Source: an uncultured Gammaproteobacteria bacterium (GTDB lineage: Bacteria > Patescibacteriota > Microgenomatia > Daviesbacterales > UBA10151). Taken from it: DNA of 59,291 nt. Positions within the stretch are counted from its first letter, which is position 1, and each line of letters begins with the position of its first letter. The position numbers and the translations under genes were made by a program. Under the pieces are notes generated by a model. It was given only the letters and a program-made list of their open reading frames with translations. It ran no database searches and was not told where the DNA came from. Below are positions 1 to 59,291 of this stretch, one piece after another. The stretch is taken from NCBI GenBank assembly GCA_964524895.1, contig CAZGFG010000004.1:20469-79759 (forward strand), read 5' to 3'.

Positions 1-50
1 TTGAAGCTTAAGAGAATAAAGCTCTTAATTTAGAGGTCCATAAGGGTTTG

Positions 51-79
51 TTGATTAAACTTATTAACTAGTATATAAT
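51..79 (+). promoter_or_regulatory. sigma70-type promoter (TTGATT-N17-TATAAT)
   Basis: -35 at 51-56, -10 at 74-79, 17-bp spacer; followed by an imperfect hairpin (~88-131) before the ORF at 139. Confidence 0.7.
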
Positions 80-138
80 ACCAACAGCAAAGATATAGAT
101 ACCTCTTTCTCTGTCCGGTCTATCTATCTTTTAATTAT

Positions 139-369
139 ATGGATAATCTCTGCATACAATGTGGTAAACCCAGAATAGACGGTAAAACTTGGAAGGAAAA
201 AGTTGGAGCTTTTGAAGTTACCAACACCCAAACTATTTGCCCAGACCCTGCTTGTCAAAAATTAGTAGATAAAGCCATCAGTGACAGAAAAGCCAAAATG
301 CAATCCTTAATCAAAGAAAAAGAGGCCCGTTTAGCCAAGGCCAAGTTAGCTTCAGTAACCACTGCTTAA
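139..369 (+). CDS. small hypothetical protein with putative Zn ribbon and basic coiled-coil tail
   Basis: CIQC and CPDPAC Cys pairs; promoter upstream. Confidence 0.65.
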   Translation: MDNLCIQCGKPRIDGKTWKEKVGAFEVTNTQTICPDPACQKLVDKAISDRKAKMQSLIKEKEARLAKAKLASVTTA

Positions 370-401
370 TCCGTTTTCACTACATCTGATATAATCCCCG
401 C

Positions 402-881
402 GTGGGGAAAATTATTTCTAAAGGAATTAAAAATATAGTTGCCAAACTTAAGATTCAGGGAAAAAAGATAGTAATTGTAGGAGGGTGTTTTGACCTACTG
501 CACCCCGGTCACGTTATTTTTTTGGAAAAGGCTAAAGCTAAAGGAGATTTTCTGATAGTTTTGTTAGAAAGCGATGAAAGTGTTAGGCGTAAAAAAGGAA
601 AGGGAAGGCCTATCCTGTCTCAAGCAGACAGGGCTAAAGTTTTATCGGCTCTGAAGGCAGTAGATTTGGTGATAACTATACCCGTCTTAGAAGACCTGGG
701 GTATGACGAACTGATAAAGCAGATCCAACCTGATATAATTGCCACTTCCTCACAAGATCCAGGGATCAAACATAAAAAACGCCAAGCTCAAATGATAGGA
801 GCCAAACTAATTTGCGTAACTGCCAAAATTGAGGGTTATTCTACCAGTAATATTATTCAACAAACCAGGAATTTAGGTTAA
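402..881 (+). CDS. cytidylyltransferase/adenylyltransferase family protein (RfaE-II/TagD/RibL-like)
   Basis: GGCFDLLHPGH (HxGH), KG.GRP and YSTSNII motifs. Confidence 0.85.
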   Translation: MGKIISKGIKNIVAKLKIQGKKIVIVGGCFDLLHPGHVIFLEKAKAKGDFLIVLLESDESVRRKKGKGRPILSQADRAKVLSALKAVDLVITIPVLEDLGYDELIKQIQPDIIATSSQDPGIKHKKRQAQMIGAKLICVTAKIEGYSTSNIIQQTRNLG

Positions 882-985
882 ATAAGCCTTTTCTTCCCGT
901 AATCTTACCTTCTTCTACTGCTGTTTTAATCCGGGCTGGGTAAGATTTTGGTTGCAGAATTATTCTCCAGGGAGGAGGTGAGAGT

Positions 986-1237
986 ATGGGGATACTAACC
1001 TGGCTGGTGCTGGGGTTAATTGCCGGAAGTATAGCCAATTTGCTGGATCCAAGGCCTTCAACAGGAGGGCTGCTTGGGTCAATCGTACTGGGAATTTTGG
1101 GGGCTTTGATAGGTGGCTTCCTGGGCAATCTGGTTTTTGGAATTGGAATTACCGGCTTTAACTTAAGCTCGGTAATTATTGCAGCTTTAGGTTCTTTGTT
1201 GCTGCTTTTTGTAGCAAGGGCATTTAGAAGAGCCTAA
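986..1237 (+). CDS. GlsB/YeaQ/YmgE family transglycosylase-associated membrane protein (copy 1)
   Basis: Gly-rich hydrophobic 83 aa with W.ILGLIAG and GALIGGFL pattern; SD GGAGGTG upstream. Confidence 0.9.
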   Translation: MGILTWLVLGLIAGSIANLLDPRPSTGGLLGSIVLGILGALIGGFLGNLVFGIGITGFNLSSVIIAALGSLLLLFVARAFRRA

Positions 1238-1268
1238 AAAAAGGCCCCGCTTGGGGCCTTTTTCTTTT
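1236..1268. terminator. bidirectional intrinsic terminator
   Basis: AAGGCCCC-GCTT-GGGGCCTT flanked by A and T runs, between convergent genes. Confidence 0.9.
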
Positions 1269-1273
1269 TAAAT

Positions 1274-1912
1274 TTATTGATGTTCCAGCCTATTGACATC
1301 TCTGATTACCAAGAATCTACCCATTTTTTCTATCAGACCCTTTTTTTCTAATTTTTTCATCTCCAGACAGGTAGTTTCGCGGGTTAAGCCTGAAAGTGTA
1401 GCAATATCTCTGTGGGTTAAAGGCAGTGTTAATACTACATTGCTGCCATGTTTTTCCCCAAAACTCTGGGCGCAAATCAAAAGAGAAGAAGTGACTTTTT
1501 CAAAGGCCCGGCTGACCATTAGATATTCCATCCGCCCCAGCAGATTTTTAAATCTGATTAAAATATCCGTAGTAAGCTCATAGAAAATATCAGGGTTGTT
1601 TTTTAAGAAGTAATTAAAGCGTTCTTTGGAGGCAGAGTAACTTTCCAAAGAAGTAACTGATTCAAAATAATAGTTATTTTGTACCTCTATACCGGCGGTG
1701 ATGGGGAAGAGGTCAAAAGGTTTTAACAGGGCAACTGTCAGTTCTTCACCTGATTCGGAAATTGTGTATGCCCGGGCAAAACCGGATTTAATCAAAAAAA
1801 CTATCTGATTTTCATTGTCTGGATGCAATATAATTTGTCTTTTCTTAAAATTACTTATGTTTTGGGAAATAAAAAAGTCCTCTAACTTGTTTCTGCTAAG
1901 AGGGGTTATCAT
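1274..1912 (-). CDS. Crp/Fnr family transcriptional regulator
   Basis: cNMP-binding-like N-terminal domain and C-terminal HTH LTHRDIATLSGLTRETT. Confidence 0.92.
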   Translation of the reverse strand: MITPLSRNKLEDFFISQNISNFKKRQIILHPDNENQIVFLIKSGFARAYTISESGEELTVALLKPFDLFPITAGIEVQNNYYFESVTSLESYSASKERFNYFLKNNPDIFYELTTDILIRFKNLLGRMEYLMVSRAFEKVTSSLLICAQSFGEKHGSNVVLTLPLTHRDIATLSGLTRETTCLEMKKLEKKGLIEKMGRFLVIRDVNRLEHQ

Positions 1913-1914
1913 AA

Positions 1915-1932
1915 TTGTAATCTTACTTACAA
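1915..1932. promoter_or_regulatory. Crp-like palindromic operator TTGTAA-N6-TTACAA
   Basis: perfect 6-6-6 palindrome 3 bp upstream of the Crp/Fnr start codon, overlapping its probable -10. Confidence 0.6.
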
Positions 1933-1995
1933 ATTGTAAGGAATAGGGTTCTAAAATTTACAAAAAAATGTAAGAGATTAGATTTATCAGCCGTT

Positions 1996-2964
1996 ATGGT
2001 ATATAATTCATACCTTATTATGCATTTTCATCAAGAAATGGGTCTCAATCAAGAGCTGTTACAGGAACATCGACTTATACGCAAGACTATTTTAACTGCT
2101 GCTAAGGTGCAAGCTGGTATTGATAGAGGTGATTTACCTGCTGATCAGGTGCCTTTTTCGGTAAGGGCAGAGCCTTACCAGTTGATTATGAAACGGAGGC
2201 CTAATCCAAGAGATGTTGAAAGAGAGTTTGTTTTAGAAGCGCTCGATCCTAAAAGAGGACAAATTGGTCTTGAAATTGGTTCTGGTGGAGGTTTTTTAAC
2301 AGAAGCTTTGGTTAGAGCTACAGGGTCTACGGTGTTAGGAGTAGACCCTAGCTTTAGGCAACAGGGTTATTTGAATGAAATCACCCGTGAGTTGGAAGAG
2401 CCATATAATCGCTTGATATTTCCAATCTCCGTCCCACCTGATAGCCAAGGGCTTGTTAACTTTCTCCGTTACCTACGCTACGTTGAGAGGATAGATTATG
2501 CTACAAGTTTGGCCGCTTTGCACCATGTTGCAGACCAGAGGGAGCTTTTTAGAAACTATGCAGAAGTTTTAAAAGTGGGTGGGGTTGTCGTGGCGGCAGA
2601 TGTGGCCAAGGATACTAGACTCTGGAGAATGTTCACGGAATTTTTACCAAAATATGTAGTAGGAGGACATGAGGGTACTTATCTAAATAAAAAGAAGATA
2701 AAAGAGCTATGCGTAGGCACACCATTTGAGATAGAAGAAATTGAGGAAAGAGTCATGAAATGGAGACCATTTGAAGGAGAGGAAGATATGGCGGCCTTTC
2801 TTGCAGGCCTGCACGGTTTAAATTTGCCTTTTAAAGAGATAGCAAAAAGGGTCAGAAGATATTTGGATTTTGGGTATGATGAAGTAACGGGTCAGGATAC
2901 CCTCTATTGGGATAGTTTAATACGTTTTAAATTAAGAAAAACTAGAAAATGGAGTCAATCCTAG
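1996..2964 (+). CDS. class I SAM-dependent methyltransferase (start may be ATG 2020)
   Basis: LEIGSGGG motif I, ATSLAALHHV, LKVGGVVVAAD. Confidence 0.8.
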   Translation: MVYNSYLIMHFHQEMGLNQELLQEHRLIRKTILTAAKVQAGIDRGDLPADQVPFSVRAEPYQLIMKRRPNPRDVEREFVLEALDPKRGQIGLEIGSGGGFLTEALVRATGSTVLGVDPSFRQQGYLNEITRELEEPYNRLIFPISVPPDSQGLVNFLRYLRYVERIDYATSLAALHHVADQRELFRNYAEVLKVGGVVVAADVAKDTRLWRMFTEFLPKYVVGGHEGTYLNKKKIKELCVGTPFEIEEIEERVMKWRPFEGEEDMAAFLAGLHGLNLPFKEIAKRVRRYLDFGYDEVTGQDTLYWDSLIRFKLRKTRKWSQS

Positions 2965-4118
2965 AGAAAATTCATCGAGCTACTTTAAAGTTCCTAACAC
3001 CTTTAACACCGGACGAAACTTATACAATTGTTGGTCAGGAAGCTCAAAAACTTGTTGGGGGGGAGCATAGTACTATTTATCTTCTCGAAGATAGAGAATT
3101 GGTAAGAGCTTATTCTTCGCTTCCGTCTTTATTTAGAATTTCCGGCAAGGAGAGAGACATTAGATATGATGTAATCAAAAATAAAAAACCTGCAATTTTA
3201 AGCTTGAGTTTTATGAAAAAGCTAAAAAAGAAGTATCCATTTATGGGAAAGGTATATAATCGCTCGGCTCTGATGATACCACTTTCTTATAAACATGAAA
3301 CAATAGGATTGCTCTCTGTCCTAGCCTTAAAAAATACTGACTTTACTGAAGACAAATTGGAAATCTTAACATTATTCGGATCTTTAGCTAGCTTAGCAAT
3401 AAAAAAAAACCAACTCTATGATGAGACGAAAAAGGCTTTAGAGGTACGTGACCTATTTATAGCCATGGCTGCTCATGAGTTGAGGACTCCGCTTACATCA
3501 GTGAACGGTTACATCCAACTTTTATACTCCAAGCTTTCCGGAGCTGAAACCCCTGAATCAAGGTGGATTGAACAACTTTATTGGGAAGGTAACAGATTGA
3601 CAAACTTAGTAAATGAACTATTGGAGATGAATAGAATCAAATCAGGAAAACTTTCTTATTACTTGAGGGAGTGTAGCTTACGGGAAATTTTTTCTCGATT
3701 GGAAAAGAATTTTCTAATGCTCCACCCGGACCGTAAATTAATAATACAAGATGAAATAGGTAAAAGTTCGGATATTGTAATAGGGGATTATGAAAAAATC
3801 ACTCAGGTCTTCTCAAATCTTATTGATAATGCTGCAAAATTTTCTCCCGAGCATAGCCCTGTAAAAGTAATAATAAAACAAGATGATAATGATTTTATAA
3901 TCCGAATTGTTGACCAAGGAAAAGGGATACCCCAAAAAGATATTAATAAGGTCTTTCAAGGTTTTTACAGAGGTAAAGAGCAGACTGAAGAAGGTATGGG
4001 AATGGGCTTATTTTTAGTAAAAGATATAGTTAGTCGATTACATGGTAATATCAGAATAGAATCGAAACTAGGTGGCGGAACTGTTGTAGAGGTAAAATTA
4101 CCCAAGCAAAACTTATAA
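2949..4118 (+). CDS. GAF-domain sensor histidine kinase (cytoplasmic)
   Basis: AAHELRTPLT H-box, NLIDNAAKFS N-box, DQGKGI, GMGMGL G-boxes. Confidence 0.95.
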   Translation: MESILEKIHRATLKFLTPLTPDETYTIVGQEAQKLVGGEHSTIYLLEDRELVRAYSSLPSLFRISGKERDIRYDVIKNKKPAILSLSFMKKLKKKYPFMGKVYNRSALMIPLSYKHETIGLLSVLALKNTDFTEDKLEILTLFGSLASLAIKKNQLYDETKKALEVRDLFIAMAAHELRTPLTSVNGYIQLLYSKLSGAETPESRWIEQLYWEGNRLTNLVNELLEMNRIKSGKLSYYLRECSLREIFSRLEKNFLMLHPDRKLIIQDEIGKSSDIVIGDYEKITQVFSNLIDNAAKFSPEHSPVKVIIKQDDNDFIIRIVDQGKGIPQKDINKVFQGFYRGKEQTEEGMGMGLFLVKDIVSRLHGNIRIESKLGGGTVVEVKLPKQNL

Positions 4119-4138
4119 GTGGAAAAAAATTTTGATTT

Positions 4139-4810
4139 CTACTCCTTTATCATATACCCAAAGCCTCGGACAGAGTGAAGAAGCTTTTTAGGGGCATTTC
4201 CGTCAACCTTTTTCCTCAAATACCCCATATAAACATCCACCACCCGAGTTTCAATATCCTGGGAATATAACCAAACCCTATTCAATATCATCTCCCGAGT
4301 TAGTATTCTACCTTTATTATTCATCAAATACTGCAACAATTTAAATTCTTGAGGAGTAAGCTGGATCAGTTTTGTTCCTCTTTTAACCTCCAAAGTTTTA
4401 TCATTTAACTCCAAATCCCCAACTTTTAACATAGCTTCCCCGTTCATCCCCTCCCGCAGCCTGGTTTTAATCCTTGCAAGCAGCACATCTGCTACAAAAG
4501 GCTTGGTTATATAGTCATCCGCCCCCAAATTAAGCCCTTGGACAATATCGGAAACACTATCCTTGGCAGTCAAAATTATGACCGGTAGGTCAGGGTATTT
4601 TTTCCGGATCTCCATGCAAACCGATTCACCACTCATATTTGGTAACCCCAGGTCTAAAAGCACCAAGTCTGGGAGCATTTTTTCCAATGATCCTAGCGCA
4701 ATGATTCCGTCCCCGGCTGTTTGGCTAACATAGCCATTGTCCATTAACAGCTCCTTTAAGTACTTTTGGAGCCCATGGTCATCTTCCACAATCAAGATTG
4801 ATTTTGCCAT
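4139..4810 (-). CDS. OmpR/PhoB family response regulator
   Basis: IVEDD, LLDLGLP, DDYITKPF, C-terminal SVRGFGY. Confidence 0.95.
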   Translation of the reverse strand: MAKSILIVEDDHGLQKYLKELLMDNGYVSQTAGDGIIALGSLEKMLPDLVLLDLGLPNMSGESVCMEIRKKYPDLPVIILTAKDSVSDIVQGLNLGADDYITKPFVADVLLARIKTRLREGMNGEAMLKVGDLELNDKTLEVKRGTKLIQLTPQEFKLLQYLMNNKGRILTREMILNRVWLYSQDIETRVVDVYMGYLRKKVDGNAPKKLLHSVRGFGYMIKE

Positions 4811-4970
4811 GCGGCCAATTATAACAGCGTTATTAAAATTTTCTCAAGCCCTTGTGCCTATTTCTTGCGTGTTTCTTACATAAAAATTAATAGTTAAATT
4901 AGCCTTTCTTTCTCGATTCTTACCTGATTTTATTTTTTATCTTATCCGGATTGATTATGATGCGCCTATC

Positions 4971-5222
4971 ATGAATATCCTGGCTTGGATTATCTTTGGA
5001 CTGATAGCAGGGGTAGTAGCAAACATTTTAGACCCCTCTCCTTCAAAAGGCGGAATAGTTGGAGCTATGATATTGGGGATTGCCGGAGCCTTAATGGGAG
5101 GTTTCTTGGCAAATATTATATTTGGTTTTTCTATTACCGGTTTTAACCTCACCTCTTTTATTATCGCTATTTTAGGCTCACTTCTGCTTCTGTTTTTGGG
5201 CAGAGCAGTTCGGGGAACATAA
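4971..5222 (+). CDS. GlsB/YeaQ/YmgE family membrane protein (copy 2)
   Basis: clear paralog of 986..1237. Confidence 0.9.
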   Translation: MNILAWIIFGLIAGVVANILDPSPSKGGIVGAMILGIAGALMGGFLANIIFGFSITGFNLTSFIIAILGSLLLLFLGRAVRGT

Positions 5223-5264
5223 TATGAAATATACTGATACCTTTCTATGCAAGATTTGGAATTT

Positions 5265-5430
5265 AGCTGATTACAGACGGTAGGTTCCGGCAGGCGGCTA
5301 AGTCCAGATCTTACCTTACAAACAGGTTTGGGGGTAGGTATTCCAAGAGAAGACCTAGATGCTGCCTAGCCTAAGTCTAGAGATTGAAGCTTTCTACAGG
5401 CTCTCTCGGTCCTACCCTACAACTGTTATT
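5265..5430. ncRNA. candidate structured RNA made of two related tandem hairpins, family unknown
   Basis: hairpins closed by GGTAGG/CYTACC (5279-5315 and 5321-5427), each containing CTAAGTCYAGA and followed by YTACAA. Confidence 0.35.
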
Positions 5431-5442
5431 ATTTTATTAATC

Positions 5443-5643
5443 ATGGCATATCAACATACCAATTCAAAAGGACAGACATATTTTCTACACAGTAAAGATG
5501 TGACTCTTCGTGGAAGCGGCAAAAGACAAACTATCTATTTTTTTAGTAAAAGTGCTGGAGATGGAGAGTTGGAAGAGCTTCCATCGGGTTACCAAGTAGT
5601 GGAAAGCCAAAGAACCGGTTTACCGGTTTTAAAAAGGAGTTAA
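5443..5643 (+). CDS. small hypothetical protein (66 aa, MAYQHTNSKG...)
   Basis: protein-like sequence starts at ATG 5443; the in-frame extension from 5359 runs through the hairpin. Confidence 0.7.
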   Translation: MAYQHTNSKGQTYFLHSKDVTLRGSGKRQTIYFFSKSAGDGELEELPSGYQVVESQRTGLPVLKRS

Positions 5644-6410
5644 GAAACTATTAGAAGCCAAAAAGCTGCGGCTAAAATGATCCTATAAATTCCAAAGACA
5701 ATAAAGCTGTGGTTTTTTAAATAATGCAGAAATAGCTTAACTACAAACAAGGCTACAATAAAGGAGCCCACAAACCCCACTGCCAGCAAAGCATATTCAT
5801 ACGAGGAGAAGGCAAACTTACTTTTAACAAGGTCGAGGATTGTTGCAGCCAGCATAGTGGGTATTGCTAAAAGAAAGGAGAATTGAGCAGCAGTTTGTCT
5901 CGTTAATCCCAGCGACAACCCTCCTAATATAGTGGCTGCCGAACGGGAGACTCCCGGAATCATAGAAATAGATTGGAATACTCCAATTAAGAAAGCCTTT
6001 TTATTGCTGATTTCCTCCAGATTATCTACATGATGTTCTTTTTCTTTGTAAATTATCTCGAAGGCAATTAAGGCCACACCTCCTAAAAATAGGGCATAGA
6101 GGGTAACCAAAACATTTCCCAGTAAAAAAGTTTTGATTATTTTATAAAAAATTAAACCCAAAACTGCAGTTGGTAAAAAAGCAATCAAAATTTTTTTCCA
6201 AACAACAATCTTTTTGAGGGAGTTAAAGTAGAGGACTACGACAGAAAGTATTGCCCCCAGTTGGATAGCAATTTCAAAAGTTTTTACAAAATCCGTTTGG
6301 GCAATTTTTAATAAATCGGATGTAAGGATTAAATGCCCGGTAGAAGAGATAGGTAAGAACTCACTGATACCCTCTACTACGGAGAGTATGAGGGCCTGCA
6401 GAAAGTTCAT
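5640..6410 (-). CDS. uppP: undecaprenyl-diphosphate phosphatase
   Basis: VEGISEFLPISSTGH and PGVSRSAATI motifs. Confidence 0.96.
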   Translation of the reverse strand: MNFLQALILSVVEGISEFLPISSTGHLILTSDLLKIAQTDFVKTFEIAIQLGAILSVVVLYFNSLKKIVVWKKILIAFLPTAVLGLIFYKIIKTFLLGNVLVTLYALFLGGVALIAFEIIYKEKEHHVDNLEEISNKKAFLIGVFQSISMIPGVSRSAATILGGLSLGLTRQTAAQFSFLLAIPTMLAATILDLVKSKFAFSSYEYALLAVGFVGSFIVALFVVKLFLHYLKNHSFIVFGIYRIILAAAFWLLIVS

Positions 6411-6499
6411 GAGACGAGTGTATCAGGTCGGGTTGAGTTGGACAAGAATTAATACTCTATGCTAAGCTGTTTCTCGAACCCTTTTTGCTATACGTTTAA

Positions 6500-7153
6500 A
6501 TGAAGATTAGATTATTTTTCTTTCTCACAACCCTCTTTTTTCTATTTGTTTTTACAGTTTTTTCTTATTCGGTGGCCAAAGAGCATTGGCAACAAATAGA
6601 CTTTGATACAACCGTTAAATTGCAAGACCGCATCCCCCGAAAATTTGACAAATATTTTTCCTATTTCTCAATTCTCGGAAGTGCCGAAGTGACTCTAATG
6701 ATTACTTCAATTCTCGCGGGAGCCTTTTTACTGAAAAAAAGATGGCTGTCTATTTTTGGCTGGATGATGATTATACCTGCTTCCTTGGCTGAGGTTTTTG
6801 GAAAACTGGTACTTTACCATCCCGGCCCGCCGGTCTTATTCCACAGAAGCCTGATTGAGACACAGTTACCCAGCTTTTATGTCCATACAAACTTTTCTTA
6901 TCCATCCGGTCATATGACTAGGACGGTTTTCCTTCTGACAGTTTTAACCCTGCTGGCTGTGTTTTCCAAGACTGATTTGTCTTTTAAGGTGATAATTGTA
7001 CTGGGACTTGGTTTCCTGTTTTTCATGATGACACTAACCAGGGTTTATCTGGGTGAGCATTGGTTGTCAGATGTGATTGGGGGAATAATATTAGGGATTG
7101 CTTTTGGATTTTTTGCAACGGTTTTCATTCTTCCAAGAAAGCGGCCTTCCTAA
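6500..7153 (+). CDS. PAP2 family membrane phosphatase
   Basis: SYPSGH and RVYLGEHWLSDV motifs. Confidence 0.9.
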   Translation: MKIRLFFFLTTLFFLFVFTVFSYSVAKEHWQQIDFDTTVKLQDRIPRKFDKYFSYFSILGSAEVTLMITSILAGAFLLKKRWLSIFGWMMIIPASLAEVFGKLVLYHPGPPVLFHRSLIETQLPSFYVHTNFSYPSGHMTRTVFLLTVLTLLAVFSKTDLSFKVIIVLGLGFLFFMMTLTRVYLGEHWLSDVIGGIILGIAFGFFATVFILPRKRPS

Positions 7154-7231
7154 GATATTGCACCCAACTGGATCTTTGTGTAAGATAGCATCACTCCTAG
7201 ATGGAGAAAAGTGCCCGGGGGAGGTGATATT

Positions 7232-7474
7232 GTGAGCAGAAACGTTACCGTTGTAGTTATTATTTTGGTTTTAGTAGTTATAGCTGGGTATCTGGTTTGG
7301 GTGAGAAATAGGGTACAAGCTCCAGTTTCACCGGAATCCACACAGATAGAACAGCAGCTAGAGGCTTCTCCGAGTAGTTCGCCTGAAGGATCGGCGAGCC
7401 CTTCCGCCTCGCCTGCGGAGACAACCGGCTCCGCCACTCAGAAAAGTTCAACTTCTAGTTCAAAAACTAGGTAA
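7232..7474 (+). CDS. membrane-anchored Ser/Pro-rich hypothetical protein
   Basis: SD GGAGGTG before GTG 7232; one TM helix then a low-complexity tail. Confidence 0.65.
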   Translation: MSRNVTVVVIILVLVVIAGYLVWVRNRVQAPVSPESTQIEQQLEASPSSSPEGSASPSASPAETTGSATQKSSTSSSKTR

Positions 7475-7513
7475 GGGTTGATAGGTTTCCTGGTCGTACG
7501 GAGAGCTTAGGAT

Positions 7514-8476
7514 ATGGAACAAGTCAAAGTTGAGAATTTGATAATAATCGGGTCTGGCCCGGCAGGGCTGACAGCCGCAATCTATGGTGCCCGTGGAGGA
7601 TTAAATCCCCTGGTGGTATCCGGGAGGCAGGCTGGAGGCCAATTGATGCTAACAACGGATGTTGATGATTTTCCGGGTTTCCCGGAGGGTATCCAGGGAC
7701 CGGATTTGATGGCAAATATGCGCAAACAGGCCCAGCGCTTTGCCACACGTTTTATAGACGAAGACGTTATATCGGTTGATTTAACGGGCAAACCCTTTTC
7801 TGTCGCAACAGAAAGCCGGAAATTAAAGACTAACTCGCTGATTATAGCCACCGGAGCTCAAGCTATGTGGTTGGGGTTGCCTTCCGAACAAAGACTGATT
7901 GGTAAAGGGGTATCTGCTTGTGCCGTTTGCGACGGGTTATTTTTCAAGGATAAGCATGTAGCCGTTATTGGGGGAGGGGATACAGCCATGCGCGAAGCCC
8001 AATATCTTTCCAAGGTTTGTCGTCAGGTTACTATTATTCACCGTCGCGATAGCCTGCGGGCTCAACCGGCGCTGCAACAGACAGTCAAGTCAAAGCCCAA
8101 TATTGACTTTATTTGGAACGCGGTAGTGGAGGAGATTTTGGGAGAGGAGAAGGTAACCGGAGTTAGGATAAAGGATCTAAAAAGTGAAGAAGTGAAAGAT
8201 ATCCAGCTTGATGGGGTGTTTGTAGCAATAGGCCACAAACCAAACACGGCCTTTTTAAAAGGGCAGATAGAATTGGATGAAAAAGGTTATATTGTAGCCA
8301 AAGGGGAAACCCAAACTTCAGTGGAAGGGGTATTCCACAGTGGTGATGTTTCCGATATCAGGTATAAACAAGCGGTGACAGCTGCCGGAGCAGGTACTAA
8401 AGCGGTTTTTGATGTTGAGGAATATTTAGAAAAAGTGAAATTGCCTACAGCAGGGGAGGTTAATGATGGCATATAA
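7514..8476 (+). CDS. trxB: thioredoxin-disulfide reductase
   Basis: GSGPAG, CAVCDG, GGGDTA motifs. Confidence 0.96.
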   Translation: MEQVKVENLIIIGSGPAGLTAAIYGARGGLNPLVVSGRQAGGQLMLTTDVDDFPGFPEGIQGPDLMANMRKQAQRFATRFIDEDVISVDLTGKPFSVATESRKLKTNSLIIATGAQAMWLGLPSEQRLIGKGVSACAVCDGLFFKDKHVAVIGGGDTAMREAQYLSKVCRQVTIIHRRDSLRAQPALQQTVKSKPNIDFIWNAVVEEILGEEKVTGVRIKDLKSEEVKDIQLDGVFVAIGHKPNTAFLKGQIELDEKGYIVAKGETQTSVEGVFHSGDVSDIRYKQAVTAAGAGTKAVFDVEEYLEKVKLPTAGEVNDGI

Positions 8477-8945
8477 TATTCCTATGTTTACTGGATTGAT
8501 CAAACTTCTGCCTGCAAAAGAAGTTTTTGCCCACTGCGATATTCCTTGTGGGATTTATGATCCGCATGAAATGCAATTGGCGGCCCATACAATCTTAAGA
8601 ATGGTTAATCTGATAAATGAAGCCGGTTCAGATGTTCATAAGGTTGCCAGGCTGACTAAAGTGAAGGAAGAACATGCAGAGAAAGTAAAGCATGAAGTAA
8701 GGGTTATTTGGGGAGATTATTTTAAAGAAGAGCACTTAAAAGATTATCCAAACCTGCATGAGTTGGTTTTTAGGATTATGAAACTTGCTTCTAAAGCCAA
8801 ACAAGAAGTTAGTGTTGAGGCAGCCGATGAGCTTTTAGAAAATACTCAAAAATTTGCCGAGATTTTTTATAAGACGAAAGGATTAGAACCGATTAGAATC
8901 AAATCTCCTTATCCGACAGCAGGTGAAATTGTTTCTTACAAGTGA
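8463..8945 (+). CDS. sodN: nickel superoxide dismutase precursor
   Basis: Ni-hook HCDIPCGIYDP after a short pro-sequence. Confidence 0.95.
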   Translation: MMAYNIPMFTGLIKLLPAKEVFAHCDIPCGIYDPHEMQLAAHTILRMVNLINEAGSDVHKVARLTKVKEEHAEKVKHEVRVIWGDYFKEEHLKDYPNLHELVFRIMKLASKAKQEVSVEAADELLENTQKFAEIFYKTKGLEPIRIKSPYPTAGEIVSYK

Positions 8946-9217
8946 AAGTATTTCCTCTCTCCCGTTTTATAGTCCAAGGCCACAGTATGCTGCCGGTCTT
9001 AAAGCCCGGACAAAACATTCTGGTTTGGCATTGGTTTTTAATGCCCAAAGCAGGAGATTTGGTGGTTTTTCAAAAAGAAGGCAGAAGTATTGTTAAAAGG
9101 GTAAAGGAGATAGAAGATAAAAAGCTATGGGTAGCAGGGGATAATGCTGGGGATAGTAAAGATTTTGGTTGGCTTAACAGATCAGAGGTTCTGGGCAAAG
9201 TTGTCTGGATAGGTTAA
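8942..9217 (+). CDS. sodX: NiSOD maturation protease (S26 family)
   Basis: GHSMLP, IVKRV, GDN..DS; overlaps the sodN stop. Confidence 0.88.
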   Translation: MKVFPLSRFIVQGHSMLPVLKPGQNILVWHWFLMPKAGDLVVFQKEGRSIVKRVKEIEDKKLWVAGDNAGDSKDFGWLNRSEVLGKVVWIG

Positions 9218-9891
9218 TAACCATCAAAAGAATCTTGTCTGATATCAGTTTCATCTATACCAAGCTGCCCCAATATTTTAGTGAGATTTTCTACCATAGC
9301 AGGTGCTCCGGCTAGGTAGAATGTAGAAGGCAGAATGTAGAATGTAGAAACGATCTTTTCCAGTAGCTGTTTGTTTAGGCGTCCTTTTGTGCTACTTACG
9401 TGGTAAATGATCCGAAGGTTAAGCAATTGTTTTTTCCATCTAGCTAACTCTTTTTTAAAGACAAAATTGCTATCCGAATTAGAATAGATAAGGGTCATTT
9501 GTGTATTTAATTTTTGATCCAAGACATATTTAATCATGCTCCTAAAAGGAGTAATGCCAATCCCTCCGGCAATAAATATGGCAGGCTCGCTCTCGTCTAA
9601 AGTAAAGGTCCCGGCTGGATGAGCCGAGGAGATTACCTGCCCCGTTTTTAGCCGATGCATAGTTTTTTTAAAATCACTGATGCCCGTTTTAGTGGTTAAC
9701 ATTAGGAAATCTTCACTGGGGGAGGAAGCTATTGTAAAGTTTCTGTCCTTACCCCTTTTATCCTTGTCATCAAACTCGAGTTTAATGTCCAGATATTGAC
9801 CGGGGTAAAAAGTAAAACCTTTCGGTTTTTCCAAGATTAGGCTGAAAGATCCGACAGCTTCTTTCCTAATCTGTTTAATGGTGAAATTCAT
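9214..9891 (-). CDS. FAD/NAD(P)-binding ferredoxin reductase-like oxidoreductase
   Basis: RNFTIASSP, AGGIGITPF, AGAPAMV, DSFDGY. Confidence 0.9.
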   Translation of the reverse strand: MNFTIKQIRKEAVGSFSLILEKPKGFTFYPGQYLDIKLEFDDKDKRGKDRNFTIASSPSEDFLMLTTKTGISDFKKTMHRLKTGQVISSAHPAGTFTLDESEPAIFIAGGIGITPFRSMIKYVLDQKLNTQMTLIYSNSDSNFVFKKELARWKKQLLNLRIIYHVSSTKGRLNKQLLEKIVSTFYILPSTFYLAGAPAMVENLTKILGQLGIDETDIRQDSFDGY

Positions 9892-9971
9892 TTGCCTGGC
9901 TATGTTAAACTAACAGCTTAAACAGATCAAGAGTAGTGAAAAAAGTCAGAAGTTTATGAGATAATGGGAGC

Positions 9972-10316
9972 ATGGATTCTGCTCAAAAGATAGACCAACA
10001 GTCCAAAGAAGCAATAGCTAAAAACTTGCAGGCTGCCGGCCATAATATCACAGCAGATCAGCTGGCTCCCAATACAGCAGAAACACCCGTTCCAGAAAGT
10101 GAGGATATGAAAGCAGTCCAAGCTCACAGGGTGGGGGATGAACAGATGTCTATCAGCGCGGAGGATTTAAACTATGCTAAAGATACGGTTGAGCATGCTC
10201 TGACAGGTAAAAGTATTTGGTATAGACTTGGGCAAGGTTTTAAAGGTTTGGGGATTTTAAAATCCAAACTTCGTAAAAAGGTTCAAACAACCAATAAGGA
10301 ACCTGTAGAGATATAA
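9972..10316 (+). CDS. hypothetical protein
   Basis: 114-aa ORF immediately upstream of the ATPase; no motif recognised. Confidence 0.55.
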   Translation: MDSAQKIDQQSKEAIAKNLQAAGHNITADQLAPNTAETPVPESEDMKAVQAHRVGDEQMSISAEDLNYAKDTVEHALTGKSIWYRLGQGFKGLGILKSKLRKKVQTTNKEPVEI

Positions 10317-10324
10317 CTTGTAAT

Positions 10325-12667
10325 ATGGAAGTAACGCAAAGTAATTCACCCGATTATGTAGGTTTAATCATGGCGGTGGTAGCTGCTTTATCGGTTCTGG
10401 CTGTTTTTTTAGGGCTGACTATTTATTTAAGGAAATTCCTTGTCGGGTGGCTTAAATACCGCAATCGCGAGAAGAACTCCTTACAGTTTGTATTACTTCA
10501 GATAAAAGTGCCGCGAGGGAATGAAATTAAGATAGACGCAGCAGAACAACTTTTTGCAACATTTGCAGCTTTGAGAAAATCCGGCGGCTTTTTTGGGGCT
10601 TTCAAACCTCAACCACATCTTTCTTTTGAGATAGTGGCTTTACATGAATCAATTAAATTTTATGTATCCTGTCATAAATCACATCAGGATTTGGTAGAAA
10701 AACAGATTAATGCGGCTTACCCTGATGCCGAGATCAAGGAGGTACCGGAATACAATATTTTTAGTGAAAACGGCAGTACGGCTTATACTTCTCTGAAGCT
10801 AAAGAATGCTGACCACTTTCCGATTAAGACCTTTAGGGATTTACCTACAGATTCTCTCTCGGCAATAACTTCTGCCTTAGCCAAGATGCAACCCGGTGAA
10901 GGAGCTGCCATACAACTTTTGATCTCTCCGGCAGATAGCAAATGGAAGGATAAGGGCAAGGATTGGCTGAAGAAAGAAAAAGACCCGGGTAAACCGGATG
11001 CCCCTAAGGCTGCGCCGGATGCCAAGCAAATAGAAGCGGTGGAGAATAAAGTTGTCCGTTCAGGATTTTTTACAACAATTCGGATAGTTACTTCTTCCAA
11101 CTCGCCCGAGAATGCCAAGGCGCATTTGAGCAACCTGAAATCTGCCATAGAACAATTTAGCGGTCCGTACAACAGTTTTACCGGCGGGAAGGTTTATTCG
11201 GAGAAAGCTTTCATGACTGATTTTATATATAGATACCAACCCAAATTTGGAAACCCATCGGTACTGACACCGGATGAACTTGCCTCGGTTCTCCACCTTC
11301 CTAATAAGTCGGTTGAGACTCCATATATTGTTTGGCTGGATGCCAAAAAGGCACCGGCCCCCGATAAAATTCCTTCTTCCGGTTTGTATCTTGGCAAATC
11401 CCTTTTTAGAGGGGTTACCAGGCCAATTTATATTGGGGAAGAAGATCGCCGCCGTCATATGTATATTGTTGGTAGGACCGGTATGGGGAAAACACAACTC
11501 TTGCTCCAGCTTATCTTACAGGATATCTATGCAGGCAAAGGAATCTGTTTTATAGACCCCCACGGTGATGCGGCGGAAGATTTATTGGCCTTGATTCCTC
11601 CAAATAGGGCGGAAGATGTCATTTATTTTGATCCTTCGGATTTGGCCCGTCCTTTTGGTTTGAACATGTTGGAGGCTTCAACCGAACAGGAAAAGCATTT
11701 TGTTACAGCCTCTATTATAGGATTGATGTATAAGTTGTTTGATCCCAATAAGACCGGTATTATTGGCCCCAGGTTTGAACACGGTGTTAGGAACGCCATG
11801 TTAACGGTTATGTCTATACAGGGGGCTACCTTCGTAGAAGTGATGCGGGCAATGCAAGATCCCGAGTTTATTAAGGAGATTTTGCCCCATGTTACCGATC
11901 CGGTGGTCAGACGGTATTGGACAGACCAGATTGCCCAGACCACTGACTTTCATAAGTCCGAGGTACTGGATTATACGGTTTCCAAATTTGGGAGATTTGT
12001 CACAAATAAAATGATGAGAAATATTATTGGCCAGTCCTATTCTTCTTTTAACTTGCGCCAGGTTATGGATGAGGGCAAGATACTGATAATGAATCTATCA
12101 AAAGGTAAAATGGGGGAGGAAAACTCAAACTTCTTGGGCCTTATCTTGGTTCCTAAACTCCTGCAGGCTGCCATGTCCCGCTCCAGTGTGCCGATGGAGC
12201 AGCGGCGGGATTTTTACCTCTATGTTGACGAGTTTCAAAATTTTGCTACGGAAACCTTTGCAGAAATTCTTTCCGAGGCCCGCAAATATAGGCTCAATTT
12301 AACTGTAGCAAACCAATTTATCGGCCAGATTGGGGAAGATTTAAAGAATGCGGTTTTTGGAAACGTAGGTACATTGATTGCCTTCCGGGTGGGGGTAACA
12401 GATGCCAACTACCTGCAGCATGAGTTTTCACCTATTTTTTCCGAGCGGGATTTAATTAATGTAGAGATTTTTAATGCTTATATCAAAACCATAGTAAATG
12501 GTGAACCGGTGGTACCGTTTTCTATCAATACCATGCCTGATTTTAAAAAGATGGGGTCACTTAAGAATCCGCAAGTTGCTCAAGCTATTAAAGAGCTGTC
12601 AAAGCTCAAATACGGTCGGGATGTTACGCAAGTAGAAGCCGAGATTATCCAAAGAGCCAAGTTATAA
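10325..12667 (+). CDS. VirD4/TrwB/HerA-like coupling ATPase with N-terminal membrane anchor
   Basis: GRTGMGKT Walker A, FIDPHGD, LYVDEFQNF Walker B, EARKYRL. Confidence 0.88.
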   Translation: MEVTQSNSPDYVGLIMAVVAALSVLAVFLGLTIYLRKFLVGWLKYRNREKNSLQFVLLQIKVPRGNEIKIDAAEQLFATFAALRKSGGFFGAFKPQPHLSFEIVALHESIKFYVSCHKSHQDLVEKQINAAYPDAEIKEVPEYNIFSENGSTAYTSLKLKNADHFPIKTFRDLPTDSLSAITSALAKMQPGEGAAIQLLISPADSKWKDKGKDWLKKEKDPGKPDAPKAAPDAKQIEAVENKVVRSGFFTTIRIVTSSNSPENAKAHLSNLKSAIEQFSGPYNSFTGGKVYSEKAFMTDFIYRYQPKFGNPSVLTPDELASVLHLPNKSVETPYIVWLDAKKAPAPDKIPSSGLYLGKSLFRGVTRPIYIGEEDRRRHMYIVGRTGMGKTQLLLQLILQDIYAGKGICFIDPHGDAAEDLLALIPPNRAEDVIYFDPSDLARPFGLNMLEASTEQEKHFVTASIIGLMYKLFDPNKTGIIGPRFEHGVRNAMLTVMSIQGATFVEVMRAMQDPEFIKEILPHVTDPVVRRYWTDQIAQTTDFHKSEVLDYTVSKFGRFVTNKMMRNIIGQSYSSFNLRQVMDEGKILIMNLSKGKMGEENSNFLGLILVPKLLQAAMSRSSVPMEQRRDFYLYVDEFQNFATETFAEILSEARKYRLNLTVANQFIGQIGEDLKNAVFGNVGTLIAFRVGVTDANYLQHEFSPIFSERDLINVEIFNAYIKTIVNGEPVVPFSINTMPDFKKMGSLKNPQVAQAIKELSKLKYGRDVTQVEAEIIQRAKL

Positions 12668-12676
12668 CTTACTGGT

Positions 12677-12988
12677 TTGTCGTTCCGAGTGAAACGAGGA
12701 ATCTCAAGATTGAAAAGCTATTGGGTCTATATTTTAGCCAGTAAAACTGGAATGCTCTATGTAGGAGTAACTAATAATTTAGAAAAAAGGATGTATGAAC
12801 ATAAGAACAAATTGATTTCAGGGTTTACTGCAAAATACCGTATAGACAGATTAATGTATTATCAGGAATTTAATTATATAGAACAGGCTATAGAGATGGA
12901 AAAGAGGATCAAGGGATGGACCAGAAAGAAGAAAACAGACTTAATAAAAACTATTAATCCTGATGTGAAAGATTTAGCAGAAGGTTAA
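12677..12988 (+). CDS. GIY-YIG nuclease (UPF0213/YhbQ-like); start may be TTG 12710
   Basis: YWVYIL...LYVGVTNNL.KR..EH, A...EK.IKGW.R.KK. Confidence 0.9.
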   Translation: MSFRVKRGISRLKSYWVYILASKTGMLYVGVTNNLEKRMYEHKNKLISGFTAKYRIDRLMYYQEFNYIEQAIEMEKRIKGWTRKKKTDLIKTINPDVKDLAEG

Positions 12989-13021
12989 ACCTAGAGATGT
13001 TTCGCCACGCTCAACATGACA
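12678..13021 (+). mobile_element. REP-like element whose two 28-bp arms enclose a GIY-YIG gene
   Basis: left arm TGTCGTTCCGAGTGAAACGAGGAATCTC (12678-12705); right arm GAGATGTTTCGCCACGCTCAACATGACA (12994-13021); arms are imperfect inverted repeats. Confidence 0.65.
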
Positions 13022-13030
13022 AACTGTCTT

Positions 13031-13099
13031 TGTCGTTCTAAGGCGAGGCCGAAGAAGCTCATGTTAATCTAGAGATTCTTCACTAAGTCTAGGATGACA
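13031..13099. repeat. empty copy of the TGTC-tagged palindromic element
   Basis: TGTCGTTC...GCTC, 11-bp spacer, GAGATTCTT...GATGACA. Confidence 0.8.
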
Positions 13100-13131
13100 G
13101 GTAGAGTCGGCTTTGTTATAATTCCAATCAC

Positions 13132-13205
13132 GGGCGGATAGCTCAATTGGTTAGAGCATCAATCTTATACATTGAACGTTCCTGGTTCGAGTCCAGGTCC
13201 GCCCA
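13132..13205 (+). tRNA. tRNA-Ile (anticodon UAU)
   Basis: cloverleaf: GGGCGGA/TCCGCCC acceptor, TCAAT-CT TAT AC-ATTGA anticodon arm, TTCGAGT T-loop; extended -10 TGTTATAAT at 13114-13122. Confidence 0.93.
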
Positions 13206-13281
13206 CAGCAAATACATGATTTAATGTGATAAAAGATCGACCCACCCCTAGTGGTTTTTCAGGTTCAGGTCCCATACTAAT

Positions 13282-14154
13282 TTATAACTCTTCTAATTTG
13301 ATCTTGCCTTCGCCGGCTTGGCCTTGCAAAAATTGCAGATATCTTTCAGTAGTTGATAACCTCTTATGCCCTGCCAATTTGGAAACTACTAGTAGGGAAG
13401 TACCGGATTGAAGTTGGTGGGCCACCCAGGTATGGCGCAAATCATTAACCTTGGCCCCTTTAATACCGGCAATTCTGAAATATCTGTCAATGGCAGTCCG
13501 GATATTTCTGATAAGAAGTGGTTTGCCGGTTTTGGTAATAAACAATGAATGGGATTGGGTTTTTGGCCTAATCTCCAAATATTTACCTACAGCTTCTGCT
13601 GCAGGTTTATTTAGAGGAATTATCCTTTCGTTGGCACCTTCAAAAGGGGGAACATGCAAAGTTGCAGATTCTGTTAGGTTAACATCTTCCACTCTAAGTT
13701 TGGAAAGCTCTCCAATCCTGATACCGGTTTGCAAAAGCAGCTCTATAACAGCCAACATCCTGATATCTGCTCTGGCAGCGTCTCTTAATGCCCGATATTC
13801 AAGCTTTGAGAGGATCCTGGGGGGTTTATTTTCAAATTTAGGGTGTTCTAAACCGGTGGCCGGGTCCTCATTGGTTATACCTGAAGATTTTAAGAATTTG
13901 AAAAAGGTTTTAGTAGAATTGGTTTTACGGGAGATGGATTTTGGGGTGTAGTTTTCTTTGGCTAGTTTGTCCATAAAAGCCTGCAGATCCTCGGTAGTAA
14001 CCTGATTTGGTTCGTTCTTTCCCAACCCCTCTAAGAACTTAACAAGTTGATCGATGTCCTTCCCGTAGGCTAAAATAGTAGCGGATGCGCGTGACCTACC
14101 TTTTAAATGTCCTATAAATTGCTGATGTGCATCTTTCAAAGATATCATTGGCAT
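13282..14154 (-). CDS. XerC/XerD-like tyrosine recombinase
   Basis: N-terminal SAM-like domain, TGIRIGE, DLRHTW, LAGH...TTERY; promoter TTGACA-N17-TACAAT just upstream. Confidence 0.92.
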   Translation of the reverse strand: MPMISLKDAHQQFIGHLKGRSRASATILAYGKDIDQLVKFLEGLGKNEPNQVTTEDLQAFMDKLAKENYTPKSISRKTNSTKTFFKFLKSSGITNEDPATGLEHPKFENKPPRILSKLEYRALRDAARADIRMLAVIELLLQTGIRIGELSKLRVEDVNLTESATLHVPPFEGANERIIPLNKPAAEAVGKYLEIRPKTQSHSLFITKTGKPLLIRNIRTAIDRYFRIAGIKGAKVNDLRHTWVAHQLQSGTSLLVVSKLAGHKRLSTTERYLQFLQGQAGEGKIKLEEL

Positions 14155-14208
14155 ATATTGTAAGTTTATAGGATATTGTTGTCAAGTAGAAAGGCACAAA
14201 TTAAAGCT

Positions 14209-14559
14209 ATGTTTAAAAAATTTGGGCTGGTAATAGTAACTATTTTGGTATTGGTAATTATTTACAACTTGATATCCCGAATTATAGATGCTGTTAAATC
14301 TGGAGAAAGGCTAAGCCAGTCTGCACAGCAGTTGCAAAAATTGGAAACGGAAAATAAGGAACTCAAAGAAAGATTGGAAGAGGTAAAATCCCAACTTTTT
14401 ATAGAAGAACAGGCCCGAAATAAATTGGGATTTTCCAAAAAAGGGGAAACCCTGGTCATTATTCCGGAGGAGAAGATTAAGCAAATATTAGGAGCTAGCC
14501 AATCTGCTCAACTTCGTTTACCCAACTGGCAAGGCTGGTTAAAACTATTTTTTCAGTGA
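14209..14559 (+). CDS. septum formation initiator (FtsL/DivIC family)
   Basis: TM helix, coiled coil, EEQARNKLG..KKGE motif. Confidence 0.85.
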   Translation: MFKKFGLVIVTILVLVIIYNLISRIIDAVKSGERLSQSAQQLQKLETENKELKERLEEVKSQLFIEEQARNKLGFSKKGETLVIIPEEKIKQILGASQSAQLRLPNWQGWLKLFFQ

Positions 14560-14566
14560 GTCTGTG

Positions 14567-14832
14567 TTGCGGGGGTGGGAGTTGAACCCACTGCCTCAAG
14601 ATTATGCTCCTACCCTGATTACTCAAGGGGTTGGACTATATCATCACCCCGACATTAGTCGGGGGCCCGGCGTGTAGTCTCTACGGGGTCCTTCGACTAT
14701 GCTCAGGACTTCCCTCGGATATTGTCCTAAATGTTTAGGGTGTCTACCGATATAGCCAGGTTTGCTCCGACAATTACTCATCGGAGGGCCCACTTCTACT
14801 AGCCTTGTGTGCAACCGTTACACTTCCCCGCG
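14567..14832 (-). tRNA. initiator-type tRNA-Met (CAU) interrupted by a group I intron; exons 14801-14832 and 14567-14606
   Basis: spliced product CGCGGGG...CAAGG CT|CAT AA TCTTG...GTGGG TTCAACT CCCAC CCCCGCA A, with the C1:A72 mismatch typical of initiators. Confidence 0.9.
14607..14800 (-). ncRNA. group I self-splicing intron, 194 nt, IC3-like, inserted between U33 and C34
   Basis: P1 GGCU/GGCC with U.G at the splice site, P2 with GUAA loop, P3 CCUGGC/GCCGGG, R GUAGAGACUA, S GAUAUAGUCC, P8, P9 with GUAA loop, terminal G. Confidence 0.92.
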
Positions 14833-14844
14833 ATAACATTAGGT

Positions 14845-14908
14845 ATTCTATGCCCAAGTTATCTTTATGTCAAGCTTTCTTGACATTTAATAAATACTAT
14901 TGTAGTAT
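14845..14908. promoter_or_regulatory. back-to-back divergent sigma70 promoters
   Basis: minus strand TTGACA-N17-TAGAAT (14873-14845) for the tRNA; plus strand TTGACA-N17-TAGTAT (14880-14908) for the HTH gene. Confidence 0.8.
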
Positions 14909-14929
14909 GTAAATATATCCCATTAATCA

Positions 14930-15610
14930 ATGATTCGTAAATTCAAAGAACACCAAAAAGCTTTATTTCTAAGACAGAATGGTAAAAGCATTCGGCAAAT
15001 AGCAAAGTTACTCAAAATAAGCCCTAGCACTGCTAGCAAATGGTGTAAACATATTAAGCTATCTCCTAAACAACAAGAATTTTTATTAAATAGTGAATCT
15101 AGAACCTCTCATTTAAGACGCCTAGCAAAACAATCTCATAGGAATAAATTGTTGAGGGTTAAAGAGTTAACTAGTGAAGCTAAAGCTGAAATTAAGCATC
15201 TTAATAAAAACGAACTATTTTTAACCGGTTTAGCACTTTATTGGGCAGAGGGATTTAAAAGTTTGAAGGAAGGGAGAGTGGGTTTCTGTAACTCAGATCC
15301 TAAAATGATTAAGTTTTTTATTAAATGGCTTAAAAGATCTTTTGATATAAAGCCGGAAGATTTAATTTTAAGGGCAGAATTTAATGAGTCTCATGAGTAT
15401 CGTAAGGAAGAGATAGAAAAGTTTTGGTCAAAAACTACTAGGATTCCGAAAGAACAGTTTGAGAGGTCTTTTTACCACAAATCTATATGGTTGAAGAGAT
15501 ATGAGAATCCAGAAAATTACTATGGAGTGTTAAGGATAAGAGTGCGTAAAAGCAGCGAGTTGCTGACTAGAATTAGAGGATGGATTGACGGTCTTAGATA
15601 TGCAGCCTAA
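14930..15610 (+). CDS. HTH + single-motif LAGLIDADG-like protein
   Basis: N-terminal HTH (SIRQIAKLLKISPSTASKW), LTGLALYWAEG, FCNSDP.MI.FF, YGVLRIRV. Confidence 0.7.
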   Translation: MIRKFKEHQKALFLRQNGKSIRQIAKLLKISPSTASKWCKHIKLSPKQQEFLLNSESRTSHLRRLAKQSHRNKLLRVKELTSEAKAEIKHLNKNELFLTGLALYWAEGFKSLKEGRVGFCNSDPKMIKFFIKWLKRSFDIKPEDLILRAEFNESHEYRKEEIEKFWSKTTRIPKEQFERSFYHKSIWLKRYENPENYYGVLRIRVRKSSELLTRIRGWIDGLRYAA

Positions 15611-15731
15611 GTTATAAGTAAACTTACATGCTAAAGCGATCTTTTTAAGTAACAGGTTCTAACAACTTGCAGCCCACAACAAATTCATTTTAGTCCTTGA
15701 AAAGTACTGAAATTGGTGATATCATAGCCTC

Positions 15732-15995
15732 ATGATTACCCAACAAGCTCAAATAAAAATAAATCTTCCGCTAGCTCTTAAAGAATTTTTGGAAAGTAAG
15801 GCTGGTAAATTTGGTATGCCTTTAGCAGGGTACATTAAACATTTAATGCTTAAAGATGTTGAAAATATGGATTATCCTGCCTTTGTACTCTCTGACAAGT
15901 CTGAAAGAGCCTTAAAAAAAGCCTTGAAGGAAAAAGATAAAGCTGTCCTTATTAAAAACAAGGAAGAGTTAGATAAGTTCTTTAAGGATCTGTGA
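15732..15995 (+). CDS. antitoxin-like ribbon-helix-helix protein
   Basis: QIKINLP..LKEFL...A...G...YIKHL; overlaps the downstream toxin gene. Confidence 0.7.
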   Translation: MITQQAQIKINLPLALKEFLESKAGKFGMPLAGYIKHLMLKDVENMDYPAFVLSDKSERALKKALKEKDKAVLIKNKEELDKFFKDL

Positions 15996-16333
15996 AACCT
16001 CTCAAGTTTAGTCCTGATGTATATAAAAAACTAAAGGAAATTCAACTTAAGAACGTAACTTTACATAAAAGAATTCAGAAACAACTATATTTGTTCATAA
16101 ACAATCCTCGCCATAAATCACTCCGTCTTCATAAAATCGAAAGGCGTGACAGCTTAAGTATTTGGAGTATCTCCATCGATAAAAGCTATAGAATGCTATA
16201 TAAAGAAAACGAAGTGATTTACTTCTTTGGTATAGGAACTCATGACGAAGTTTATAAGCGAAGCTTGAAGGCATCGCCGAAAGCTGAACTTTCAGGCTCT
16301 GCCTATAAGCGAGCTAGAAAGGTTTCCTTATAG
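15992..16333 (+). CDS. RelE/YafQ-like type II toxin with a C-terminal extension
   Basis: SLRLHKI, WSISI..SYR, IGTHDEVY. Confidence 0.8.
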   Translation: MKPLKFSPDVYKKLKEIQLKNVTLHKRIQKQLYLFINNPRHKSLRLHKIERRDSLSIWSISIDKSYRMLYKENEVIYFFGIGTHDEVYKRSLKASPKAELSGSAYKRARKVSL

Positions 16334-16337
16334 GAAG

Positions 16338-16371
16338 AATAGGTTCTAAAAGCATTCCTCCCTCGCAACCA
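16338..16371 (+). repeat. 34-bp direct repeat, copy 1 (tRNA-3'-end-like, att-like)
   Basis: AATAGGTTCTAAAAGCATTCCTCCCTCGCAACCA, identical to 21557-21590. Confidence 0.9.
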
Positions 16372-16464
16372 CGAACCACTCACTTTGTTCGGGTTCATGG
16401 CTACGCCACTTAATAAAAGTGACCTAGTATGTTTAGATAACTTTAATAGTTTGAGTGGTGAGGC

Positions 16465-16498
16465 AGGGGTGCACCGTCTGGTGCGCCCCTTCTTTTTT
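16465..16498 (+). terminator. intrinsic terminator
   Basis: AGGGGTGCACC-GTCT-GGTGCGCCCCT followed by TCTTTTTT. Confidence 0.8.
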
Positions 16499-16513
16499 GG
16501 CTAAAATATACTT

Positions 16514-16780
16514 GTGAATTTCTACTATGTTTATGTACTTCAAAGTCTGAAGCTAGATTGGATTTATGTAGGATCCACATCTGATCTTCGTCAAAGATTT
16601 AAAAGTCATAATAATGGAGAAAATTTATCTACTAAGGGATACAAACCGTTTAAATTGATTTTCTATGAAGCTTATTTAAGTAAGAAAGATGCCTTAAGAA
16701 GAGAAGAATATTTTAAAACCTCTAAAGGTAAAACTACTTTAAAAACTATGTTAAAAGAATATTTTTCTGGAAAATATTAA
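16514..16780 (+). CDS. GIY-YIG nuclease (second subfamily)
   Basis: YYVYVLQS..., YVGST.DL..R...HN.G, A..RE.YFK. Confidence 0.9.
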   Translation: MNFYYVYVLQSLKLDWIYVGSTSDLRQRFKSHNNGENLSTKGYKPFKLIFYEAYLSKKDALRREEYFKTSKGKTTLKTMLKEYFSGKY

Positions 16781-16789
16781 ACTAAATTT

Positions 16790-17377
16790 GTGATAAATAA
16801 ATTCAAAAAGCTCTCCCTGCCCGTAAAAATGATTTTCGTTGTTGCTATAGCTCTACTCTTCATTGCCATTTTATTCATTGGGCTAATTGCCTATGATTTA
16901 TACAATGAACCATGGGAACATAATCGGCTACCAGCACTACTTACAAACAGTATAAAGATGACTGTGGTTGATAGTAGTCTTTATCAAGATCCCCAGTATG
17001 CCAACGGAGATAACTGCACACCTGACCAACTTGAGGTTATATTTAAGTATGTAACAGAACCTTCTGGTAAAACTTATGGAAAAGCTGGTCCGTATCCTAG
17101 ATGTTTAAGATATTCAGTAGAAAAAGGTGCTTTTTATTGGTTAGAGCCAAGACCAGGTTTTGAATATGTTATTTATGAAAAACCTTCCGGTGACCGTTTA
17201 TTAGCTATTCATGACAATGGATTGTATGGAAAAGATCGTAATGATATAGGAGGGCTAAATGGAAGCTATTATCCAGGTACGAGCTCTTTCAACATGCTAG
17301 GTAATAGAAAAAATGTGATTTTTGTCTATACAGGATGGAATAATCCTGAAAAAATCATCAAGCTGTCAATTAATTAA
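16790..17377 (+). CDS. membrane-anchored hypothetical protein
   Basis: N-terminal TM helix then a soluble domain with two Cys. Confidence 0.6.
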   Translation: MINKFKKLSLPVKMIFVVAIALLFIAILFIGLIAYDLYNEPWEHNRLPALLTNSIKMTVVDSSLYQDPQYANGDNCTPDQLEVIFKYVTEPSGKTYGKAGPYPRCLRYSVEKGAFYWLEPRPGFEYVIYEKPSGDRLLAIHDNGLYGKDRNDIGGLNGSYYPGTSSFNMLGNRKNVIFVYTGWNNPEKIIKLSIN

Positions 17378-17559
17378 ACTTTGGGAAAATAAAAATTTCT
17401 AATATCCTGCAAACCCCGCAACACTTCGACTGGCTACGCTCGCTCAGGGCTAAAGCTATGTATTTTAGCCTTAAATTTCTTCCATAGGGATTGGACATCC
17501 GAGCTTGATTAAGACTTATAGTTTTGGTATTTATCTTTCATTGTTTTATAATCTCATAT

Positions 17560-18570
17560 ATGGAAAGACAATTTACCGGAATATATTACGGACCCAACAC
17601 AACGAGAACTGCCGAACAATATGCTTCAGAATGGAGAAGTACTGGATTAGGTACAATTGATGATTTGATCTTAGAACAACTTCAAATTGCGGATACTTCG
17701 GGTCGGCAAGTTGTCCGACTTTTAGACATCGGTAGCGAGAGGTTTGCTACAGCACTACGAGGTTTAGTTAGAAATCCAAAAGACCTGCCTCAATCACGTC
17801 AATTCATGCAGACTCATTCTAGTTTGAGTTTGGACTTAATTGGTCTAACTGACACCTCATCGAATTTTGAGTTTGGTACTCCAGTATTTGTACAAGATTC
17901 AACTGATCCAAACTTTGATGCTTCCTTAAGAATAACCCCCTACACTTTAAGTGCGAAGCAGTCTTTAAATGACTTTTTAAATCAACAGGGCAAAAGAGAT
18001 ATTCAAATAGCCACAGCTATCTGGAGTTTGGCCTATATGGGGCCAAATACTTTTTCAGAAGTTTTATCAAATGTAAGTCAAGCTTTAACACAAAATGGTT
18101 TGTTCGTAGGTGTAGGTTATGCAGAGGCAGTGGCAGGATTGGGTTTTAATGTTATTTTTGATTTATATCCTGAGCTAGCCTATTTGCAAAGAAAAAATTC
18201 ACTTCTTACCCCATCTAATTGGAGAGATATTCTGGGTAAATCAGAAAAACAGCCAATTGAACTAGATAATCAGAGATTAGCGGAAACTAAAGTGACTCTA
18301 AGTCAAAGCATTAGCACTCTATTAAGAACTAATATCATTAATTCTAGTGTTGCCAGACAATTAGAAGAAAGTATCTGGACAAGTTCAGGTATTAATGATT
18401 TAGCTTTGGTGGGTTCAGAGTTACAAATTCCTCTTTTTGAGTTATGGAAGAAGAAATTTAGTCTTTTAAAAGAAAAAAAAGATGCTAAAATACGCTCATT
18501 AACTGAGAATTCAAATGATATTATCGTTACAACCGATTTCCAACAGACAATTGTTGTTGAAAAAAAGTAA
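17560..18570 (+). CDS. divergent class I SAM methyltransferase-fold protein
   Basis: VRLLDIGS, AIWSLAY, ALTQNGLFVGV; start at ATG 17560, 7 nt after TATAAT. Confidence 0.55.
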   Translation: MERQFTGIYYGPNTTRTAEQYASEWRSTGLGTIDDLILEQLQIADTSGRQVVRLLDIGSERFATALRGLVRNPKDLPQSRQFMQTHSSLSLDLIGLTDTSSNFEFGTPVFVQDSTDPNFDASLRITPYTLSAKQSLNDFLNQQGKRDIQIATAIWSLAYMGPNTFSEVLSNVSQALTQNGLFVGVGYAEAVAGLGFNVIFDLYPELAYLQRKNSLLTPSNWRDILGKSEKQPIELDNQRLAETKVTLSQSISTLLRTNIINSSVARQLEESIWTSSGINDLALVGSELQIPLFELWKKKFSLLKEKKDAKIRSLTENSNDIIVTTDFQQTIVVEKK

Positions 18571-18949
18571 CATTTCTGAGCGGTTAAAACAAAAAATTCC
18601 TTTATTCACTAATATCGATCGTGGTTTATATTCAATACTTGATTTATCAGGTTTTATCATTCCTGAAGGAATAATTGAACTTTATAGATCAGAATTAGAG
18701 GCAAAATTAGGGCACTATGTTGTTAGTTATGACGCGGAAATCTGCAATTTAGAAGTACCATTAGAAGCTCACTTATGTGCTCGAGTGAAGGATGCTGATC
18801 TAAATCCAGAACAAAAAAAAGTCTTAAAATCCTATGAGAACTTATCCAAACCATTAGGAGTAACATTTGTGGTTTATCAAAATCCGATTGAATATATTGA
18901 TCCTTATAAAAGTGCAATTTATTCTCTATATCAAGAGAAAGCTAAATAA
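18515..18949 (+). CDS. hypothetical protein (start uncertain)
   Basis: 144-aa ORF in an operon-like run; its stop overlaps the next start. Confidence 0.5.
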   Translation: MILSLQPISNRQLLLKKSNISERLKQKIPLFTNIDRGLYSILDLSGFIIPEGIIELYRSELEAKLGHYVVSYDAEICNLEVPLEAHLCARVKDADLNPEQKKVLKSYENLSKPLGVTFVVYQNPIEYIDPYKSAIYSLYQEKAK

Positions 18950-19614
18950 TGAAAAAAAAGATTTATGCGATTTGTTTTAGTGGGGGAAAAGACTCAATGT
19001 TGGCTCTGGATCGAGCAATCAGGAATGATCTAAGTGTTAAATATCTAGTTAACATTTATGATACTGGTACTGAAAGAGTGAGATTCCATGGATTTAAAAA
19101 AGAACTTCTAAAAAAACAAACAGATGCTCTAGGACTTGAATTAGTGCAGGCTGGATCAACTGGAGAAAATTTCGAACAGGTTTTTATGGATGGATTGAAA
19201 ACCTTAAAGAGAAAAGGTGTGAATGGGGTTATTTTTGGGGATATTCATTTGCAGGATGTCAAAAGTTGGTTTGAAGAGAGAACTACTGGAATGGGTTTTG
19301 AGCATGTCGAACCTCTATGGCTGGTACCTCCACTTGAATTAGTCTCAGAAGTAGTCGCGCGAGGATATAAGATTACACTAACTAGTTTGGATTTAGAGAA
19401 AACAAATCCAGAATGGTTAGGAAAACAAATCACACCTAAGTTAATTAAAGAGTTTGTTGCAAAAGGGATAGATCCATGTGGTGAAAATGGAGAATATCAC
19501 TCATTTGTTAGCGATGGTCCGCTTTTTAAACAGCAAATTGAATTTAAACTGGGAACTATCCGCAAAACTCCGACTCATGCGGTAATTGATGTTATTATAA
19601 AAGACTCTAAATAA
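18949..19614 (+). CDS. diphthine-ammonia ligase (Dph6/MJ0570)-family PP-loop ATPase
   Basis: FSGGKDS, IFGDI, EPLW, DPCGENGEYHSFV.DGPLF. Confidence 0.92.
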   Translation: MKKKIYAICFSGGKDSMLALDRAIRNDLSVKYLVNIYDTGTERVRFHGFKKELLKKQTDALGLELVQAGSTGENFEQVFMDGLKTLKRKGVNGVIFGDIHLQDVKSWFEERTTGMGFEHVEPLWLVPPLELVSEVVARGYKITLTSLDLEKTNPEWLGKQITPKLIKEFVAKGIDPCGENGEYHSFVSDGPLFKQQIEFKLGTIRKTPTHAVIDVIIKDSK

Positions 19615-20555
19615 TGGAAAGTATTAGACAGCCTTCGATGAAAGTTGGTATTGTTTTATCTTTGGGTCAGCTTGAACATCGAGGGTCACCATTGACATAC
19701 CTAGAACTGCGTGATCGGGCCCAGCAAGCTGAAAGTTTGGGATTTGATTCTTTGTGGGTGTATGATCACTTGTTAGAACGATACCCTGGTAAAGAAACTG
19801 TTGGTTTCAAAGAATCCTGGACGATTTTATCCGCCTTGGCTGAAGTAACCCAAAAACCAGAGCTTGGTACTGGGGTACTAAGTACGACATTTCGTAATCC
19901 GGCATTACTCGCTAAAATGGCTGATACTCTAGAAGAGGTAAGTAATGGCAGGTTAATTTTGGGTTTAGGTGCTGGTTGGCATAAGCCAGAATTCAATGTG
20001 TTTGGATTCGAATATAATAATCGAGCTTCCCGTTTTGAAGAGGCACTGCAAATAATTAAACCTTTATTGCGTGATGGATATGTTGATTTTAGAGGCAAAT
20101 ATTATCAAGCTCAGGATTGTGAATTAAAACCGCATACAAAAATAAGAGAGGGTGGCCCTCCCTTAATGATAGCCTCCTTCCAGCCTAAAATGTTACACTT
20201 GACTGCGCAATATGCTCAGGGGTGGATTACCGATTGGTTAGGGGGGAAAGAACACTTTAACGAAAGAAAGCAAGCGATCATTAATGCTTGTTTGGAGGTG
20301 GGGAGAAACCCTCCAACATTGGAACTAATTGGTGGAGTAACTATCGCATACCCTGAATTGGGCCCATTACCATCTTGGATGACAAGTTCTGATCAATATT
20401 TTTCTGGATCTCCGCAGGATATTGCTAAAAGTTTGGATACTTATCGAAAATGGGGTGTGTCACATATTATGTGCTCTTATTATCCGGATATACCTCAATC
20501 TCTGAATCAGCTAGGCCAAGCATTAGATATCTTTCGAACTAGCCAATTGGATTAA
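19614..20555 (+). CDS. LLM-class flavin-dependent oxidoreductase
   Basis: GFDSLWVYDH, FRNPALLAKMA.TL, SNGRLILGLGAGW. Confidence 0.93.
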   Translation: MESIRQPSMKVGIVLSLGQLEHRGSPLTYLELRDRAQQAESLGFDSLWVYDHLLERYPGKETVGFKESWTILSALAEVTQKPELGTGVLSTTFRNPALLAKMADTLEEVSNGRLILGLGAGWHKPEFNVFGFEYNNRASRFEEALQIIKPLLRDGYVDFRGKYYQAQDCELKPHTKIREGGPPLMIASFQPKMLHLTAQYAQGWITDWLGGKEHFNERKQAIINACLEVGRNPPTLELIGGVTIAYPELGPLPSWMTSSDQYFSGSPQDIAKSLDTYRKWGVSHIMCSYYPDIPQSLNQLGQALDIFRTSQLD

Positions 20556-20556
20556 T

Positions 20557-21558
20557 GTGAAGATCGAATTAGACATTAAAAGTGACGCGTCACTCAGGGT
20601 TTTAAATTCAATAAAGGTCGTTCTTAATGATAAAAAAGCTGACGCTTTGTTACTTAGTGGCGGGATAGATTCAAGTATTCTGGCAGGACTCGATCCTGCT
20701 ACTCCAGCAATAACTGTAGGAATTGAGAATGAATCATCAGATCTTCTTTATGCTCAGAAAGTAACTGAAAGATTAAATATGCCTTGGCATCATGTCCAGG
20801 TTTCAAGAGGTCAAGCTTTACGCGCTGTAAGTGATGTTATGATCCTCATAAACACTTATGATTTGGGAATTTTTAATATGGCTGTTGAGTATCTCGGTTT
20901 CAGATATGCTAGTTCTTTAGGTTATCAAACTATTAGAACAGGAGATTTTGCTGATGAGTTATTCCGAGGATATAGTTTTCTTTATACTCAATCAGACGAA
21001 GAGCACAAAAATCATCTAACTGATCTCTATCCACACGTCAGATTACCATCCTCAATAATCGCACAGGCTTTAGGAGTAAAAACAGATTTTCCCTATTTAA
21101 AGCTCCCAACTTTTGATGCAGCTCTCTCTGTATCGAAATCGGACTTGGTTGTAGATGTTGAAACAAATCATGCAGGAGATATTTATGAAGCTGAACGAGA
21201 TGAAAATACTTCTCCAACAAGGACATGGAGTAAACTCGCTCTTCGACAAGCTGGACTTGGTATGCTTCCTTTAGATGTAGTATTTAGGCAAAAAACTCAT
21301 GTGGAGTATGGTTCAGGTTTTAAAAATCTAGAAAATGAAGTAGCTGACTCTATAACTGATAAAGAAGTTGAAGATTTGAAGATCGAGAAAAGATTTTTTG
21401 ATAAAGTGCATGCAGGACTATATAAAATGTATAAAAACTTAGGTCTTAGTCCCACGTTCCCAAAAGATAATCAATACGCTTGTTCGTGGTGTGGAGGTGG
21501 TGTTAATACTGGGCGAAATCATTGTTCAACATGCGGAGGCTATCCTTCAAATAGCTAA
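20557..21558 (+). CDS. asparagine synthase C-terminal (PP-loop) domain protein with a C-terminal Zn ribbon; no glutaminase domain
   Basis: LLSGGIDSS, GDFADELFRGY, W.K..LR, CSWC...CSTC. Confidence 0.85.
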   Translation: MKIELDIKSDASLRVLNSIKVVLNDKKADALLLSGGIDSSILAGLDPATPAITVGIENESSDLLYAQKVTERLNMPWHHVQVSRGQALRAVSDVMILINTYDLGIFNMAVEYLGFRYASSLGYQTIRTGDFADELFRGYSFLYTQSDEEHKNHLTDLYPHVRLPSSIIAQALGVKTDFPYLKLPTFDAALSVSKSDLVVDVETNHAGDIYEAERDENTSPTRTWSKLALRQAGLGMLPLDVVFRQKTHVEYGSGFKNLENEVADSITDKEVEDLKIEKRFFDKVHAGLYKMYKNLGLSPTFPKDNQYACSWCGGGVNTGRNHCSTCGGYPSNS

Positions 21559-21590
21559 TAGGTTCTAAAAGCATTCCTCCCTCGCAACCA
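21557..21590 (+). repeat. 34-bp direct repeat, copy 2
   Basis: identical to 16338-16371. Confidence 0.9.
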
Positions 21591-21685
21591 ACTTGGAAGA
21601 CCTTCGCAAGCCACATTTTATCAGATTATAGGCTTGTCTGCTAATATTTGTTTGGAGATTATTTTTCTGGTACACTTAGGCTCAC

Positions 21686-21756
21686 GGCAGTGTAGCTTAA
21701 CGGCAAAGCAGTGCCCTCATAAAGCACGGATGAAGGTTCGACTCCTTCCATTGCCA
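21686..21756 (+). tRNA. tRNA-Met (CAU), probably elongator
   Basis: GGCAGTG/CATTGCC acceptor, GTGCC-CT CAT AA-AGCAC arm (31:39 C.A mismatch), GAAGG-TTCGACT-CCTTC T arm. Confidence 0.88.
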
Positions 21757-21788
21757 CTAGAGATTAGAAAGCTGTAAAGGTTAACAAA

Positions 21789-22994
21789 GTGATTTTATAC
21801 GAATTTGAAGGCAAAAAACTTCTTTCTCAAGCCGGGATAAATATTCCCAAAAGTGAGTTATTAGAGTTTGCAGATGGGCAAATAACCATCAGTAACCCCC
21901 TTATTTTAAAAGCTCAAGTTCTATCCGGTGAAAGGGCACAGGCAGGAGGAATTATTCGAATTCAGAATTCAGAATTCAGAATTATGGATGAAGTACAGAA
22001 ATTATTCGGAAAAATTATCAACAAAGAAAAAGTAGAAAAGATTTTGGTGGAGGAGATGGTTAATTTTGAAAAGGAGTTTTATGTTTCCCTTTCTTATGAT
22101 ACTGATACCAGGGGTCCGATTCTGACTATTTCACAGCAAGGGGGAACCGGAATAGAGGAGCGGGATGTTAAAATTTTTCCGATTGATCCACTAACCGAAT
22201 CTGTCATTCCGAGTAATAGCGAGGAATCTCAAAACTTAAATCAGGAGATTTTTCACTTTGTTCGAAATGATATAACTAAAAAATTGGTTAGTCTGTTTTT
22301 CAAGCAGGACTGCCTTCTTTTGGAGATAAATCCACTGGTTCTAACAAAGGGTGGAATTTGGATGGCTTTGGATGCCAAGATTAAACTGGATGATGATGCC
22401 CGTTCCCGCCACCCGGAGTGGGACTTTGCCCCCAGGGGTGTCCCCGGCTATACACCTACCCCCAGCGAGATTGCCGCCAAAAAAATTGATGAAGGAGATT
22501 ATAGAGGAGTAGCCGGTTCGACCTATTTCGACCTCCCCGGCAATATTGCCATTATGTCTTCCGGAGGGGGAGTATCCCTGACAGCTATGGATGCCCTGAT
22601 TGCTGCAGGGGGAAAGCCTGCCAATTTTACCGAATATTCAGGTAATCCGCCCAAGGAAAAGGTGACTAAATTAACCAAGATAGTTTTAAACAAGCCTGAT
22701 ATTGCTGGACTTTGGGTCATTGGGACAGTAGCAGCCAATTTTACAGATATTTATGAAACTTTGTCGGGTTTAATTGAAGGCCTTCGACAAGCTCAGGCTG
22801 AACTTGGTACCAAGTTCAAGTTCCCAATAGTAATTAGAAGGGGAGGACCAAGGGACGAGGAAGCTTTTGGAATGTTAAAACAAGTTAAAGACTTTGATTT
22901 ACATCTGCAAGGCAAGGAGACAACTATTACTCAATCAGCCCAAACAATGGCACGACTGGCAGCAGAATTTGCTCAAAAAGGAGAAGAAAAATGA
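21789..22994 (+). CDS. ATP-citrate lyase/citryl-CoA synthetase beta-like subunit (ATP-grasp plus citrate-binding-type domain)
   Basis: LYEFEGK, LEINPL, LDAK, SGGGVS, ANFTEYSGNP, ANFTDI. Confidence 0.8.
   Translation: MILYEFEGKKLLSQAGINIPKSELLEFADGQITISNPLILKAQVLSGERAQAGGIIRIQNSEFRIMDEVQKLFGKIINKEKVEKILVEEMVNFEKEFYVSLSYDTDTRGPILTISQQGGTGIEERDVKIFPIDPLTESVIPSNSEESQNLNQEIFHFVRNDITKKLVSLFFKQDCLLLEINPLVLTKGGIWMALDAKIKLDDDARSRHPEWDFAPRGVPGYTPTPSEIAAKKIDEGDYRGVAGSTYFDLPGNIAIMSSGGGVSLTAMDALIAAGGKPANFTEYSGNPPKEKVTKLTKIVLNKPDIAGLWVIGTVAANFTDIYETLSGLIEGLRQAQAELGTKFKFPIVIRRGGPRDEEAFGMLKQVKDFDLHLQGKETTITQSAQTMARLAAEFAQKGEEK
22202..22272. repeat. TGTC-tagged palindromic element inserted within the coding sequence
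   Basis: TGTCATTCCGAGTAATAGCGAGGAATCTC-N14-GAGATTTTTCACTTTGTTCGAAATGATA; left arm nearly identical to 12678-12705. Confidence 0.85.
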
Positions 22995-23893
22995 GCCTAC
23001 TTTTGCCAGTTGGGGCCAAAATAATCGGTCAGGGAATTACCGGAGGAGAGGGGTCCAAGATGTTGCCAAAGATGCTTTCTTACGGCACCAATATTGTTGC
23101 CGGAGTAACCCCCGGTAAAGGGGGACAACAGCTTGAGGGCGTACCGATATTTAACTCTATCAAAGAAGCTATAGAAGTAGTTGGGGCAGTTGACGGATCT
23201 GTCCAATTTGTTCCTCCACAGTTTGTTAAAGCCGCTACCCAGGAAGCCATAGAAAGTGGAATTAAATTTATTTTAATCGGAGCAGAAAAGGTTCCTACCA
23301 AAGATGCTGCCTACATTTATGCTTTAGCCAAAAAAGAAGGAGTTTCTATCATAGGTCCAAACTCGGTTGGGTTAATCTCTCCTCATCGCCATTTTAGGAT
23401 TGGGCTAATTGGAGGAATGGTTTCCGAAAATGTGTTTGCAGACGGGCCTATTGCAGTTATTTCCAAATCCGGCAGTATGACAGCGGAGATTAGCCTGATT
23501 TTGAAAAATGCAGGGTTGGGGGTTTCCTGGGCAGTAGGGATAGGTGGGGACCGGATAATCGGCACTGATTATGTGGATTTCCTACTGGAGCTGGAAAACG
23601 ACCCTGCAACCAAGGCTTCGGTGATTTTTGGGGAACTGGGAGGAACTTATGAAGAAAGAGTGGCAGAATATATTAAATCCGGAAAAATAAAAAAGCCGGT
23701 GGTAGCATTTATTGGAGGGGAGTTTACCCTAAAATTGCCTTCGGAGGTGCAATTTGGGCATGCAGGAGCTATTATAGAAGGCAGTAGAGGCTTACCTGAT
23801 CACAAAAGACAGGTGCTTAAGGAAGCAGGGGTTAAAGTTGCTGAAAGTTTGGATGATATTGGTACACTAGTAAAGGAATCTTTAAATGGCTAA
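22991..23893 (+). CDS. SucD/AclA-N-like CoA ligase alpha subunit
   Basis: QGITGGEG, AGVTPGKGG, IGPNSVG, SKSGS, FGHAGA phospho-His. Confidence 0.88.
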   Translation: MSLLLPVGAKIIGQGITGGEGSKMLPKMLSYGTNIVAGVTPGKGGQQLEGVPIFNSIKEAIEVVGAVDGSVQFVPPQFVKAATQEAIESGIKFILIGAEKVPTKDAAYIYALAKKEGVSIIGPNSVGLISPHRHFRIGLIGGMVSENVFADGPIAVISKSGSMTAEISLILKNAGLGVSWAVGIGGDRIIGTDYVDFLLELENDPATKASVIFGELGGTYEERVAEYIKSGKIKKPVVAFIGGEFTLKLPSEVQFGHAGAIIEGSRGLPDHKRQVLKEAGVKVAESLDDIGTLVKESLNG

Positions 23894-24569
23894 AACAATA
23901 ACTCATAAAATCGGAAACGACGAGACAACTACTGCCATGTTTGGGGATCAGGATCACCTGGAATATGCTCAAGGTCACAGTTTTTCCCAAACTATTTTTG
24001 AGGCTTTAGTTGAAAGGCAGCCTTCGGAAAACGAGACAAAGCTTTTGGATCTAATCCTCAATCTCTCTTTTGACCATGGTCCAAATTCTCCTTCCTCCTC
24101 CAAGACTATAGAAGAAGCTAAAGAAGGGGAAGCTATGGGTGAGGCTGTCGGGGAGGGGATTGAGCAGATAAATGAGCATCATGGAGGCGCAGGAGAGCCT
24201 TTGATGGAGGCACTTTATAGAATTAAGAATGAGGAATTCAGAATTCAGAATTATGTTGAGCAGAATATACAGGGAGGAAAGAGGGTTCCGGGGTTGGGGC
24301 ATAGGGTATACAAAGATAAAGACCCCAGGGCCGAGTTGATAATGGAAAAAGCTTTGCAGCTTGGGGTAGGGGGGGATTTTATAGGGGTAATAAGGGAGAT
24401 AAGGGGAGAGGTAGAAAAACAGACAGGTAAAAGTTTAGCGGTCAATATTGATGGGGCTATAGCAGCGGTTTTTTGTGGGTTTGGTTTGGAGCCCAAAGCT
24501 GCAACCGCAATATTTATAATTGCCCGAACTGTAGGATTAACTGCTCACTATATGGACAGTTCTAAGTAG
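23886..24569 (+). CDS. citryl-CoA lyase / citrate synthase-like protein
   Basis: DHGP, HGGA, VPGLGHRVYK..DPR, NIDGAIAA, ARTVGL.AH. Confidence 0.88.
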   Translation: MAKTITHKIGNDETTTAMFGDQDHLEYAQGHSFSQTIFEALVERQPSENETKLLDLILNLSFDHGPNSPSSSKTIEEAKEGEAMGEAVGEGIEQINEHHGGAGEPLMEALYRIKNEEFRIQNYVEQNIQGGKRVPGLGHRVYKDKDPRAELIMEKALQLGVGGDFIGVIREIRGEVEKQTGKSLAVNIDGAIAAVFCGFGLEPKAATAIFIIARTVGLTAHYMDSSK

Positions 24570-24632
24570 GTCGAGTAAAATGGTATAATAGCTTTGTTTA
24601 AATCCCGCAGAGGGATATTTTTTTGAGAATTT

Positions 24633-24815
24633 ATGGTTACTCCAGAAACAAGTAAAACGAGCGAGCGCCCAGTAAGAGCACCGGATCTTGCAGGAATGGA
24701 TCATGCGGAGACTAACCAAAGGCTCGCGGATTTCTTTAGCAGAGTACACGAGCAGCGTATGGTGGAATTAAAAGCTTCCATAGTATCTATGCAACAGTCT
24801 AAGCAGAAAATTTGA
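24633..24815 (+). CDS. small hypothetical protein
   Basis: 60-aa ORF downstream of a TGGTATAAT promoter-like motif. Confidence 0.4.
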   Translation: MVTPETSKTSERPVRAPDLAGMDHAETNQRLADFFSRVHEQRMVELKASIVSMQQSKQKI

Positions 24816-24908
24816 TTTATTCGTTGTATCTGTTATAATAGACCCATAGTTAAAAACTATTTTCATGGCTTGACAAAGAAGAAGGAATCGATTAATTTAA
24901 GGACAGTT

Positions 24909-24992
24909 ATGAGCTATAGTTTTTGTATTAAATCTAATTGGAACCGTAATCTTCCTATGACAGGGAGTGGTTCCGATGGGTATAGTTCTTAA
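24909..24992 (+). CDS. putative 27-aa leader peptide MSYSFCIKSNWNRNLPMTGSGSDGYSS
   Basis: between a TTGACA promoter (24870) and alternative hairpins; SD-like AGGA upstream. Confidence 0.5.
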   Translation: MSYSFCIKSNWNRNLPMTGSGSDGYSS

Positions 24993-25012
24993 AAGAAAGA
25001 ATATACCCACGG

Positions 25013-25036
25013 AACCCCCAGAATCGGGGGTTTTTT
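25013..25036 (+). terminator. attenuator terminator upstream of ORF 25049
   Basis: AACCCCC-AGAATC-GGGGGTT followed by a T run. Confidence 0.8.
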
Positions 25037-25048
25037 ATTGGAGAAAAT

Positions 25049-25402
25049 ATGATACCTGTAGAAATATTAGAAACTATAAGAAATGCACAAACGCCGGATA
25101 AGGCGGGGTCTGATAATAGTTTAGCTCTTCCTGGGGTAGAGGTTGGTGGAACAATCCTTGCTGTTGGACCTATAGAACAAATGGATGTGAGCCAAAGAGA
25201 GGTAAGAGCTTACAAAATTATTGGGCTAGAAGACGGTCTGATTTATCTAGAGCAGGGAGGCAATAGGTTCCCTACTTCGCTAGAGTGTGCAATGACATAT
25301 GGCAATATAACTGAACCACAAGGAACGTTTGTGGTTGCAAGGTACAGAGATCCTTTGAGAATGGCAAATGATGCTTCTGGTCAATGGTGTTTGCCTGGAT
25401 AG
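25049..25402 (+). CDS. hypothetical protein
   Basis: 117-aa ORF directly after the attenuator. Confidence 0.55.
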   Translation: MIPVEILETIRNAQTPDKAGSDNSLALPGVEVGGTILAVGPIEQMDVSQREVRAYKIIGLEDGLIYLEQGGNRFPTSLECAMTYGNITEPQGTFVVARYRDPLRMANDASGQWCLPG

Positions 25403-25442
25403 TTTGGATCTAGAAGGGCATTTGGTAGAATATGGTTGACAA

Positions 25443-25736
25443 TTAAATAATAAAGGCATTGAGGGAATTGATTGGGATTCCTGAGCCGATTGGGCTGTCT
25501 TGAGTGAACCGAATGAGTCGAAGGAATGTCCAGTACAGAGGCGAAACTGTAAAAGTCTTGCAATGCGTGTCGAAAGTTTCGGAGCGCATCATGAATAAGA
25601 TTTCTGCATGATGTGTCCCGCACCGCGGACATTTTTTGTAGAAGTAGTGCAAGGTGGCACCGTCCTTAGTCGTAAAGGTTATAATCCTGAGCGCAGTCGA
25701 AGGAGCCCTTGTGGAGGCGCTACTTAGTAGTCCCAC
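25443..25736 (-). CDS. possible small CxxC protein, doubtful; the 5' part is a repeat hairpin
   Basis: KKCPRCG motif; repeat CCTTCGACTGCGCTCAGG at 25686-25703. Confidence 0.25.
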   Translation of the reverse strand: MGLLSSASTRAPSTALRIITFTTKDGATLHYFYKKCPRCGTHHAEILFMMRSETFDTHCKTFTVSPLYWTFLRLIRFTQDSPIGSGIPINSLNAFII

Positions 25737-25784
25737 AAGGGTTTTTTAGTGAAAAGAAGCAGATAAATATGTATAATGAACAGG

Positions 25785-26780
25785 ATGAAACGTGTACTTA
25801 CAGGGGATAGGCCGACATCTGATAGTTTCCATTTGGGAAACTATATCGGCTCGCTTAAAAATAGGGTTAAATTGCAACAGGAGTATGAGATGTTTATACC
25901 CCTGGTGGATTTACATGCTTTAACCACCCACTTTGACAGAACGGAAAGCCTTGAAAAAAATATTAGAGGTTTAATGCTTGGTTACCTATCGGTCGGTTTA
26001 GATCCTAATAAGGTAACCTTTTTTATACAATCCAAGGTCCCCGAAGTGTTAGAATTGGCGTATCTTTTAAGTACTATCACCCCCAGGCCTTTAGTGGCCC
26101 GGCAGCCTGCATTGAAAGAAAAATTAGATCAAGGTTCGGAAGATACCGTAGCCCTTTTCTATTATCCGGTTTTAATGGCAGCCGATATCCTCTTGCCAAA
26201 AGCCAATTTAGTGCCTGTGGGAAAAGATCAAAAAGCTCACGTAGAGTTGGCCAGGGATTTGGCAATTAAGTTTAATAATTTATACGGCGAAGTTTTTCCG
26301 ATTCCGGAACCTTTAATTGGTGAAGTTCCGACCTTACCTGGGACTGATGGCCAGGCCAAAATGGGGAAGTCCTTAGGAAATGCAATTTTTTTAACCGATT
26401 CGCCGGAAGAGGTAGAAAAAAAAGTGATGAATATGTATACCGATCCTAAAAGGATTCATCTAACTGACCCGGGAACTGTGGAAGGAAACCCTGTTTTTAT
26501 TTATCTTGATGCTTTTACAAAAGACCCAGAAAAATCTACTATAGACGATTTGAAAAAGCGCTATAGGTCAGGCCAAGTGGGGGATATTGAGGTAAAAAAG
26601 TATCTGGCCAAAATTCTGAATGAATTCCTGGAGCCGATCAGAAACAAACGGGCAGAATACGAAAAACAACCAGAGCTGGTTGATGAAATCCTTGAAAAGG
26701 GAACAGAAAAGGCTAGAGCAGAAGCCCAAAAAACCTTGGCAGAGGTAAAAAAGGCGATGAAGATAGATTATTTCACATGA
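25785..26780 (+). CDS. trpS: tryptophan--tRNA ligase
   Basis: TGDRPT, HLGNY (HIGH), VPVGKDQ, KMGKS (KMSKS). Confidence 0.96.
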   Translation: MKRVLTGDRPTSDSFHLGNYIGSLKNRVKLQQEYEMFIPLVDLHALTTHFDRTESLEKNIRGLMLGYLSVGLDPNKVTFFIQSKVPEVLELAYLLSTITPRPLVARQPALKEKLDQGSEDTVALFYYPVLMAADILLPKANLVPVGKDQKAHVELARDLAIKFNNLYGEVFPIPEPLIGEVPTLPGTDGQAKMGKSLGNAIFLTDSPEEVEKKVMNMYTDPKRIHLTDPGTVEGNPVFIYLDAFTKDPEKSTIDDLKKRYRSGQVGDIEVKKYLAKILNEFLEPIRNKRAEYEKQPELVDEILEKGTEKARAEAQKTLAEVKKAMKIDYFT

Positions 26781-27100
26781 TTACCATTGATGATTTTGCC
26801 AAAATTGAATTAAAGGTTGGCACTATTTTGGAAGCAGAGAAGATTGCCGAGTCTGATAAATTGATTAAGCTGCAAGTTGATTTAGGAGAGGAACAACCTA
26901 GACAAATCTTGGCCGGAGTAAAACAGTGGTATGAAGGTGAAGATTTAATAGGTAAACAGGTCATAGTTGTGGCCAATTTGGAGCCCAAAAAATTGATGGG
27001 GTATGATTCTGAAGGTATGTTACTTGCTGCCAGTTGTGAAGATAGGCCAGTATTTTTAACTGTTTCCCAACCTACCCCAAACGGGGCAAAAATCCGCTAA
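26777..27100 (+). CDS. tRNA-binding OB-fold protein (MetG C-terminal/CsaA/Trbp111-like)
   Basis: ITIDDFAKIELKVG, VVANL.PKKLMG..SEGMLLA. Confidence 0.9.
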   Translation: MITIDDFAKIELKVGTILEAEKIAESDKLIKLQVDLGEEQPRQILAGVKQWYEGEDLIGKQVIVVANLEPKKLMGYDSEGMLLAASCEDRPVFLTVSQPTPNGAKIR

Positions 27101-27125
27101 ATTAGCTGGTAATTGATCCCATAAT

Positions 27126-28994
27126 GTGATAGAATTCGAGCTTATGCCAAACGGTAAAAAAAGATTTACCAAAATCCCCAAAAATAGGTTTATATCGGTA
27201 GCCAAAGGTCTGGCAGTTTACATACTGGTAGCTTTGGCAGCTATGATCTTTTTCTACCAGATTTCCGGCCCTGCCCCCCAAGGTGAACAAGTACCTATTT
27301 CTAAAATAGTTACTGAAGCAAAAGAAGGCAATCTTAATAAAATTTCCCTGGAAGGGGATAAAGTAGTAGCCGAGGTTAAGGGTTCAGATCAAAAGCTGGT
27401 TTCCCATAAGGAAGCTGGGGAGTCAATCTATAAGATTTTGGAGTCAAGCAATATTGACCCCACCAATTTTACAATTGAGATAAAAGATACCTCAATCCAG
27501 CAGGCTTGGTTGGGGATTTTAGGGGCTGTTTTGCCAATCCTTCTGATGGTAGTTTTTTTCTTTTTCTTATTCAGACAGGCTCGGGATGCGGGACAGGGGA
27601 TTTTCTCCTTTGCTCAAAGCAAGGCCAGGTTATTTACCAAAGATCAACCCCAGATTAAGTTTTCAGATGTAGCCGGTGCAGATGAAGCCAAAAGAGAGCT
27701 ATCTGAAGTTGTAGAGTTTTTAAAAACTCCGGATAAATTTAAAGCATTAGGAGCCAGGATTCCCAAAGGAGTATTACTCGTGGGTCCAGCTGGTACCGGA
27801 AAAACTTTAATTTCGCGCGCAGTGGCAGGGGAAGCTGGAGTACCGTTTTTTTCTATAGCTGGATCAGAATTTATGGAAATGTTAGTAGGAGTTGGAGCAG
27901 CAAGAGTAAGGGATATGTTTGCTCAAGCTAAGAAAGCAGCCCCAGCTATTATTTTTGTGGATGAAATTGAATCAATAGGCAGGCAACGGGGTATGGGGAT
28001 TTCCGGCGGGCATGATGAGCGTGAACAAACTTTAAACCAGATTTTGGTTGAAATGGATGGATTTACTCCTAATGAAAGGGTAATAATAATTGCTGCGACT
28101 AATCGTCCAGATTTATTGGATGCAGCGCTGGTTAGGCCCGGCAGGTTTGATCGAAGAGTAGTCTTGGGGCTGCCGGATTTGGAAGAGCGCAAAGCAATCA
28201 TTGAACTTCATATGAAAGGTAAACCTTTTACTCAAGATGTCAGTATAGAAAAATTAGCCAGAAGAACAGTAGGGTTTTCCGGTGCGGACTTGGCAAATAT
28301 GCTCAATGAGGCAGCGATTTTGGCAGCCAGAGAGGGCAAAAGTGCAATTGATAATAAAGATTTGGAAGAAGCTGCCACTAAAGAAAAAATGGGGCCGCAG
28401 CGGAAAAGAATGCAAAGTGAGGCAGACCGCAAACTGGCTGCTTACCATGAGGCAGGACACGCTATAGTAGGTCACTTTTTACCGGCGGTGGATCCGGTGC
28501 ATAGGATCAGTATAGTTTCTCGAGGGGTGACTGGCGGGCACACTCTTTTTCCTCCAACCGAAGACAGGTCTAATGAAAGTAAGTCGCGTTTGATGCAACA
28601 AATAAGTGCTGCTTTGGGAGGCCAAGCTGCGGAGGAGTTAATGTTTAAAGATATCTCAACCGGTGCAGCTTCTGATATCCAGGTAGCTACCAATATTGCC
28701 AGACAAATGGTAACTCAATATGGGATGTCAGATTTGGGTCCTATTAATCTGCAGTCCAGAAGTATGTTTGGAATATGGAAAGCGGAAGAAGGGGAAGAGA
28801 TGTCTCCTGATCTGCATAACGCTGTAGATAAAGAGATCAGAAAGATCATGAACGAAGCTTTTAAACAGGCTCAAGCTTTGCTTAAAAAGCATAAGACCAA
28901 ACTGGATAAAGTGGCCAAGGAGCTGCTGGTCAAGGAAACCTTGGAATCTGACGAATTTGAAAAATTTGTGGGTAAAAAAAGGATAGTGATTTGA
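27126..28994 (+). CDS. ftsH: ATP-dependent zinc metalloprotease FtsH
   Basis: 2 [28 protein letters not shown]. Confidence 0.97.
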
Positions 28995-29090
28995 CAAAGT
29001 TATCGTATCAGGTATAAACTACTTTTGGTTAACTTCTCTCATATCAAAGTTAGAAAGTGACCCGTAAAAGGCATTACGCGTACCCAAACA

Positions 29091-29216
29091 ATGAATACTC
29101 TTAAAGATCCAACACTATCGGGATTAAAATTAACTCTTTTTAAAAGGGGTAATTTTTCTACCAAAGGTAGAGGATTAGGGGTCTTGGCAAAGATGATATG
29201 GAGATTAAAGCGATAA
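29091..29216 (+). CDS. putative 41-aa cationic leader peptide
   Basis: MNTLKDPTLSGLKLTLFKRGNFSTKGRGLGVLAKMIWRLKR, between a promoter (TTGACA 28991) and a terminator. Confidence 0.4.
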   Translation: MNTLKDPTLSGLKLTLFKRGNFSTKGRGLGVLAKMIWRLKR

Positions 29217-29245
29217 ATTGACTTCACAAATTATATTTTCTTTTC

Positions 29246-29269
29246 AAGCCCCGAGAGATCGGGGTTTTT
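29246..29269 (+). terminator. attenuator-like terminator just upstream of the ABC transporter
   Basis: GCCCCGA-GAGA-TCGGGGT followed by a T run. Confidence 0.75.
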
Positions 29270-29271
29270 AA

Positions 29272-31074
29272 ATGCCCAAAATGCCTAGAGAGGTGATTAT
29301 GATACGATCAAAACATAAACGTATGAACTTTTTAGAAAAAATATGGAAACTACTTCAGCCTTTTCATAAGGACTTGTACCTTATTGTCTTTATCACTACT
29401 GTTTTCCAGATTTTGAGGATGGGCGCTCCTTATATGTTTGGGAAAATATTGGATTTACTCATCTCTTCCCAAGGTTTATTAGATATCAAAACAGCCGCCT
29501 TCATTATCGGTGGATTAATAGGAGTAAGAATCATGTCTTTGGTAATTGATTATATCTTAGATATTGTTTTGGTGGGGTTATTGTGGAAATCAGAGCAATA
29601 TGTTTCCAGGACAACATTTAATAAATTGCTTCAGTTATCTCTTGATTATCATGAGAAAGAAAATACAGGTAATAAGATCAATATTGTTAATAAAGGGCGA
29701 GATAAGCTAATTGATTTACTGGCTACTTATGGCTGGAATTTTCAACCTGTGGTGATCCAATTAATAGTCAGCGCCGTGTTAATGATCTTTGTAGATTTAA
29801 TTTTTGGGCTTATCTTTACTGCTTCCCTAATTCCTTTTGTAGTTAATATGTTTATTACCTACAAAAAGACTTCAGAGTTAAGAGCTCAACGCCATGACGC
29901 CTATGAAACATCAAGTGGGGAGATAGGGGATACGATCGCCAATATTACAGTAGTTAAGGCTTTCGCTCAGGAGAATCGTGAATCACATGCTTTTGCTTCT
30001 ATTTGGGATACGATCAAAAGTTTATCAGTGAAAGAGTTTAAGCTTCATATGAGCAACGGTTTTTTGAGAAGTTTAAGTGTCGAGATCATCTATGCAGTTT
30101 TGCTGATTGTAGGTATTTATGAGATTAAAGCTGGTTTAATTACAGTAGGAAGCTTAGTCTTTTTGATCAGCTTAACTGAACGGGCCTATTCAAATATCTT
30201 TCAACTGGGTTGGATTTACGAAAGGGCAGTAGATGCATCCGAGCCTGTTAATAGGGTAATCTCTTTGTTGTCTAGAAAACCAAGTATTGAAAACTCACCT
30301 CATGCCATAGTTCCGGCAGAGATCAAAGGTAAGATCAGTTTTAAACATCTGACCTTTGCCTATAATAGAAAAAGGGTTTTAAGAAATATCAGTTTTACTA
30401 TCCCGGCCGGTTCTTTTACTGCTTTGGTGGGTAAATCAGGATCTGGAAAATCAACTGTTGCTAAGCTTTTAAGCCGCTACTATGACCCCAAAAGCGGAAG
30501 TATAGTTATTGACGGCAGATATGATTTAAGAGATTTGGATATAGACACTTATAGACAAAATACGGCAGTAGTTTTTCAGGATTCTCCTGTTCCCAATAGA
30601 AAAATTTGGGAAATTATCGCCTATGCTGCGGGAAGGGTAGAATTTAGTGCTGTTAGAAGCAGAGTTTTAAATGCTGCCAAGAATGCCTATGCAGATGAAT
30701 TCATCAAAGAATTACCAGATGGATATCAAACTCAAGTAGGGGAAAGAGGAGTAAAGCTATCAGGTGGACAACGGCAAAGGTTGGCCATTGCCAGGGCTTT
30801 GTTTGCAGAACCCAGGATATTAGTTATGGATGAGCCCACCAGTCACTTGGATACTCATTCTGAAAGTCTGATCCAGCAAGCTTTAAAGGATTTATCAAAA
30901 GAAAGGTCTTTTACCAAAATTATTATCGCCCATAGGTTATCTACGGTTCGACAAGCAGACCAGATCTTAGTCATGGAAAAGGGGAGGGTTGTTGAGAAAG
31001 GTACACATACCCAACTCTTACGAAAGAACGGAGTTTATGCTTCCATAGTCCATCAGAGTGAACTTAAAGGCTAA
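29272..31074 (+). CDS. ABC exporter, fused TMD + NBD (MdlB/MsbA-like)
   Basis: GKSGSGKS, LSGGQRQR, LVMDEPTSHLD, IAHRLST. Confidence 0.95.
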   Translation: MPKMPREVIMIRSKHKRMNFLEKIWKLLQPFHKDLYLIVFITTVFQILRMGAPYMFGKILDLLISSQGLLDIKTAAFIIGGLIGVRIMSLVIDYILDIVLVGLLWKSEQYVSRTTFNKLLQLSLDYHEKENTGNKINIVNKGRDKLIDLLATYGWNFQPVVIQLIVSAVLMIFVDLIFGLIFTASLIPFVVNMFITYKKTSELRAQRHDAYETSSGEIGDTIANITVVKAFAQENRESHAFASIWDTIKSLSVKEFKLHMSNGFLRSLSVEIIYAVLLIVGIYEIKAGLITVGSLVFLISLTERAYSNIFQLGWIYERAVDASEPVNRVISLLSRKPSIENSPHAIVPAEIKGKISFKHLTFAYNRKRVLRNISFTIPAGSFTALVGKSGSGKSTVAKLLSRYYDPKSGSIVIDGRYDLRDLDIDTYRQNTAVVFQDSPVPNRKIWEIIAYAAGRVEFSAVRSRVLNAAKNAYADEFIKELPDGYQTQVGERGVKLSGGQRQRLAIARALFAEPRILVMDEPTSHLDTHSESLIQQALKDLSKERSFTKIIIAHRLSTVRQADQILVMEKGRVVEKGTHTQLLRKNGVYASIVHQSELKG

Positions 31075-31120
31075 TTTCGGTTGACATTAGATATCTTCCC
31101 CAACTACTATTAGGGGGTAC

Positions 31121-31882
31121 ATGCGTATTTTGGTTGGTTTGACCATTTCTTTCTTACTGTTTTTTTTAGTGGGAAACGCTTTTGCCCAAAGCTCCTCCTT
31201 TCCCTCTGCCCAACCTACCCAACTGATGACCGATTTAAAATATCCGGACCCCATACAAATTGGCCAGGCTCAACTATATCCTTCAACCCCTTTATATTCT
31301 CTAAAAACAATCAGAGAAGGTATAGAGCTTAAGTTTTCAGCTACCCCCAGAGTTAAATTAATCCGTTATTTTGAATTTTCTGTAAGAAGGCTAAGGGAAG
31401 TTGAAGCTTTGATTTCGAAAGATAAACAAGGGTGGATTGAGCCAACGTTGGTGAGTTACCGTCAGGATGTGGATACTTTATATGATCTAGCTGCTGAAGA
31501 CACTGATATTTGGGTAGCAGATAGGTTGGGTGAGCAACTGAATTGGCTGGTTAACCGCTATGATAAGTTAAAGGATCCACGGGCACAATTGGCTGCCCGG
31601 GCCAGTATTGAAAGGTTAGTAAAGCATAACAGCCGGATGCTTGCTAACCCCAAAATAGATCAAGGACAATTAATTGGGAAAATTGCTTTGGACCAGTCTT
31701 TGGGCTGTTTATTTTTGATTAAGGAAGCAACTAATTCGGCTTTAACCCAAGCAGAAAGGGTTCTGATAGGGGATGATGCTACGAGTTGTTTGGAAGATAT
31801 AAATGGCCCGCTATCTGGGCAGCTTAAAGATACCTACTTTAGGCAGATTATATCCGGCGGTTCGCCAACGAGCCCATTTTGA
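31121..31882 (+). CDS. secreted DUF5667-like protein
   Basis: signal peptide; P.TPLYSLK..RE and RRLRE motifs. Confidence 0.7.
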   Translation: MRILVGLTISFLLFFLVGNAFAQSSSFPSAQPTQLMTDLKYPDPIQIGQAQLYPSTPLYSLKTIREGIELKFSATPRVKLIRYFEFSVRRLREVEALISKDKQGWIEPTLVSYRQDVDTLYDLAAEDTDIWVADRLGEQLNWLVNRYDKLKDPRAQLAARASIERLVKHNSRMLANPKIDQGQLIGKIALDQSLGCLFLIKEATNSALTQAERVLIGDDATSCLEDINGPLSGQLKDTYFRQIISGGSPTSPF

Positions 31883-31901
31883 GGTAAAATATCCTAACTG
31901 T

Positions 31902-32651
31902 ATGAAATTCGTTGATTTGGCGATTATCATCCCCACACTAAACGAGGAGTATTTTATAGGAGATTTATTGGATTCTGTTGCACAGCAGAGCATACAACCC
32001 AGGGAAATAATAGTAGTAGATGCATATTCACAAGATGGTACTATAGCTCAAGTTAAGAATCGACAGAAAATTTTGCCTCGACTGCGGTTTTACCAAATAC
32101 CCAGAAAAACAGTAGCTTCCCAGAGAAATTTCGGTGCTTCTAAAGCTACTGCGGCACACCTGTTGTTCTTAGATGCGGATACAATATTACAAGATCAAAA
32201 TACTTTAAAAAAATATTTGTCGGAAGTTGAAAGAAAAAAGCCGGATTTGGCTGCTGCCCCTATTCGGCCCCTCTCCAGCTATTGGAAAGATAAGATATAT
32301 TTTAAGGGTATAAATATTGCCCATAGATTGGCCAAACCGGTTTGGCCAATGGCATTGGGGATCAATATCTATTTTAAGAAACGGTCTTTCCAAAAGGTTG
32401 GAGGTTTTGATGAGAGGATTATAGTAGGGGAAGACCATGAATTAGTGCAAAGGTCTGTAAAGAAAGGCTGTAAGTTTGCACTGCTTAAACAACCCGGCAT
32501 TTATACATCAGTGAGAAGATTGGAAAAAGAGGGTAGAAGAAAATTTACCTTAAAAATGATGAGGTCTTTAGTGAATGTCTTATTATATGGGTATAGAAAT
32601 AATCCGATTGAATATGAGTTCGGGAAATTTAAGCCTAAAGGTTTAAATTAG
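31902..32651 (+). CDS. glycosyltransferase family 2
   Basis: IIIPTLNEE, QRNFGA, LFLDAD, GGFDE..GEDH. Confidence 0.92.
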   Translation: MKFVDLAIIIPTLNEEYFIGDLLDSVAQQSIQPREIIVVDAYSQDGTIAQVKNRQKILPRLRFYQIPRKTVASQRNFGASKATAAHLLFLDADTILQDQNTLKKYLSEVERKKPDLAAAPIRPLSSYWKDKIYFKGINIAHRLAKPVWPMALGINIYFKKRSFQKVGGFDERIIVGEDHELVQRSVKKGCKFALLKQPGIYTSVRRLEKEGRRKFTLKMMRSLVNVLLYGYRNNPIEYEFGKFKPKGLN

Positions 32652-32694
32652 TCTTTACGTTGTATTTGTCCACTTTTTCCACTACAATTTACGC

Positions 32695-34950
32695 ATGAAA
32701 CGCTTAGTTCTGGTAGACGGGAATGCTCTGCTGCATAGAGCTTATCATGCCACCCCACCTCTCACTACCTCCAAAGGAGAATTGGTTAACGCGGTGTATG
32801 GCTTTAGCTCTATGCTTTTGCGTTCTATTAATGAGCTGGCTCCTGATTTTATTGCTGTGGCCTGGGATAAAAAAGGGCCTACATTTCGCCACCAGGTTTT
32901 TACTCAATATAAAGCTACCCGTGGTCCTGCAGATGACGGGTTATCTACCCAATACAAACGGGTTTTTGAAGTGGTAGATACTTTAAACATCCCCGAATTT
33001 TCCCTAGCCGGTTATGAAGCTGATGATTTAATTGGAACACTGGCAAAGCAAGCAGTTGAGAAAGAAAAAAATCTGGAGGTAATAATACTGACAGGGGATA
33101 GGGATATCATGCAGACAATAGGTAAAAATGTTAAGGTTTTAATGCCTAAGAAAACTTTGCAGGATGTCGGGCTTTACGGAATAGAGGAATTTGTAGCTAG
33201 GTATGGTTTTGATCCGGTGAATTTAGTGGACTATAAGGCCCTAGCAGGGGATGCTTCAGACAACATTCCTGGTGTTTCTGGAATCGGGGATATTTCTGCT
33301 ACAAAATTGGTTCAGCAATTTGGCACGATTGAAAAAATTTACAACCCAAAAAATCTGAAAACTTTACCGGAAAGGACGCAAAAGCTTTTGGCAGAGGGGG
33401 GGGAGTCGGCGGTGATGAGCAAAAGTCTGGCTATGTTGGATTTAAATGCCCCTATCAAACTGGATTTGGTTGCCTGCAGAGTTCATGATTATAATCACGA
33501 GAAAGCGGTTGAATTATTCCAAGAGCTGGAGTTTAAAAGCTTGATCCCCAGGTTGCCTGGAGATGCTCGGGGTCCTGCCGGCTCGGTTTCCCAGCGTGCA
33601 TCCTCGATCGCTTCCGCTCCTGCGGCTACGCGCCGGGACCCCTCTTCGCCGTCACCCCTCGCCGGCTCAAACTTCGCCGGCCCAAATACTACTGATTTAG
33701 ACCTGGAAGTTACTCCTGTTTTGGAACAGATGAGTAGAAACGGAGTAATGGTAGATTTGAAGTTTTTGCAAAAAATGGGCAAGGATTTAAAGGCCAAGTT
33801 GCAAAAGTGTGAGCAGGAGATTTATCAAAAAGTTGGGCATGAGTTTAATATCAACAGCCCCAAACAGCTTTCCCAGATCCTTTTTGATGATTTAAAATTA
33901 CCAGTGGTCAGAAAAACCAAAACAGGCCGTTCAACAGATGAGGCAACCCTGCTGCAACTACATGATGCCCATCCGGTGGTACCGTTAATTTTGCAGTACC
34001 GCCAGATGTTTAAGTTAATCTCAACTTATATTGATGCTTTGCCCAAATTTGCAGATAAAAATAACCGGATTCATTCTACTTTTAATGTAGAAGGAGCTGC
34101 TACCGGCAGGCTCTCTTCGCAGGACCCGAACGTGCAAAATATCCCAATCAGAGGACAATTAGGATCGGAAATCAGAAAAGCTTTTATAGCTCCAAAAGGG
34201 AAGGTACTTTTGGCAGCCGATTATTCCCAAATTGAGCTTAGGATTTTGGCTCACTTATCCGGGGACCCCAATTTGGAAAAAGCGTTTAAAGAGGGGATAG
34301 ATATTCACGTTTTAACTGCCTCCAAGATTTTTAAGATACCGGTTGAAAAGATAAATAAACAGCAGCGGATGGTAGGTAAAACTATGAATTTTGCCACCCT
34401 TTACGGCCAGGGCCCGCATGCTCTTTCCCAGCAATTGGGTATTGATTATCAAACTGCCCGCCAATATATCAATGAATATTTTGAACAGTTTCCTAAAGTG
34501 CGACAGTGGATGGCTACTGTTTTGGAGCAGGGGTATCAAAAAGGATATGTAGAAACAATCTGGGGCAGGAAAAGATATATCCCGGAGCTGCAAGCTTCCA
34601 ACAGGATGCTGAAAGCATTTGGGGAACGGGCTGCGGTAAACCATCCTATTCAGGGGACCCAGGCGGATATGATCAAAAAAGCGATGATAGAGATAGATAA
34701 AGAACTAGAAACTAGGAATAAGAAATTAGGTAAGACCAAGCCTAGTTCTTCCAACCTAGCTCCTAGTTCCTGCAGCCTGATCTTGCAAGTTCATGATGAG
34801 CTTTTATTTGAATGTGACCCAAAACTTATTAAAGAAATAGGTAAAATGGTTGGTGAGAAAATGGAAAATGCTATCAAGCTTTCGGTGCCGGTGAAAGTGG
34901 ATTTAAAGGTTGGCAAAAATTGGGGCGAAATGGAGCCGCTTAAGGTATGA
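32695..34950 (+). CDS. polA: DNA polymerase I lacking the 3'-5' exonuclease domain
   Basis: LVDGNALLHRAYHA, GYEADD, ADYSQIELR, KTMNFATLYG, LQVHDEL. Confidence 0.96.
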   Translation: MKRLVLVDGNALLHRAYHATPPLTTSKGELVNAVYGFSSMLLRSINELAPDFIAVAWDKKGPTFRHQVFTQYKATRGPADDGLSTQYKRVFEVVDTLNIPEFSLAGYEADDLIGTLAKQAVEKEKNLEVIILTGDRDIMQTIGKNVKVLMPKKTLQDVGLYGIEEFVARYGFDPVNLVDYKALAGDASDNIPGVSGIGDISATKLVQQFGTIEKIYNPKNLKTLPERTQKLLAEGGESAVMSKSLAMLDLNAPIKLDLVACRVHDYNHEKAVELFQELEFKSLIPRLPGDARGPAGSVSQRASSIASAPAATRRDPSSPSPLAGSNFAGPNTTDLDLEVTPVLEQMSRNGVMVDLKFLQKMGKDLKAKLQKCEQEIYQKVGHEFNINSPKQLSQILFDDLKLPVVRKTKTGRSTDEATLLQLHDAHPVVPLILQYRQMFKLISTYIDALPKFADKNNRIHSTFNVEGAATGRLSSQDPNVQNIPIRGQLGSEIRKAFIAPKGKVLLAADYSQIELRILAHLSGDPNLEKAFKEGIDIHVLTASKIFKIPVEKINKQQRMVGKTMNFATLYGQGPHALSQQLGIDYQTARQYINEYFEQFPKVRQWMATVLEQGYQKGYVETIWGRKRYIPELQASNRMLKAFGERAAVNHPIQGTQADMIKKAMIEIDKELETRNKKLGKTKPSSSNLAPSSCSLILQVHDELLFECDPKLIKEIGKMVGEKMENAIKLSVPVKVDLKVGKNWGEMEPLKV
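33563..33683. repeat. GC-rich palindromic insertion in the polA linker
   Basis: GGGGTCC/GGACCCC (33569-33642) and GCCGGC/GCCGGC (33661-33681) hairpins; encodes low-complexity A/S/P sequence. Confidence 0.7.
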
Positions 34951-34965
34951 TAGAATAAGCAGCTT

Positions 34966-35787
34966 ATGAAAACACTTGTTACACATATTAACCCGCATTT
35001 GGATGATATTGCAGCTATCTGGCTGTTTAAAAAGTTTCATCCGGACTTTGCCGATGCCAAAATAGAATTTATCTCCGCTTCGCAAGGCAACAAACCAATA
35101 GAGAAGAGTGAGGAGAAAGTATTTTTGGGGGTAGGAAGGGGAAAATTTGATGAGCACAAAGGAGATTTGGAAGATTGTGCCGCTTCTTTGGTGTGGAAAA
35201 ATCTTAAAGGAGAAGGTTTAACCCCAAAAGATGAAGCGGAAGCTAATGCTTTAACAGAATTGGTGGAGTGGGTAAGGCTGGGGGATCTGGGAAGATTGCC
35301 TATTGAGAAGTTTGATGACTTTACTGTCCCCTCTTTTATCCGGGTTTTTGGTAGTGAGCAAGCCGCTACTTCATTGGAAAATACGGATTTGGGTCTTAAG
35401 ATTTTAGACCGGATTTACAGAGGTTTAATAAACAAACATAAAGCAGAGAAGGATTGGGAGGTAAGAGTGGAGTTTGAAACTAAATGGGGAAAGGGAGTGG
35501 CTGTAAAATCTGCCTTTGTAAACAGAGGTTTTTGTAAAAATAAAGGTGTGGATATTTGTTTAATGGTTGATCCCAGGTACGGTTCCGTCCAATTTTTTAC
35601 ACCTAAACCTAAAAATGAAGGTGATTTAGAGCCTATTTATAGGAAAGTGAAAGAATTAGACCCGCAAGCTACCTGGTTTTTGCACCAGTCTCACCATATG
35701 GTAATTTGTGGTTCGGGTTCTGCCCCTGATTCTAAAAGAACCAAATTGTCTTTTGATCAGCTTATAGAGGTTGCCAAAAATCCTTGA
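34966..35787 (+). CDS. DHH/MYG1-like phosphoesterase-fold protein
   Basis: VTHINPHLDD, GRGKFDEH, WFLHQSHHM. Confidence 0.55.
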   Translation: MKTLVTHINPHLDDIAAIWLFKKFHPDFADAKIEFISASQGNKPIEKSEEKVFLGVGRGKFDEHKGDLEDCAASLVWKNLKGEGLTPKDEAEANALTELVEWVRLGDLGRLPIEKFDDFTVPSFIRVFGSEQAATSLENTDLGLKILDRIYRGLINKHKAEKDWEVRVEFETKWGKGVAVKSAFVNRGFCKNKGVDICLMVDPRYGSVQFFTPKPKNEGDLEPIYRKVKELDPQATWFLHQSHHMVICGSGSAPDSKRTKLSFDQLIEVAKNP

Positions 35788-36496
35788 GACTAAATTGAAC
35801 AAATCTCATCAAGAGCTTTTAATTCGGATTCAAGAGTCGTCCGGGGTTAACAAACGGACTTGGGGTGCCGGTTACCTAGGCAGTAATCACTTGTATTACT
35901 CACTTTCTTCTCCGCTGAGACGGCAGTTGGCAAAAGATTGGGCCCGTCAGTACAAAAACATCACGGCCGTAGAGTTTTTGTCAGTGCTCGATGACCTTTT
36001 TAAGGGAAAATCTTATGAAGAGAAAACTATTGCTCCCAGACTTTTGGAATATTTGCCAAAGCAGAGGTTTCTGATTGAACCTGCAAAAATAGATCTATGG
36101 TTGGATGATTTGCAGGGATGGGCAGAGGTAGACTCACTTTGCCAAGGTATCTTTAGTGATAAAGAGTTGTTAGGCAACTGGAAGAAGTGGGAATTACTTC
36201 TTAAGAAACTAAATGAATCTGATGAGGTGAGTAAAAGAAGAGCTTCTTTGGTGCTTTTGACAGGCCCGCTGTCGCATTCAGATGATCCAAGAATGGCTGA
36301 TTTGGCTTTTGCAAACATTAACAACTTGAAAGAGGAAAAAGATATTTTAATCACCAAAGCTATCTCCTGGCTTTTAAGAAGCCTTATTAAAAATCACCGG
36401 AGTAGGGTGGAGGAATATTTAAGAAAAAATCAAGATACTTTGCCTAAAATTGCTGTGCGTGAGGTGAGACGCAAACTTCTTACCGGGCGGAAATAA
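35771..36496 (+). CDS. DNA alkylation repair protein (AlkD-like)
   Basis: WAEVDSLC, RRASLV, KAISWLLR, AVREV. Confidence 0.85.
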   Translation: MPKILETKLNKSHQELLIRIQESSGVNKRTWGAGYLGSNHLYYSLSSPLRRQLAKDWARQYKNITAVEFLSVLDDLFKGKSYEEKTIAPRLLEYLPKQRFLIEPAKIDLWLDDLQGWAEVDSLCQGIFSDKELLGNWKKWELLLKKLNESDEVSKRRASLVLLTGPLSHSDDPRMADLAFANINNLKEEKDILITKAISWLLRSLIKNHRSRVEEYLRKNQDTLPKIAVREVRRKLLTGRK

Positions 36497-36515
36497 TTTC
36501 TGCTACAATTTATGC

Positions 36516-37616
36516 ATGAAAGTCGCATTAGTACATGATTTTTTAGTTGAATATGGAGGAGGGGAAAGGGTGTTGGAGGCTTTGCACCAGATTTTTCCGG
36601 AAGCTCCCATATACACCGCATATGTGGATCTTTCGGGAATGGGGCCACACAAAGATAGATTGAAAAATTGGGATATCCGCTCCTCTGCAGTACAAAAAAT
36701 CCCTTTTGCCAAAAGGTTTATCTCCCCTTTTCGCATCTTTGCTCCAAAGATTTTTGAAAGCTTTAATTTATCAGAGTATGATCTAATAATCTCCTCCTGC
36801 AACTCATATTTTGCCAAAGCAGTTAGAACTACCCCTAGACAGCTGCATTTAAGCTATATTCATACTCCGCCCAGGTATCTTTATGGTTATGCCACTTCTT
36901 TTAACTATAAAAAACACTGGTGGACCAGGATTGGAGGAGAGGTAGCCAATCACTTTTTAAGGCTGACCGATTTTGAAACCAGCCAGCGGCCGGATGTTTT
37001 AATAGCAAACTCAAAAGAGGTCCAAAGAAGGATTAAAAAGTTCTACCGGCGGGACTCGGTGTTAATTTATCCTCCGGTTAATTTAGAGGAGTTTAGGGAA
37101 GTTAAAAAAGCTAAAGGAAAATATTTTTTGTCACTTAATAGGTTAGTCAGAGGGAAGGGGACAGAGGTGGTAGTAGTAGCTTGCAGCCAGCTTAATTTAC
37201 CTTTGAAAGTAGCAGGTAGTGGTCCGGAGCTGAAGAGATTACAAGGGTTGGCCAAGAAATCCGTAGAATTTTTAGGGGAGGTAACGGATAAAGAAAGGGT
37301 GGAGCTTTTAGCAGGGGCCAAAGCTGTGATTGTAGCCTCTGAAGATGAGGATTTTGGGATTACGGCTGTGGAAGCTCAAGCTGCAGGGACACCGGTGATC
37401 GCGGTACGGGCAGGAGGGTATTTGGAAACGATCGAAGAGGGGGAAACAGGGGCATTTTTCAATGAACCAACAACACCGTCTTTGATGGGGATCCTGGAGA
37501 CTTTTGATGAAAGTAAATTTAAAGCAGAGAATTGCCGCCAAAATGCCGAAAAATTTTCTCAAGAAAAATTCAAAAAGGAGATTTTAGATTTAATAGGTGA
37601 AAATTTAAGGGGTTGA
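36516..37616 (+). CDS. glycosyltransferase family 4
   Basis: GGGERV, YIHTPPRY, EDFGITAVEAQAAGTPVI. Confidence 0.93.
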   Translation: MKVALVHDFLVEYGGGERVLEALHQIFPEAPIYTAYVDLSGMGPHKDRLKNWDIRSSAVQKIPFAKRFISPFRIFAPKIFESFNLSEYDLIISSCNSYFAKAVRTTPRQLHLSYIHTPPRYLYGYATSFNYKKHWWTRIGGEVANHFLRLTDFETSQRPDVLIANSKEVQRRIKKFYRRDSVLIYPPVNLEEFREVKKAKGKYFLSLNRLVRGKGTEVVVVACSQLNLPLKVAGSGPELKRLQGLAKKSVEFLGEVTDKERVELLAGAKAVIVASEDEDFGITAVEAQAAGTPVIAVRAGGYLETIEEGETGAFFNEPTTPSLMGILETFDESKFKAENCRQNAEKFSQEKFKKEILDLIGENLRG

Positions 37617-37646
37617 CAGGTAGGTCTATAGTATTAAACTAAGGAT

Positions 37647-38030
37647 ATGACTATAGAAGCAGATATGGTGATCAATCGTACCGGGCAAGTCAAAGCCGAA
37701 GAAGCGCCCCCAAGACTTGATGAGATATTATGGTTTAGGGATCTAATGAATAGGTCAGGGTCAGTGGATGCAGCAAGTTCTCGATTAACAGGAGATGAGT
37801 TAAGGATAGCTGTGAACGGGGGGTTTGAACTATTCGCCTTACAGATAGGAGGTATTTTTGGTTCTAATAGGAACGGTAGGGAAGGGGATGGGTACCAAGA
37901 TGAAATAGGGCCAATCCAAATTCCCCCCAGGTCTCTTGCGCAGCGCTTAAGAGAGACTGCAAGTAAAATTAAAGATGGAATAGTTAATTTTTGTAAATTT
38001 GATCCTGATCGGGATAATGCTGAATGGTAA
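37647..38030 (+). CDS. hypothetical protein
   Basis: own TTGACA/TAAACT promoter; no motif recognised. Confidence 0.5.
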   Translation: MTIEADMVINRTGQVKAEEAPPRLDEILWFRDLMNRSGSVDAASSRLTGDELRIAVNGGFELFALQIGGIFGSNRNGREGDGYQDEIGPIQIPPRSLAQRLRETASKIKDGIVNFCKFDPDRDNAEW

Positions 38031-38067
38031 TTTTCTACCCCATTTAGCTTCTTAACACTTAACCTCT

Positions 38068-38952
38068 ATGCCAGAATTACCGGAAGTTGAGATTATAAAG
38101 TTGGGCCTGCAAAAAAAGATTATTGGTCAAAGGATAAAAACTATACGGATCCTAAATCCTAAAACTTTCCAGGATAGTAATGGAAAGCCCTTCAAGTTTG
38201 CTCAAGGACTACGTGGTCAAAAAGTACTGAATGTTTGGAGAAGGGCCAAGATATTAGGGATAGATTTATCTGGTGATTTAATTTTACTTTTCCATCTTAA
38301 AATGACGGGACAATTAGTATGGATGAAAAGCGAGAATAGATTTGTGGGCGGGCACCCTACCTCTGATATGTTGGGGAATTTACCTAATTCCCATACCAGA
38401 GTCATCTTTGAATTCTCAGATGGTAGCAAATTGTATTTTAATGATCAGCGTCGTTTTGGTTGGATTAAGATGAGCTCAAAGTTAGAATTTCGAAGTGAAA
38501 AGTTTTTTGAAAAGCTTGGACCAGAACCACTGGAAAAAGGATTTAGCCAGAAAATCTTAAAAGAGAACTTACTAAAACACCTTAGTATGCCTATTAAGGT
38601 AGCTATTATGGATCAAACTGTAGTGGCCGGTGTTGGCAATATCTATGCCTCTGAAGCCCTGTTTTTAGCCCAAATCCACCCCGGCAAGAAAGTTGGGCTA
38701 TTAAGTGATCTGGAAATCAAAAAACTCCACAAAGGGATTATTAAATCCCTTCAAGATGGCATAGCCTACAGGGGTTCCACGATGACTCATTTTAAGGATA
38801 CCGAAGGCAAGAAAGGAGATTTTTTGAGCCATGCGTTTGTTTACCGCCGGGAGGGCCAAAAATGCAAAAAATGTAAGCTTACGATAAAGAAATTTAAAAT
38901 TGCCGGTCGAGGTACATACTTTTGTCCTAATTGTCAGGACGGTGTAAAATGA
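38068..38952 (+). CDS. mutM: formamidopyrimidine-DNA glycosylase
   Basis: MPELPEVE, HLKMTG, AGVGNIYASE, C-terminal Zn finger with RGTYFCPNCQ. Confidence 0.97.
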   Translation: MPELPEVEIIKLGLQKKIIGQRIKTIRILNPKTFQDSNGKPFKFAQGLRGQKVLNVWRRAKILGIDLSGDLILLFHLKMTGQLVWMKSENRFVGGHPTSDMLGNLPNSHTRVIFEFSDGSKLYFNDQRRFGWIKMSSKLEFRSEKFFEKLGPEPLEKGFSQKILKENLLKHLSMPIKVAIMDQTVVAGVGNIYASEALFLAQIHPGKKVGLLSDLEIKKLHKGIIKSLQDGIAYRGSTMTHFKDTEGKKGDFLSHAFVYRREGQKCKKCKLTIKKFKIAGRGTYFCPNCQDGVK

Positions 38953-38970
38953 CTAACAGCCCCAAAGCTT

Positions 38971-40344
38971 ATGTCTAGAACAAGCTCTTTCTCGCAGGTT
39001 ATCCAAAACAGGGGTTTTTTAAATTTATGGACCAATCAGCTATTGGTCCAGCTTTCTTATAATTCCTTAAATTTTGCTTTAATTATTTGGGTTTTTAGGC
39101 TAACCGATTCCAATACCGCTGTTTCCGCTCTGCTGTTTGCAATTTATCTGCCTGCCGTAGTGTTTAGCTTGTTTGCCGGAGTGCTGGTTGATATTACCGA
39201 CCGTAGGTTAATTATCAGGACGATCAATATATTGTTGTCTATAGCTTTTTTTAGCCTTATCTTTTTAAAGATGAATTATGCAGCCATACTTTTAATAGTT
39301 TTTTTTGCCAACAGCTTGGCCCAATTTTATGTCCCGGCAGAATCTTCTGCTATCCCGATCGTAACTAAAAAATATCAATTATTAATGGCTAATGCTATTT
39401 TTACCACAACTTTATATGTCAGTTTTCTGTTGGGATTTGGTCTGGCCGGGCCCCTGATTTCCCATTTGGGACTAGATTTTGTCTTTGGGTTTGGGGGAGT
39501 TTTACTGATGCTGGCCTTTTTATTGTCTTTTCTTTTCCCACCAATTAGAAGTAAAGCAGGTCTTGAAGGTAAGAAGTTAATCAGGGCTATAAGAGTTCGG
39601 GATTTAGAGGTGTTTTATCAGGTAGCCGTTTCTGAAATCAAACAAACCCTGCGTTTAATCCGCGGAAAGTTACTCGTACTTTCTTCCATAATGATTTTGG
39701 CCGGAGTGCAGATGGTAATTGGGGTGCTAGCTGTCTTAACACCGTCTTTTTTGGAGAAAACTTTGCAAATTACGGCTACCGATGCTTCTTATGTTTTGGT
39801 AGTACCCTTGGGAGTAGGGATGGTGTTAGGGGGATTTTTGATGGCAAAGGCCGGGCATTTGCTTCCCAGAAGGAGGATAGTAGGCTCGGCTATCACCATT
39901 GGCGGGTTACTTTTTGTTTTGATGGGATTGGCTCCCGTTTTGTGGCCGGCGATCCAGCATTTTCACCGCCCTAGGCCGCTACCGTTTTTCTACCAATTGC
40001 CCCTTTCCAAAATAATGGCAATGGGTTCTTTTTTGCTGGGGATTACTATGGTGTCTGTGATAGCTCCTGCCCAAACAGTACTGCAGGAAAATACCCAAGA
40101 GCATAACCGGGGAAAGATCTTTGCGGTTTTAGGGGTTATGATGGCCGGATTATCTTTGCTCCCTGTACTTATTTCCGGTATCCTGGCAGACTTTTTTGGA
40201 GCAGGAACTATTTTTATTGCCGTTGGGGTGATCATTCTCTTAATAGGACTATTTACCTTAAGCCCCAGCCTATTTTTTAAAGAAGGCCAATTGCCGTTTG
40301 AAGTTAGGGAGTTTTTAGGGTTAGGACATTGGAGGAGGGAGTAG
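38971..40344 (+). CDS. MFS transporter (DHA3/EntS-like)
   Basis: about 12 TM segments; AGVLVDITDRR motif A. Confidence 0.9.
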   Translation: MSRTSSFSQVIQNRGFLNLWTNQLLVQLSYNSLNFALIIWVFRLTDSNTAVSALLFAIYLPAVVFSLFAGVLVDITDRRLIIRTINILLSIAFFSLIFLKMNYAAILLIVFFANSLAQFYVPAESSAIPIVTKKYQLLMANAIFTTTLYVSFLLGFGLAGPLISHLGLDFVFGFGGVLLMLAFLLSFLFPPIRSKAGLEGKKLIRAIRVRDLEVFYQVAVSEIKQTLRLIRGKLLVLSSIMILAGVQMVIGVLAVLTPSFLEKTLQITATDASYVLVVPLGVGMVLGGFLMAKAGHLLPRRRIVGSAITIGGLLFVLMGLAPVLWPAIQHFHRPRPLPFFYQLPLSKIMAMGSFLLGITMVSVIAPAQTVLQENTQEHNRGKIFAVLGVMMAGLSLLPVLISGILADFFGAGTIFIAVGVIILLIGLFTLSPSLFFKEGQLPFEVREFLGLGHWRRE

Positions 40345-40355
40345 GTGTATAGCTC

Positions 40356-40498
40356 GCAGCGGCAAAACTTGTTCTCCAACTCGGCTTCCTCACTTTGTTC
40401 GGAACCGGTTAGATTCGGCTCGTGCACGTCAAGGCTTGTGCTCTCGCTACGAATCTCACCTGCCTCGGACAGTTGAGAACTGTGTTTTGTTCATCTGC
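40356..40498. repeat. 143-bp imperfect inverted-repeat (MITE-like) element
   Basis: GCAG..CAAAAC..GTTCTC.AACT arm pairs with AGTTGAGAAC..GTTTTG..CTGC; internal CTCACTTTGTTCGG shared with 16379-16392. Confidence 0.65.
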
Positions 40499-40519
40499 TC
40501 GCTTTTAGGAATAGAAAAT

Positions 40520-41578
40520 ATGCTTTTGAAGAAGTTAAACTTATTAAATTTTAGAAATTACTCGAATCTGCTCCTTACCTTTGAACAGCGGCCGACTGTT
40601 TTGGTGGGGGATAATGCCGAGGGGAAATCTAACTTATTGGAGGCGATATATCTGTTGTCTACCTCCAAATCAGCCCGGGCAGAGATGGAGAGAGAGTTGG
40701 TTAAAAAGGGTGAAAATTTTTGTCGGGTGGAGGGATTGGTTACGTCCGGAGAGAATGAGGAAACGCAACTTACTGTAATTATCCAATCCGATGAAGAGGA
40801 ACTTTTTAGGAAACGGGTACTGGTTAACGGAGTTGGCAGGAGAGTAGTGGATTTTATTGGTAATTTGCCGGCAGTAATTTTCTACCCTCAAGATATTAAT
40901 ATGGTGACAGGGCCGCCCTCGCTGCGCCGCTGGCATTTGGATTTGGTGCTTGCGCAAATTGACCCTCAATATAAAAGATCCCTGACTTTATATGAACAGT
41001 TTCTAACGGCCCGAAACAGAGTTTTAAAAAGGATTAGAGAAGGAGAGGGGAAAAAAGACGAGCTGGACTATTGGACTCAAGGTTTACTTGATTTAGCACG
41101 GGTGATTTTGGAAAAACGGAAGCAGTTTTTTGAATTTATAGAATCTCTTACCAAACCTTTGGGAGAATTCACCTTTTCCTATAATCAAAGTGTTATCTCC
41201 AAGCAACGACTGGAAGAGTTAAACGGTCGGGAAGTAGCTTCAGCTACTACTCTAGTCGGGCCACACCGGGACGATTTTTCCATAGAACTTGCGGGACGGA
41301 ATTTGTCCAGCTTTGGATCAAGGGGAGAACAGCGCACTGCCACTTTGGCTTTTAAATTAGCCCAGTTGGAGTTTATGGAGAAAGTGACCGGAAAAAGACC
41401 GCTACTCCTGCTGGATGAGATCTTTTCCGAACTGGATGCTTCCCACAGGGCTCACATTGTGGATATTGTGGGGAAACAACAGACCATTATAGCCACGGTG
41501 GAACTGGAAAATATACCAAAGCAGTTTTTAAATTCTGCAAGGGTTCTAAAAGTGGAGAATGGTCAGGTTATTTCTTAA
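40520..41578 (+). CDS. recF: DNA replication/repair protein RecF
   Basis: NFRNY, GDNAEGKSN, GPHRDD, GSRGEQR, LLLDEIFSELD. Confidence 0.95.
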   Translation: MLLKKLNLLNFRNYSNLLLTFEQRPTVLVGDNAEGKSNLLEAIYLLSTSKSARAEMERELVKKGENFCRVEGLVTSGENEETQLTVIIQSDEEELFRKRVLVNGVGRRVVDFIGNLPAVIFYPQDINMVTGPPSLRRWHLDLVLAQIDPQYKRSLTLYEQFLTARNRVLKRIREGEGKKDELDYWTQGLLDLARVILEKRKQFFEFIESLTKPLGEFTFSYNQSVISKQRLEELNGREVASATTLVGPHRDDFSIELAGRNLSSFGSRGEQRTATLAFKLAQLEFMEKVTGKRPLLLLDEIFSELDASHRAHIVDIVGKQQTIIATVELENIPKQFLNSARVLKVENGQVIS

Positions 41579-41837
41579 CGTTTAATTTGGCGGCCAGTTT
41601 GGAGAGTTGGTATGTAACCAAAACTGCAAAAAGAGTGATTATTAAAGCATATAAAAATTTGGTAATCACCCCCGATTGAGAAGAGAAAAAGCGGTTAATA
41701 TATTCTTTGACAAAAGTCTGGATGGCGTCATTCCAAGCTAAAGCTGCTACCAAACCAAAGCCGGATGTAGATAGAGCCACAAGTTGATGCACCAATTCTT
41801 GCCTGAATGATTTTTCTTTTTGAGCTTTGGTAGCCAT
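41568..41837 (-). CDS. DUF5654-like small membrane protein
   Basis: SGFGLVAALAWNDAI and FLYALIIT motifs. Confidence 0.8.
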   Translation of the reverse strand: MATKAQKEKSFRQELVHQLVALSTSGFGLVAALAWNDAIQTFVKEYINRFFSSQSGVITKFLYALIITLFAVLVTYQLSKLAAKLNVKK

Positions 41838-41963
41838 AGTTTTAGCTCCTTCTCCAGCTTTGCCGGATCAGGATGACATTAAGGATTTATTATTTTATCC
41901 TTAATGTCAATTTTAGCATATTGACATTACTTGCCAAATTCCTTAAATTAGCAATAATTTGCC

Positions 41964-42017
41964 ATGAAAATTAAAAGGATTGCAAATATACTTAATATAA
42001 AACCAAAGACCGCCTGA
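41964..42017 (+). CDS. putative pyrL-like leader peptide (MKIKRIANILNIKPKTA)
   Basis: between TTGACA promoter 41921 and the terminator; stop codon lies in the terminator hairpin. Confidence 0.45.
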   Translation: MKIKRIANILNIKPKTA

Positions 42018-42032
42018 AGGGGCGGTTTTTTT
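42005..42032 (+). terminator. attenuator terminator upstream of pyrB
   Basis: ACCGCC-TGAAGG-GGCGGT followed by a T run, 8 bp before the pyrB ATG. Confidence 0.8.
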
Positions 42033-42040
42033 AAGAACTT

Positions 42041-42970
42041 ATGAGTAGCTTTAAGGGCCGGGATATTATCGATATAAATGATTTTTCCAAAGAAGAGTTG
42101 TGGCATATCCTTAAACTTACCAAAAAATTTGACCCCTTTTTTGTGAAAAGAACCAATAAAGCCAATTTTTATTTGCTGACTGGGAAGATTGCGGGACTGC
42201 TTTTTTTTGAACCGTCTACCCGTACAGAGCAGTCTTTTAGGTCGGCTGCCCAAAGAATAGGTGCAGGTCTAATTGGTTTTAATGATCCAATCACTACCTC
42301 AATTCAAAAAGGTGAGACTTTTTCCGACACCATCAGAATCATGGAATCATATGCAGATGTGTTAATTATCAGACACCCCAAGCCCGGTTCTGCCAAAGAA
42401 GCTGCAGAAACCGCTTCTATCCCGGTGATTAATGCCGGAGACGGCCCAAACCAGCACCCCACCCAAACTATCCTTGACCTTTATACTATTTGGAAAAGGT
42501 TTGGCAGGCTAAATAATTTAAAGGTTGCTTTAGTAGGCAATCAAAAACACTACCGCACCATGCACGCACTCTCGGTAGCTCTATTCAAATTTGGCAATAA
42601 TAAAGTCTACGGAATTTCACCAATCGGGCTGGAGATGCCCAACAAATTCAAACACAAAGATTATATCGATGTACCGATTAATATGAGTGAACTAAACCAA
42701 ACTCTAAAAGAGATCTCTCCGGATGTAGTGTATGCCGGCAGGATTCCGAAAGAATATATGGATGGCGATGCAAAACAATACACTTATCAAATAAATATTA
42801 AAACAATGGATAGTTTACCCCAACATACGATCATCATGCACCCGTTACCGCGGGTAGACGAGGTTGACGCTGACTTGGACAAGCATCCTAATGCTATTTA
42901 TTTCCAACAAGCCAAGAATGGTTTATATGTCAGGGAAGCGTTACTTGCCTTGGTGTTAGGGAAGGTATGA
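42041..42970 (+). CDS. pyrB: aspartate carbamoyltransferase catalytic subunit
   Basis: FFEPSTRT, RHP, NAGDG..QHPTQ, MHPLPR. Confidence 0.96.
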   Translation: MSSFKGRDIIDINDFSKEELWHILKLTKKFDPFFVKRTNKANFYLLTGKIAGLLFFEPSTRTEQSFRSAAQRIGAGLIGFNDPITTSIQKGETFSDTIRIMESYADVLIIRHPKPGSAKEAAETASIPVINAGDGPNQHPTQTILDLYTIWKRFGRLNNLKVALVGNQKHYRTMHALSVALFKFGNNKVYGISPIGLEMPNKFKHKDYIDVPINMSELNQTLKEISPDVVYAGRIPKEYMDGDAKQYTYQINIKTMDSLPQHTIIMHPLPRVDEVDADLDKHPNAIYFQQAKNGLYVREALLALVLGKV

Positions 42971-44013
42971 AAGCTAGATTAATTTTGGTTGACGGGACAA
43001 TGTGGGAAGGTGAATCCTTCGGTGCTCCGGTCAACTCCTCTGGTGAAGTAGTTTTTAATACCGGGATGAGTGGATATCCGGAATCCCTAACAGACCCTTC
43101 CTATTTTGGACAAATCTTGGTTTTAACCTACCCCTTAGTAGGTAATTATGGTATCCCTCAAGAAAAGTTTTTAGAATCAGGTAGAGCTCAAATTAAAGCT
43201 TTAATAGTCCAAAATTATATTGATAAGCCTTCTCATTTTGAGAGCAAACAAACATTGGGCAGTTGGCTTAAAAAAGAAGGAGTTCCGGCATTATTTGGAG
43301 TTGATACCAGACAGTTGACCAGAAAATTAAGACATAGCGGGGTGATGCTGGGGAGAATAGAATTCAAAGTTCAGAATTCAGAATTAAATACCTATGATCC
43401 AAATAAGGAGAATGTTTTGCCTTATGTATGTATCAAGCATCCTAAAGTTTATGGTGAGGGAAAGAAGCATATTGTTTTAATTGACTGCGGAGCCAAAGAC
43501 AATATTTTGCGCTCTCTTTTAAAAAGAGGAGTACGAGTCAGTATTGTGCCGCATGACTTTGATCCTATTGAAAATAAATTAGATTTTGACGGGGTTCTAG
43601 TCTCAAATGGGCCCGGTGATCCTAAAAAAGCTTTGCCTACAACCAAGATTATCAAAAAACTTTTGCAACAAAACTTTCCAATTTTTGGAATATGCCTGGG
43701 TAGTCAACTTTTAGCTTTGGCAACCGGCGCCGATACCTATAAGCTAAGATTCGGCCATCGGGGCCAAAATCAACCGGTTCAAAATTTAATAAGTCAGCGG
43801 GCCTTAATAACCAGTCAGAACCACGGTTTTGCCATAGATCCTAAAACTCTGAAAGACGGCTGGAAAGAGTGGTTTATTAATTTAAATGACAACACAAATG
43901 AAGGTATAAGACACAAAAACAAGCCGTTTATGAGCGTTCAGTTTCACCCGGAATCAAATCCCGGGCCAAGAGAAGCAGAATATCTTTTTGATGAATTTAT
44001 CGGTTTACTATGA
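42967..44013 (+). CDS. carA: carbamoyl-phosphate synthase small subunit
   Basis: GEVVFNTGMSGY, SNGPGDP, GICLG, QFHPE. Confidence 0.97.
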   Translation: MKARLILVDGTMWEGESFGAPVNSSGEVVFNTGMSGYPESLTDPSYFGQILVLTYPLVGNYGIPQEKFLESGRAQIKALIVQNYIDKPSHFESKQTLGSWLKKEGVPALFGVDTRQLTRKLRHSGVMLGRIEFKVQNSELNTYDPNKENVLPYVCIKHPKVYGEGKKHIVLIDCGAKDNILRSLLKRGVRVSIVPHDFDPIENKLDFDGVLVSNGPGDPKKALPTTKIIKKLLQQNFPIFGICLGSQLLALATGADTYKLRFGHRGQNQPVQNLISQRALITSQNHGFAIDPKTLKDGWKEWFINLNDNTNEGIRHKNKPFMSVQFHPESNPGPREAEYLFDEFIGLL

Positions 44014-47000
44014 AAAAGATGAAAAAAGTTTTGGTTCTTGGTTCAGGAGCATTGAAAATAGGGGAAGCCGGCGAGTTTGATTATTCGGGTTCTCAAGCCC
44101 TCAAAGCCCTGAAAGAAGAGGGTTTGAAAACGGTTTTAATAAACCCCAATATAGCTACTATTCAAACATCACAGGCTTTAGCGGATAAGATTTATTTTTT
44201 ACCGGTGACTGCCTACTTTGTAGAGGAAGTTATTAAAAAAGAACATCCGGACGGGATATTCCTAAGCTTTGGTGGCCAGACTGCTTTAAATTGCGGTTTA
44301 GCTTTGGCTGGATCCGGTGTCTTTAAAAAATATAACGTTGAAGTTTTGGGTACTCAAATTGGATCAATTAAGACTACCGAAGACAGGGAGATGTTTGCCC
44401 GTGAACTTGAAAAAATACAGGTTAAAGTTCCCAAAGGAGGTTTTGCAAGCAATTTGGTCCAAGCTAAAAAGCTGGCGCTAAAATTAGGTTTCCCCTTACT
44501 CGTCAGATCTGGTTACTCTCTTGGCGGATTGGGTTCGGGTGTAGTTTATAACCAAGATGAGTTGGGGAAGCTGGTCACTTATTCTCTCAAACATGCTCCG
44601 CAGATTGCTATAGAAGAATATTTAAAGCATTGGAAGGAGATAGAGTATGAGGTGGTGCGCGACAATGCCGGGAACAAAATCACGGTTTGTAATATGGAAA
44701 ATATGGATCCTTTAGGTATTCATACCGGTGAAAGTATCGTAGTTGCTCCTTCCCAAACCCTTAATAATTACCAATATCACTTTTTACGCAACTTATCCCT
44801 GAAAGTAATTGAACATTTAGCAGTAGTGGGGGAATGTAATATACAATTTGCTTTAAACCCCCTGTCCAATGATTACCGGGTAATAGAAGTAAATGCCAGA
44901 TTATCTCGTTCTTCTGCTCTTGCCTCCAAAGCCACCGGTTATCCCCTTGCCTATATAGCGGCCAAGTTGGCTTTGGGAAAAACTTTGCTTGATCTTAAAA
45001 ATAGTGTTACCAAGACAACTTCTGCTTTTTTTGAACCGGCTCTAGATTATATTGTGGTCAAAATCCCCAGGTGGGACCTACAGAAATTTGCCGGAGCCGA
45101 AAATGTCATAGGGTCAGAGATGAAAAGTGTAGGGGAGGTTATGGCTATTGGCCGTAGTTTTCCGGAAGCTTTGCAAAAAGCGATTAGATCTTTGGAGACT
45201 GGCCAGGATGGTTTACTAAACGGCAGAAAAAAAGATCAGCAAAGTAATGGTAAAAGATATCTTGCTCCCAGTACTCAACGCTTATTTGAAGTTGCCGAGG
45301 AGTTGGCAGAAGGTGTTTCAACAGTCGAGATTTATCAAGCTACAGGGATCGACTTTTGGTTTTTGTGCCAACTGGAGGAAATAGTTGAGTTTGAAAAAGA
45401 TTTGGGAAGTAAAAAGCTTAAATTGGATAAAGAGACTTTGCTGCAGGCCAAAAAACTGGGTTTTTCCGATGAGATAATAGCCAGAGGATTTAATACGACT
45501 GCTCAAAGAATTAGGCAAGCAAGAAAGAGGTGGTCAATCTTGCCAAAAGTTAAGCATATAGATACCCTGGCAGCAGAATACCCGGCGAAGACAAACTATC
45601 TTTATCTTACTTATCACGGGGAAGAGAGTGAAGAGGAAGAGGGAGTATTGGATAAAGTGATTGTATTGGGATCAGGCCCTTACCGAATCGGCTCTTCGGT
45701 AGAATTTGATTGGTGCAGCGTCACAGCTGCGCAGACCTTTAGAAGCAAGGGATTTCAGACAGTGATTATAAACTGTAATCCGGAAACGGTTTCAACCGAT
45801 TTTGACTTGGCAGATAAGCTCTATTTTGAAGAACTTACTTTAGAACGGGTACGCGATATTTACGAAATAGAGAAATCTGCCCAATTGGTTATGGCTTTTG
45901 GTGGGCAAATCCCCAATAACCTGGCTTTAAGTTGTTACCAGGCAGGAATGAAAATTTTGGGGACTGATCCGAAAAGCATAGATTTGGCGGAAAACCGCCA
46001 TAAGTTTAGTCGACTTCTGGATACGTTGGATATAGAGCAACCGGCTTGGGAACAACTCAAAAGTTTAGCCGACGCGGCAAACTTTGCCCGCCGGATAGGA
46101 TTTCCGGTGATGGTCAGGCCCTCTTATGTGCTCTCCGGCAGTGCTATGAATGTTGCCTATTCTCCCAGAGAGCTTAAAACCTATTTGCAAGATGCAGTCC
46201 AGGTATCCCAGAAGTATCCGGTGGTAATATCGAAATTTGTTGATAACGCCAAAGAGATAGAGATTGATGGAGTAGCTTCAAAGGGGGAGCTAATAATTTA
46301 TGCCATATCGGAACATGTAGAAAATGCCGGTGTCCATTCGGGTGATGCGACTTTGGTTTTACCACCCCAAAGGTTATACTTGGAGACTGTCCGCCAGATC
46401 AAGACTGCCAGCAAGAAAATTATTAAGGCCCTAAATATCAGTGGACCCTTTAATATCCAATTTTTAGCCAAAGATAATCGGGTCATGGTGATAGAGCTAA
46501 ATTTGCGGGCTTCACGGTCTTTCCCTTTTGTATCTAAAGTCACCGGTTATAATTTTGTAGAGATGGCCTGCAAAATAATGTTGGCAGAAGAGGTAAAGGG
46601 TGACTTCAAAACTATTGATATAGATTATGTAGGAGTAAAAGCTCCTCAATTTTCTTTCAATCGGATTAAAGGGGCAGATCCTAAATTGCGGGTAGAGATG
46701 CTTTCCACAGGCGAGGTTGCTTGTTTTGGTCATGATTTGGATGAGGCTTATTTAAAATCGCTTTTATCAACCGGATTTAAGAAACCGAGCAAAAGCGTTT
46801 TTTTGTCTATCGGAGGGGATGAAAATAAAATGGATTTTTTACCTAGCGCCCAAGCATTGTCACATATGGGGTTAAAAATTTATGCCACAGAACACACCTC
46901 CCAATCTTTAACTCAAAACGGTATTAAAAATACCAGAGTGTACAAAATTTCCGAGGGCAAACACCCTTCGGTGGTAGATTTAATGCATCAAGGAAAGATC

Positions 47001-47204
47001 GAGCTGGTAATCAATATTAGCCTTGGCAATAGCAAAGGTATGTCGGGAGATGGATTTATAATCAGGCGCACCTGTGTAGATTTAGGTATACCCCTGCAAA
47101 CTAACCTTCAGGCGGCAATTGCCCTAAGTCATGCTTTGTCTAACAAAAGCTTGGAAGATCTTAAAATTAACCCCTGGGATCATTATTTGGCTGCAGGCAG
47201 ATAG
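44010..47204 (+). CDS. carB: carbamoyl-phosphate synthase large subunit
   Basis: GEFDYSG, two ATP-grasp halves, GSSVEFDW, MGS-like C-terminus. Confidence 0.97.
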   Translation: MKKMKKVLVLGSGALKIGEAGEFDYSGSQALKALKEEGLKTVLINPNIATIQTSQALADKIYFLPVTAYFVEEVIKKEHPDGIFLSFGGQTALNCGLALAGSGVFKKYNVEVLGTQIGSIKTTEDREMFARELEKIQVKVPKGGFASNLVQAKKLALKLGFPLLVRSGYSLGGLGSGVVYNQDELGKLVTYSLKHAPQIAIEEYLKHWKEIEYEVVRDNAGNKITVCNMENMDPLGIHTGESIVVAPSQTLNNYQYHFLRNLSLKVIEHLAVVGECNIQFALNPLSNDYRVIEVNARLSRSSALASKATGYPLAYIAAKLALGKTLLDLKNSVTKTTSAFFEPALDYIVVKIPRWDLQKFAGAENVIGSEMKSVGEVMAIGRSFPEALQKAIRSLETGQDGLLNGRKKDQQSNGKRYLAPSTQRLFEVAEELAEGVSTVEIYQATGIDFWFLCQLEEIVEFEKDLGSKKLKLDKETLLQAKKLGFSDEIIARGFNTTAQRIRQARKRWSILPKVKHIDTLAAEYPAKTNYLYLTYHGEESEEEEGVLDKVIVLGSGPYRIGSSVEFDWCSVTAAQTFRSKGFQTVIINCNPETVSTDFDLADKLYFEELTLERVRDIYEIEKSAQLVMAFGGQIPNNLALSCYQAGMKILGTDPKSIDLAENRHKFSRLLDTLDIEQPAWEQLKSLADAANFARRIGFPVMVRPSYVLSGSAMNVAYSPRELKTYLQDAVQVSQKYPVVISKFVDNAKEIEIDGVASKGELIIYAISEHVENAGVHSGDATLVLPPQRLYLETVRQIKTASKKIIKALNISGPFNIQFLAKDNRVMVIELNLRASRSFPFVSKVTGYNFVEMACKIMLAEEVKGDFKTIDIDYVGVKAPQFSFNRIKGADPKLRVEMLSTGEVACFGHDLDEAYLKSLLSTGFKKPSKSVFLSIGGDENKMDFLPSAQALSHMGLKIYATEHTSQSLTQNGIKNTRVYKISEGKHPSVVDLMHQGKIELVINISLGNSKGMSGDGFIIRRTCVDLGIPLQTNLQAAIALSHALSNKSLEDLKINPWDHYLAAGR

Positions 47205-47262
47205 ATTTTTTGCGGGGAATATGCAAGAATTGGATTTAGAGGAAGAAAACTTTTCCTAATCT

Positions 47263-48339
47263 ATGTTTGTCCCAAAATATACAATTACAAATTCCATTTT
47301 AAAAAATATTGGCAGGATAGATGCTGCCAGAGAGGTAATTATAAATGCTCCGTTGGTGCCTGCTTGGGAAGCCAAATTCCGCAAAGAAGCAGCCGAGAGG
47401 ACAATCCACCATGGAACTCACCTTGAAGGAAATCCTTTAACCCAAGAAGAGGTTAATGATGTTCTGGAAGGGGAAGAGGTAGTGGCTCGGGACCGGGATA
47501 TCCAAGAGATTTTAAACTACCGAAATGTCTTAAAGTTTATTGATACTATTGCGTCCCAAATAGGCAATGAGGGCAGGTATGCATTAAATGTTGAGACTAT
47601 TTTGGAGAGTCATAGATTAACTACAGAGAAGATTTTATCGCAGGAGTCCAGTGGTAAGTTTAGGGTTAGGCAGGTAGTAATTAGAAATACCAAAACCGGG
47701 CTGATCTCTTATACCCCTCCACCGGCCGTGGAAGTGCCTTATTTAGTTGAGGATTTGGTGAACTGGATCAATTCGGAGGAGGCAAAGGAAATGCATCCGG
47801 TTATCAAAGCGGGAATCATCCATTATGAGTTGGCCAGGGTTCACCCCTTTGTAGACGGAAATGGCCGGGTAGCCCGGGCTGTGGCTACTTTAGTTATGTT
47901 TTTGGACAGCTACGATATCCGTAAATTCTTTTCCTTTGAGGAATATTTTGACGAAAACCCGATTGATTATTACCTGACGCTGCAGGCTGTTTCCAATCAA
48001 CTGGTTATGGATACTCATGAAAGGGACTTAACCCCCTGGCTGGAATATTTTGTGGAAGGGGTAGCAATAGAGTTAAATCGGGTTAAGGAAAAGGTGCAGA
48101 GAATCTCTATTGATGCCAAGGTAAAGGATAAATTGGGAGAACAATTGATGTTAAATGAGCGCCAGATGTTGATTATGGAGTATTTACATAAGCATAAAAG
48201 CATGCAGAATAAAGATTTTAGGAAGATCTTTCCGGAATTTTCCGATGATACGGTTTTACGGGAGCTTAAGTTTTTGAAGGGAAAAGGGTTGGTTAAAAAG
48301 ATGGGCGGCACCAAAAAAGCTACTTACCTTTTGAAGTAG
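47263..48339 (+). CDS. Fic family protein with a C-terminal HTH
   Basis: canonical HPFVDGNGRVAR; N-terminal THLEGN inhibitory-type motif. Confidence 0.93.
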   Translation: MFVPKYTITNSILKNIGRIDAAREVIINAPLVPAWEAKFRKEAAERTIHHGTHLEGNPLTQEEVNDVLEGEEVVARDRDIQEILNYRNVLKFIDTIASQIGNEGRYALNVETILESHRLTTEKILSQESSGKFRVRQVVIRNTKTGLISYTPPPAVEVPYLVEDLVNWINSEEAKEMHPVIKAGIIHYELARVHPFVDGNGRVARAVATLVMFLDSYDIRKFFSFEEYFDENPIDYYLTLQAVSNQLVMDTHERDLTPWLEYFVEGVAIELNRVKEKVQRISIDAKVKDKLGEQLMLNERQMLIMEYLHKHKSMQNKDFRKIFPEFSDDTVLRELKFLKGKGLVKKMGGTKKATYLLK

Positions 48340-48595
48340 ATTTAGGCAAAGTATGATCTGGGTGGTCTGGTACATATTCATGAGCCAGAGTGTGCAATGT
48401 CTCTAATTCTTGTAGCTCACCAGCTATTAATGCCTGCCTTCTATTCGGAAGTTGGTGGGCAAGGTCTATTAGAATTCCATATACATCTCTGCTGGTTTGG
48501 ACAAGAGTAGCTGTTTGTTCTGGCTCGAGTGTTGGGGCTTTTGTTTTAGTAGGTTTCTCTACTTCCCATAATGCCTCTACTGGTTTCATAAGCAT
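48320..48595 (-). CDS. hypothetical protein (start probably 48589)
   Basis: TGATATAAT 6 nt upstream of ATG 48589. Confidence 0.45.
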   Translation of the reverse strand: MLMKPVEALWEVEKPTKTKAPTLEPEQTATLVQTSRDVYGILIDLAHQLPNRRQALIAGELQELETLHTLAHEYVPDHPDHTLPKSTSKGK

Positions 48596-48701
48596 ATTAT
48601 ATCAAATTTGAGCCTGAAGTTACAACAAATTTATAAACAGGATAGGTTATAGGATGTTTGGACATCTGTACCACTGGCTTAAGTGATTCAAATCATTTTA
48701 A

Positions 48702-49028
48702 CTAGTGGTTTTCTTCCTGAGGATTGGACAACATTTGGGCCTGATCCTGCATATATTTTGCAATACTCTCATCTGAAAACCCATCCATGCCCTTAAACTC
48801 CTCTGCAGCCATAATCAGTTGTCTTCTGGTTTCCTCTAGCAACTCCTCATAAGAGAACTTGGATCCATCTGTATGCCTCTTGTCCTCATATCCTTTATAT
48901 GGTCTCTTAACATACTTTCTTAACCATTCGCCAAACTTGTCAGGATCATTTATGTCGGGTGTTGGTATGTCAAGTTTACTAGGATTATGCTCTGCTGAAG
49001 GCTGATTTGGATCTTGGAAATTTTCCAT
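48702..49028 (-). CDS. hypothetical acidic protein
   Basis: TTGACA-N16-TAAAAT 6 nt upstream of the ATG. Confidence 0.55.
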   Translation of the reverse strand: MENFQDPNQPSAEHNPSKLDIPTPDINDPDKFGEWLRKYVKRPYKGYEDKRHTDGSKFSYEELLEETRRQLIMAAEEFKGMDGFSDESIAKYMQDQAQMLSNPQEENH

Positions 49029-49094
49029 AGACCTATTTTACTAGGTTAGCTATGCTTGTCAACCCTATAAGAATAAATTACAATTCTGATTGAT

Positions 49095-50834
49095 ATGATT
49101 TTTGAGGAGCTGACTGAATATTTTGAGAGGTTGGAAAAAACTTCCTCCAGGCTTTCTTTAATTGATATCTTAGCTGAACTTTTTTCCAAAGTAGATAAAA
49201 AGGAAGTAGCTAAGGTTTCTTATCTAATCCAAGGACGGGTAGCCCCTTTTTACGAACCTATCGAGATTGGGATGGCGGAAAAAAGTGTAGCGGCCTCAAT
49301 TGCGCGTGCTTATGGGGTAGAGCGTCCGGAAGTTTTAAAAATGTATGGAAAATTAGGAGATTTAGGGTTGGTTGCAATGCAGCTAAGTAGTAAAGGGAAA
49401 AGAATAAGAGGGAAGTTGCCTGTAACAGAAGTTTTTGAGGAATTGAGGAAAATTGCCTCTTTTTCCGGCAGCGGTACAGTGGAAAATAAAATTTCTGCCT
49501 TAACTAACTTATTGAGTAAATCCACTCCGGTAGAGGCAAAACATTTGGTCCGTATCCCCTTGGGGACTTCTCGGTTGGGGATAGGAGATCCGACTATTTT
49601 GGACGCTTTTGCCAAACTTAAACTGGGGGAAAAGTCCAAGAGAAAACTTTTGGAAGGAGCTTACAATAAGGTTTCCGATTTGGGGTTGATTGGAGAAACT
49701 TTGTGGTCAAGGGGATTGAAAGGAGTAGAGGGTTTGGATGTAGCGGTAGGCAGACCTTTGAGGTCAGAACTGTGTGAAAGGATCACTGACCCTAAACAAA
49801 TTCTGGAAAAATTTAGAGGGGAAGCCCATGTTCAATATAAATATGACGGATTCCGTGTCCAAATTCACAAAGATGGTAGTAAAGTTAGGCTTTTTTCTAG
49901 AAATTTAGAGGAAACTACCCCGATGTTTCCAGATATTGTTGAAGGAGTCAAAAAACAGATTAAGGCTAAATCAGCTATTTTAGATGCCGAGGCTTTGGCG
50001 TTTAATCCAGAGTCAGACGAGTTTCTGCCTTTTCAGGAGACCACCAAAAGAAGGAGGAAGTATGGGATCGAAGAGATGGCCAAAAAATTGCCTCTAAAGG
50101 CCTTTGTCTTCGATATTATGTATATAGACGGTAAATCCTTAATTGAGCTGCCTTTGGTTGAGCGTATGAAGCACTTGGCAAAAGCCATAGATGGAAGTGA
50201 GGTATTGATTGAGCAGCCGGGAGAGCTGGTAAAAAAAGCAGACAGGATCCAGCAGTTGTTTGATGATGCTTTAACTAAAGGGTTGGAGGGGTTAATTGTA
50301 AAAAGACCGGATTCTTTATATGAAGCAGGAGCCAGAAATTTTAATTGGATAAAATTAAAAAGGCATTCCTCCGGAGAACTGCAAGATACTGTAGATTGTG
50401 TGATTTTGGGTTATATTTATGGGCGGGGTAAAAGGGTATCGTTTGGTGCAGGAGCACTTTTGGTAGGAATCTATGACAGCGATAAAGATGAGTTTGTGAC
50501 TGTTTCTAAAATAGGCACAGGTTTATCGGATCAGGAGTGGAGGGAGATCCACAAAAGAGCAGATAAAATAAAAGTGGATAAGAAACCTGCCCGGGTTAAT
50601 TCTATTTTAGAACCCAGTGTGTGGATCAAACCGGAAATAGTGATTGAGGTTTTAGCAGACGAGATTACCAAATCTCCGGTTCATACTGCCGGTCGAAACG
50701 GGGAAGAGGTAGGTTATGCTTTACGGTTCCCTCGTTTAGTCCGTTTTAGAGAGTCCGACAAAAAACCGGAAGATGCCTCCACGGTTTCCGAACTAAAAAG
50801 AATGTACGATCAACAGTTTGGTAAGAGGTCTTGA
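49095..50834 (+). CDS. ATP-dependent DNA ligase (LigI/archaeal type with DBD)
   Basis: KYDGFR, ILDAE, FDIMY, EGLIVK, WIKLK, LRFPR. Confidence 0.96.
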   Translation: MIFEELTEYFERLEKTSSRLSLIDILAELFSKVDKKEVAKVSYLIQGRVAPFYEPIEIGMAEKSVAASIARAYGVERPEVLKMYGKLGDLGLVAMQLSSKGKRIRGKLPVTEVFEELRKIASFSGSGTVENKISALTNLLSKSTPVEAKHLVRIPLGTSRLGIGDPTILDAFAKLKLGEKSKRKLLEGAYNKVSDLGLIGETLWSRGLKGVEGLDVAVGRPLRSELCERITDPKQILEKFRGEAHVQYKYDGFRVQIHKDGSKVRLFSRNLEETTPMFPDIVEGVKKQIKAKSAILDAEALAFNPESDEFLPFQETTKRRRKYGIEEMAKKLPLKAFVFDIMYIDGKSLIELPLVERMKHLAKAIDGSEVLIEQPGELVKKADRIQQLFDDALTKGLEGLIVKRPDSLYEAGARNFNWIKLKRHSSGELQDTVDCVILGYIYGRGKRVSFGAGALLVGIYDSDKDEFVTVSKIGTGLSDQEWREIHKRADKIKVDKKPARVNSILEPSVWIKPEIVIEVLADEITKSPVHTAGRNGEEVGYALRFPRLVRFRESDKKPEDASTVSELKRMYDQQFGKRS

Positions 50835-50861
50835 CTGCGTAAGTTGTGGTAAAATCCGGGC

Positions 50862-52136
50862 ATGGCGTATGTAGCGGATCTTCATATCCATTCCCGGTTT
50901 TCCAGGGCTTGTTCACCCCAACTTACCATTCCCAATTTGGCAGAGGCTGCCAAACTAAAAGGAATAAAGCTTTTAGGTACAGCCGACTTTTTACATCCTC
51001 TTTGGTACTCGGAGTTAAAGCGTGATTTAAAAGAGGAGGGGAATGGGTTATTTGCTCATAACGGAATCAAATTTATCCTTTCCACAGAAGTTTCTTTAAT
51101 ATATTCGCATAATGGCAAAGGCCGGAGGATTCATCTTTTAGTGATGCTTCCTTCTTTTGAGTCGGCAGAAAAACTGCAGCATCAGTTGTATCAAAGACAG
51201 GCCAAACTTTCTTCCGACGGCAGGCCTATCCTTGGTATGTCAACCCAAGCTTTTTGCGAGATAGTCTTCAACATTGAGTCTAAAGCTATCTTGATTCCGG
51301 CTCATATATGGACGCCTTGGTTTGGCATGTTTGGCTCACAGTCAGGTTATGATTCTTTTAATGAATGCTTCGGTCCCTTTTCAGAAAATATTTATGCTAT
51401 TGAAACGGGGATGTCTTCTGACCCGGCGATGAACTGGCGGGTTGGGCAACTGGATTCAAAGTCGATTGTTTCTTTTTCAGACCCGCATTCTTTGCCAAAA
51501 ATGGGTAGGGAAGCAACAATCTTTGCTGGAGAATTAAGTTACCCGGGTCTCTTAAGTGACTTAAAGGAGCAGGGAATTGAGGGTACAATTGAGTTTTACC
51601 CGGAGGAGGGAAAATACCATTTTGACGGTCACAGAAATTGCCAATTTTCCCAACCGCCCCAACAAACCAGGAAAGCGGGTACTGTTTGCCCCAAATGCGG
51701 GCGGGATCTAACAGTGGGAGTTATGTACCAGGTAGATAAATTAGCAACCAGGGACAGTCAGGAGCTAGGAATTAAGAGTCAAGAAGGCTGGGTGATTAGT
51801 GAGACTTTAAATAGGCCAAAATACAGAATGTTGGTGCCGCTGATGGAAATAATAGCAGAAGCGTTTAATGTTGGTGTAGCAAGCCAAAAGGTAGATTCTG
51901 AATACAAAAAACTCATAACCTCTTTGGGAGATGAAATCTCTATTTTGACGCAAATAAATATAGAAGAAATAGCCAAAACCGGTGGTGCAAAAATAGCGGA
52001 GGGAATAAGTAAAGTCAGAAGCGGGGATTTAGTTATAGAACCTGGTTATGATGGAGTATACGGGGTAGTTAAAATTTGGAATGAAGAGGAAGACAATGGT
52101 CAGGAATCTGTTCCACAGCTTGGGTTATTTGATTAA
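50862..52136 (+). CDS. endonuclease Q family protein (PHP domain plus Zn finger)
   Basis: DLHIHSRFSRA, IPAHIWTPW, IETGMSSD, SFSDPHS, GKYHFDGH, CPKCG. Confidence 0.9.
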   Translation: MAYVADLHIHSRFSRACSPQLTIPNLAEAAKLKGIKLLGTADFLHPLWYSELKRDLKEEGNGLFAHNGIKFILSTEVSLIYSHNGKGRRIHLLVMLPSFESAEKLQHQLYQRQAKLSSDGRPILGMSTQAFCEIVFNIESKAILIPAHIWTPWFGMFGSQSGYDSFNECFGPFSENIYAIETGMSSDPAMNWRVGQLDSKSIVSFSDPHSLPKMGREATIFAGELSYPGLLSDLKEQGIEGTIEFYPEEGKYHFDGHRNCQFSQPPQQTRKAGTVCPKCGRDLTVGVMYQVDKLATRDSQELGIKSQEGWVISETLNRPKYRMLVPLMEIIAEAFNVGVASQKVDSEYKKLITSLGDEISILTQINIEEIAKTGGAKIAEGISKVRSGDLVIEPGYDGVYGVVKIWNEEEDNGQESVPQLGLFD

Positions 52137-52205
52137 ACGGTCTATTTTTAATTTGTAAGCTTTGCCCTATTGGCAGTCAGGGTCTAATTTATTAGAATAT
52201 CTCCG

Positions 52206-52805
52206 ATGAAGATTCTAGTTGGTTTGGGTAATCCGGAGGAAAAATATAGTGGTACAAGGCATAATTTGGGCTTTGAGGTAGTGGATGAATTTAGAAGGAA
52301 ACTCAATTTGGGAGATTGGGGATATGAGAGACAATTTAAGTCAGAAACTTTAAAATTTAGCTATAGCCTAAGCCCTAAACCCTTAACCCTAATTTTAGTT
52401 AAACCTCGAACCTATATGAACCTTTCTGGTTTAGCTGTAGTTTCTTTAGTCCGTTTCTACAGAGTTGCTCCGGAGGATATCATTATTGTGCATGATGAGT
52501 TGGACCTACCTTTGGGGAAAATTAAGGTTCGTCTTGGCGGAGCAGCAGCTGGACATCATGGGGTAGAGTCTGTGATAAATGAATTGGGGAGTGATCAATT
52601 TATTAGGGTGAGGCTGGGGATAGGAAATTTAAAATCCCACAGCGGGGAGCATAAAAGGATCTCCTTCTCTGCTGAAAAATTTGTACTGGAGCCTTTTTTG
52701 CAAAGTGAGCATTCGGAAGTTAAACATATGGTTAAGAAAGCGCTGGGGGCAATCGAGTTAATTTTGGATAAGGGTTTGGAAACTGCCAAAAACCAATTTA
52801 ATTAG
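52206..52805 (+). CDS. pth: peptidyl-tRNA hydrolase
   Basis: VGLGNP..Y..TRHNLGF, TYMNLSG, HDELD, GHHG. Confidence 0.96.
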   Translation: MKILVGLGNPEEKYSGTRHNLGFEVVDEFRRKLNLGDWGYERQFKSETLKFSYSLSPKPLTLILVKPRTYMNLSGLAVVSLVRFYRVAPEDIIIVHDELDLPLGKIKVRLGGAAAGHHGVESVINELGSDQFIRVRLGIGNLKSHSGEHKRISFSAEKFVLEPFLQSEHSEVKHMVKKALGAIELILDKGLETAKNQFN

Positions 52806-52854
52806 ATAAATTTGGGGTTGACAGCTTCTTTCTTTTTCACTAAACTGATCTAAC

Positions 52855-53598
52855 ATGGAAAAGACAAACTCCTTTTTAACAATCCCGGTGGCTATCCTTA
52901 TAGGTTCGGTAGTTATTGGTTTATCACTTATGATTAGCAGCGGAGTGATTAAACTAGGCAGCGCCGGTTCTTACCAGGCTCCAGCTCCTACCGCTCCAAC
53001 CGGGCAGGCTCCAAGCGGCCAAGCTGTAGCCAAAACCGAAGCGGATATTATTAAAGGCTTAAAAGATTTAGCTAAAAATTTGGGATTGGACCAGAATAAG
53101 TTCAGCAGCTGTCTAGATTCAGGATCAAAAGCGGATTTGGTAAAAGCCGATTTGGACGAGGGGAGCAAAGTTGGAGTAAATGGTACTCCGGGCTTTTTTG
53201 TCAATGGCCGGACTTTAAGCGGTGCCCAACCCTATGCCCAGTTTAAAACTATCATAGATGAAGAGCTTTCAGGGAGTGCTCCGGCAAACACTCAACGCCA
53301 AAATGTCCCGGTCGGCAATTTACCGGTTTTGGGAAATCCTAATGCTCCTGTAACCATCATTGAATTTTCCGATTACCAATGTCCGTTCTGTGAAGCTTTT
53401 TTCACCCAGACCGAACCTCAAATTAAAAAAGACTATATAGATTCGGGCAAAGTGAAGTTTTATTATCGGGATTATCCTCTTTCCCAAATTCATCCTGGTG
53501 CTCAAAAAGCTGCAGAAGCGGCAAGGTGTGCCGGGGACCAAAACAAATATTGGCAATATCATGATTCGGTCTTCCAAAACCAAAAGACTCTCTTCTAA
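52855..53598 (+). CDS. membrane-anchored DsbA/BdbD-family oxidoreductase, circularly permuted
   Basis: GVNGTPGFFVNG segment precedes EFSDYQCPFC segment. Confidence 0.85.
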   Translation: MEKTNSFLTIPVAILIGSVVIGLSLMISSGVIKLGSAGSYQAPAPTAPTGQAPSGQAVAKTEADIIKGLKDLAKNLGLDQNKFSSCLDSGSKADLVKADLDEGSKVGVNGTPGFFVNGRTLSGAQPYAQFKTIIDEELSGSAPANTQRQNVPVGNLPVLGNPNAPVTIIEFSDYQCPFCEAFFTQTEPQIKKDYIDSGKVKFYYRDYPLSQIHPGAQKAAEAARCAGDQNKYWQYHDSVFQNQKTLF

Positions 53599-53601
53599 CC
53601 T

Positions 53602-54018
53602 TCATCGGCAATTATGGCAAACTCCGAAGAACTCTAAAGAGTGGCCGATCGGTTTAAAGTCCAATTTTTTCATAATCTGCATCTCTTTCATATCCAGATC
53701 TTTTTCCATGGGTATATCAACTACTTTTTGACAGTTGATGCAGATGATGTGGTGATGATGGCTACCTGCTATTTCATACCGCTTCCTGCCTTCTCCAAAA
53801 TCAACTTCCTGTAGAATCTTCTGTCCTTGTAGAAAATCTACCTCTCTGTAAACAGTACTTTTATTTGGTTCCAATCCCTTCTTGGATAAAATTTTAAGCA
53901 GGTCGGTTGTAGAGAGCGGAGAGTCGGCGTTAAATAAAATTTCCACCAAAGCCTGCCTGATTTTTGTACTTTTGTGCCCTCTCAACTTTAAGTTTTCCAT
54001 AATTTTTTTGTTATCCAT
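53602..54018 (-). CDS. Fur family regulator (Zur-like)
   Basis: STVYR, HHHHIICINC, GVCHNC; start probably MDNKK at 54018. Confidence 0.9.
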   Translation of the reverse strand: MDNKKIMENLKLRGHKSTKIRQALVEILFNADSPLSTTDLLKILSKKGLEPNKSTVYREVDFLQGQKILQEVDFGEGRKRYEIAGSHHHHIICINCQKVVDIPMEKDLDMKEMQIMKKLDFKPIGHSLEFFGVCHNCR

Positions 54019-54045
54019 AATCCCGATACAATTATAGCATCTATA

Positions 54046-54073
54046 CATTTATATTACGACCGTGATATAAATG
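54046..54073. repeat. 28-bp palindromic site 1 (CATTTATATTA-CGACCG-TGATATAAATG)
   Basis: 11-6-11 inverted symmetry; overlaps the start of the PaaX-like gene. Confidence 0.75.
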
Positions 54074-54601
54074 AAGGGAATGAAAACTAGAGGGGCAATC
54101 AGTACCAAGAAAAACCTTACCAATTTTATTTTGCTGGCTTTGGAGAAGACGGTTGATGGGTATGTAAGGCTAGAAGACTTTGCTTATAACCCTGGATATT
54201 ATGCTTATGGAGATGGTTGGGATTTCCCTTTAAAGAAGGCCTCCTTATCTCAAGCTTTAAAAAGGCTAAGAGAAAATGGGCTGGTGGATCTTGTAGATAA
54301 TGAAAAGTTGATTTTGAGGCTAACTGATCGTGGCAGAGAAAAAGCAGTTTTGGCAAAGATTAAATTTGACAGTCAAAAGTGGGATGGTAAATGGAGGTTG
54401 GTAATATTTGATATTCCAGAGAAAAAACGATCGGTGAGGGATCTTTTAAGGTCCAAACTCAAACAGTGGGATTTTGTATATTTGCAGCAAAGTGTCTGGG
54501 TTTCCAAGAAGGATTGTACTGAAGTTTTAAGAAACTTTATCAAAAGTGTGGGAATAGAGGATTGGGTAATGGTTATTGAATCCGACAACACTGGCCTTTG
54601 A
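54071..54601 (+). CDS. PaaX-like protein (wHTH plus Cas2/VapD-like ferredoxin fold)
   Basis: LTDRG, WDGKWRLVIFDIPEKKR..RD.LR..L, LQQSVW. Confidence 0.85.
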   Translation: MKGMKTRGAISTKKNLTNFILLALEKTVDGYVRLEDFAYNPGYYAYGDGWDFPLKKASLSQALKRLRENGLVDLVDNEKLILRLTDRGREKAVLAKIKFDSQKWDGKWRLVIFDIPEKKRSVRDLLRSKLKQWDFVYLQQSVWVSKKDCTEVLRNFIKSVGIEDWVMVIESDNTGL

Positions 54602-54603
54602 TG

Positions 54604-54631
54604 CATTTATGCTACGGTCGTATGATAAATG
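54604..54631. repeat. 28-bp palindromic site 2 (CATTTATGCTA-CGGTCG-TATGATAAATG)
   Basis: same arms as site 1 with the central hexamer reverse-complemented; starts 3 bp after the stop. Confidence 0.75.
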
Positions 54632-54665
54632 AAAATAGTTAAGATGAAAATGTTTGTCCCTTGAC

Positions 54666-54684
54666 AATGCAACCTAGTTGCGTT
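54666..54684. promoter_or_regulatory. candidate Zur/Fur operator AATGCAAC-N3-GTTGCGTT
   Basis: 8-3-8 palindrome between TTGACA (54661) and the -10 of the ZIP gene. Confidence 0.55.
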
Positions 54685-54697
54685 TTAATACCAGGTA

Positions 54698-55447
54698 ATG
54701 GGGACATTGTTTTATATTCTGTTATTTTCCTTTATCGGATCGGTAGTATCACTGGTTGGAGGAGTTTTATTGTTATTTAGGGAAAAATTGGCCCTTAAAA
54801 TCTCCCATTATTTGTCCTCTTTTGCAGCCGGGACATTGCTGGGAACCGCTTTTTTTGACCTGTTACCGGAGGCTGCAGATCAAGCTAAAGGGGAAGCTGT
54901 TTTTCAATGGACACTAGCAGGTTTGTTAATCTTTTTTCTGCTTGAGAGGTTTATCCATCATCACCACGACAGCCCCAAAGAAGATGCGGTGGTGCCCTTG
55001 ATTGTGATTGGTGATAGTATCCATAATTTTATTGACGGTGTGGCTATGGCAGCTACTTTCTTGGTATCAATTCCCTTGGGGATTGTAACTTCTTTGGCTG
55101 TGGCTGCCCATGAAATTCCCCAGGAGATAGGAGACTTTGGCTTAATGCTGCATAAAGGTGTTGCCAGGAAGCGGGTATTGTTAATTAACTTTTTGAGTGC
55201 CTTGGCTGCAATGGCCGGAGCTATATTAACCTATCTGGAGAAGGATAGGATAGAAGGGTTATTACCGGCAGTTTTAGGCCTAACTGCAGGATTTTTTATC
55301 TATATTGCAGCTTCCAACTTAATTCCGGAGATTCATAATAGGGAAAACCAGCAAATGGCTTTTTGGGAGACAGTTGTGCTTCTTTTGGGAGTATTGGTAA
55401 TCTTTATTGCTATCTCTACCCTGGAGACTTTGGCCTTACCACATTAA
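54698..55447 (+). CDS. ZIP family metal transporter (ZupT-like)
   Basis: FAAGTLLG..FFDLLPE, HHHH loop, DSIHNFIDG, HEIPQEIGDF. Confidence 0.94.
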   Translation: MGTLFYILLFSFIGSVVSLVGGVLLLFREKLALKISHYLSSFAAGTLLGTAFFDLLPEAADQAKGEAVFQWTLAGLLIFFLLERFIHHHHDSPKEDAVVPLIVIGDSIHNFIDGVAMAATFLVSIPLGIVTSLAVAAHEIPQEIGDFGLMLHKGVARKRVLLINFLSALAAMAGAILTYLEKDRIEGLLPAVLGLTAGFFIYIAASNLIPEIHNRENQQMAFWETVVLLLGVLVIFIAISTLETLALPH

Positions 55448-55507
55448 ATAAAGTTGTGGGAATACGCTTGTTTTTGAGACTAACTTATTATACAATCCTT
55501 CAAATCT

Positions 55508-56470
55508 ATGCCTGAAACAGACAAACTAGCATATAAAGCATATCCCTTAGGATTTTGTGCAGGAGTGGCCTGGTCTATTAGGAATGCCGAACAGGCTTTG
55601 GCAGATGGCCCAGTAGTAGGGTTGGGTAATCTGGTTAATAATTTTCCTGTTGTCAGAGATTTAGAGAGCCGAGGGATGACTTTTGTGGAAACAGTTGCAG
55701 AAATAAAGCCTGGGTCTACTGTAATGATTAGTGCCCATGGATTATCAGAGCGGGAGCGGCAAAGATTGGCAGAAAAAGGGACTAAAGTAATTGATAGTAC
55801 CTGTCCGCTAGTGGCCAGTGTGCATTCAAGAATAAAGCGAGCGCGTGAACTTGCAGAGAGTATGGGGCGCGATTGGGAAGTTTTGTATATATGTAAGGAT
55901 CTACAACATCGAGAACCTCACGGAGTAATTGACGAAGCTCCTGGAAACGTTACACCTATCAGGACAGAGGAGGATATAAAAAACTTTGCCCCAGTAGCAG
56001 GTAGGTTATATTTTATAGATACTCAAACTACCTTAAACATGGGTAAGGCAACTGTTTGGATTCAGCAAATCAAGGATAAAATACCAGATGTAAAAGTTCC
56101 TCCTTTAGGTGACGTTTGTTTTGCGACCAAAAATAGACAAGGAGCTCTAAGCCTTGTTTTGGCAGAGAAACCACAGGTTCTGTTGGCGTTTGGCTCCAAG
56201 ATCAGTTCCAATACCGGAGAATTGGTTAAAATGGGGAAGGCAGCCGGGGCAGAAGTCTTTTTGGTAGAAACTGTAGACGAAGTTAAATTAGAACTAGTAG
56301 CAGGAAAAGCTAAAGTTGCTGTTACAGCCGGTGCTTCTGCAAATCCTGCAGGACCAGATGCCTGTATGGAGTTATTAGATTCTTTGGGGTACAAAAGAAT
56401 GGATATGGTTTTTGGCAGACCTGAACCTTCTTATTTTGACACAACTCCTTTTACCGAAGATTTTAGATAA
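55508..56470 (+). CDS. ispH: 4-hydroxy-3-methylbut-2-enyl diphosphate reductase
   Basis: GFCAGV, SAHG, DSTCPLV, TQTT, VCFATKNRQ, SSNT, TAGAS; all three Fe-S Cys present. Confidence 0.92.
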   Translation: MPETDKLAYKAYPLGFCAGVAWSIRNAEQALADGPVVGLGNLVNNFPVVRDLESRGMTFVETVAEIKPGSTVMISAHGLSERERQRLAEKGTKVIDSTCPLVASVHSRIKRARELAESMGRDWEVLYICKDLQHREPHGVIDEAPGNVTPIRTEEDIKNFAPVAGRLYFIDTQTTLNMGKATVWIQQIKDKIPDVKVPPLGDVCFATKNRQGALSLVLAEKPQVLLAFGSKISSNTGELVKMGKAAGAEVFLVETVDEVKLELVAGKAKVAVTAGASANPAGPDACMELLDSLGYKRMDMVFGRPEPSYFDTTPFTEDFR

Positions 56471-56476
56471 ATAGGT

Positions 56477-57028
56477 GTGAATATGGCAAACCAACAAATA
56501 ATTCTAGCTTGTGATGAGTCAGGTAAATTCACAGGTGAATACATCCCGAAAGAAGTAGGGCATACAGGTGAGGGGAAGAGGCATTTGGCTATTGCGGTTT
56601 TAATTTATAACTCCAAAGGGGAAGTATTGCTACAAAAGAGAAAACACAAAGTCTTTGATGATATTTGGGATGTAACTGGTGCCACACACCCTCTCCATAA
56701 AAAAGACGGAACTGATGAGACTTTAGAGGAGGCAACTTTAAGGTGTTTGGAAGTTGAATATGGAATAGAGCGGGAAGATGTTAAGGGTTTAAGAAATGAG
56801 GGTGCATTTAATTATTTTGCCAAATATGAGGGTTTATGTGAAAATGAACACTGTTTCCAATTTATTGGAGAATATAATGGAAAGCTTAAGCTAAATCCAA
56901 AAGTTGGATATGGGTATAAGTGGATGGATAAAAAAGAGTTTTTAAAAGATATAGAAGCAAACCCTCAAAATTATTCCCCCTGGGCAGTTGCAGGAGTTGA
57001 AATTTTGAGGGGAAATAATTTCTTCTAA
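56477..57028 (+). CDS. type 1 isopentenyl-diphosphate isomerase-like NUDIX protein
   Basis: GH...RHLAIAV, LLQKR, THP, ENEHC, SPW; Ala at the position of the catalytic Cys. Confidence 0.75.
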   Translation: MNMANQQIILACDESGKFTGEYIPKEVGHTGEGKRHLAIAVLIYNSKGEVLLQKRKHKVFDDIWDVTGATHPLHKKDGTDETLEEATLRCLEVEYGIEREDVKGLRNEGAFNYFAKYEGLCENEHCFQFIGEYNGKLKLNPKVGYGYKWMDKKEFLKDIEANPQNYSPWAVAGVEILRGNNFF

Positions 57029-57558
57029 TGTCCGAAGTAGATGAAATCTTAGAAATTGTAAATAAATCCAACAGGATAATTGGCCAAAGAACCAGAGGAG
57101 AAATTTACAAGAATGGTTTTCTTCATAGAGCTGTTTCTGTTTTTATTGTTAACTCAAAAGGACAGATTTTTCTTCAGCAAAGATCTAAATTAAAGATGAA
57201 ATATCCACTTGCCTGGGATGTTTCTGCAGCAGAGCATGTTAAGGTAGGGGAGAGTTATGAAGATGCTGCTTTAAGAGGGATTCAGGAAGAGTTGGGGATT
57301 GATACCAAACTTAAAAAAGTTAGGGGGGTACACCTTCAGCACAATGGACATGCCAGTAAAAAAGATAAAATTATTGATGATGAATTTGTAGTCACTTTTA
57401 TAGGAGTTTATGATGGAAGAATTAACCTTGATTCTGAAGAAGTAAATGATGGAAAATTTTTTCAGATAGATAAGATTAACAAGATGATTGATTCTGGAAA
57501 GACAGAGTTTACAACCTGGTTCTTGGATGACTGGAGATATTTAATTGAGAATCTGTAA
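57028..57558 (+). CDS. second IDI-like NUDIX hydrolase
   Basis: LHRAVSVFI, QQRS..K..YP..WD, GESYEDAALRGIQEELGI. Confidence 0.85.
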   Translation: MSEVDEILEIVNKSNRIIGQRTRGEIYKNGFLHRAVSVFIVNSKGQIFLQQRSKLKMKYPLAWDVSAAEHVKVGESYEDAALRGIQEELGIDTKLKKVRGVHLQHNGHASKKDKIIDDEFVVTFIGVYDGRINLDSEEVNDGKFFQIDKINKMIDSGKTEFTTWFLDDWRYLIENL

Positions 57559-57576
57559 AAGGGTATAATTGTCTGA

Positions 57577-57792
57577 ATGATCCCAGAGTTAACTGAAATA
57601 AAAGCTGGAGTTGGAGCGTTAATTATAAATCCTGACGGAAAATTTCTTGCAATAAGAGAAACGATCCAAGATTATTATGAGTATCTACGAAGTCCGGCTG
57701 ATTATGTTCCCAGAATTCATGCTCAAGTTTCAGGAAAAATTCCACTAGAAATATTTGATTTTTTAGAGGAGTATAAGGAAGAAGAACATTAA
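57577..57792 (+). pseudogene. internally deleted NUDIX paralog of 58534..59217
   Basis: N-terminus resembles the N-terminus and C-terminus resembles the C-terminal third of ORF 58534; Nudix box absent. Confidence 0.55.
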
Positions 57793-57794
57793 CA

Positions 57795-58526
57795 ATGCTT
57801 CACAATACCCATGCTTATTTGGCATCAAAGTTATATAAATCAGAAGATGCTCTTTTGCTAACAGGAAGCATCCTCCCGGATATAGCCGTTACAAAAATTA
57901 TAACCTGGGATAAAGGACTTCATGGAAAAGAAAACTTTGAAAGTTTTTTTAAGTTTGTAGAAAAAAATTATCCTGATTTTTTGAATTTAAACAAAGGCAT
58001 ACTTGCACACAATATAGTGGATGATTTTACTCACAAAGATTATTTTGGGGGGATAGGCTATGCATATCAAAATAATAAAGAATTGTCTAAATTGGTTAGT
58101 AAATACTATGGTCTAGATGAAAAAAGAGCAGAGGGGATTGCTCATAATTATATAGAAAGTGGGGTAGATATACTGCTACTTAGGGAACATCCGGATATTC
58201 AGAAGCAGATTAGGGAAGCTGTTGGGCGGATAAACAAAAAAGATCTGGCGGATCTTTTAAGTGACTATTTCAAGGGGGATAAAAGTAAATTTTTTGCCGC
58301 TTTGTTGCAATTTTTAGATCTCTTTACTAAATATGATTTTGCTAAAGGAGATAATTGGATTTTATTTTGGGGAGATTTAGAGAAGCTACTTTCTTTGAGG
58401 GATATTGGGGTTCAACACAGGAAAGTATTACTTAATAAATCGGTGAACATAGTTAAGAATACCCACAAAGACTTTATAAATTATTCTATAAAAGAAGGTT
58501 TGAAAAAATCCTATAGTGGGGTATAA
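57795..58526 (+). CDS. zinc-dependent phospholipase C-like metal-binding protein
   Basis: N-terminal HNTHAY, GSILPD, H..D..TH, H.YIE pattern. Confidence 0.55.
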   Translation: MLHNTHAYLASKLYKSEDALLLTGSILPDIAVTKIITWDKGLHGKENFESFFKFVEKNYPDFLNLNKGILAHNIVDDFTHKDYFGGIGYAYQNNKELSKLVSKYYGLDEKRAEGIAHNYIESGVDILLLREHPDIQKQIREAVGRINKKDLADLLSDYFKGDKSKFFAALLQFLDLFTKYDFAKGDNWILFWGDLEKLLSLRDIGVQHRKVLLNKSVNIVKNTHKDFINYSIKEGLKKSYSGV

Positions 58527-58533
58527 TAATTAA

Positions 58534-59217
58534 ATGATTGACCAGAAAGCAGAGTTGGTTGCAGGAGTTTGCCCGCTTTTATTTAAGCAAGAACAGCCGG
58601 AAACGGTATTAGTGGTCCATGAGTTAACAGCAAAGAAAATTACTGGAAAATATGTAGGTATGTGGGGTTTAGGATATGAAACAGTCGAAGCAGGGGAGAC
58701 CCACAGGCAAGCAATTGACCGTTATTTTCAAGAAGAAGTGAGAGTAATCCAAGGCCAAGTTTTTACCCCGGAGGACTTAGAGGCTTCAAAATTATGTATA
58801 GTGAGGATTTCTCCTCCGGAGATGGAAGCCTGGGTACACGCATATCCTTATCCAGTATCAAAAGACTTTGCGGTAGAAAGAGGAGATTTTAAGGATGAAA
58901 TAGGCAGATCGGCTTGGGTAGATGCTACTAAAGTCCTGGAACTAGAAGGCAGTAGAAATGGCATTATTTTTCGTCCAGGTACATATGAAATTATCCGCGC
59001 TCATTTAGAAAAACTTTTGCAACCAGATTCATTTGTTACAAGAATACACGCTACACCCTCAAATTTACCAAACTGGGACCTTTTTAGATTACTAGAAGAG
59101 GGTTTCAATCAAATAGAAGCTTTGTACCATTTGGGGATTGACCCAACCCTTTTATCAAATTCCCCTGATTCAATCCGCTCATTATCATTACCTGAATCCC
59201 CAAGAGCCCTCTTTTAA
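58534..59217 (+). CDS. divergent NUDIX hydrolase
   Basis: WGLGYETVEAGETHRQAIDRYFQEE, a degenerate Nudix box. Confidence 0.65.
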   Translation: MIDQKAELVAGVCPLLFKQEQPETVLVVHELTAKKITGKYVGMWGLGYETVEAGETHRQAIDRYFQEEVRVIQGQVFTPEDLEASKLCIVRISPPEMEAWVHAYPYPVSKDFAVERGDFKDEIGRSAWVDATKVLELEGSRNGIIFRPGTYEIIRAHLEKLLQPDSFVTRIHATPSNLPNWDLFRLLEEGFNQIEALYHLGIDPTLLSNSPDSIRSLSLPESPRALF

Positions 59218-59291
59218 TTTCTAATATTTTCCCTTTCATTCCTCCTGTAACATCATGTGGATTATTTGCAGTGATCCCTTCTAAAACCTGC
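59105..59291 (-). CDS. isopentenyl phosphate kinase-like amino-acid-kinase family protein, C-terminal fragment (truncated by the window; not in the ORF track)
   Basis: manual translation QVLEGITANNPHDVTGGMKGKILEIKRGLLGIQVMIMSGLNQGNLIKGLGQSPNGTKLLFD*; DVTGGM..K and terminal GT motifs. Confidence 0.75.
   Translation of the reverse strand, partial: QVLEGITANNPHDVTGGMKGKILEIKRGLLGIQVMIMSGLNQGNLIKGLGQSPNGTKLLFD

Follow-up and report, generated by a model that had tools for sequence, protein, structure and literature searches.

The 59,291-nucleotide stretch of DNA analysed here (the window), from a Daviesbacteria (CPR) genome, carries a gene for a short PaaX-like protein, which we call mini-PaaX, between a divergent gene for a Fur-family regulator and a gene for a ZIP-family zinc transporter. 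Two 28-bp palindromes, S1 upstream and S2 downstream, bracket the mini-PaaX gene (Table 1). We placed its start at 54080, in agreement with a database gene call (P0001, 100% identity) and with all homolog N-termini. With this likely start S1 ends 6 nt before the gene, and the overlap of S1 with the start described in an earlier note on this DNA therefore holds for the first in-frame ATG (54071) only. S2 begins 2 nt past the TGA stop codon (54599–54601), not 3 bp after it as that note had it.

Table 1. Features in and around the mini-PaaX module, in window coordinates.
Feature	Position	Strand	Remarks
Gene for Fur-family regulator, Zur-type by context	53602–54018	-	Divergent neighbour; Pfam FUR 7e-24; 138-aa product
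Extended -10 box of the zur promoter	54031–54039	-	TGCTATAAT; 7 nt from S1
-35-like hexamer	54042–54047	+	TATACA, 4/6 versus TTGACA; overlaps the first two bases of S1 (CA)
S1, upstream 28-bp palindrome (13-2-13)	54046–54073	.	CATTTATATTACGACCGTGATATAAATG; proposed (predicted) operator within the mini-PaaX promoter
Extended -10 box	54063–54071	+	TGaTATAAA; within the right arm of S1; read from sequence
Mini-PaaX gene	54080–54601	+	173 aa; PF20803 match; start from homologs
S2, downstream 28-bp palindrome	54604–54631	.	CATTTATGCTACGGTCGTATGATAAATG; proposed second (auxiliary) operator, predicted
zip promoter (neighbour)	54661–54689	+	-35 TTGACA; 17-nt spacer formed by the likely Zur box ATGCAACCTAGTTGCGT (54667–54683); -10 TTTAAT
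Gene for ZIP-family zinc transporter	54698–55447	+	Downstream neighbour; Pfam Zip 6e-40; weak NCBIfam ZupT match

Mini-PaaX has an N-terminal winged helix (wHTH) followed by a Cas2-like PaaX_M domain, which matches PF20803 with 86.5 bits against a cut-off of 24 (residues 102–174, Pfam). The AF2 model (pLDDT 77) contains the Cas2-like beta-alpha-beta-beta-alpha-beta fold, and a Foldseek search of the PDB with it returned E. coli PaaX first (8A39, E = 1.7e-5), followed by 3KFW and 3L09; the TM-scores, 0.38–0.43 over alignments of 160–174 columns, are low because the PDB target is longer. Pfam gave no match to PaaX_C, the protein ending at residue 173, and the PaaX equivalog model TIGR02277 scored 33.5 bits against a cut-off of 264.55, over model positions 36–144 of 279 only. 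From fold and context together, we infer that mini-PaaX binds DNA. The short wHTH–PaaX_M family is large (2902 clusters at 50% identity, E <= 1e-10). Some of its members are annotated as Cas2, and the ~170-aa proteins are usually called 'hypothetical' or mislabelled 'Cas2'. A CRISPR-associated Cas2 was considered and rejected: TIGR01573 scored 19.4 bits against a cut-off of 24.5 and a wHTH precedes the Cas2-like domain in the same chain, whereas a stand-alone Cas2 has about 90–100 aa and adjoins cas1 and a CRISPR array. Cas1 is absent from the ten neighbour families identified in loci L001–L044 and from the genes flanking the module in the window, and the 28-bp repeats form a single pair around the gene, unlike a CRISPR array. 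The Asp at the Cas2-type catalytic position (FDIPE) is invariant in the family alignment, so mini-PaaX may still possess nuclease activity.

The pattern CATTTATNNNACGNNCGTNNNATAAATG, allowed up to three mismatches, matches S1 and S2 and nothing else in the 59 kb, and 100 shuffles yielded no match; together with the PF20803 score, this upholds the earlier observation of a PaaX-like gene bracketed by two such palindromes. Read as 13-2-13 palindromes, the arms agree at 12 of 13 positions in S1 and at 11 of 13 in S2. The 11-6-11 geometry proposed before can be parsed, but 13-2-13 describes the sites better, since the palindromy continues through the 'core'. The two cores had also been described as reverse complements of each other. 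As CGNNCG is itself palindromic, this reduces to the central dinucleotide, AC versus GT; it is true of the window but is not conserved even among its orthologs, where the centre pairs are GT/GT (L002, L054, L056), AC/AC (L053) and GC/GC (L051). S1 is kept in the orthologs L001, L002 and L051–L056, and comparison with relatives delimits a conserved DNA block at 54040–54635 of the window, with edges exactly at S1 and S2. A match to a generic form of the pattern at 35953 of the window lies within coding sequence and does not exceed chance expectation.

Comparison of the flanks of homologs, which the earlier note had proposed as a check, bore out the bracket. The survey covered 124 related loci from Daviesbacteria and Microgenomates, both genome and metagenome loci, read over ±4 kb around each gene. 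The upstream site is present in all 44 genome loci and in 73 of 77 metagenome loci (~95% overall), and the downstream site in 40 of 44 and 57 of 75 (~80% overall), lying 0–3 nt after the stop codon in 48 of 83 loci and 0–12 nt after it in 77 of 83. No paa genes were found near the module, which adjoins fur and zip here and genes for DprA, PepN, DnaB, Mur ligase, PBP and EF-P elsewhere. The bracket is independent of these neighbours, being found beside the latter and others with neither Fur nor ZIP present, and modules lie between housekeeping genes such as ftsI-like and murE-like or dnaB and pepN. The next gene is convergent in about 9 of the 44 genome loci, and the downstream site is kept there too.

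The sites have a common scaffold, CA-N9-CG-RY-CG-N9-TG. C12, G13, C16 and G17 are invariant in 40 tabulated site pairs and the centre is always R-Y. The CG-RY-CG centre is the most conserved part, and positions 3–11 and 19–26 vary between modules of the same genome; one MAG has at least five mini-PaaX copies and five different site variants. Paralogs share 50–70% identity, and within each subgroup they keep the same genomic position from species to species. Judged by these comparisons, the mini-PaaX family is a paralogous expansion in which each copy has its own variant of the predicted operator. The repeat often extends past 28 bp, on the left by TNGA (the -35 box; at the downstream copy it is built with the stop codon) and on the right by 3–6 nt common to both copies. 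Within the window's ortholog group the right arms differ stably, with GAT upstream and ATG downstream at positions 19–21. Mutual information between protein residues and site positions peaks at the N-terminal residues 8 and 12, a signal confounded by phylogeny.

The upstream site occupies a distinctive place. S1 fills the spacer of a sigma-70-type promoter, as both the sequence of the window and the comparison indicate. Over the non-redundant family loci, TTGACA at five or more of six positions accompanies 61 of 83 upstream sites versus 16 of 83 downstream sites, TG occupies site positions 18–19 in 49 of 83 versus 23 of 83, and upstream sites are strongly enriched for T21 and A22. The mini-PaaX mRNA is probably leaderless: a start codon only ~7–8 nt after the -10 box would leave the transcript without a leader. 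The start codon follows the upstream site by 4–5 nt in 58 of 83 loci, and this arrangement, in which a TTGACA -35 box and an extended -10 box enclose the site and the start lies 4–5 nt on, implies that leaderless mRNA would be a family-wide feature.

A Fur-family regulator and a ZIP zinc transporter on either side of the module, which the earlier note did not mention, make Zur boxes the obvious rival explanation: S1 and S2 would be operators of the adjacent Fur-family regulator, controlling zur and the transporter gene. In the window the likeness to a Zur regulon is real, with AT-rich palindromes of the kind that Fur-family proteins bind standing beside zur and zinc-transporter genes, S1 in the divergent region between zur and the PaaX-like gene and S2 upstream of zip. 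However, the same 28-bp bracket surrounds paralogs with no fur or zip nearby, and fur loci without a PaaX-like gene (L045, L046) carry no 28-bp site; the sites track the PaaX-like gene, not fur. Furthermore, zip, znuA and fur are preceded by a different box, ATGCAAC-N3-GTTGCAT, in L001, L002, L045–L050, L052 and L053, some of them loci with no PaaX-like gene, and in the window, L001, L002, L045 and L046 this box adjoins the TTGACA -35 box of the zip promoter. The fur orthologs adjoin znuABC, yibE_F or zip, and ATGCAAC-N3-GTTGCAT is likely the Zur box of the clade. We rejected the identification of S1 and S2 as Zur boxes on this comparison of fur loci with and without the module, and give it almost no weight. 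S1 does also cover the -35 zone of the divergent zur promoter, whose -10 box is conserved (TGGTATAAT in L001, TGTTATAAT in L002), so that cross-talk with zinc regulation is possible, though not required.

The two sites of one gene co-evolve. Across 28 independent ortholog pairs we counted 31 parallel versus 6 antiparallel changes (p = 4e-5), and at the central dinucleotide 9 parallel and no antiparallel changes. Identity is higher in direct than in inverted register in 30 of 41 loci and lower in 3, the window among them. In L016, L036, L106 and L127 the sites are direct repeats identical at 28 of 28 positions. Because the site variant is specific to the module and the encoded protein is the sole module-specific factor, the co-evolution supports sites that serve as operators. 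The earlier suggestion of two operators for the encoded wHTH protein thus gains from the comparison: the bracket recurs around paralogs whose contexts are unrelated, the site sequence changes with the paralog, and one predicted site lies within the gene's own promoter. We consider it reasonably probable that 54042–54631 is a self-contained autoregulatory cassette, formed by a mini-PaaX repressor and its two cognate operators.

In PaaX of E. coli and Pseudomonas (8A39, 3L09, 3KFW), too, a Cas2-like dimerisation domain comes after the winged helix. The operator of PaaX is a long palindrome with widely spaced half-sites, TGATTC-N27-GAATCA, and the protein represses itself by keeping RNA polymerase off its own promoter (PMC9493321). 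Mini-PaaX would combine the winged-helix DNA-binding domain with the Cas2-like dimerisation domain and dispense with the acyl-CoA-sensing C-terminal domain, and a dimer on S1 would block RNA polymerase, giving negative autoregulation as for PaaX at the Px promoter. S2, in what is the weakest step of the proposal, may be bound by the same protein as an auxiliary operator, which could either cooperate with S1, looping out the ~540-bp gene, or, as a roadblock, reduce transcription that reads through into the next gene. There are clear differences from PaaX, which has ~300 aa and responds to phenylacetyl-CoA, whereas mini-PaaX has ~170 aa, no C-terminal acyl-CoA-binding domain and a 28-bp candidate operator of the CA-N9-CG-RY-CG-N9-TG type. 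Its family is a multi-paralog expansion of Microgenomates, with two predicted operators per gene, a putatively leaderless promoter and no paa genes.

Lambda cI, encoded between OL and OR, and the lac repressor with O1 and O2 are repressors with two operator regions that cooperate by looping over spacings of a few hundred bp to a few kb. The arrangement is similar here in that a repressor gene (or operon start) would lie between two operators, one of them overlapping an autoregulated promoter. It differs in that each operator would be a single 28-bp site and the second abuts the stop codon; across the loci, the distance between upstream and downstream sites shows no helical phasing, which would be a sign of looping. 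Nor is the downstream site, across the loci, set at a constant distance from a downstream promoter, which would be a sign of activation. No cognate orphan site, at up to seven mismatches, occurs in 504 kb of loci plus the window, so that with no such site away from its gene mini-PaaX would have few targets apart from its own gene and those next to it. Our literature search found no published description of a mini-PaaX gene bracketed by two sites in this way.

Several features sit less easily with a simple repressor and its operators. In loci with a convergent next gene no regulatory purpose of the downstream site is evident, and a symmetric dimer leaves the direct-register identity of non-palindromic positions, including the central dinucleotide, unexplained. 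The unit also looks like a cassette, ending at S1 and S2 with flanks that differ among close relatives, which counts against a plain operator reading.

One way to account for the second site is duplication of the S1 promoter-operator: S2 would be a copy in decay, not specifically used by the protein, its similarity kept up by occasional gene conversion or its sequence retained as a weak outward promoter for the next gene. Such an origin is consistent with the frequent extension of the repeat beyond 28 bp on both sides, with the absence of the downstream site from ~20% of loci, and with the good -35 and -10 boxes of some downstream sites (the 16 of 83 noted above; TTGATG-17-TATGAT in S2 of the window). 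It is harder to reconcile with the 77 of 83 downstream sites that lie 0–12 nt from the stop codon across paralogs of 50–70% identity, a constancy that argues for selection, and with the retention of the site where the next gene is convergent; moreover, the stable right-arm difference at positions 19–21 argues against frequent whole-site conversion. On balance, we regard a mere promoter duplication as unlikely.

The palindromes might alternatively act in the transcript as hairpins, as a 5' structure and a 3' terminator, stabiliser or processing site, with the Cas2-like domain perhaps cleaving or binding them. RNase activity can occur among Cas2 and VapD relatives, S2 belongs to the 3' UTR and lies immediately behind the stop codon, and the vicinity revealed no canonical terminator. 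The pair statistics, however, carry no RNA signature: about 72% of arm positions are Watson–Crick paired with many of the mismatches non-wobble, and, apart from the TG of the -10 box, there is no preference for G-U over A-C. The downstream sites are not followed by a U-tract, and the upstream site precedes the predicted transcription start yet is equally palindromic. Since a search against Rfam also returned no match, we rejected an RNA hairpin or known RNA family, and a role as RNA elements is in our estimate very unlikely.

Recombination deserves closer scrutiny, given the cassette-like boundaries. The earlier note had raised a pdif- or Xer-like mobile or invertible module and pointed to a Xer-like gene at 13282, and this gene (13282–14154) is indeed that of a generic Xer-family tyrosine recombinase. 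S1 and S2 would then be partner sites for the host Xer or for the encoded wHTH–Cas2-like protein acting as a nuclease, and the one-gene unit would excise, integrate or invert like a pdif module or an integron cassette. Several observations fit: the conserved unit ends exactly at the sites, and S1, gene and S2 stay together in close relatives whose flanks differ, the module lying on the other side of fur in L052 and being accompanied by other inserted genes in L051 and L053. The direct-register co-evolution is strongest at the central dinucleotide, as expected of a matching crossover region, several loci have identical direct repeats, housekeeping genes flank the modules, and the Cas2-type Asp never varies.

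The comparison with dif and pdif, the XerC/XerD sites that flank single genes in Acinetobacter plasmids, brings out both sides. The likeness lies in the 28-bp length, the parseable 11-6-11 geometry, the palindromic inner arms, and one gene between two sites as a discrete unit in differing flanks. In dif the central region is the more variable and the arms are conserved, as they are read by one XerC/XerD pair (PMC6449649). Here the reverse holds, with the central 6 bp most conserved and the arms varying between modules of one genome, so that a single Xer would be unable to serve them all. The sites are mostly direct, not inverted, and the mixed centres among orthologs would make the outcome flip between inversion and excision. 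The modules are chromosomal and stably inherited, and the upstream site is the gene's own predicted promoter. Mini-PaaX has no recombinase or transposase fold, its closest structure being a repressor. Synteny, another of the proposed checks, points both ways: differing flanks among close relatives favour mobility, whereas the conserved positions of paralogs across species would make any movement ancient. We found no inversion of the module in 8 close relatives, no solo or empty site in the 504 kb of loci plus the window, no family member on viral contigs, and no excised-junction allele (zur-side flank, any site, zip-side flank) in metagenome contigs, in which the clade is poorly represented. 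The idea of a Xer-like mobile or invertible module is thus left mostly unsupported, and partner sites for recombination are, in our view, improbable.

A more specific version treats the -35 box, S1, gene and S2 as a minimal one-gene mobile cassette whose protein cuts or joins DNA at CG-RY-CG via the conserved Cas2-type acidic site. It would explain the boundaries at the sites, the concerted evolution of the centres and the differing flanks among close relatives. Some insertion sequences have the transposase promoter inside a terminal inverted repeat, and a REPtron is a RAYT gene flanked by REP palindromes. The module resembles both in having one gene between short repeats that its own product is proposed to recognise, with promoter elements in the left repeat that allow autoregulation. 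It departs from them in that mini-PaaX has neither a DDE nor a HUH transposase fold, the 504 kb contain no further, dispersed copies of the repeat, the paralogs are old and positionally conserved, and each repeat is itself palindromic with the pair in direct orientation. Such a cassette seems to us decidedly improbable, somewhat more so than recombination at the sites in general.

The stakes of these alternatives differ. If the sites were recombination ends, the module would be a mobile element of a new kind, one with a link to the Cas2 fold, and if the protein cut or joined DNA at CG-RY-CG, it would belong to a previously unknown class of Cas2-related site-specific mobility enzymes. A by-product of the analysis is the likely Zur box of the clade. 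For the favoured interpretation of a repressor with two cognate operators, the setting is the gene regulation of CPR/Patescibacteria, which is almost uncharted. A ~170-aa protein family gains a testable function, and each protein is now paired with a predicted operator, promoter and leaderless start. The dozens of predicted protein/operator pairs, with a common scaffold and variable arms, may hold a recognition code or supply orthogonal repressor/operator parts.

The two palindromes bracketing the PaaX-like gene, S1 upstream and S2 downstream, are the only matches to their common pattern in a scan of the 59-kb window allowing up to three mismatches, and 100 dinucleotide-preserving shuffles of the window yielded none at this tolerance. 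The earlier note placed them correctly around the gene but read them as 11-6-11 sites with inverted cores. We found that they are 13-2-13 palindromes, with arm matches of 12/13 (S1) and 11/13 (S2). The CGNNCG "core" belongs to the palindrome itself, so that the reverse-complement cores reduce to the central dinucleotide, which does differ in the window (AC versus GT). Nor does S1 overlap the gene start, as had been thought: the database gene call (P0001, 173 residues, 100% identical) sets the start at 54080, not 54071, as do all homolog N-termini, leaving S1 to end 6 nt 5′ of it. S2 is adjacent to the stop as described, although it begins 2 nt rather than 3 bp beyond it. A third match to the generic family pattern, 10/13 palindromic, sits within a 241-residue ORF (35771–36496) and is probably coincidental, since chance alone should give about 1.4 such matches in the window.

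Features of the module and its surroundings (window coordinates unless a locus is named)
Feature	Position	Strand	Sequence or remark
S1	54046–54073		CATTTATATTACGACCGTGATATAAATG
S2	54604–54631		CATTTATGCTACGGTCGTATGATAAATG
PaaX-like gene	54080–54601	plus	
−35 box of PaaX-like gene	54042–54047		TATACA
Extended −10 box of PaaX-like gene	54063–54071		TGaTATAAA
Fur-family regulator gene (fur, zur)	53602–54018	minus	divergent, upstream of PaaX-like gene
Extended −10 box of zur	54039–54031	minus	TGCTATAAT; kept in L001, L002
ZIP zinc transporter gene (zip)	54698–55447		downstream of PaaX-like gene
17-bp box ATGCAAC-N3-GTTGCAT	54667–54683		in zip promoter (54661–54689), between TTGACA (54661) and TTTAAT (54684)
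17-bp box, other loci	L001:776, L002:4617, L045:1828, L046:1500/2730/4867/4891, L047:659, L049:484, L050:271/2911/2935, L052:3686, L053:2858		
Third generic-pattern match	35953–35980		CAAAAACATCACGGCCGTAGAGTTTTTG

The ORF between the sites is indeed PaaX-like, matching the PaaX_M/Cas2-like family (PF20803) with 86.5 bits. Its AF2 model (pLDDT 77) combines a winged helix at the N-terminus with a ferredoxin-like domain at the C-terminus, with whole-chain PDB matches to E. coli PaaX (8A39, E = 1.7e-5), Rv0674 (3KFW) and 3L09, and domain-level matches to PadR/MarR winged helices and to Cas2. PaaX itself recognises TGATTC-N27-GAATCA and autorepresses by keeping RNA polymerase off its promoter (PMC9493321). 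Unlike PaaX, the window protein lacks the C-terminal ligand-binding domain, and it scores far under the PaaX equivalog cut-off. Short wHTH-PaaX_M proteins form a wider family of 2902 clusters at 50% identity (E ≤ 1e-10), and the tight subfamily studied here comprises 27 (E ≤ 1e-30). NCBI records label some members (P0087, P0105, P0112) "CRISPR-associated endonuclease Cas2", likely an annotation problem, as they are wHTH-fused and score below the Cas2 cut-off. By the names of its homologs, the source organism belongs to Candidatus Daviesbacteria (Microgenomates, CPR). Many TPA MAGs among loci L001–L044 ("binchicken", "_co") are titled "uncultured Gammaproteobacteria bacterium" and have a Daviesbacteria-type gene and synteny, so that this title is probably generic or wrong.

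Searching with a profile of the PaaX-like protein gave 44 loci in species-representative genomes, and metagenomes added another 80. The motif search on both flanks of homologs confirmed the bracket and showed it to be far more general than could be known from the window: beyond the closest orthologs, a 28-bp site of the form CA-N9-CG-NN-CG-N9-TG lies on both sides of the gene in almost all loci (upstream in 44/44 genome and 73/77 metagenome loci, downstream in 40/44 and 57/75). Among 83 non-redundant loci, the upstream site ends 4–5 nt before the start codon in 58, and the downstream site follows the stop by 0–3 nt in 48 and by at most 12 nt in 77. The fur and zip neighbours are retained in the closest orthologs only; elsewhere the neighbours are housekeeping genes (DprA, aminopeptidase N, DnaB, Mur ligase, PBP/FtsI-like, EF-P, an O-antigen-ligase-like protein), and each orthologous subgroup keeps a genomic position of its own. 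One MAG, CAZYPW01, carries at least five paralogs (L001, L006, L023, L029, L033), each with a different site variant. The complete 820-kb chromosome CP066688.1 has at least three (L009, L020, L031), and L044 holds two family copies 3 kb apart (1007–1501, 4001–4495). In the subgroup upstream of dprA (L024, L033) the downstream site touches or overlaps the dprA start codon, which in L033 appears to be the ATG at the site's right end; its occupancy could hence directly affect dprA expression.

Site positions C1, A2, C12, G13, C16, G17, T27 and G28 are invariant or nearly so and the centre is always purine–pyrimidine (AT, GC, AC or GT); positions 3–11 and 19–26 vary from paralog to paralog. The four bases 5′ of the site and its first two form a −35 box, matching TTGACA at five or more of six positions in 61/83 upstream versus 16/83 downstream sites. 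The right arm of upstream sites forms an extended −10 box, TGnTAnnnT (TG at positions 18–19 in 49/83 upstream versus 23/83 downstream sites, with T21 and A22 strongly enriched upstream). From this arrangement, the upstream site forms the spacer in the promoter of the gene itself, where repressor operators classically lie, and because the start codon is 7–8 nt beyond the −10 hexamer, a leaderless mRNA is expected. The conserved unit is a sigma-70-type promoter with a 28-bp near-palindromic spacer, a probably leaderless PaaX-fold wHTH gene and a second palindrome abutting the stop. In the window S1 additionally spans the −35 zone of zur. The extended −10 box of that promoter lies about 12 nt upstream of the fur ATG (54018), where a leader would be very short or absent; this organism may often begin its mRNAs with little or no leader.

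The Fur and ZIP neighbours, missed earlier, make Zur boxes the obvious first rival for the palindromes. We reject this reading. Relatives have Fur orthologs beside znuABC, yibE_F or zip in loci that lack a PaaX-like gene, and a generic-pattern scan found no 28-bp site in two such fur loci, L045 and L046. In these loci zip, znuA and fur are preceded by another palindrome, the 17-bp ATGCAAC-N3-GTTGCAT. At zip it adjoins the promoter's −35 box (TTGACA) in the window, L001, L002, L045 and L046, and relatives have further copies upstream of znuA and fur. The 28-bp sites thus track the PaaX-like gene and the 17-bp box tracks Fur; the latter very likely serves as the Zur box in this clade of Daviesbacteria. 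In a comparison of window 50862–52136 with L047:4654–4818, the MJ0043_C-domain protein upstream of pth has 424 residues in the window and 828 in L047, where a weak intein-splicing match suggests that an intein may have inserted in this one relative.

The paired sites are mostly direct copies, sharing on average 22.3 of 28 positions in the direct versus 18.4 in the inverted register. The direct register gives the better match in 30 loci and the inverted one in 3, among them the window, whose nearly symmetric sites make its inverted call weak; in L016, L036, L106 and L127 the sites are 28/28 identical direct copies despite incomplete palindromy. Inverted cores are not a conserved feature, as centre pairs are mixed within the window's ortholog group: AC/GT (window, L001, L052, L055), GT/GT (L002, L054, L056), AC/AC (L053) and GC/GC (L051). 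Across 28 phylogenetically independent ortholog pairs, positions changed in both sites did so in parallel in 31 cases versus 6 antiparallel (p = 4e-5), most strongly at the central dinucleotide (9 versus 0). The palindromes are module-specific and co-evolving.

These patterns bear on recombination. The earlier note offered a pdif/Xer module as one of two alternatives, and this one fails the defining tests: in dif a single XerC/XerD pair reads conserved arms around a variable central 6 bp (PMC6449649), whereas here the centre is conserved, the arms vary among modules in one genome, and the pairs run mostly in direct orientation. The Xer-like gene at 13282 lies 40 kb from the module and encodes an ordinary member of the Xer recombinase family. 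Some features do speak for a cassette. When the window is aligned with relatives whose flanks differ, nucleotide similarity covers 54040–54635, exactly from the −35 box through S2; the unit lies intact on the other side of fur in L052, is separated from zip by a 2′,5′-RNA-ligase gene in L053 and has other neighbours on both sides in L051; and concerted change at non-palindromic positions, above all the centre, would be expected of sites that recombine with each other. On the other side, none of 8 relatives has an inversion, 504 kb yielded no solo site, metagenome contigs, in which this clade is poorly represented, gave no excised-junction allele, viral contigs gave no family copies, no near-identical copies occur at different places, and the paralogs are old (50–70% identity) with conserved positions. 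Any mobility is thus ancient or rare, and we regard a self-encoded cassette mechanism as improbable. Around the module, gene order turns over fast between the window (52800–55500) and its close relatives L051, L052 and L053 (PaaX-like identity 73–81%), with fur on either side and DUF3105, 2′,5′-RNA ligase and several unknown small ORFs variably present. The PaaX-like gene is better conserved than its neighbours: L002 and the window share 78% identity in it, but 49% in Fur and 33% in ZIP.

Action as RNA hairpins is also rejected: complementarity extends to only about 72% of arm positions, the palindrome pairs have no bias for G-U over A-C, the sites have no U-tract or Rfam match, and the upstream site, predicted to be untranscribed, equals the downstream one in palindromy. 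The best supported alternative, and in our judgment a probable though far from certain one, is that the palindromes are operators of the encoded wHTH protein, as suggested by the site within the gene's own promoter spacer and by the module-specific, co-evolving pairs. The protein would dimerise via its Cas2-like domain and bind S1 and S2; S1 occupancy would repress its own transcription, and S2 occupancy, the weakest link, might strengthen repression via looping or act as a roadblock on read-through into the next gene. Helical phasing of the spacing between paired sites, sought as a sign of looping, and spacing from the downstream site to a promoter, sought as a sign of an activator role, both gave no support. 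The system appears as PaaX-type repressors, truncated and expanded, bracketed by two candidate operators, of which we found no description in the literature searched. With it, a CPR protein family that is widespread and mis-annotated becomes a regulator/operator system open to direct testing.

Follow-up and report, generated by a model that had tools for sequence, protein, structure and literature searches.

The MEP pathway is the bacterial route to five-carbon isoprenoid units. In ultra-small CPR bacteria, the source of the C5 units used for the essential cell-wall lipid carrier is an unresolved problem. Synteny of genes for isopentenyl phosphate kinase (IPK), IDI-I and a cis-prenyl synthase has been published for CPR bacteria, in a study that called the function of IPK there uncharacterised (Hoshino & Gaucher 2018, PMC6107057), and the role of this archaeal-type enzyme in CPR is an acknowledged open question. 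In plants, IPK and a Nudix hydrolase are described as a pair that regulates IP and IPP (Henry et al. 2015, 2018, as summarised in PMC8248349). Here we set beside these systems a compact, testable gene set in which an IPK gene adjoins a divergent ispH and several Nudix genes.

Results

A conserved isoprenoid cluster at the end of the window

Open reading frames and profile searches indicated that positions 55508–59291 of the window (the whole 59,291-nucleotide stretch of DNA that was analysed) form a tightly packed operon that converges on a kinase gene. The order is ispH*-nudA-nudB-(orf71-plcLike)-nud3, convergent with ipk-ECF sigma, and the intergenic spacing of -1 to 18 nt is operon-like. 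The features are as follows.

55508..56470, plus strand: IspH*, a divergent IspH (Pfam LYTB, E = 1.4e-52)
56477..57028, plus strand: NudA, an IDI-type-1-like NUDIX protein of 183 aa from a GTG start (ATG at 56483; Pfam NUDIX, E = 1.2e-10)
57028..57558, plus strand: NudB, a YfcD/IDI-like NUDIX hydrolase of 176 aa (Pfam NUDIX, E = 8.5e-20)
57577..57792, plus strand: orf71, 71 aa, a probable remnant of a Nud3 paralogue (similarity to Nud3)
57795..58526, plus strand: Zn-dependent phospholipase-C-like ORF of 243 aa (Pfam Zn_dep_PLPC, 26.8 bits)
58534..59217, plus strand: Nud3, a divergent NUDIX protein of 227 aa (Pfam NUDIX, 18.5 bits, below cut-off)
59105..59291, minus strand: 3′ end of ipk (last 61 codons and stop), cut by the end of the window (IPPK_Arch, E = 5.6e-6)

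These gene identities bear out the original prediction of an isoprenoid-precursor cluster, all features of which are present in their places, far beyond chance. A contig (L001) that matches the window at 100% identity across 906 nt supplies the full 265-aa kinase and, beyond the window end, genes for an ECF sigma factor, a trans-prenyl diphosphate synthase (IDS), YjbQ and UppS. The sigma/IDS/YjbQ/UppS genes follow the ispH* cluster in those related loci that extend that far. The cluster is real and conserved, and the window closes with the first half of a conserved isoprenoid supercluster from a bacterium resembling Candidatus Daviesbacteria (Microgenomates, CPR). Inspection of the ORFs, together with Pfam scans of 19 of them, revealed no further MEP or MVA enzyme within the 59-kb window. 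For the source genome, the analysis covered the window and a further 6 kb. The window also encodes a split ATP-citrate-lyase-like trio.

The convergent gene encodes an archaeal-type IPK

The kinase fragment in the window contains DVTGGMKGK and ends with NGTKLLFD and the stop codon. Retrieval of the complete gene confirmed the proposed assignment to IPK: the full-length protein scores 251 bits against IPPK_Arch (cut-off 120), compared with 65 for ArgB, 46 for PyrH and 37 for FomA, its top PDB match is the IPK of M. thermautotrophicus (3LL9, E = 1e-48), and it retains the catalytic His of GAGSFGH and the C-terminal DVTGGM motif. Judged by its sequence, the kinase is a bona fide archaeal-type isopentenyl phosphate kinase. 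Identity as ArgB or PyrH is ruled out by the difference between these scores, and the protein also stands clearly apart from ProB and FomA.

IspH* is a divergent IspH with an altered diphosphate pocket

IspH* scores 179 bits against Pfam LYTB (cut-off 24.5) and falls below the cut-off of the NCBIfam equivalog TIGR00216 (174.3 versus 187.85). Like canonical IspH/LytB (E. coli, PDB 3KE8), it has all three Fe-S cysteines, as had been noted earlier, with C17, C99 and C204 aligning to C12, C96 and C197 of the E. coli enzyme. The catalytic and proton-relay residues E126, H124 and T167 (E. coli numbering) are all kept. The protein models as the IspH three-domain fold, with an AF2 pLDDT of 87.8 and with full-length Foldseek matches to IspH of E. 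coli (3KE8) and of P. falciparum (4N7B), each at TM 0.83. The diphosphate pocket is incomplete: H41 is replaced by Asn (N44, in GNLVNN), whereas H74, H124, Q166, T168, S225, S226, N227 and S269 are intact. This substitution, which the original prediction had flagged as apparent, is real and is fixed in 7/7 members of the IspH* clade and in 0/113 other homologues, all 113 of which have His. In canonical IspH, H41 belongs to the diphosphate pocket (PMC8837944) and contacts the substrate diphosphate; because it does so, and is otherwise invariant, the kinetics or specificity of IspH* may be altered. IspH* differs from canonical IspH further in a 7-11 residue insert, in LYICKD replacing GHxG and in an identity of at most 39% to any other IspH. 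The clade is rare, with seven members, and bears its own inserts and motifs. IspH* is under purifying selection, with a dN/dS of 0.12 in comparison with the L015 orthologue.

NudA and NudB are IDI-like proteins without the catalytic cysteine

The top NCBIfam match of NudA is IDI NF002995, with a score of 81 bits (cut-off 127), and TIGR02150 is likewise below cut-off (61 versus 105.8). As predicted, the catalytic Cys67 of the type-1 IPP isomerase (E. coli Idi) is Ala in both IDI-like proteins (A69 in NudA, A68 in NudB), and the top PDB match of each is the C67A mutant of E. coli IDI (1OW2). Across the orthologues of the two proteins this position is Ala, Ser or Gly, and in those of NudA it is Ala or Ser. 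NudA shares with Idi the Nudix fold, the metal ligands H25, H32, H69, E114 and E116, Y104 and W161, and a degenerate Nudix box (RCLEVEYGI). It differs from Idi, beyond Cys67, in K55 (His) and R83 (Cys); these are both of the basic diphosphate-binding positions, and in the wider Cys-less IDI-like subfamily to which NudA belongs they are changed to H and to C/A/S, respectively. Classical isomerase chemistry is unlikely for NudA because Cys67 is missing and the position varies between Ala and Ser. The nudA gene lies directly 3′ of ispH* in 6/6 loci, and its dN/dS is 0.12. Cys-less NudA-type domains also occur in fusions with UppS and with polyprenyl synthases, which links them functionally to C5 supply for prenyl transfer.

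NudB scores 94 bits against IDI NF002995 (cut-off 127), 65 against TIGR02150 (cut-off 105.8) and 59 against YfcD, with PDB matches to IDI, DR0079 and YfcD. Unlike Idi it lacks H25 and Y104 as well as Cys67, and its Nudix box (RGIQEELGI) is of the hydrolase type, with both Glu of REUXEE. The further NUDIX genes proposed for the operon come down to one, the divergent Nud3. This protein is below the Pfam NUDIX cut-off (18.5 versus 21.1 bits), has an adjacent Glu pair in its Nudix box (RYFQEEV) and bears a conserved C-terminal extension; its L012 orthologue does score as NUDIX. Orthologues of nud3 adjoin ipk in L012 and L107, and the convergent overlap of the two genes is 113 nt in the window and 86 nt in both of these loci. 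The 71-aa ORF had no family match in Pfam or NCBIfam, and its residues 28-65 are 39% identical to residues 152-189 of Nud3 (pairwise E = 9e-6); it is therefore a probable remnant rather than a separate kind of gene. The 243-aa ORF, overlooked in the original prediction, matches Zn_dep_PLPC weakly, exactly at the cut-off, had no NCBIfam, PADLOC or PDB match and is strain-specific: none of the relatives compared has it in the cluster.

Related loci point to descent from an MEP pathway

In two deeper members of the IspH* clade (L012 and L107) ispG lies inside the cluster, so that at least the conversion of MEcPP to HMBPP is endogenous there; in L107, ipk takes the slot after ispG. An MFS transporter gene is next to or near ispH* in both. 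L110 (sigma 53%, IDS 51%, UppS 74%) equals L012 and L107 in its closeness to the window and has sigma-ispG-dxr-ispH beside the same IDS-YjbQ-UppS block. At the equivalent position dxr is found in L110 and L111, and in no IspH* cluster examined; the clusters of the window, L015, L008 and L108 contain neither ispG nor dxr. Dxr is encoded in the sibling Daviesbacteria MAGs GCA_016176395.1 and GCA_016186955.1, the second of which has a CarB identity to the window of 68.4%, the same as the nearest IspH*-bearing genome, GCA_016187025.1. No named Dxr of that annotated IspH* assembly is among the best 120 Dxr homologues. Taken together, the ispG genes of L012 and L107, the ispG-dxr pair of L110 and the Dxr of sibling Daviesbacteria point to descent of the cluster from an endogenous MEP pathway.

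Discussion

We consider it somewhat probable that the locus is a conserved, MEP-derived supercluster in which an active IspH* supplies a Nudix and IPK homeostasis loop and C5 units pass to the undecaprenyl carrier. IspH* would still reduce HMBPP to IPP and DMAPP, given that the Fe-S ligands, the catalytic and diphosphate-pocket residues (save H41) and the IspH fold are kept, and the HMBPP would most likely come from a putative ispG elsewhere in the source genome. NudA may handle the IPP/DMAPP pair, as an isomerase-like or IPP/DMAPP-binding protein, and NudB and Nud3 are putative Nudix hydrolases that probably take prenyl diphosphates to monophosphates. IPK would re-phosphorylate IP and DMAP, which would make a plant-like loop of IP/IPP homeostasis and recovery, and the adjacent prenyl synthase and UppS would carry the C5 units on to the cell wall's undecaprenyl carrier.

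The original prediction was of a salvage hub that lets a host-dependent cell work without a full MEP pathway. That absence had been assumed, and the comparative data favour MEP ancestry; what stands is that the cluster of the window's subclade lacks ispG and dxr and that GCA_016187025.1 has no Dxr among the best 120 matches, where two sibling assemblies from the same study appear. Because of these two findings, it is possible, if rather unlikely, that the upstream MEP steps were lost and that IspH*, NudA and IPK turn scavenged host HMBPP or IP/DMAP into IPP and DMAPP. The confinement of ispG to the deeper clade members, the position of ipk in the slot after ispG in L107, the lack of dxr from every IspH* cluster, the MFS transporter genes and the strong divergence of IspH* under purifying selection are all consistent with such a loss, as is the observation that CPR IPK often accompanies IDI-I even without other pathway genes (PMC6107057). 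However, a gene's absence from a MAG and from a list of the best 120 matches counts for little, ispG persists in two clade members, sibling Daviesbacteria have Dxr, and no HMBPP or IP importer was identified at these loci. We know of no importer for either compound. The fuller version, in which a small Daviesbacteria lineage shed its upstream MEP enzymes and a remodelled terminal module made up of the H41N IspH, its Cys-less IDI-like partner, IPK and the Nudix hydrolases converts host HMBPP/MEcPP or IP/DMAP for its own undecaprenyl carrier, seems to us doubtful.

Neofunctionalisation of IspH* together with NudA is improbable. Here IspH* would act on another substrate (for example HMBP, giving IP/DMAP for IPK) or make a single product that needs NudA, in keeping with a pocket substitution and inserts unique to the clade, the changes at both basic positions of the NudA subfamily, the strict ispH*-nudA coupling and the presence of IPK in the ancestral cluster. 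Against this, IspH shows no change at any other diphosphate ligand, Asn too is able to form a hydrogen bond with phosphate, and HMBPP-making ispG is adjacent in two clade members. We give still less credence to a mevalonate route in the source genome, in which IPK would be the final step or an accessory enzyme and IspH* an orphan relic. MVA genes are reported for most Microgenomates, where IPK is syntenic with IDI-I and a cis-prenyl synthase (PMC6107057), and the ATP-citrate-lyase-like trio could supply acetyl-CoA; yet the two pathways are usually mutually exclusive (PMC6107057), no MVA gene was found in the window or any related locus, the clusters of relatives carry ispG and dxr instead, and IspH* is under purifying selection.

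The locus raises the questions of whether an IspH can still work when Asn replaces the otherwise invariant H41, and whether the widespread Cys-less CPR 'IDI-I' is an isomerase, which affects published inventories that count such proteins as IDI. A further question is whether IPK and the Nudix proteins amount to a bacterial equivalent of the loop that controls IP/IPP in plants, or instead to a route for salvage. Should the source genome lack the upstream MEP genes, its cluster would stand for a new form of metabolic reliance on intermediates from the host; isoprenoid-precursor salvage by MEP-terminal enzymes, if true, would be the first natural case and would give the 'enigmatic' CPR IPK a physiological role.

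As in the plant pair summarised in PMC8248349, a kinase that would convert IP to IPP lies beside putative Nudix hydrolases able in principle to reverse the step; the system here differs in being bacterial, operon-encoded and adjacent to IspH. The locus resembles the published CPR synteny (PMC6107057) in combining, in Microgenomates, an archaeal-type IPK with an IDI-type-1-like gene and UppS/IDS. It differs in that the partners are MEP-terminal (ispH*, and ispG in relatives) and not mevalonate genes, in that the 'IDI-I' is without the catalytic Cys, and in that the cluster constantly includes an ECF sigma factor and YjbQ. Thus, the IPK/IDI-I/prenyl-synthase synteny in CPR was already published, and the pairing of IspH* with NudA is new.

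The isoprenoid cluster extends beyond the window

From 55508 to the end of the window, six ORFs run in one direction with gaps of -1 to 18 nt and converge on a kinase gene.

Genes of the cluster in the window
55508-56470 (+): IspH*, a divergent IspH; Pfam LYTB, E 1.4e-52
56477-57028 (+): NudA, IDI-like; Pfam NUDIX; top NCBIfam match type-1 IPP isomerase, below cut-off
57028-57558 (+): NudB, IDI-like; Pfam NUDIX; top NCBIfam match type-1 IPP isomerase, below cut-off
57577-57792 (+): orf71, 71 aa
57795-58526 (+): Zn-phospholipase-C-like (PLC-like) ORF, 243 aa; Pfam Zn_dep_PLPC, score exactly at the cut-off
58534-59217 (+): Nud3, a divergent NUDIX protein
59105-59291 (-): 3′ end of the kinase gene (ipk), last 61 codons, cut by the window end

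The ipk gene overlaps Nud3 by 113 nt on the opposite strand, and its product ends in ...DVTGGMKGK...NGTKLLFD*. An exact-protein look-up returned contigs in public data, from several samples, that match the window at 100% identity in every overlap; one of these (L001) reaches 6 kb further and supplies the full 265-aa kinase. Past ipk, L001 encodes an ECF sigma factor, co-directional with ipk, and, divergent from both, a trans-prenyl diphosphate synthase (IDS), a YjbQ-family protein, UppS (TIGR00055, 236 bits against a cut-off of 110) and an HD hydrolase. The window genes thus make up the first half of a larger isoprenoid cluster leading from C5 to C55. A promoter and terminator scan gave signals not above shuffled expectation, and Rfam found no riboswitch within or near the cluster. 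Directly upstream of ispH* (window 53602-55447) lie genes for a Fur-family regulator (-), a regulator with a PaaX/Cas2-like domain and a ZIP metal transporter, the last of which is also upstream of ispH* in locus L015; these neighbours may be connected with supplying metal to the Fe-S enzyme.

Gene order at IspH* loci

In all six loci compared, nudA lies directly 3′ of ispH*, often so closely that stop and start codons overlap.

Gene order at the IspH* loci (identity of IspH* to the window protein in brackets; >< convergent, / divergent)
Window: IspH*-NudA-NudB-orf71-PLC-Nud3 >< IPK-sigma / IDS-YjbQ-UppS
L015 (83%): IspH*-NudA, inverted NudB, ThiL-like kinase in the IPK slot, sigma, IDS
L008 (68%): IspH*-NudA-NudB, sigma, IDS-YjbQ-UppS; without IPK here
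L108 (51%): IspH*-NudA-NudB-IDS
L012 (47%): IspH*-NudA, IspG, Nud3 >< IPK-sigma / IDS-YjbQ-UppS
L107 (49%): MFS, IspH*-NudA-x-Nud3 >< IPK-IspG-sigma / IDS-YjbQ

This gene order indicates that the overlapping Nud3/IPK pair is ancestral, that the PLC-like ORF is strain-specific and that ispG is a cluster member in the two deeper loci, L012 and L107. Recent insertion of orf71, the PLC-like ORF, Nud3 and IPK as one unit is thus ruled out for Nud3 and IPK, whose pairing is ancestral in those two loci, and we retain it for the PLC-like ORF and orf71 only. Over its C-terminus, orf71 shares 39% identity with Nud3 residues 152-189, and it is probably a remnant of a Nud3 paralogue. Nud3 itself retains Ex7R..EE. 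Searches of NCBIfam, PADLOC and PDB sequences gave no meaningful match for the PLC-like ORF, orf71 or Nud3, and a single-sequence AlphaFold model of Nud3 (pLDDT 34) was unusable.

We note several further features of these loci. The kinase in the ipk slot of the closest relative (L015:12072-13049, -) is a ThiL-like member of the AIRS family, which with TIGR01379 reaches 139.6 bits and so falls short of the cut-off of 184. ThiL is also a monophosphate-to-diphosphate kinase, and the gene may be a non-orthologous replacement of IPK or may point to a connection between thiamin and the adjacent YjbQ. In this lineage, YjbQ/UPF0047 (L001:3278-3853; orthologues in L008, L012, L107 and L110) always separates the trans-prenyl synthase from UppS, its stop and start codons often overlapping those of its neighbours, and this constant position suggests an unrecognised role in prenyl metabolism. 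Upstream of ispH* in L012 (6148-9934; GCA_964636275.1) are genes for an MFS transporter, for a protein of 603 aa weakly resembling aminoglycoside/choline kinases (APH) and for a HAD phosphatase of the beta-phosphoglucomutase family; an MFS transporter gene is also directly upstream of ispH* in L107. The MAG GCA_964636275.1 (L017, CAZWRN010000002.1) is titled 'uncultured Gammaproteobacteria bacterium'; its identities to the window (Pth 53%, the MJ0043_C-domain protein at window 50862-52136 53%, UppS 73%) and its gene order look Microgenomates/CPR, and it is probably mislabelled.

IspH* belongs to a rare clade with Asn in place of His41

Aligned to E. coli IspH, whose numbering we use, IspH* keeps the three Fe-S cysteines, H74, H124, E126, Q166, T167, T168, S225, S226, N227 and S269, and the sole change among the residues compared is H41 to Asn. 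The original prediction that a conserved His is replaced by Asn is thereby confirmed, and the change marks one tight clade: among the best 120 homologues in a collection of 5.8 billion proteins, Asn occupies this position in 7 and His in 113. H41 is one of the IspH residues that hold the substrate diphosphate (PMC8837944). Identities of clade members to the window protein are 83, 68 and 47-51%, followed by a gap to ordinary IspH at no more than 37%, and the clade shares PLGFCAGV, DSTCPLV, a 7-11 residue insert, LYICKD in place of GHxG, and ISSNT. IspH* is not decaying (dN/dS of 0.12 relative to the orthologue with 83% identity), and a confident AlphaFold model from the clade alignment (pLDDT 87.8) has a TM-score of 0.83 to the E. 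coli and P. falciparum enzymes.

The clade is rare. Queried with the clade alignment, 185,579 species-representative genomes (GTDB) yielded two members, in GCA_016187025.1 (a Candidatus Daviesbacteria MAG) and GCA_964636275.1 (labelled Gammaproteobacteria); the single IspH* protein gave no matches in the same collection, its patterns being too specific. No further members appeared in the JGI metagenome contigs scanned, where all 80 loci encode ordinary IspH with at most 39% identity.

IDI-like proteins without Cys67 and an isopentenyl phosphate kinase

The best solved-structure match of both NudA and NudB is the C67A mutant of E. coli IDI, because both carry Ala at the catalytic Cys67, just as had been read from the sequence beforehand. 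NudA retains the IDI metal site (H25, H32, H69, E114, E116) together with Y104 and W161. Position 67 is Ala in three and Ser in three of six NudA orthologues, and therefore holds no conserved catalytic residue. Judged by sequence, NudA is a member of a distinct Cys-less IDI-like subfamily. When 1.84 billion cluster representatives were searched for it, the first canonical (C67/K55/R83) sequence appeared at E ~4e-19; in the ~45 best-scoring full-length representatives above it, position 67 is A, S, I, T or V, K55 is mostly His (in a few S, A or R) and R83 is mostly C, A or S. Among sequences scoring lower than this first one, canonical proteins are common, with Cys-less ones still present. Cys-less domains are fused to UppS or polyprenyl synthase in four representative proteins (P0365, P0368, P0372, P0375), which argues that the subfamily serves C5 supply for prenyl transfer, whatever its chemistry. 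For canonical Cys-type domains, the fusion partners seen are a polyprenyl synthase (P0400) and an amino-acid-kinase/IPK-like domain (P0452). NudB is without H25 and Y104 and retains a hydrolase-type Nudix box (RGIQEELGI), resembling YfcD and DR0079. A literature search on IDI without Cys67 turned up nothing useful.

The full kinase is an IPK, as predicted, rather than an ArgB or PyrH: with NCBIfam models it reaches 251 bits for IPPK_Arch (cut-off 120), compared with 65 for ArgB and 46 for PyrH. Its alignment to the M. thermautotrophicus IPK structure 3LL9 covers the full length (E 1e-48), and the GAGSFGH histidine is kept.

Pathway ancestry and proposed working of the cluster

A search with the in-cluster IspG led to two related loci, L110 (UppS-YjbQ-IDS / sigma-IspG-Dxr, then the start of IspH) and L111 (sigma ... 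IspG-Dxr-IspH, the IspH with canonical 'IVHN'). L110 is as close to the window (sigma 53, IDS 51, YjbQ 42, UppS 74% identity) as are L012 and L107, and therefore a lineage equally close to the window has genes committed to MEP at the corresponding site. Named Dxr proteins from Candidatus Daviesbacteria, Curtissbacteria and Blackburnbacteria came up in a Dxr search, and two of those from Daviesbacteria are encoded by stand-alone genes in GCA_016176395.1 and GCA_016186955.1; CarB of the latter is 68.4% identical to that of the window, equal to the value for the IspH*-bearing GCA_016187025.1. Thus, the lineage is MEP-based by ancestry.

This ancestry weighs against the original prediction of a salvage hub in which the upstream MEP steps have been lost, to which we give a clear minority probability. 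In its favour, the subclade of the window lacks ispG and dxr in its clusters, ORF inspection of the 59-kb window and Pfam scans of 19 ORFs showed no further gene of the MEP or MVA pathway, and none of the 120 best Dxr matches is attributable to GCA_016187025.1. By accession or sample, no Dxr was traced to an IspH* genome, the matches being from other Daviesbacteria assemblies or unrelated Logan contigs. The IspG homologue list is too shallow to inform, because ~60% identity reaches even Armatimonadota. Should the upstream genes prove absent, the interest of the cluster would rise sharply. Less likely readings are that IspH* acts on a different substrate, or that the genome relies on mevalonate and IspH* is an orphan there; a literature search on Daviesbacteria and mevalonate turned up nothing useful.

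The best-supported reading is a terminal module of MEP origin that is coupled to chain elongation. IspH* would convert HMBPP to IPP and DMAPP, NudA would handle this pair, NudB, Nud3 and IPK would form a dephosphorylation/rephosphorylation loop, and IDS and UppS would consume the product; the in-cluster ECF sigma factor may couple expression to envelope state.

Other genes of the window

UppP/BacA (5640-6410, -; Pfam 240 bits) and a PAP2 phosphatase (6500-7153, +), recycling steps for the undecaprenyl carrier that the cluster would make, are encoded 49 kb from the cluster. Three adjacent ORFs at 21789-24569 (+) resemble a split ATP-citrate lyase (ATP-grasp_2 and Citrate_bind; CoA_binding and Ligase_CoA; citrate synthase C-terminal domain), which, if true, would be an unusual acetyl-CoA source for a CPR genome. 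A group I intron match (14612-14891, -; Rfam RF00028, 52.9 bits; gathering score 50) adjoins an ORF (14930-15610, +) with a LAGLIDADG-like motif, 'YWAEGFK'. At 8463-9217 (+), judging by the sequence text alone, a small ORF resembling signal peptidase comes after one that resembles Ni-superoxide dismutase ('HCDIPCGIYDP').

Comparison with known systems

IPK in Microgenomates was already described by Hoshino & Gaucher, who called its function uncharacterised and reported that it is typically syntenic with IDI-I and a cis-prenyl synthase, even where genomes are without other pathway genes, and that MEP genes are only sparse in CPR (PMC6107057). New here are the coupling of the cluster to MEP-terminal genes, a clade-fixed H41N IspH always paired with a Cys-less IDI-like protein, and a predicted CPR 'IDI-I' type in which the catalytic cysteine is missing, as are two basic diphosphate ligands. 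The putative NudB/Nud3/IPK loop would be akin to the plant IPK/Nudix pair (PMC8248349).
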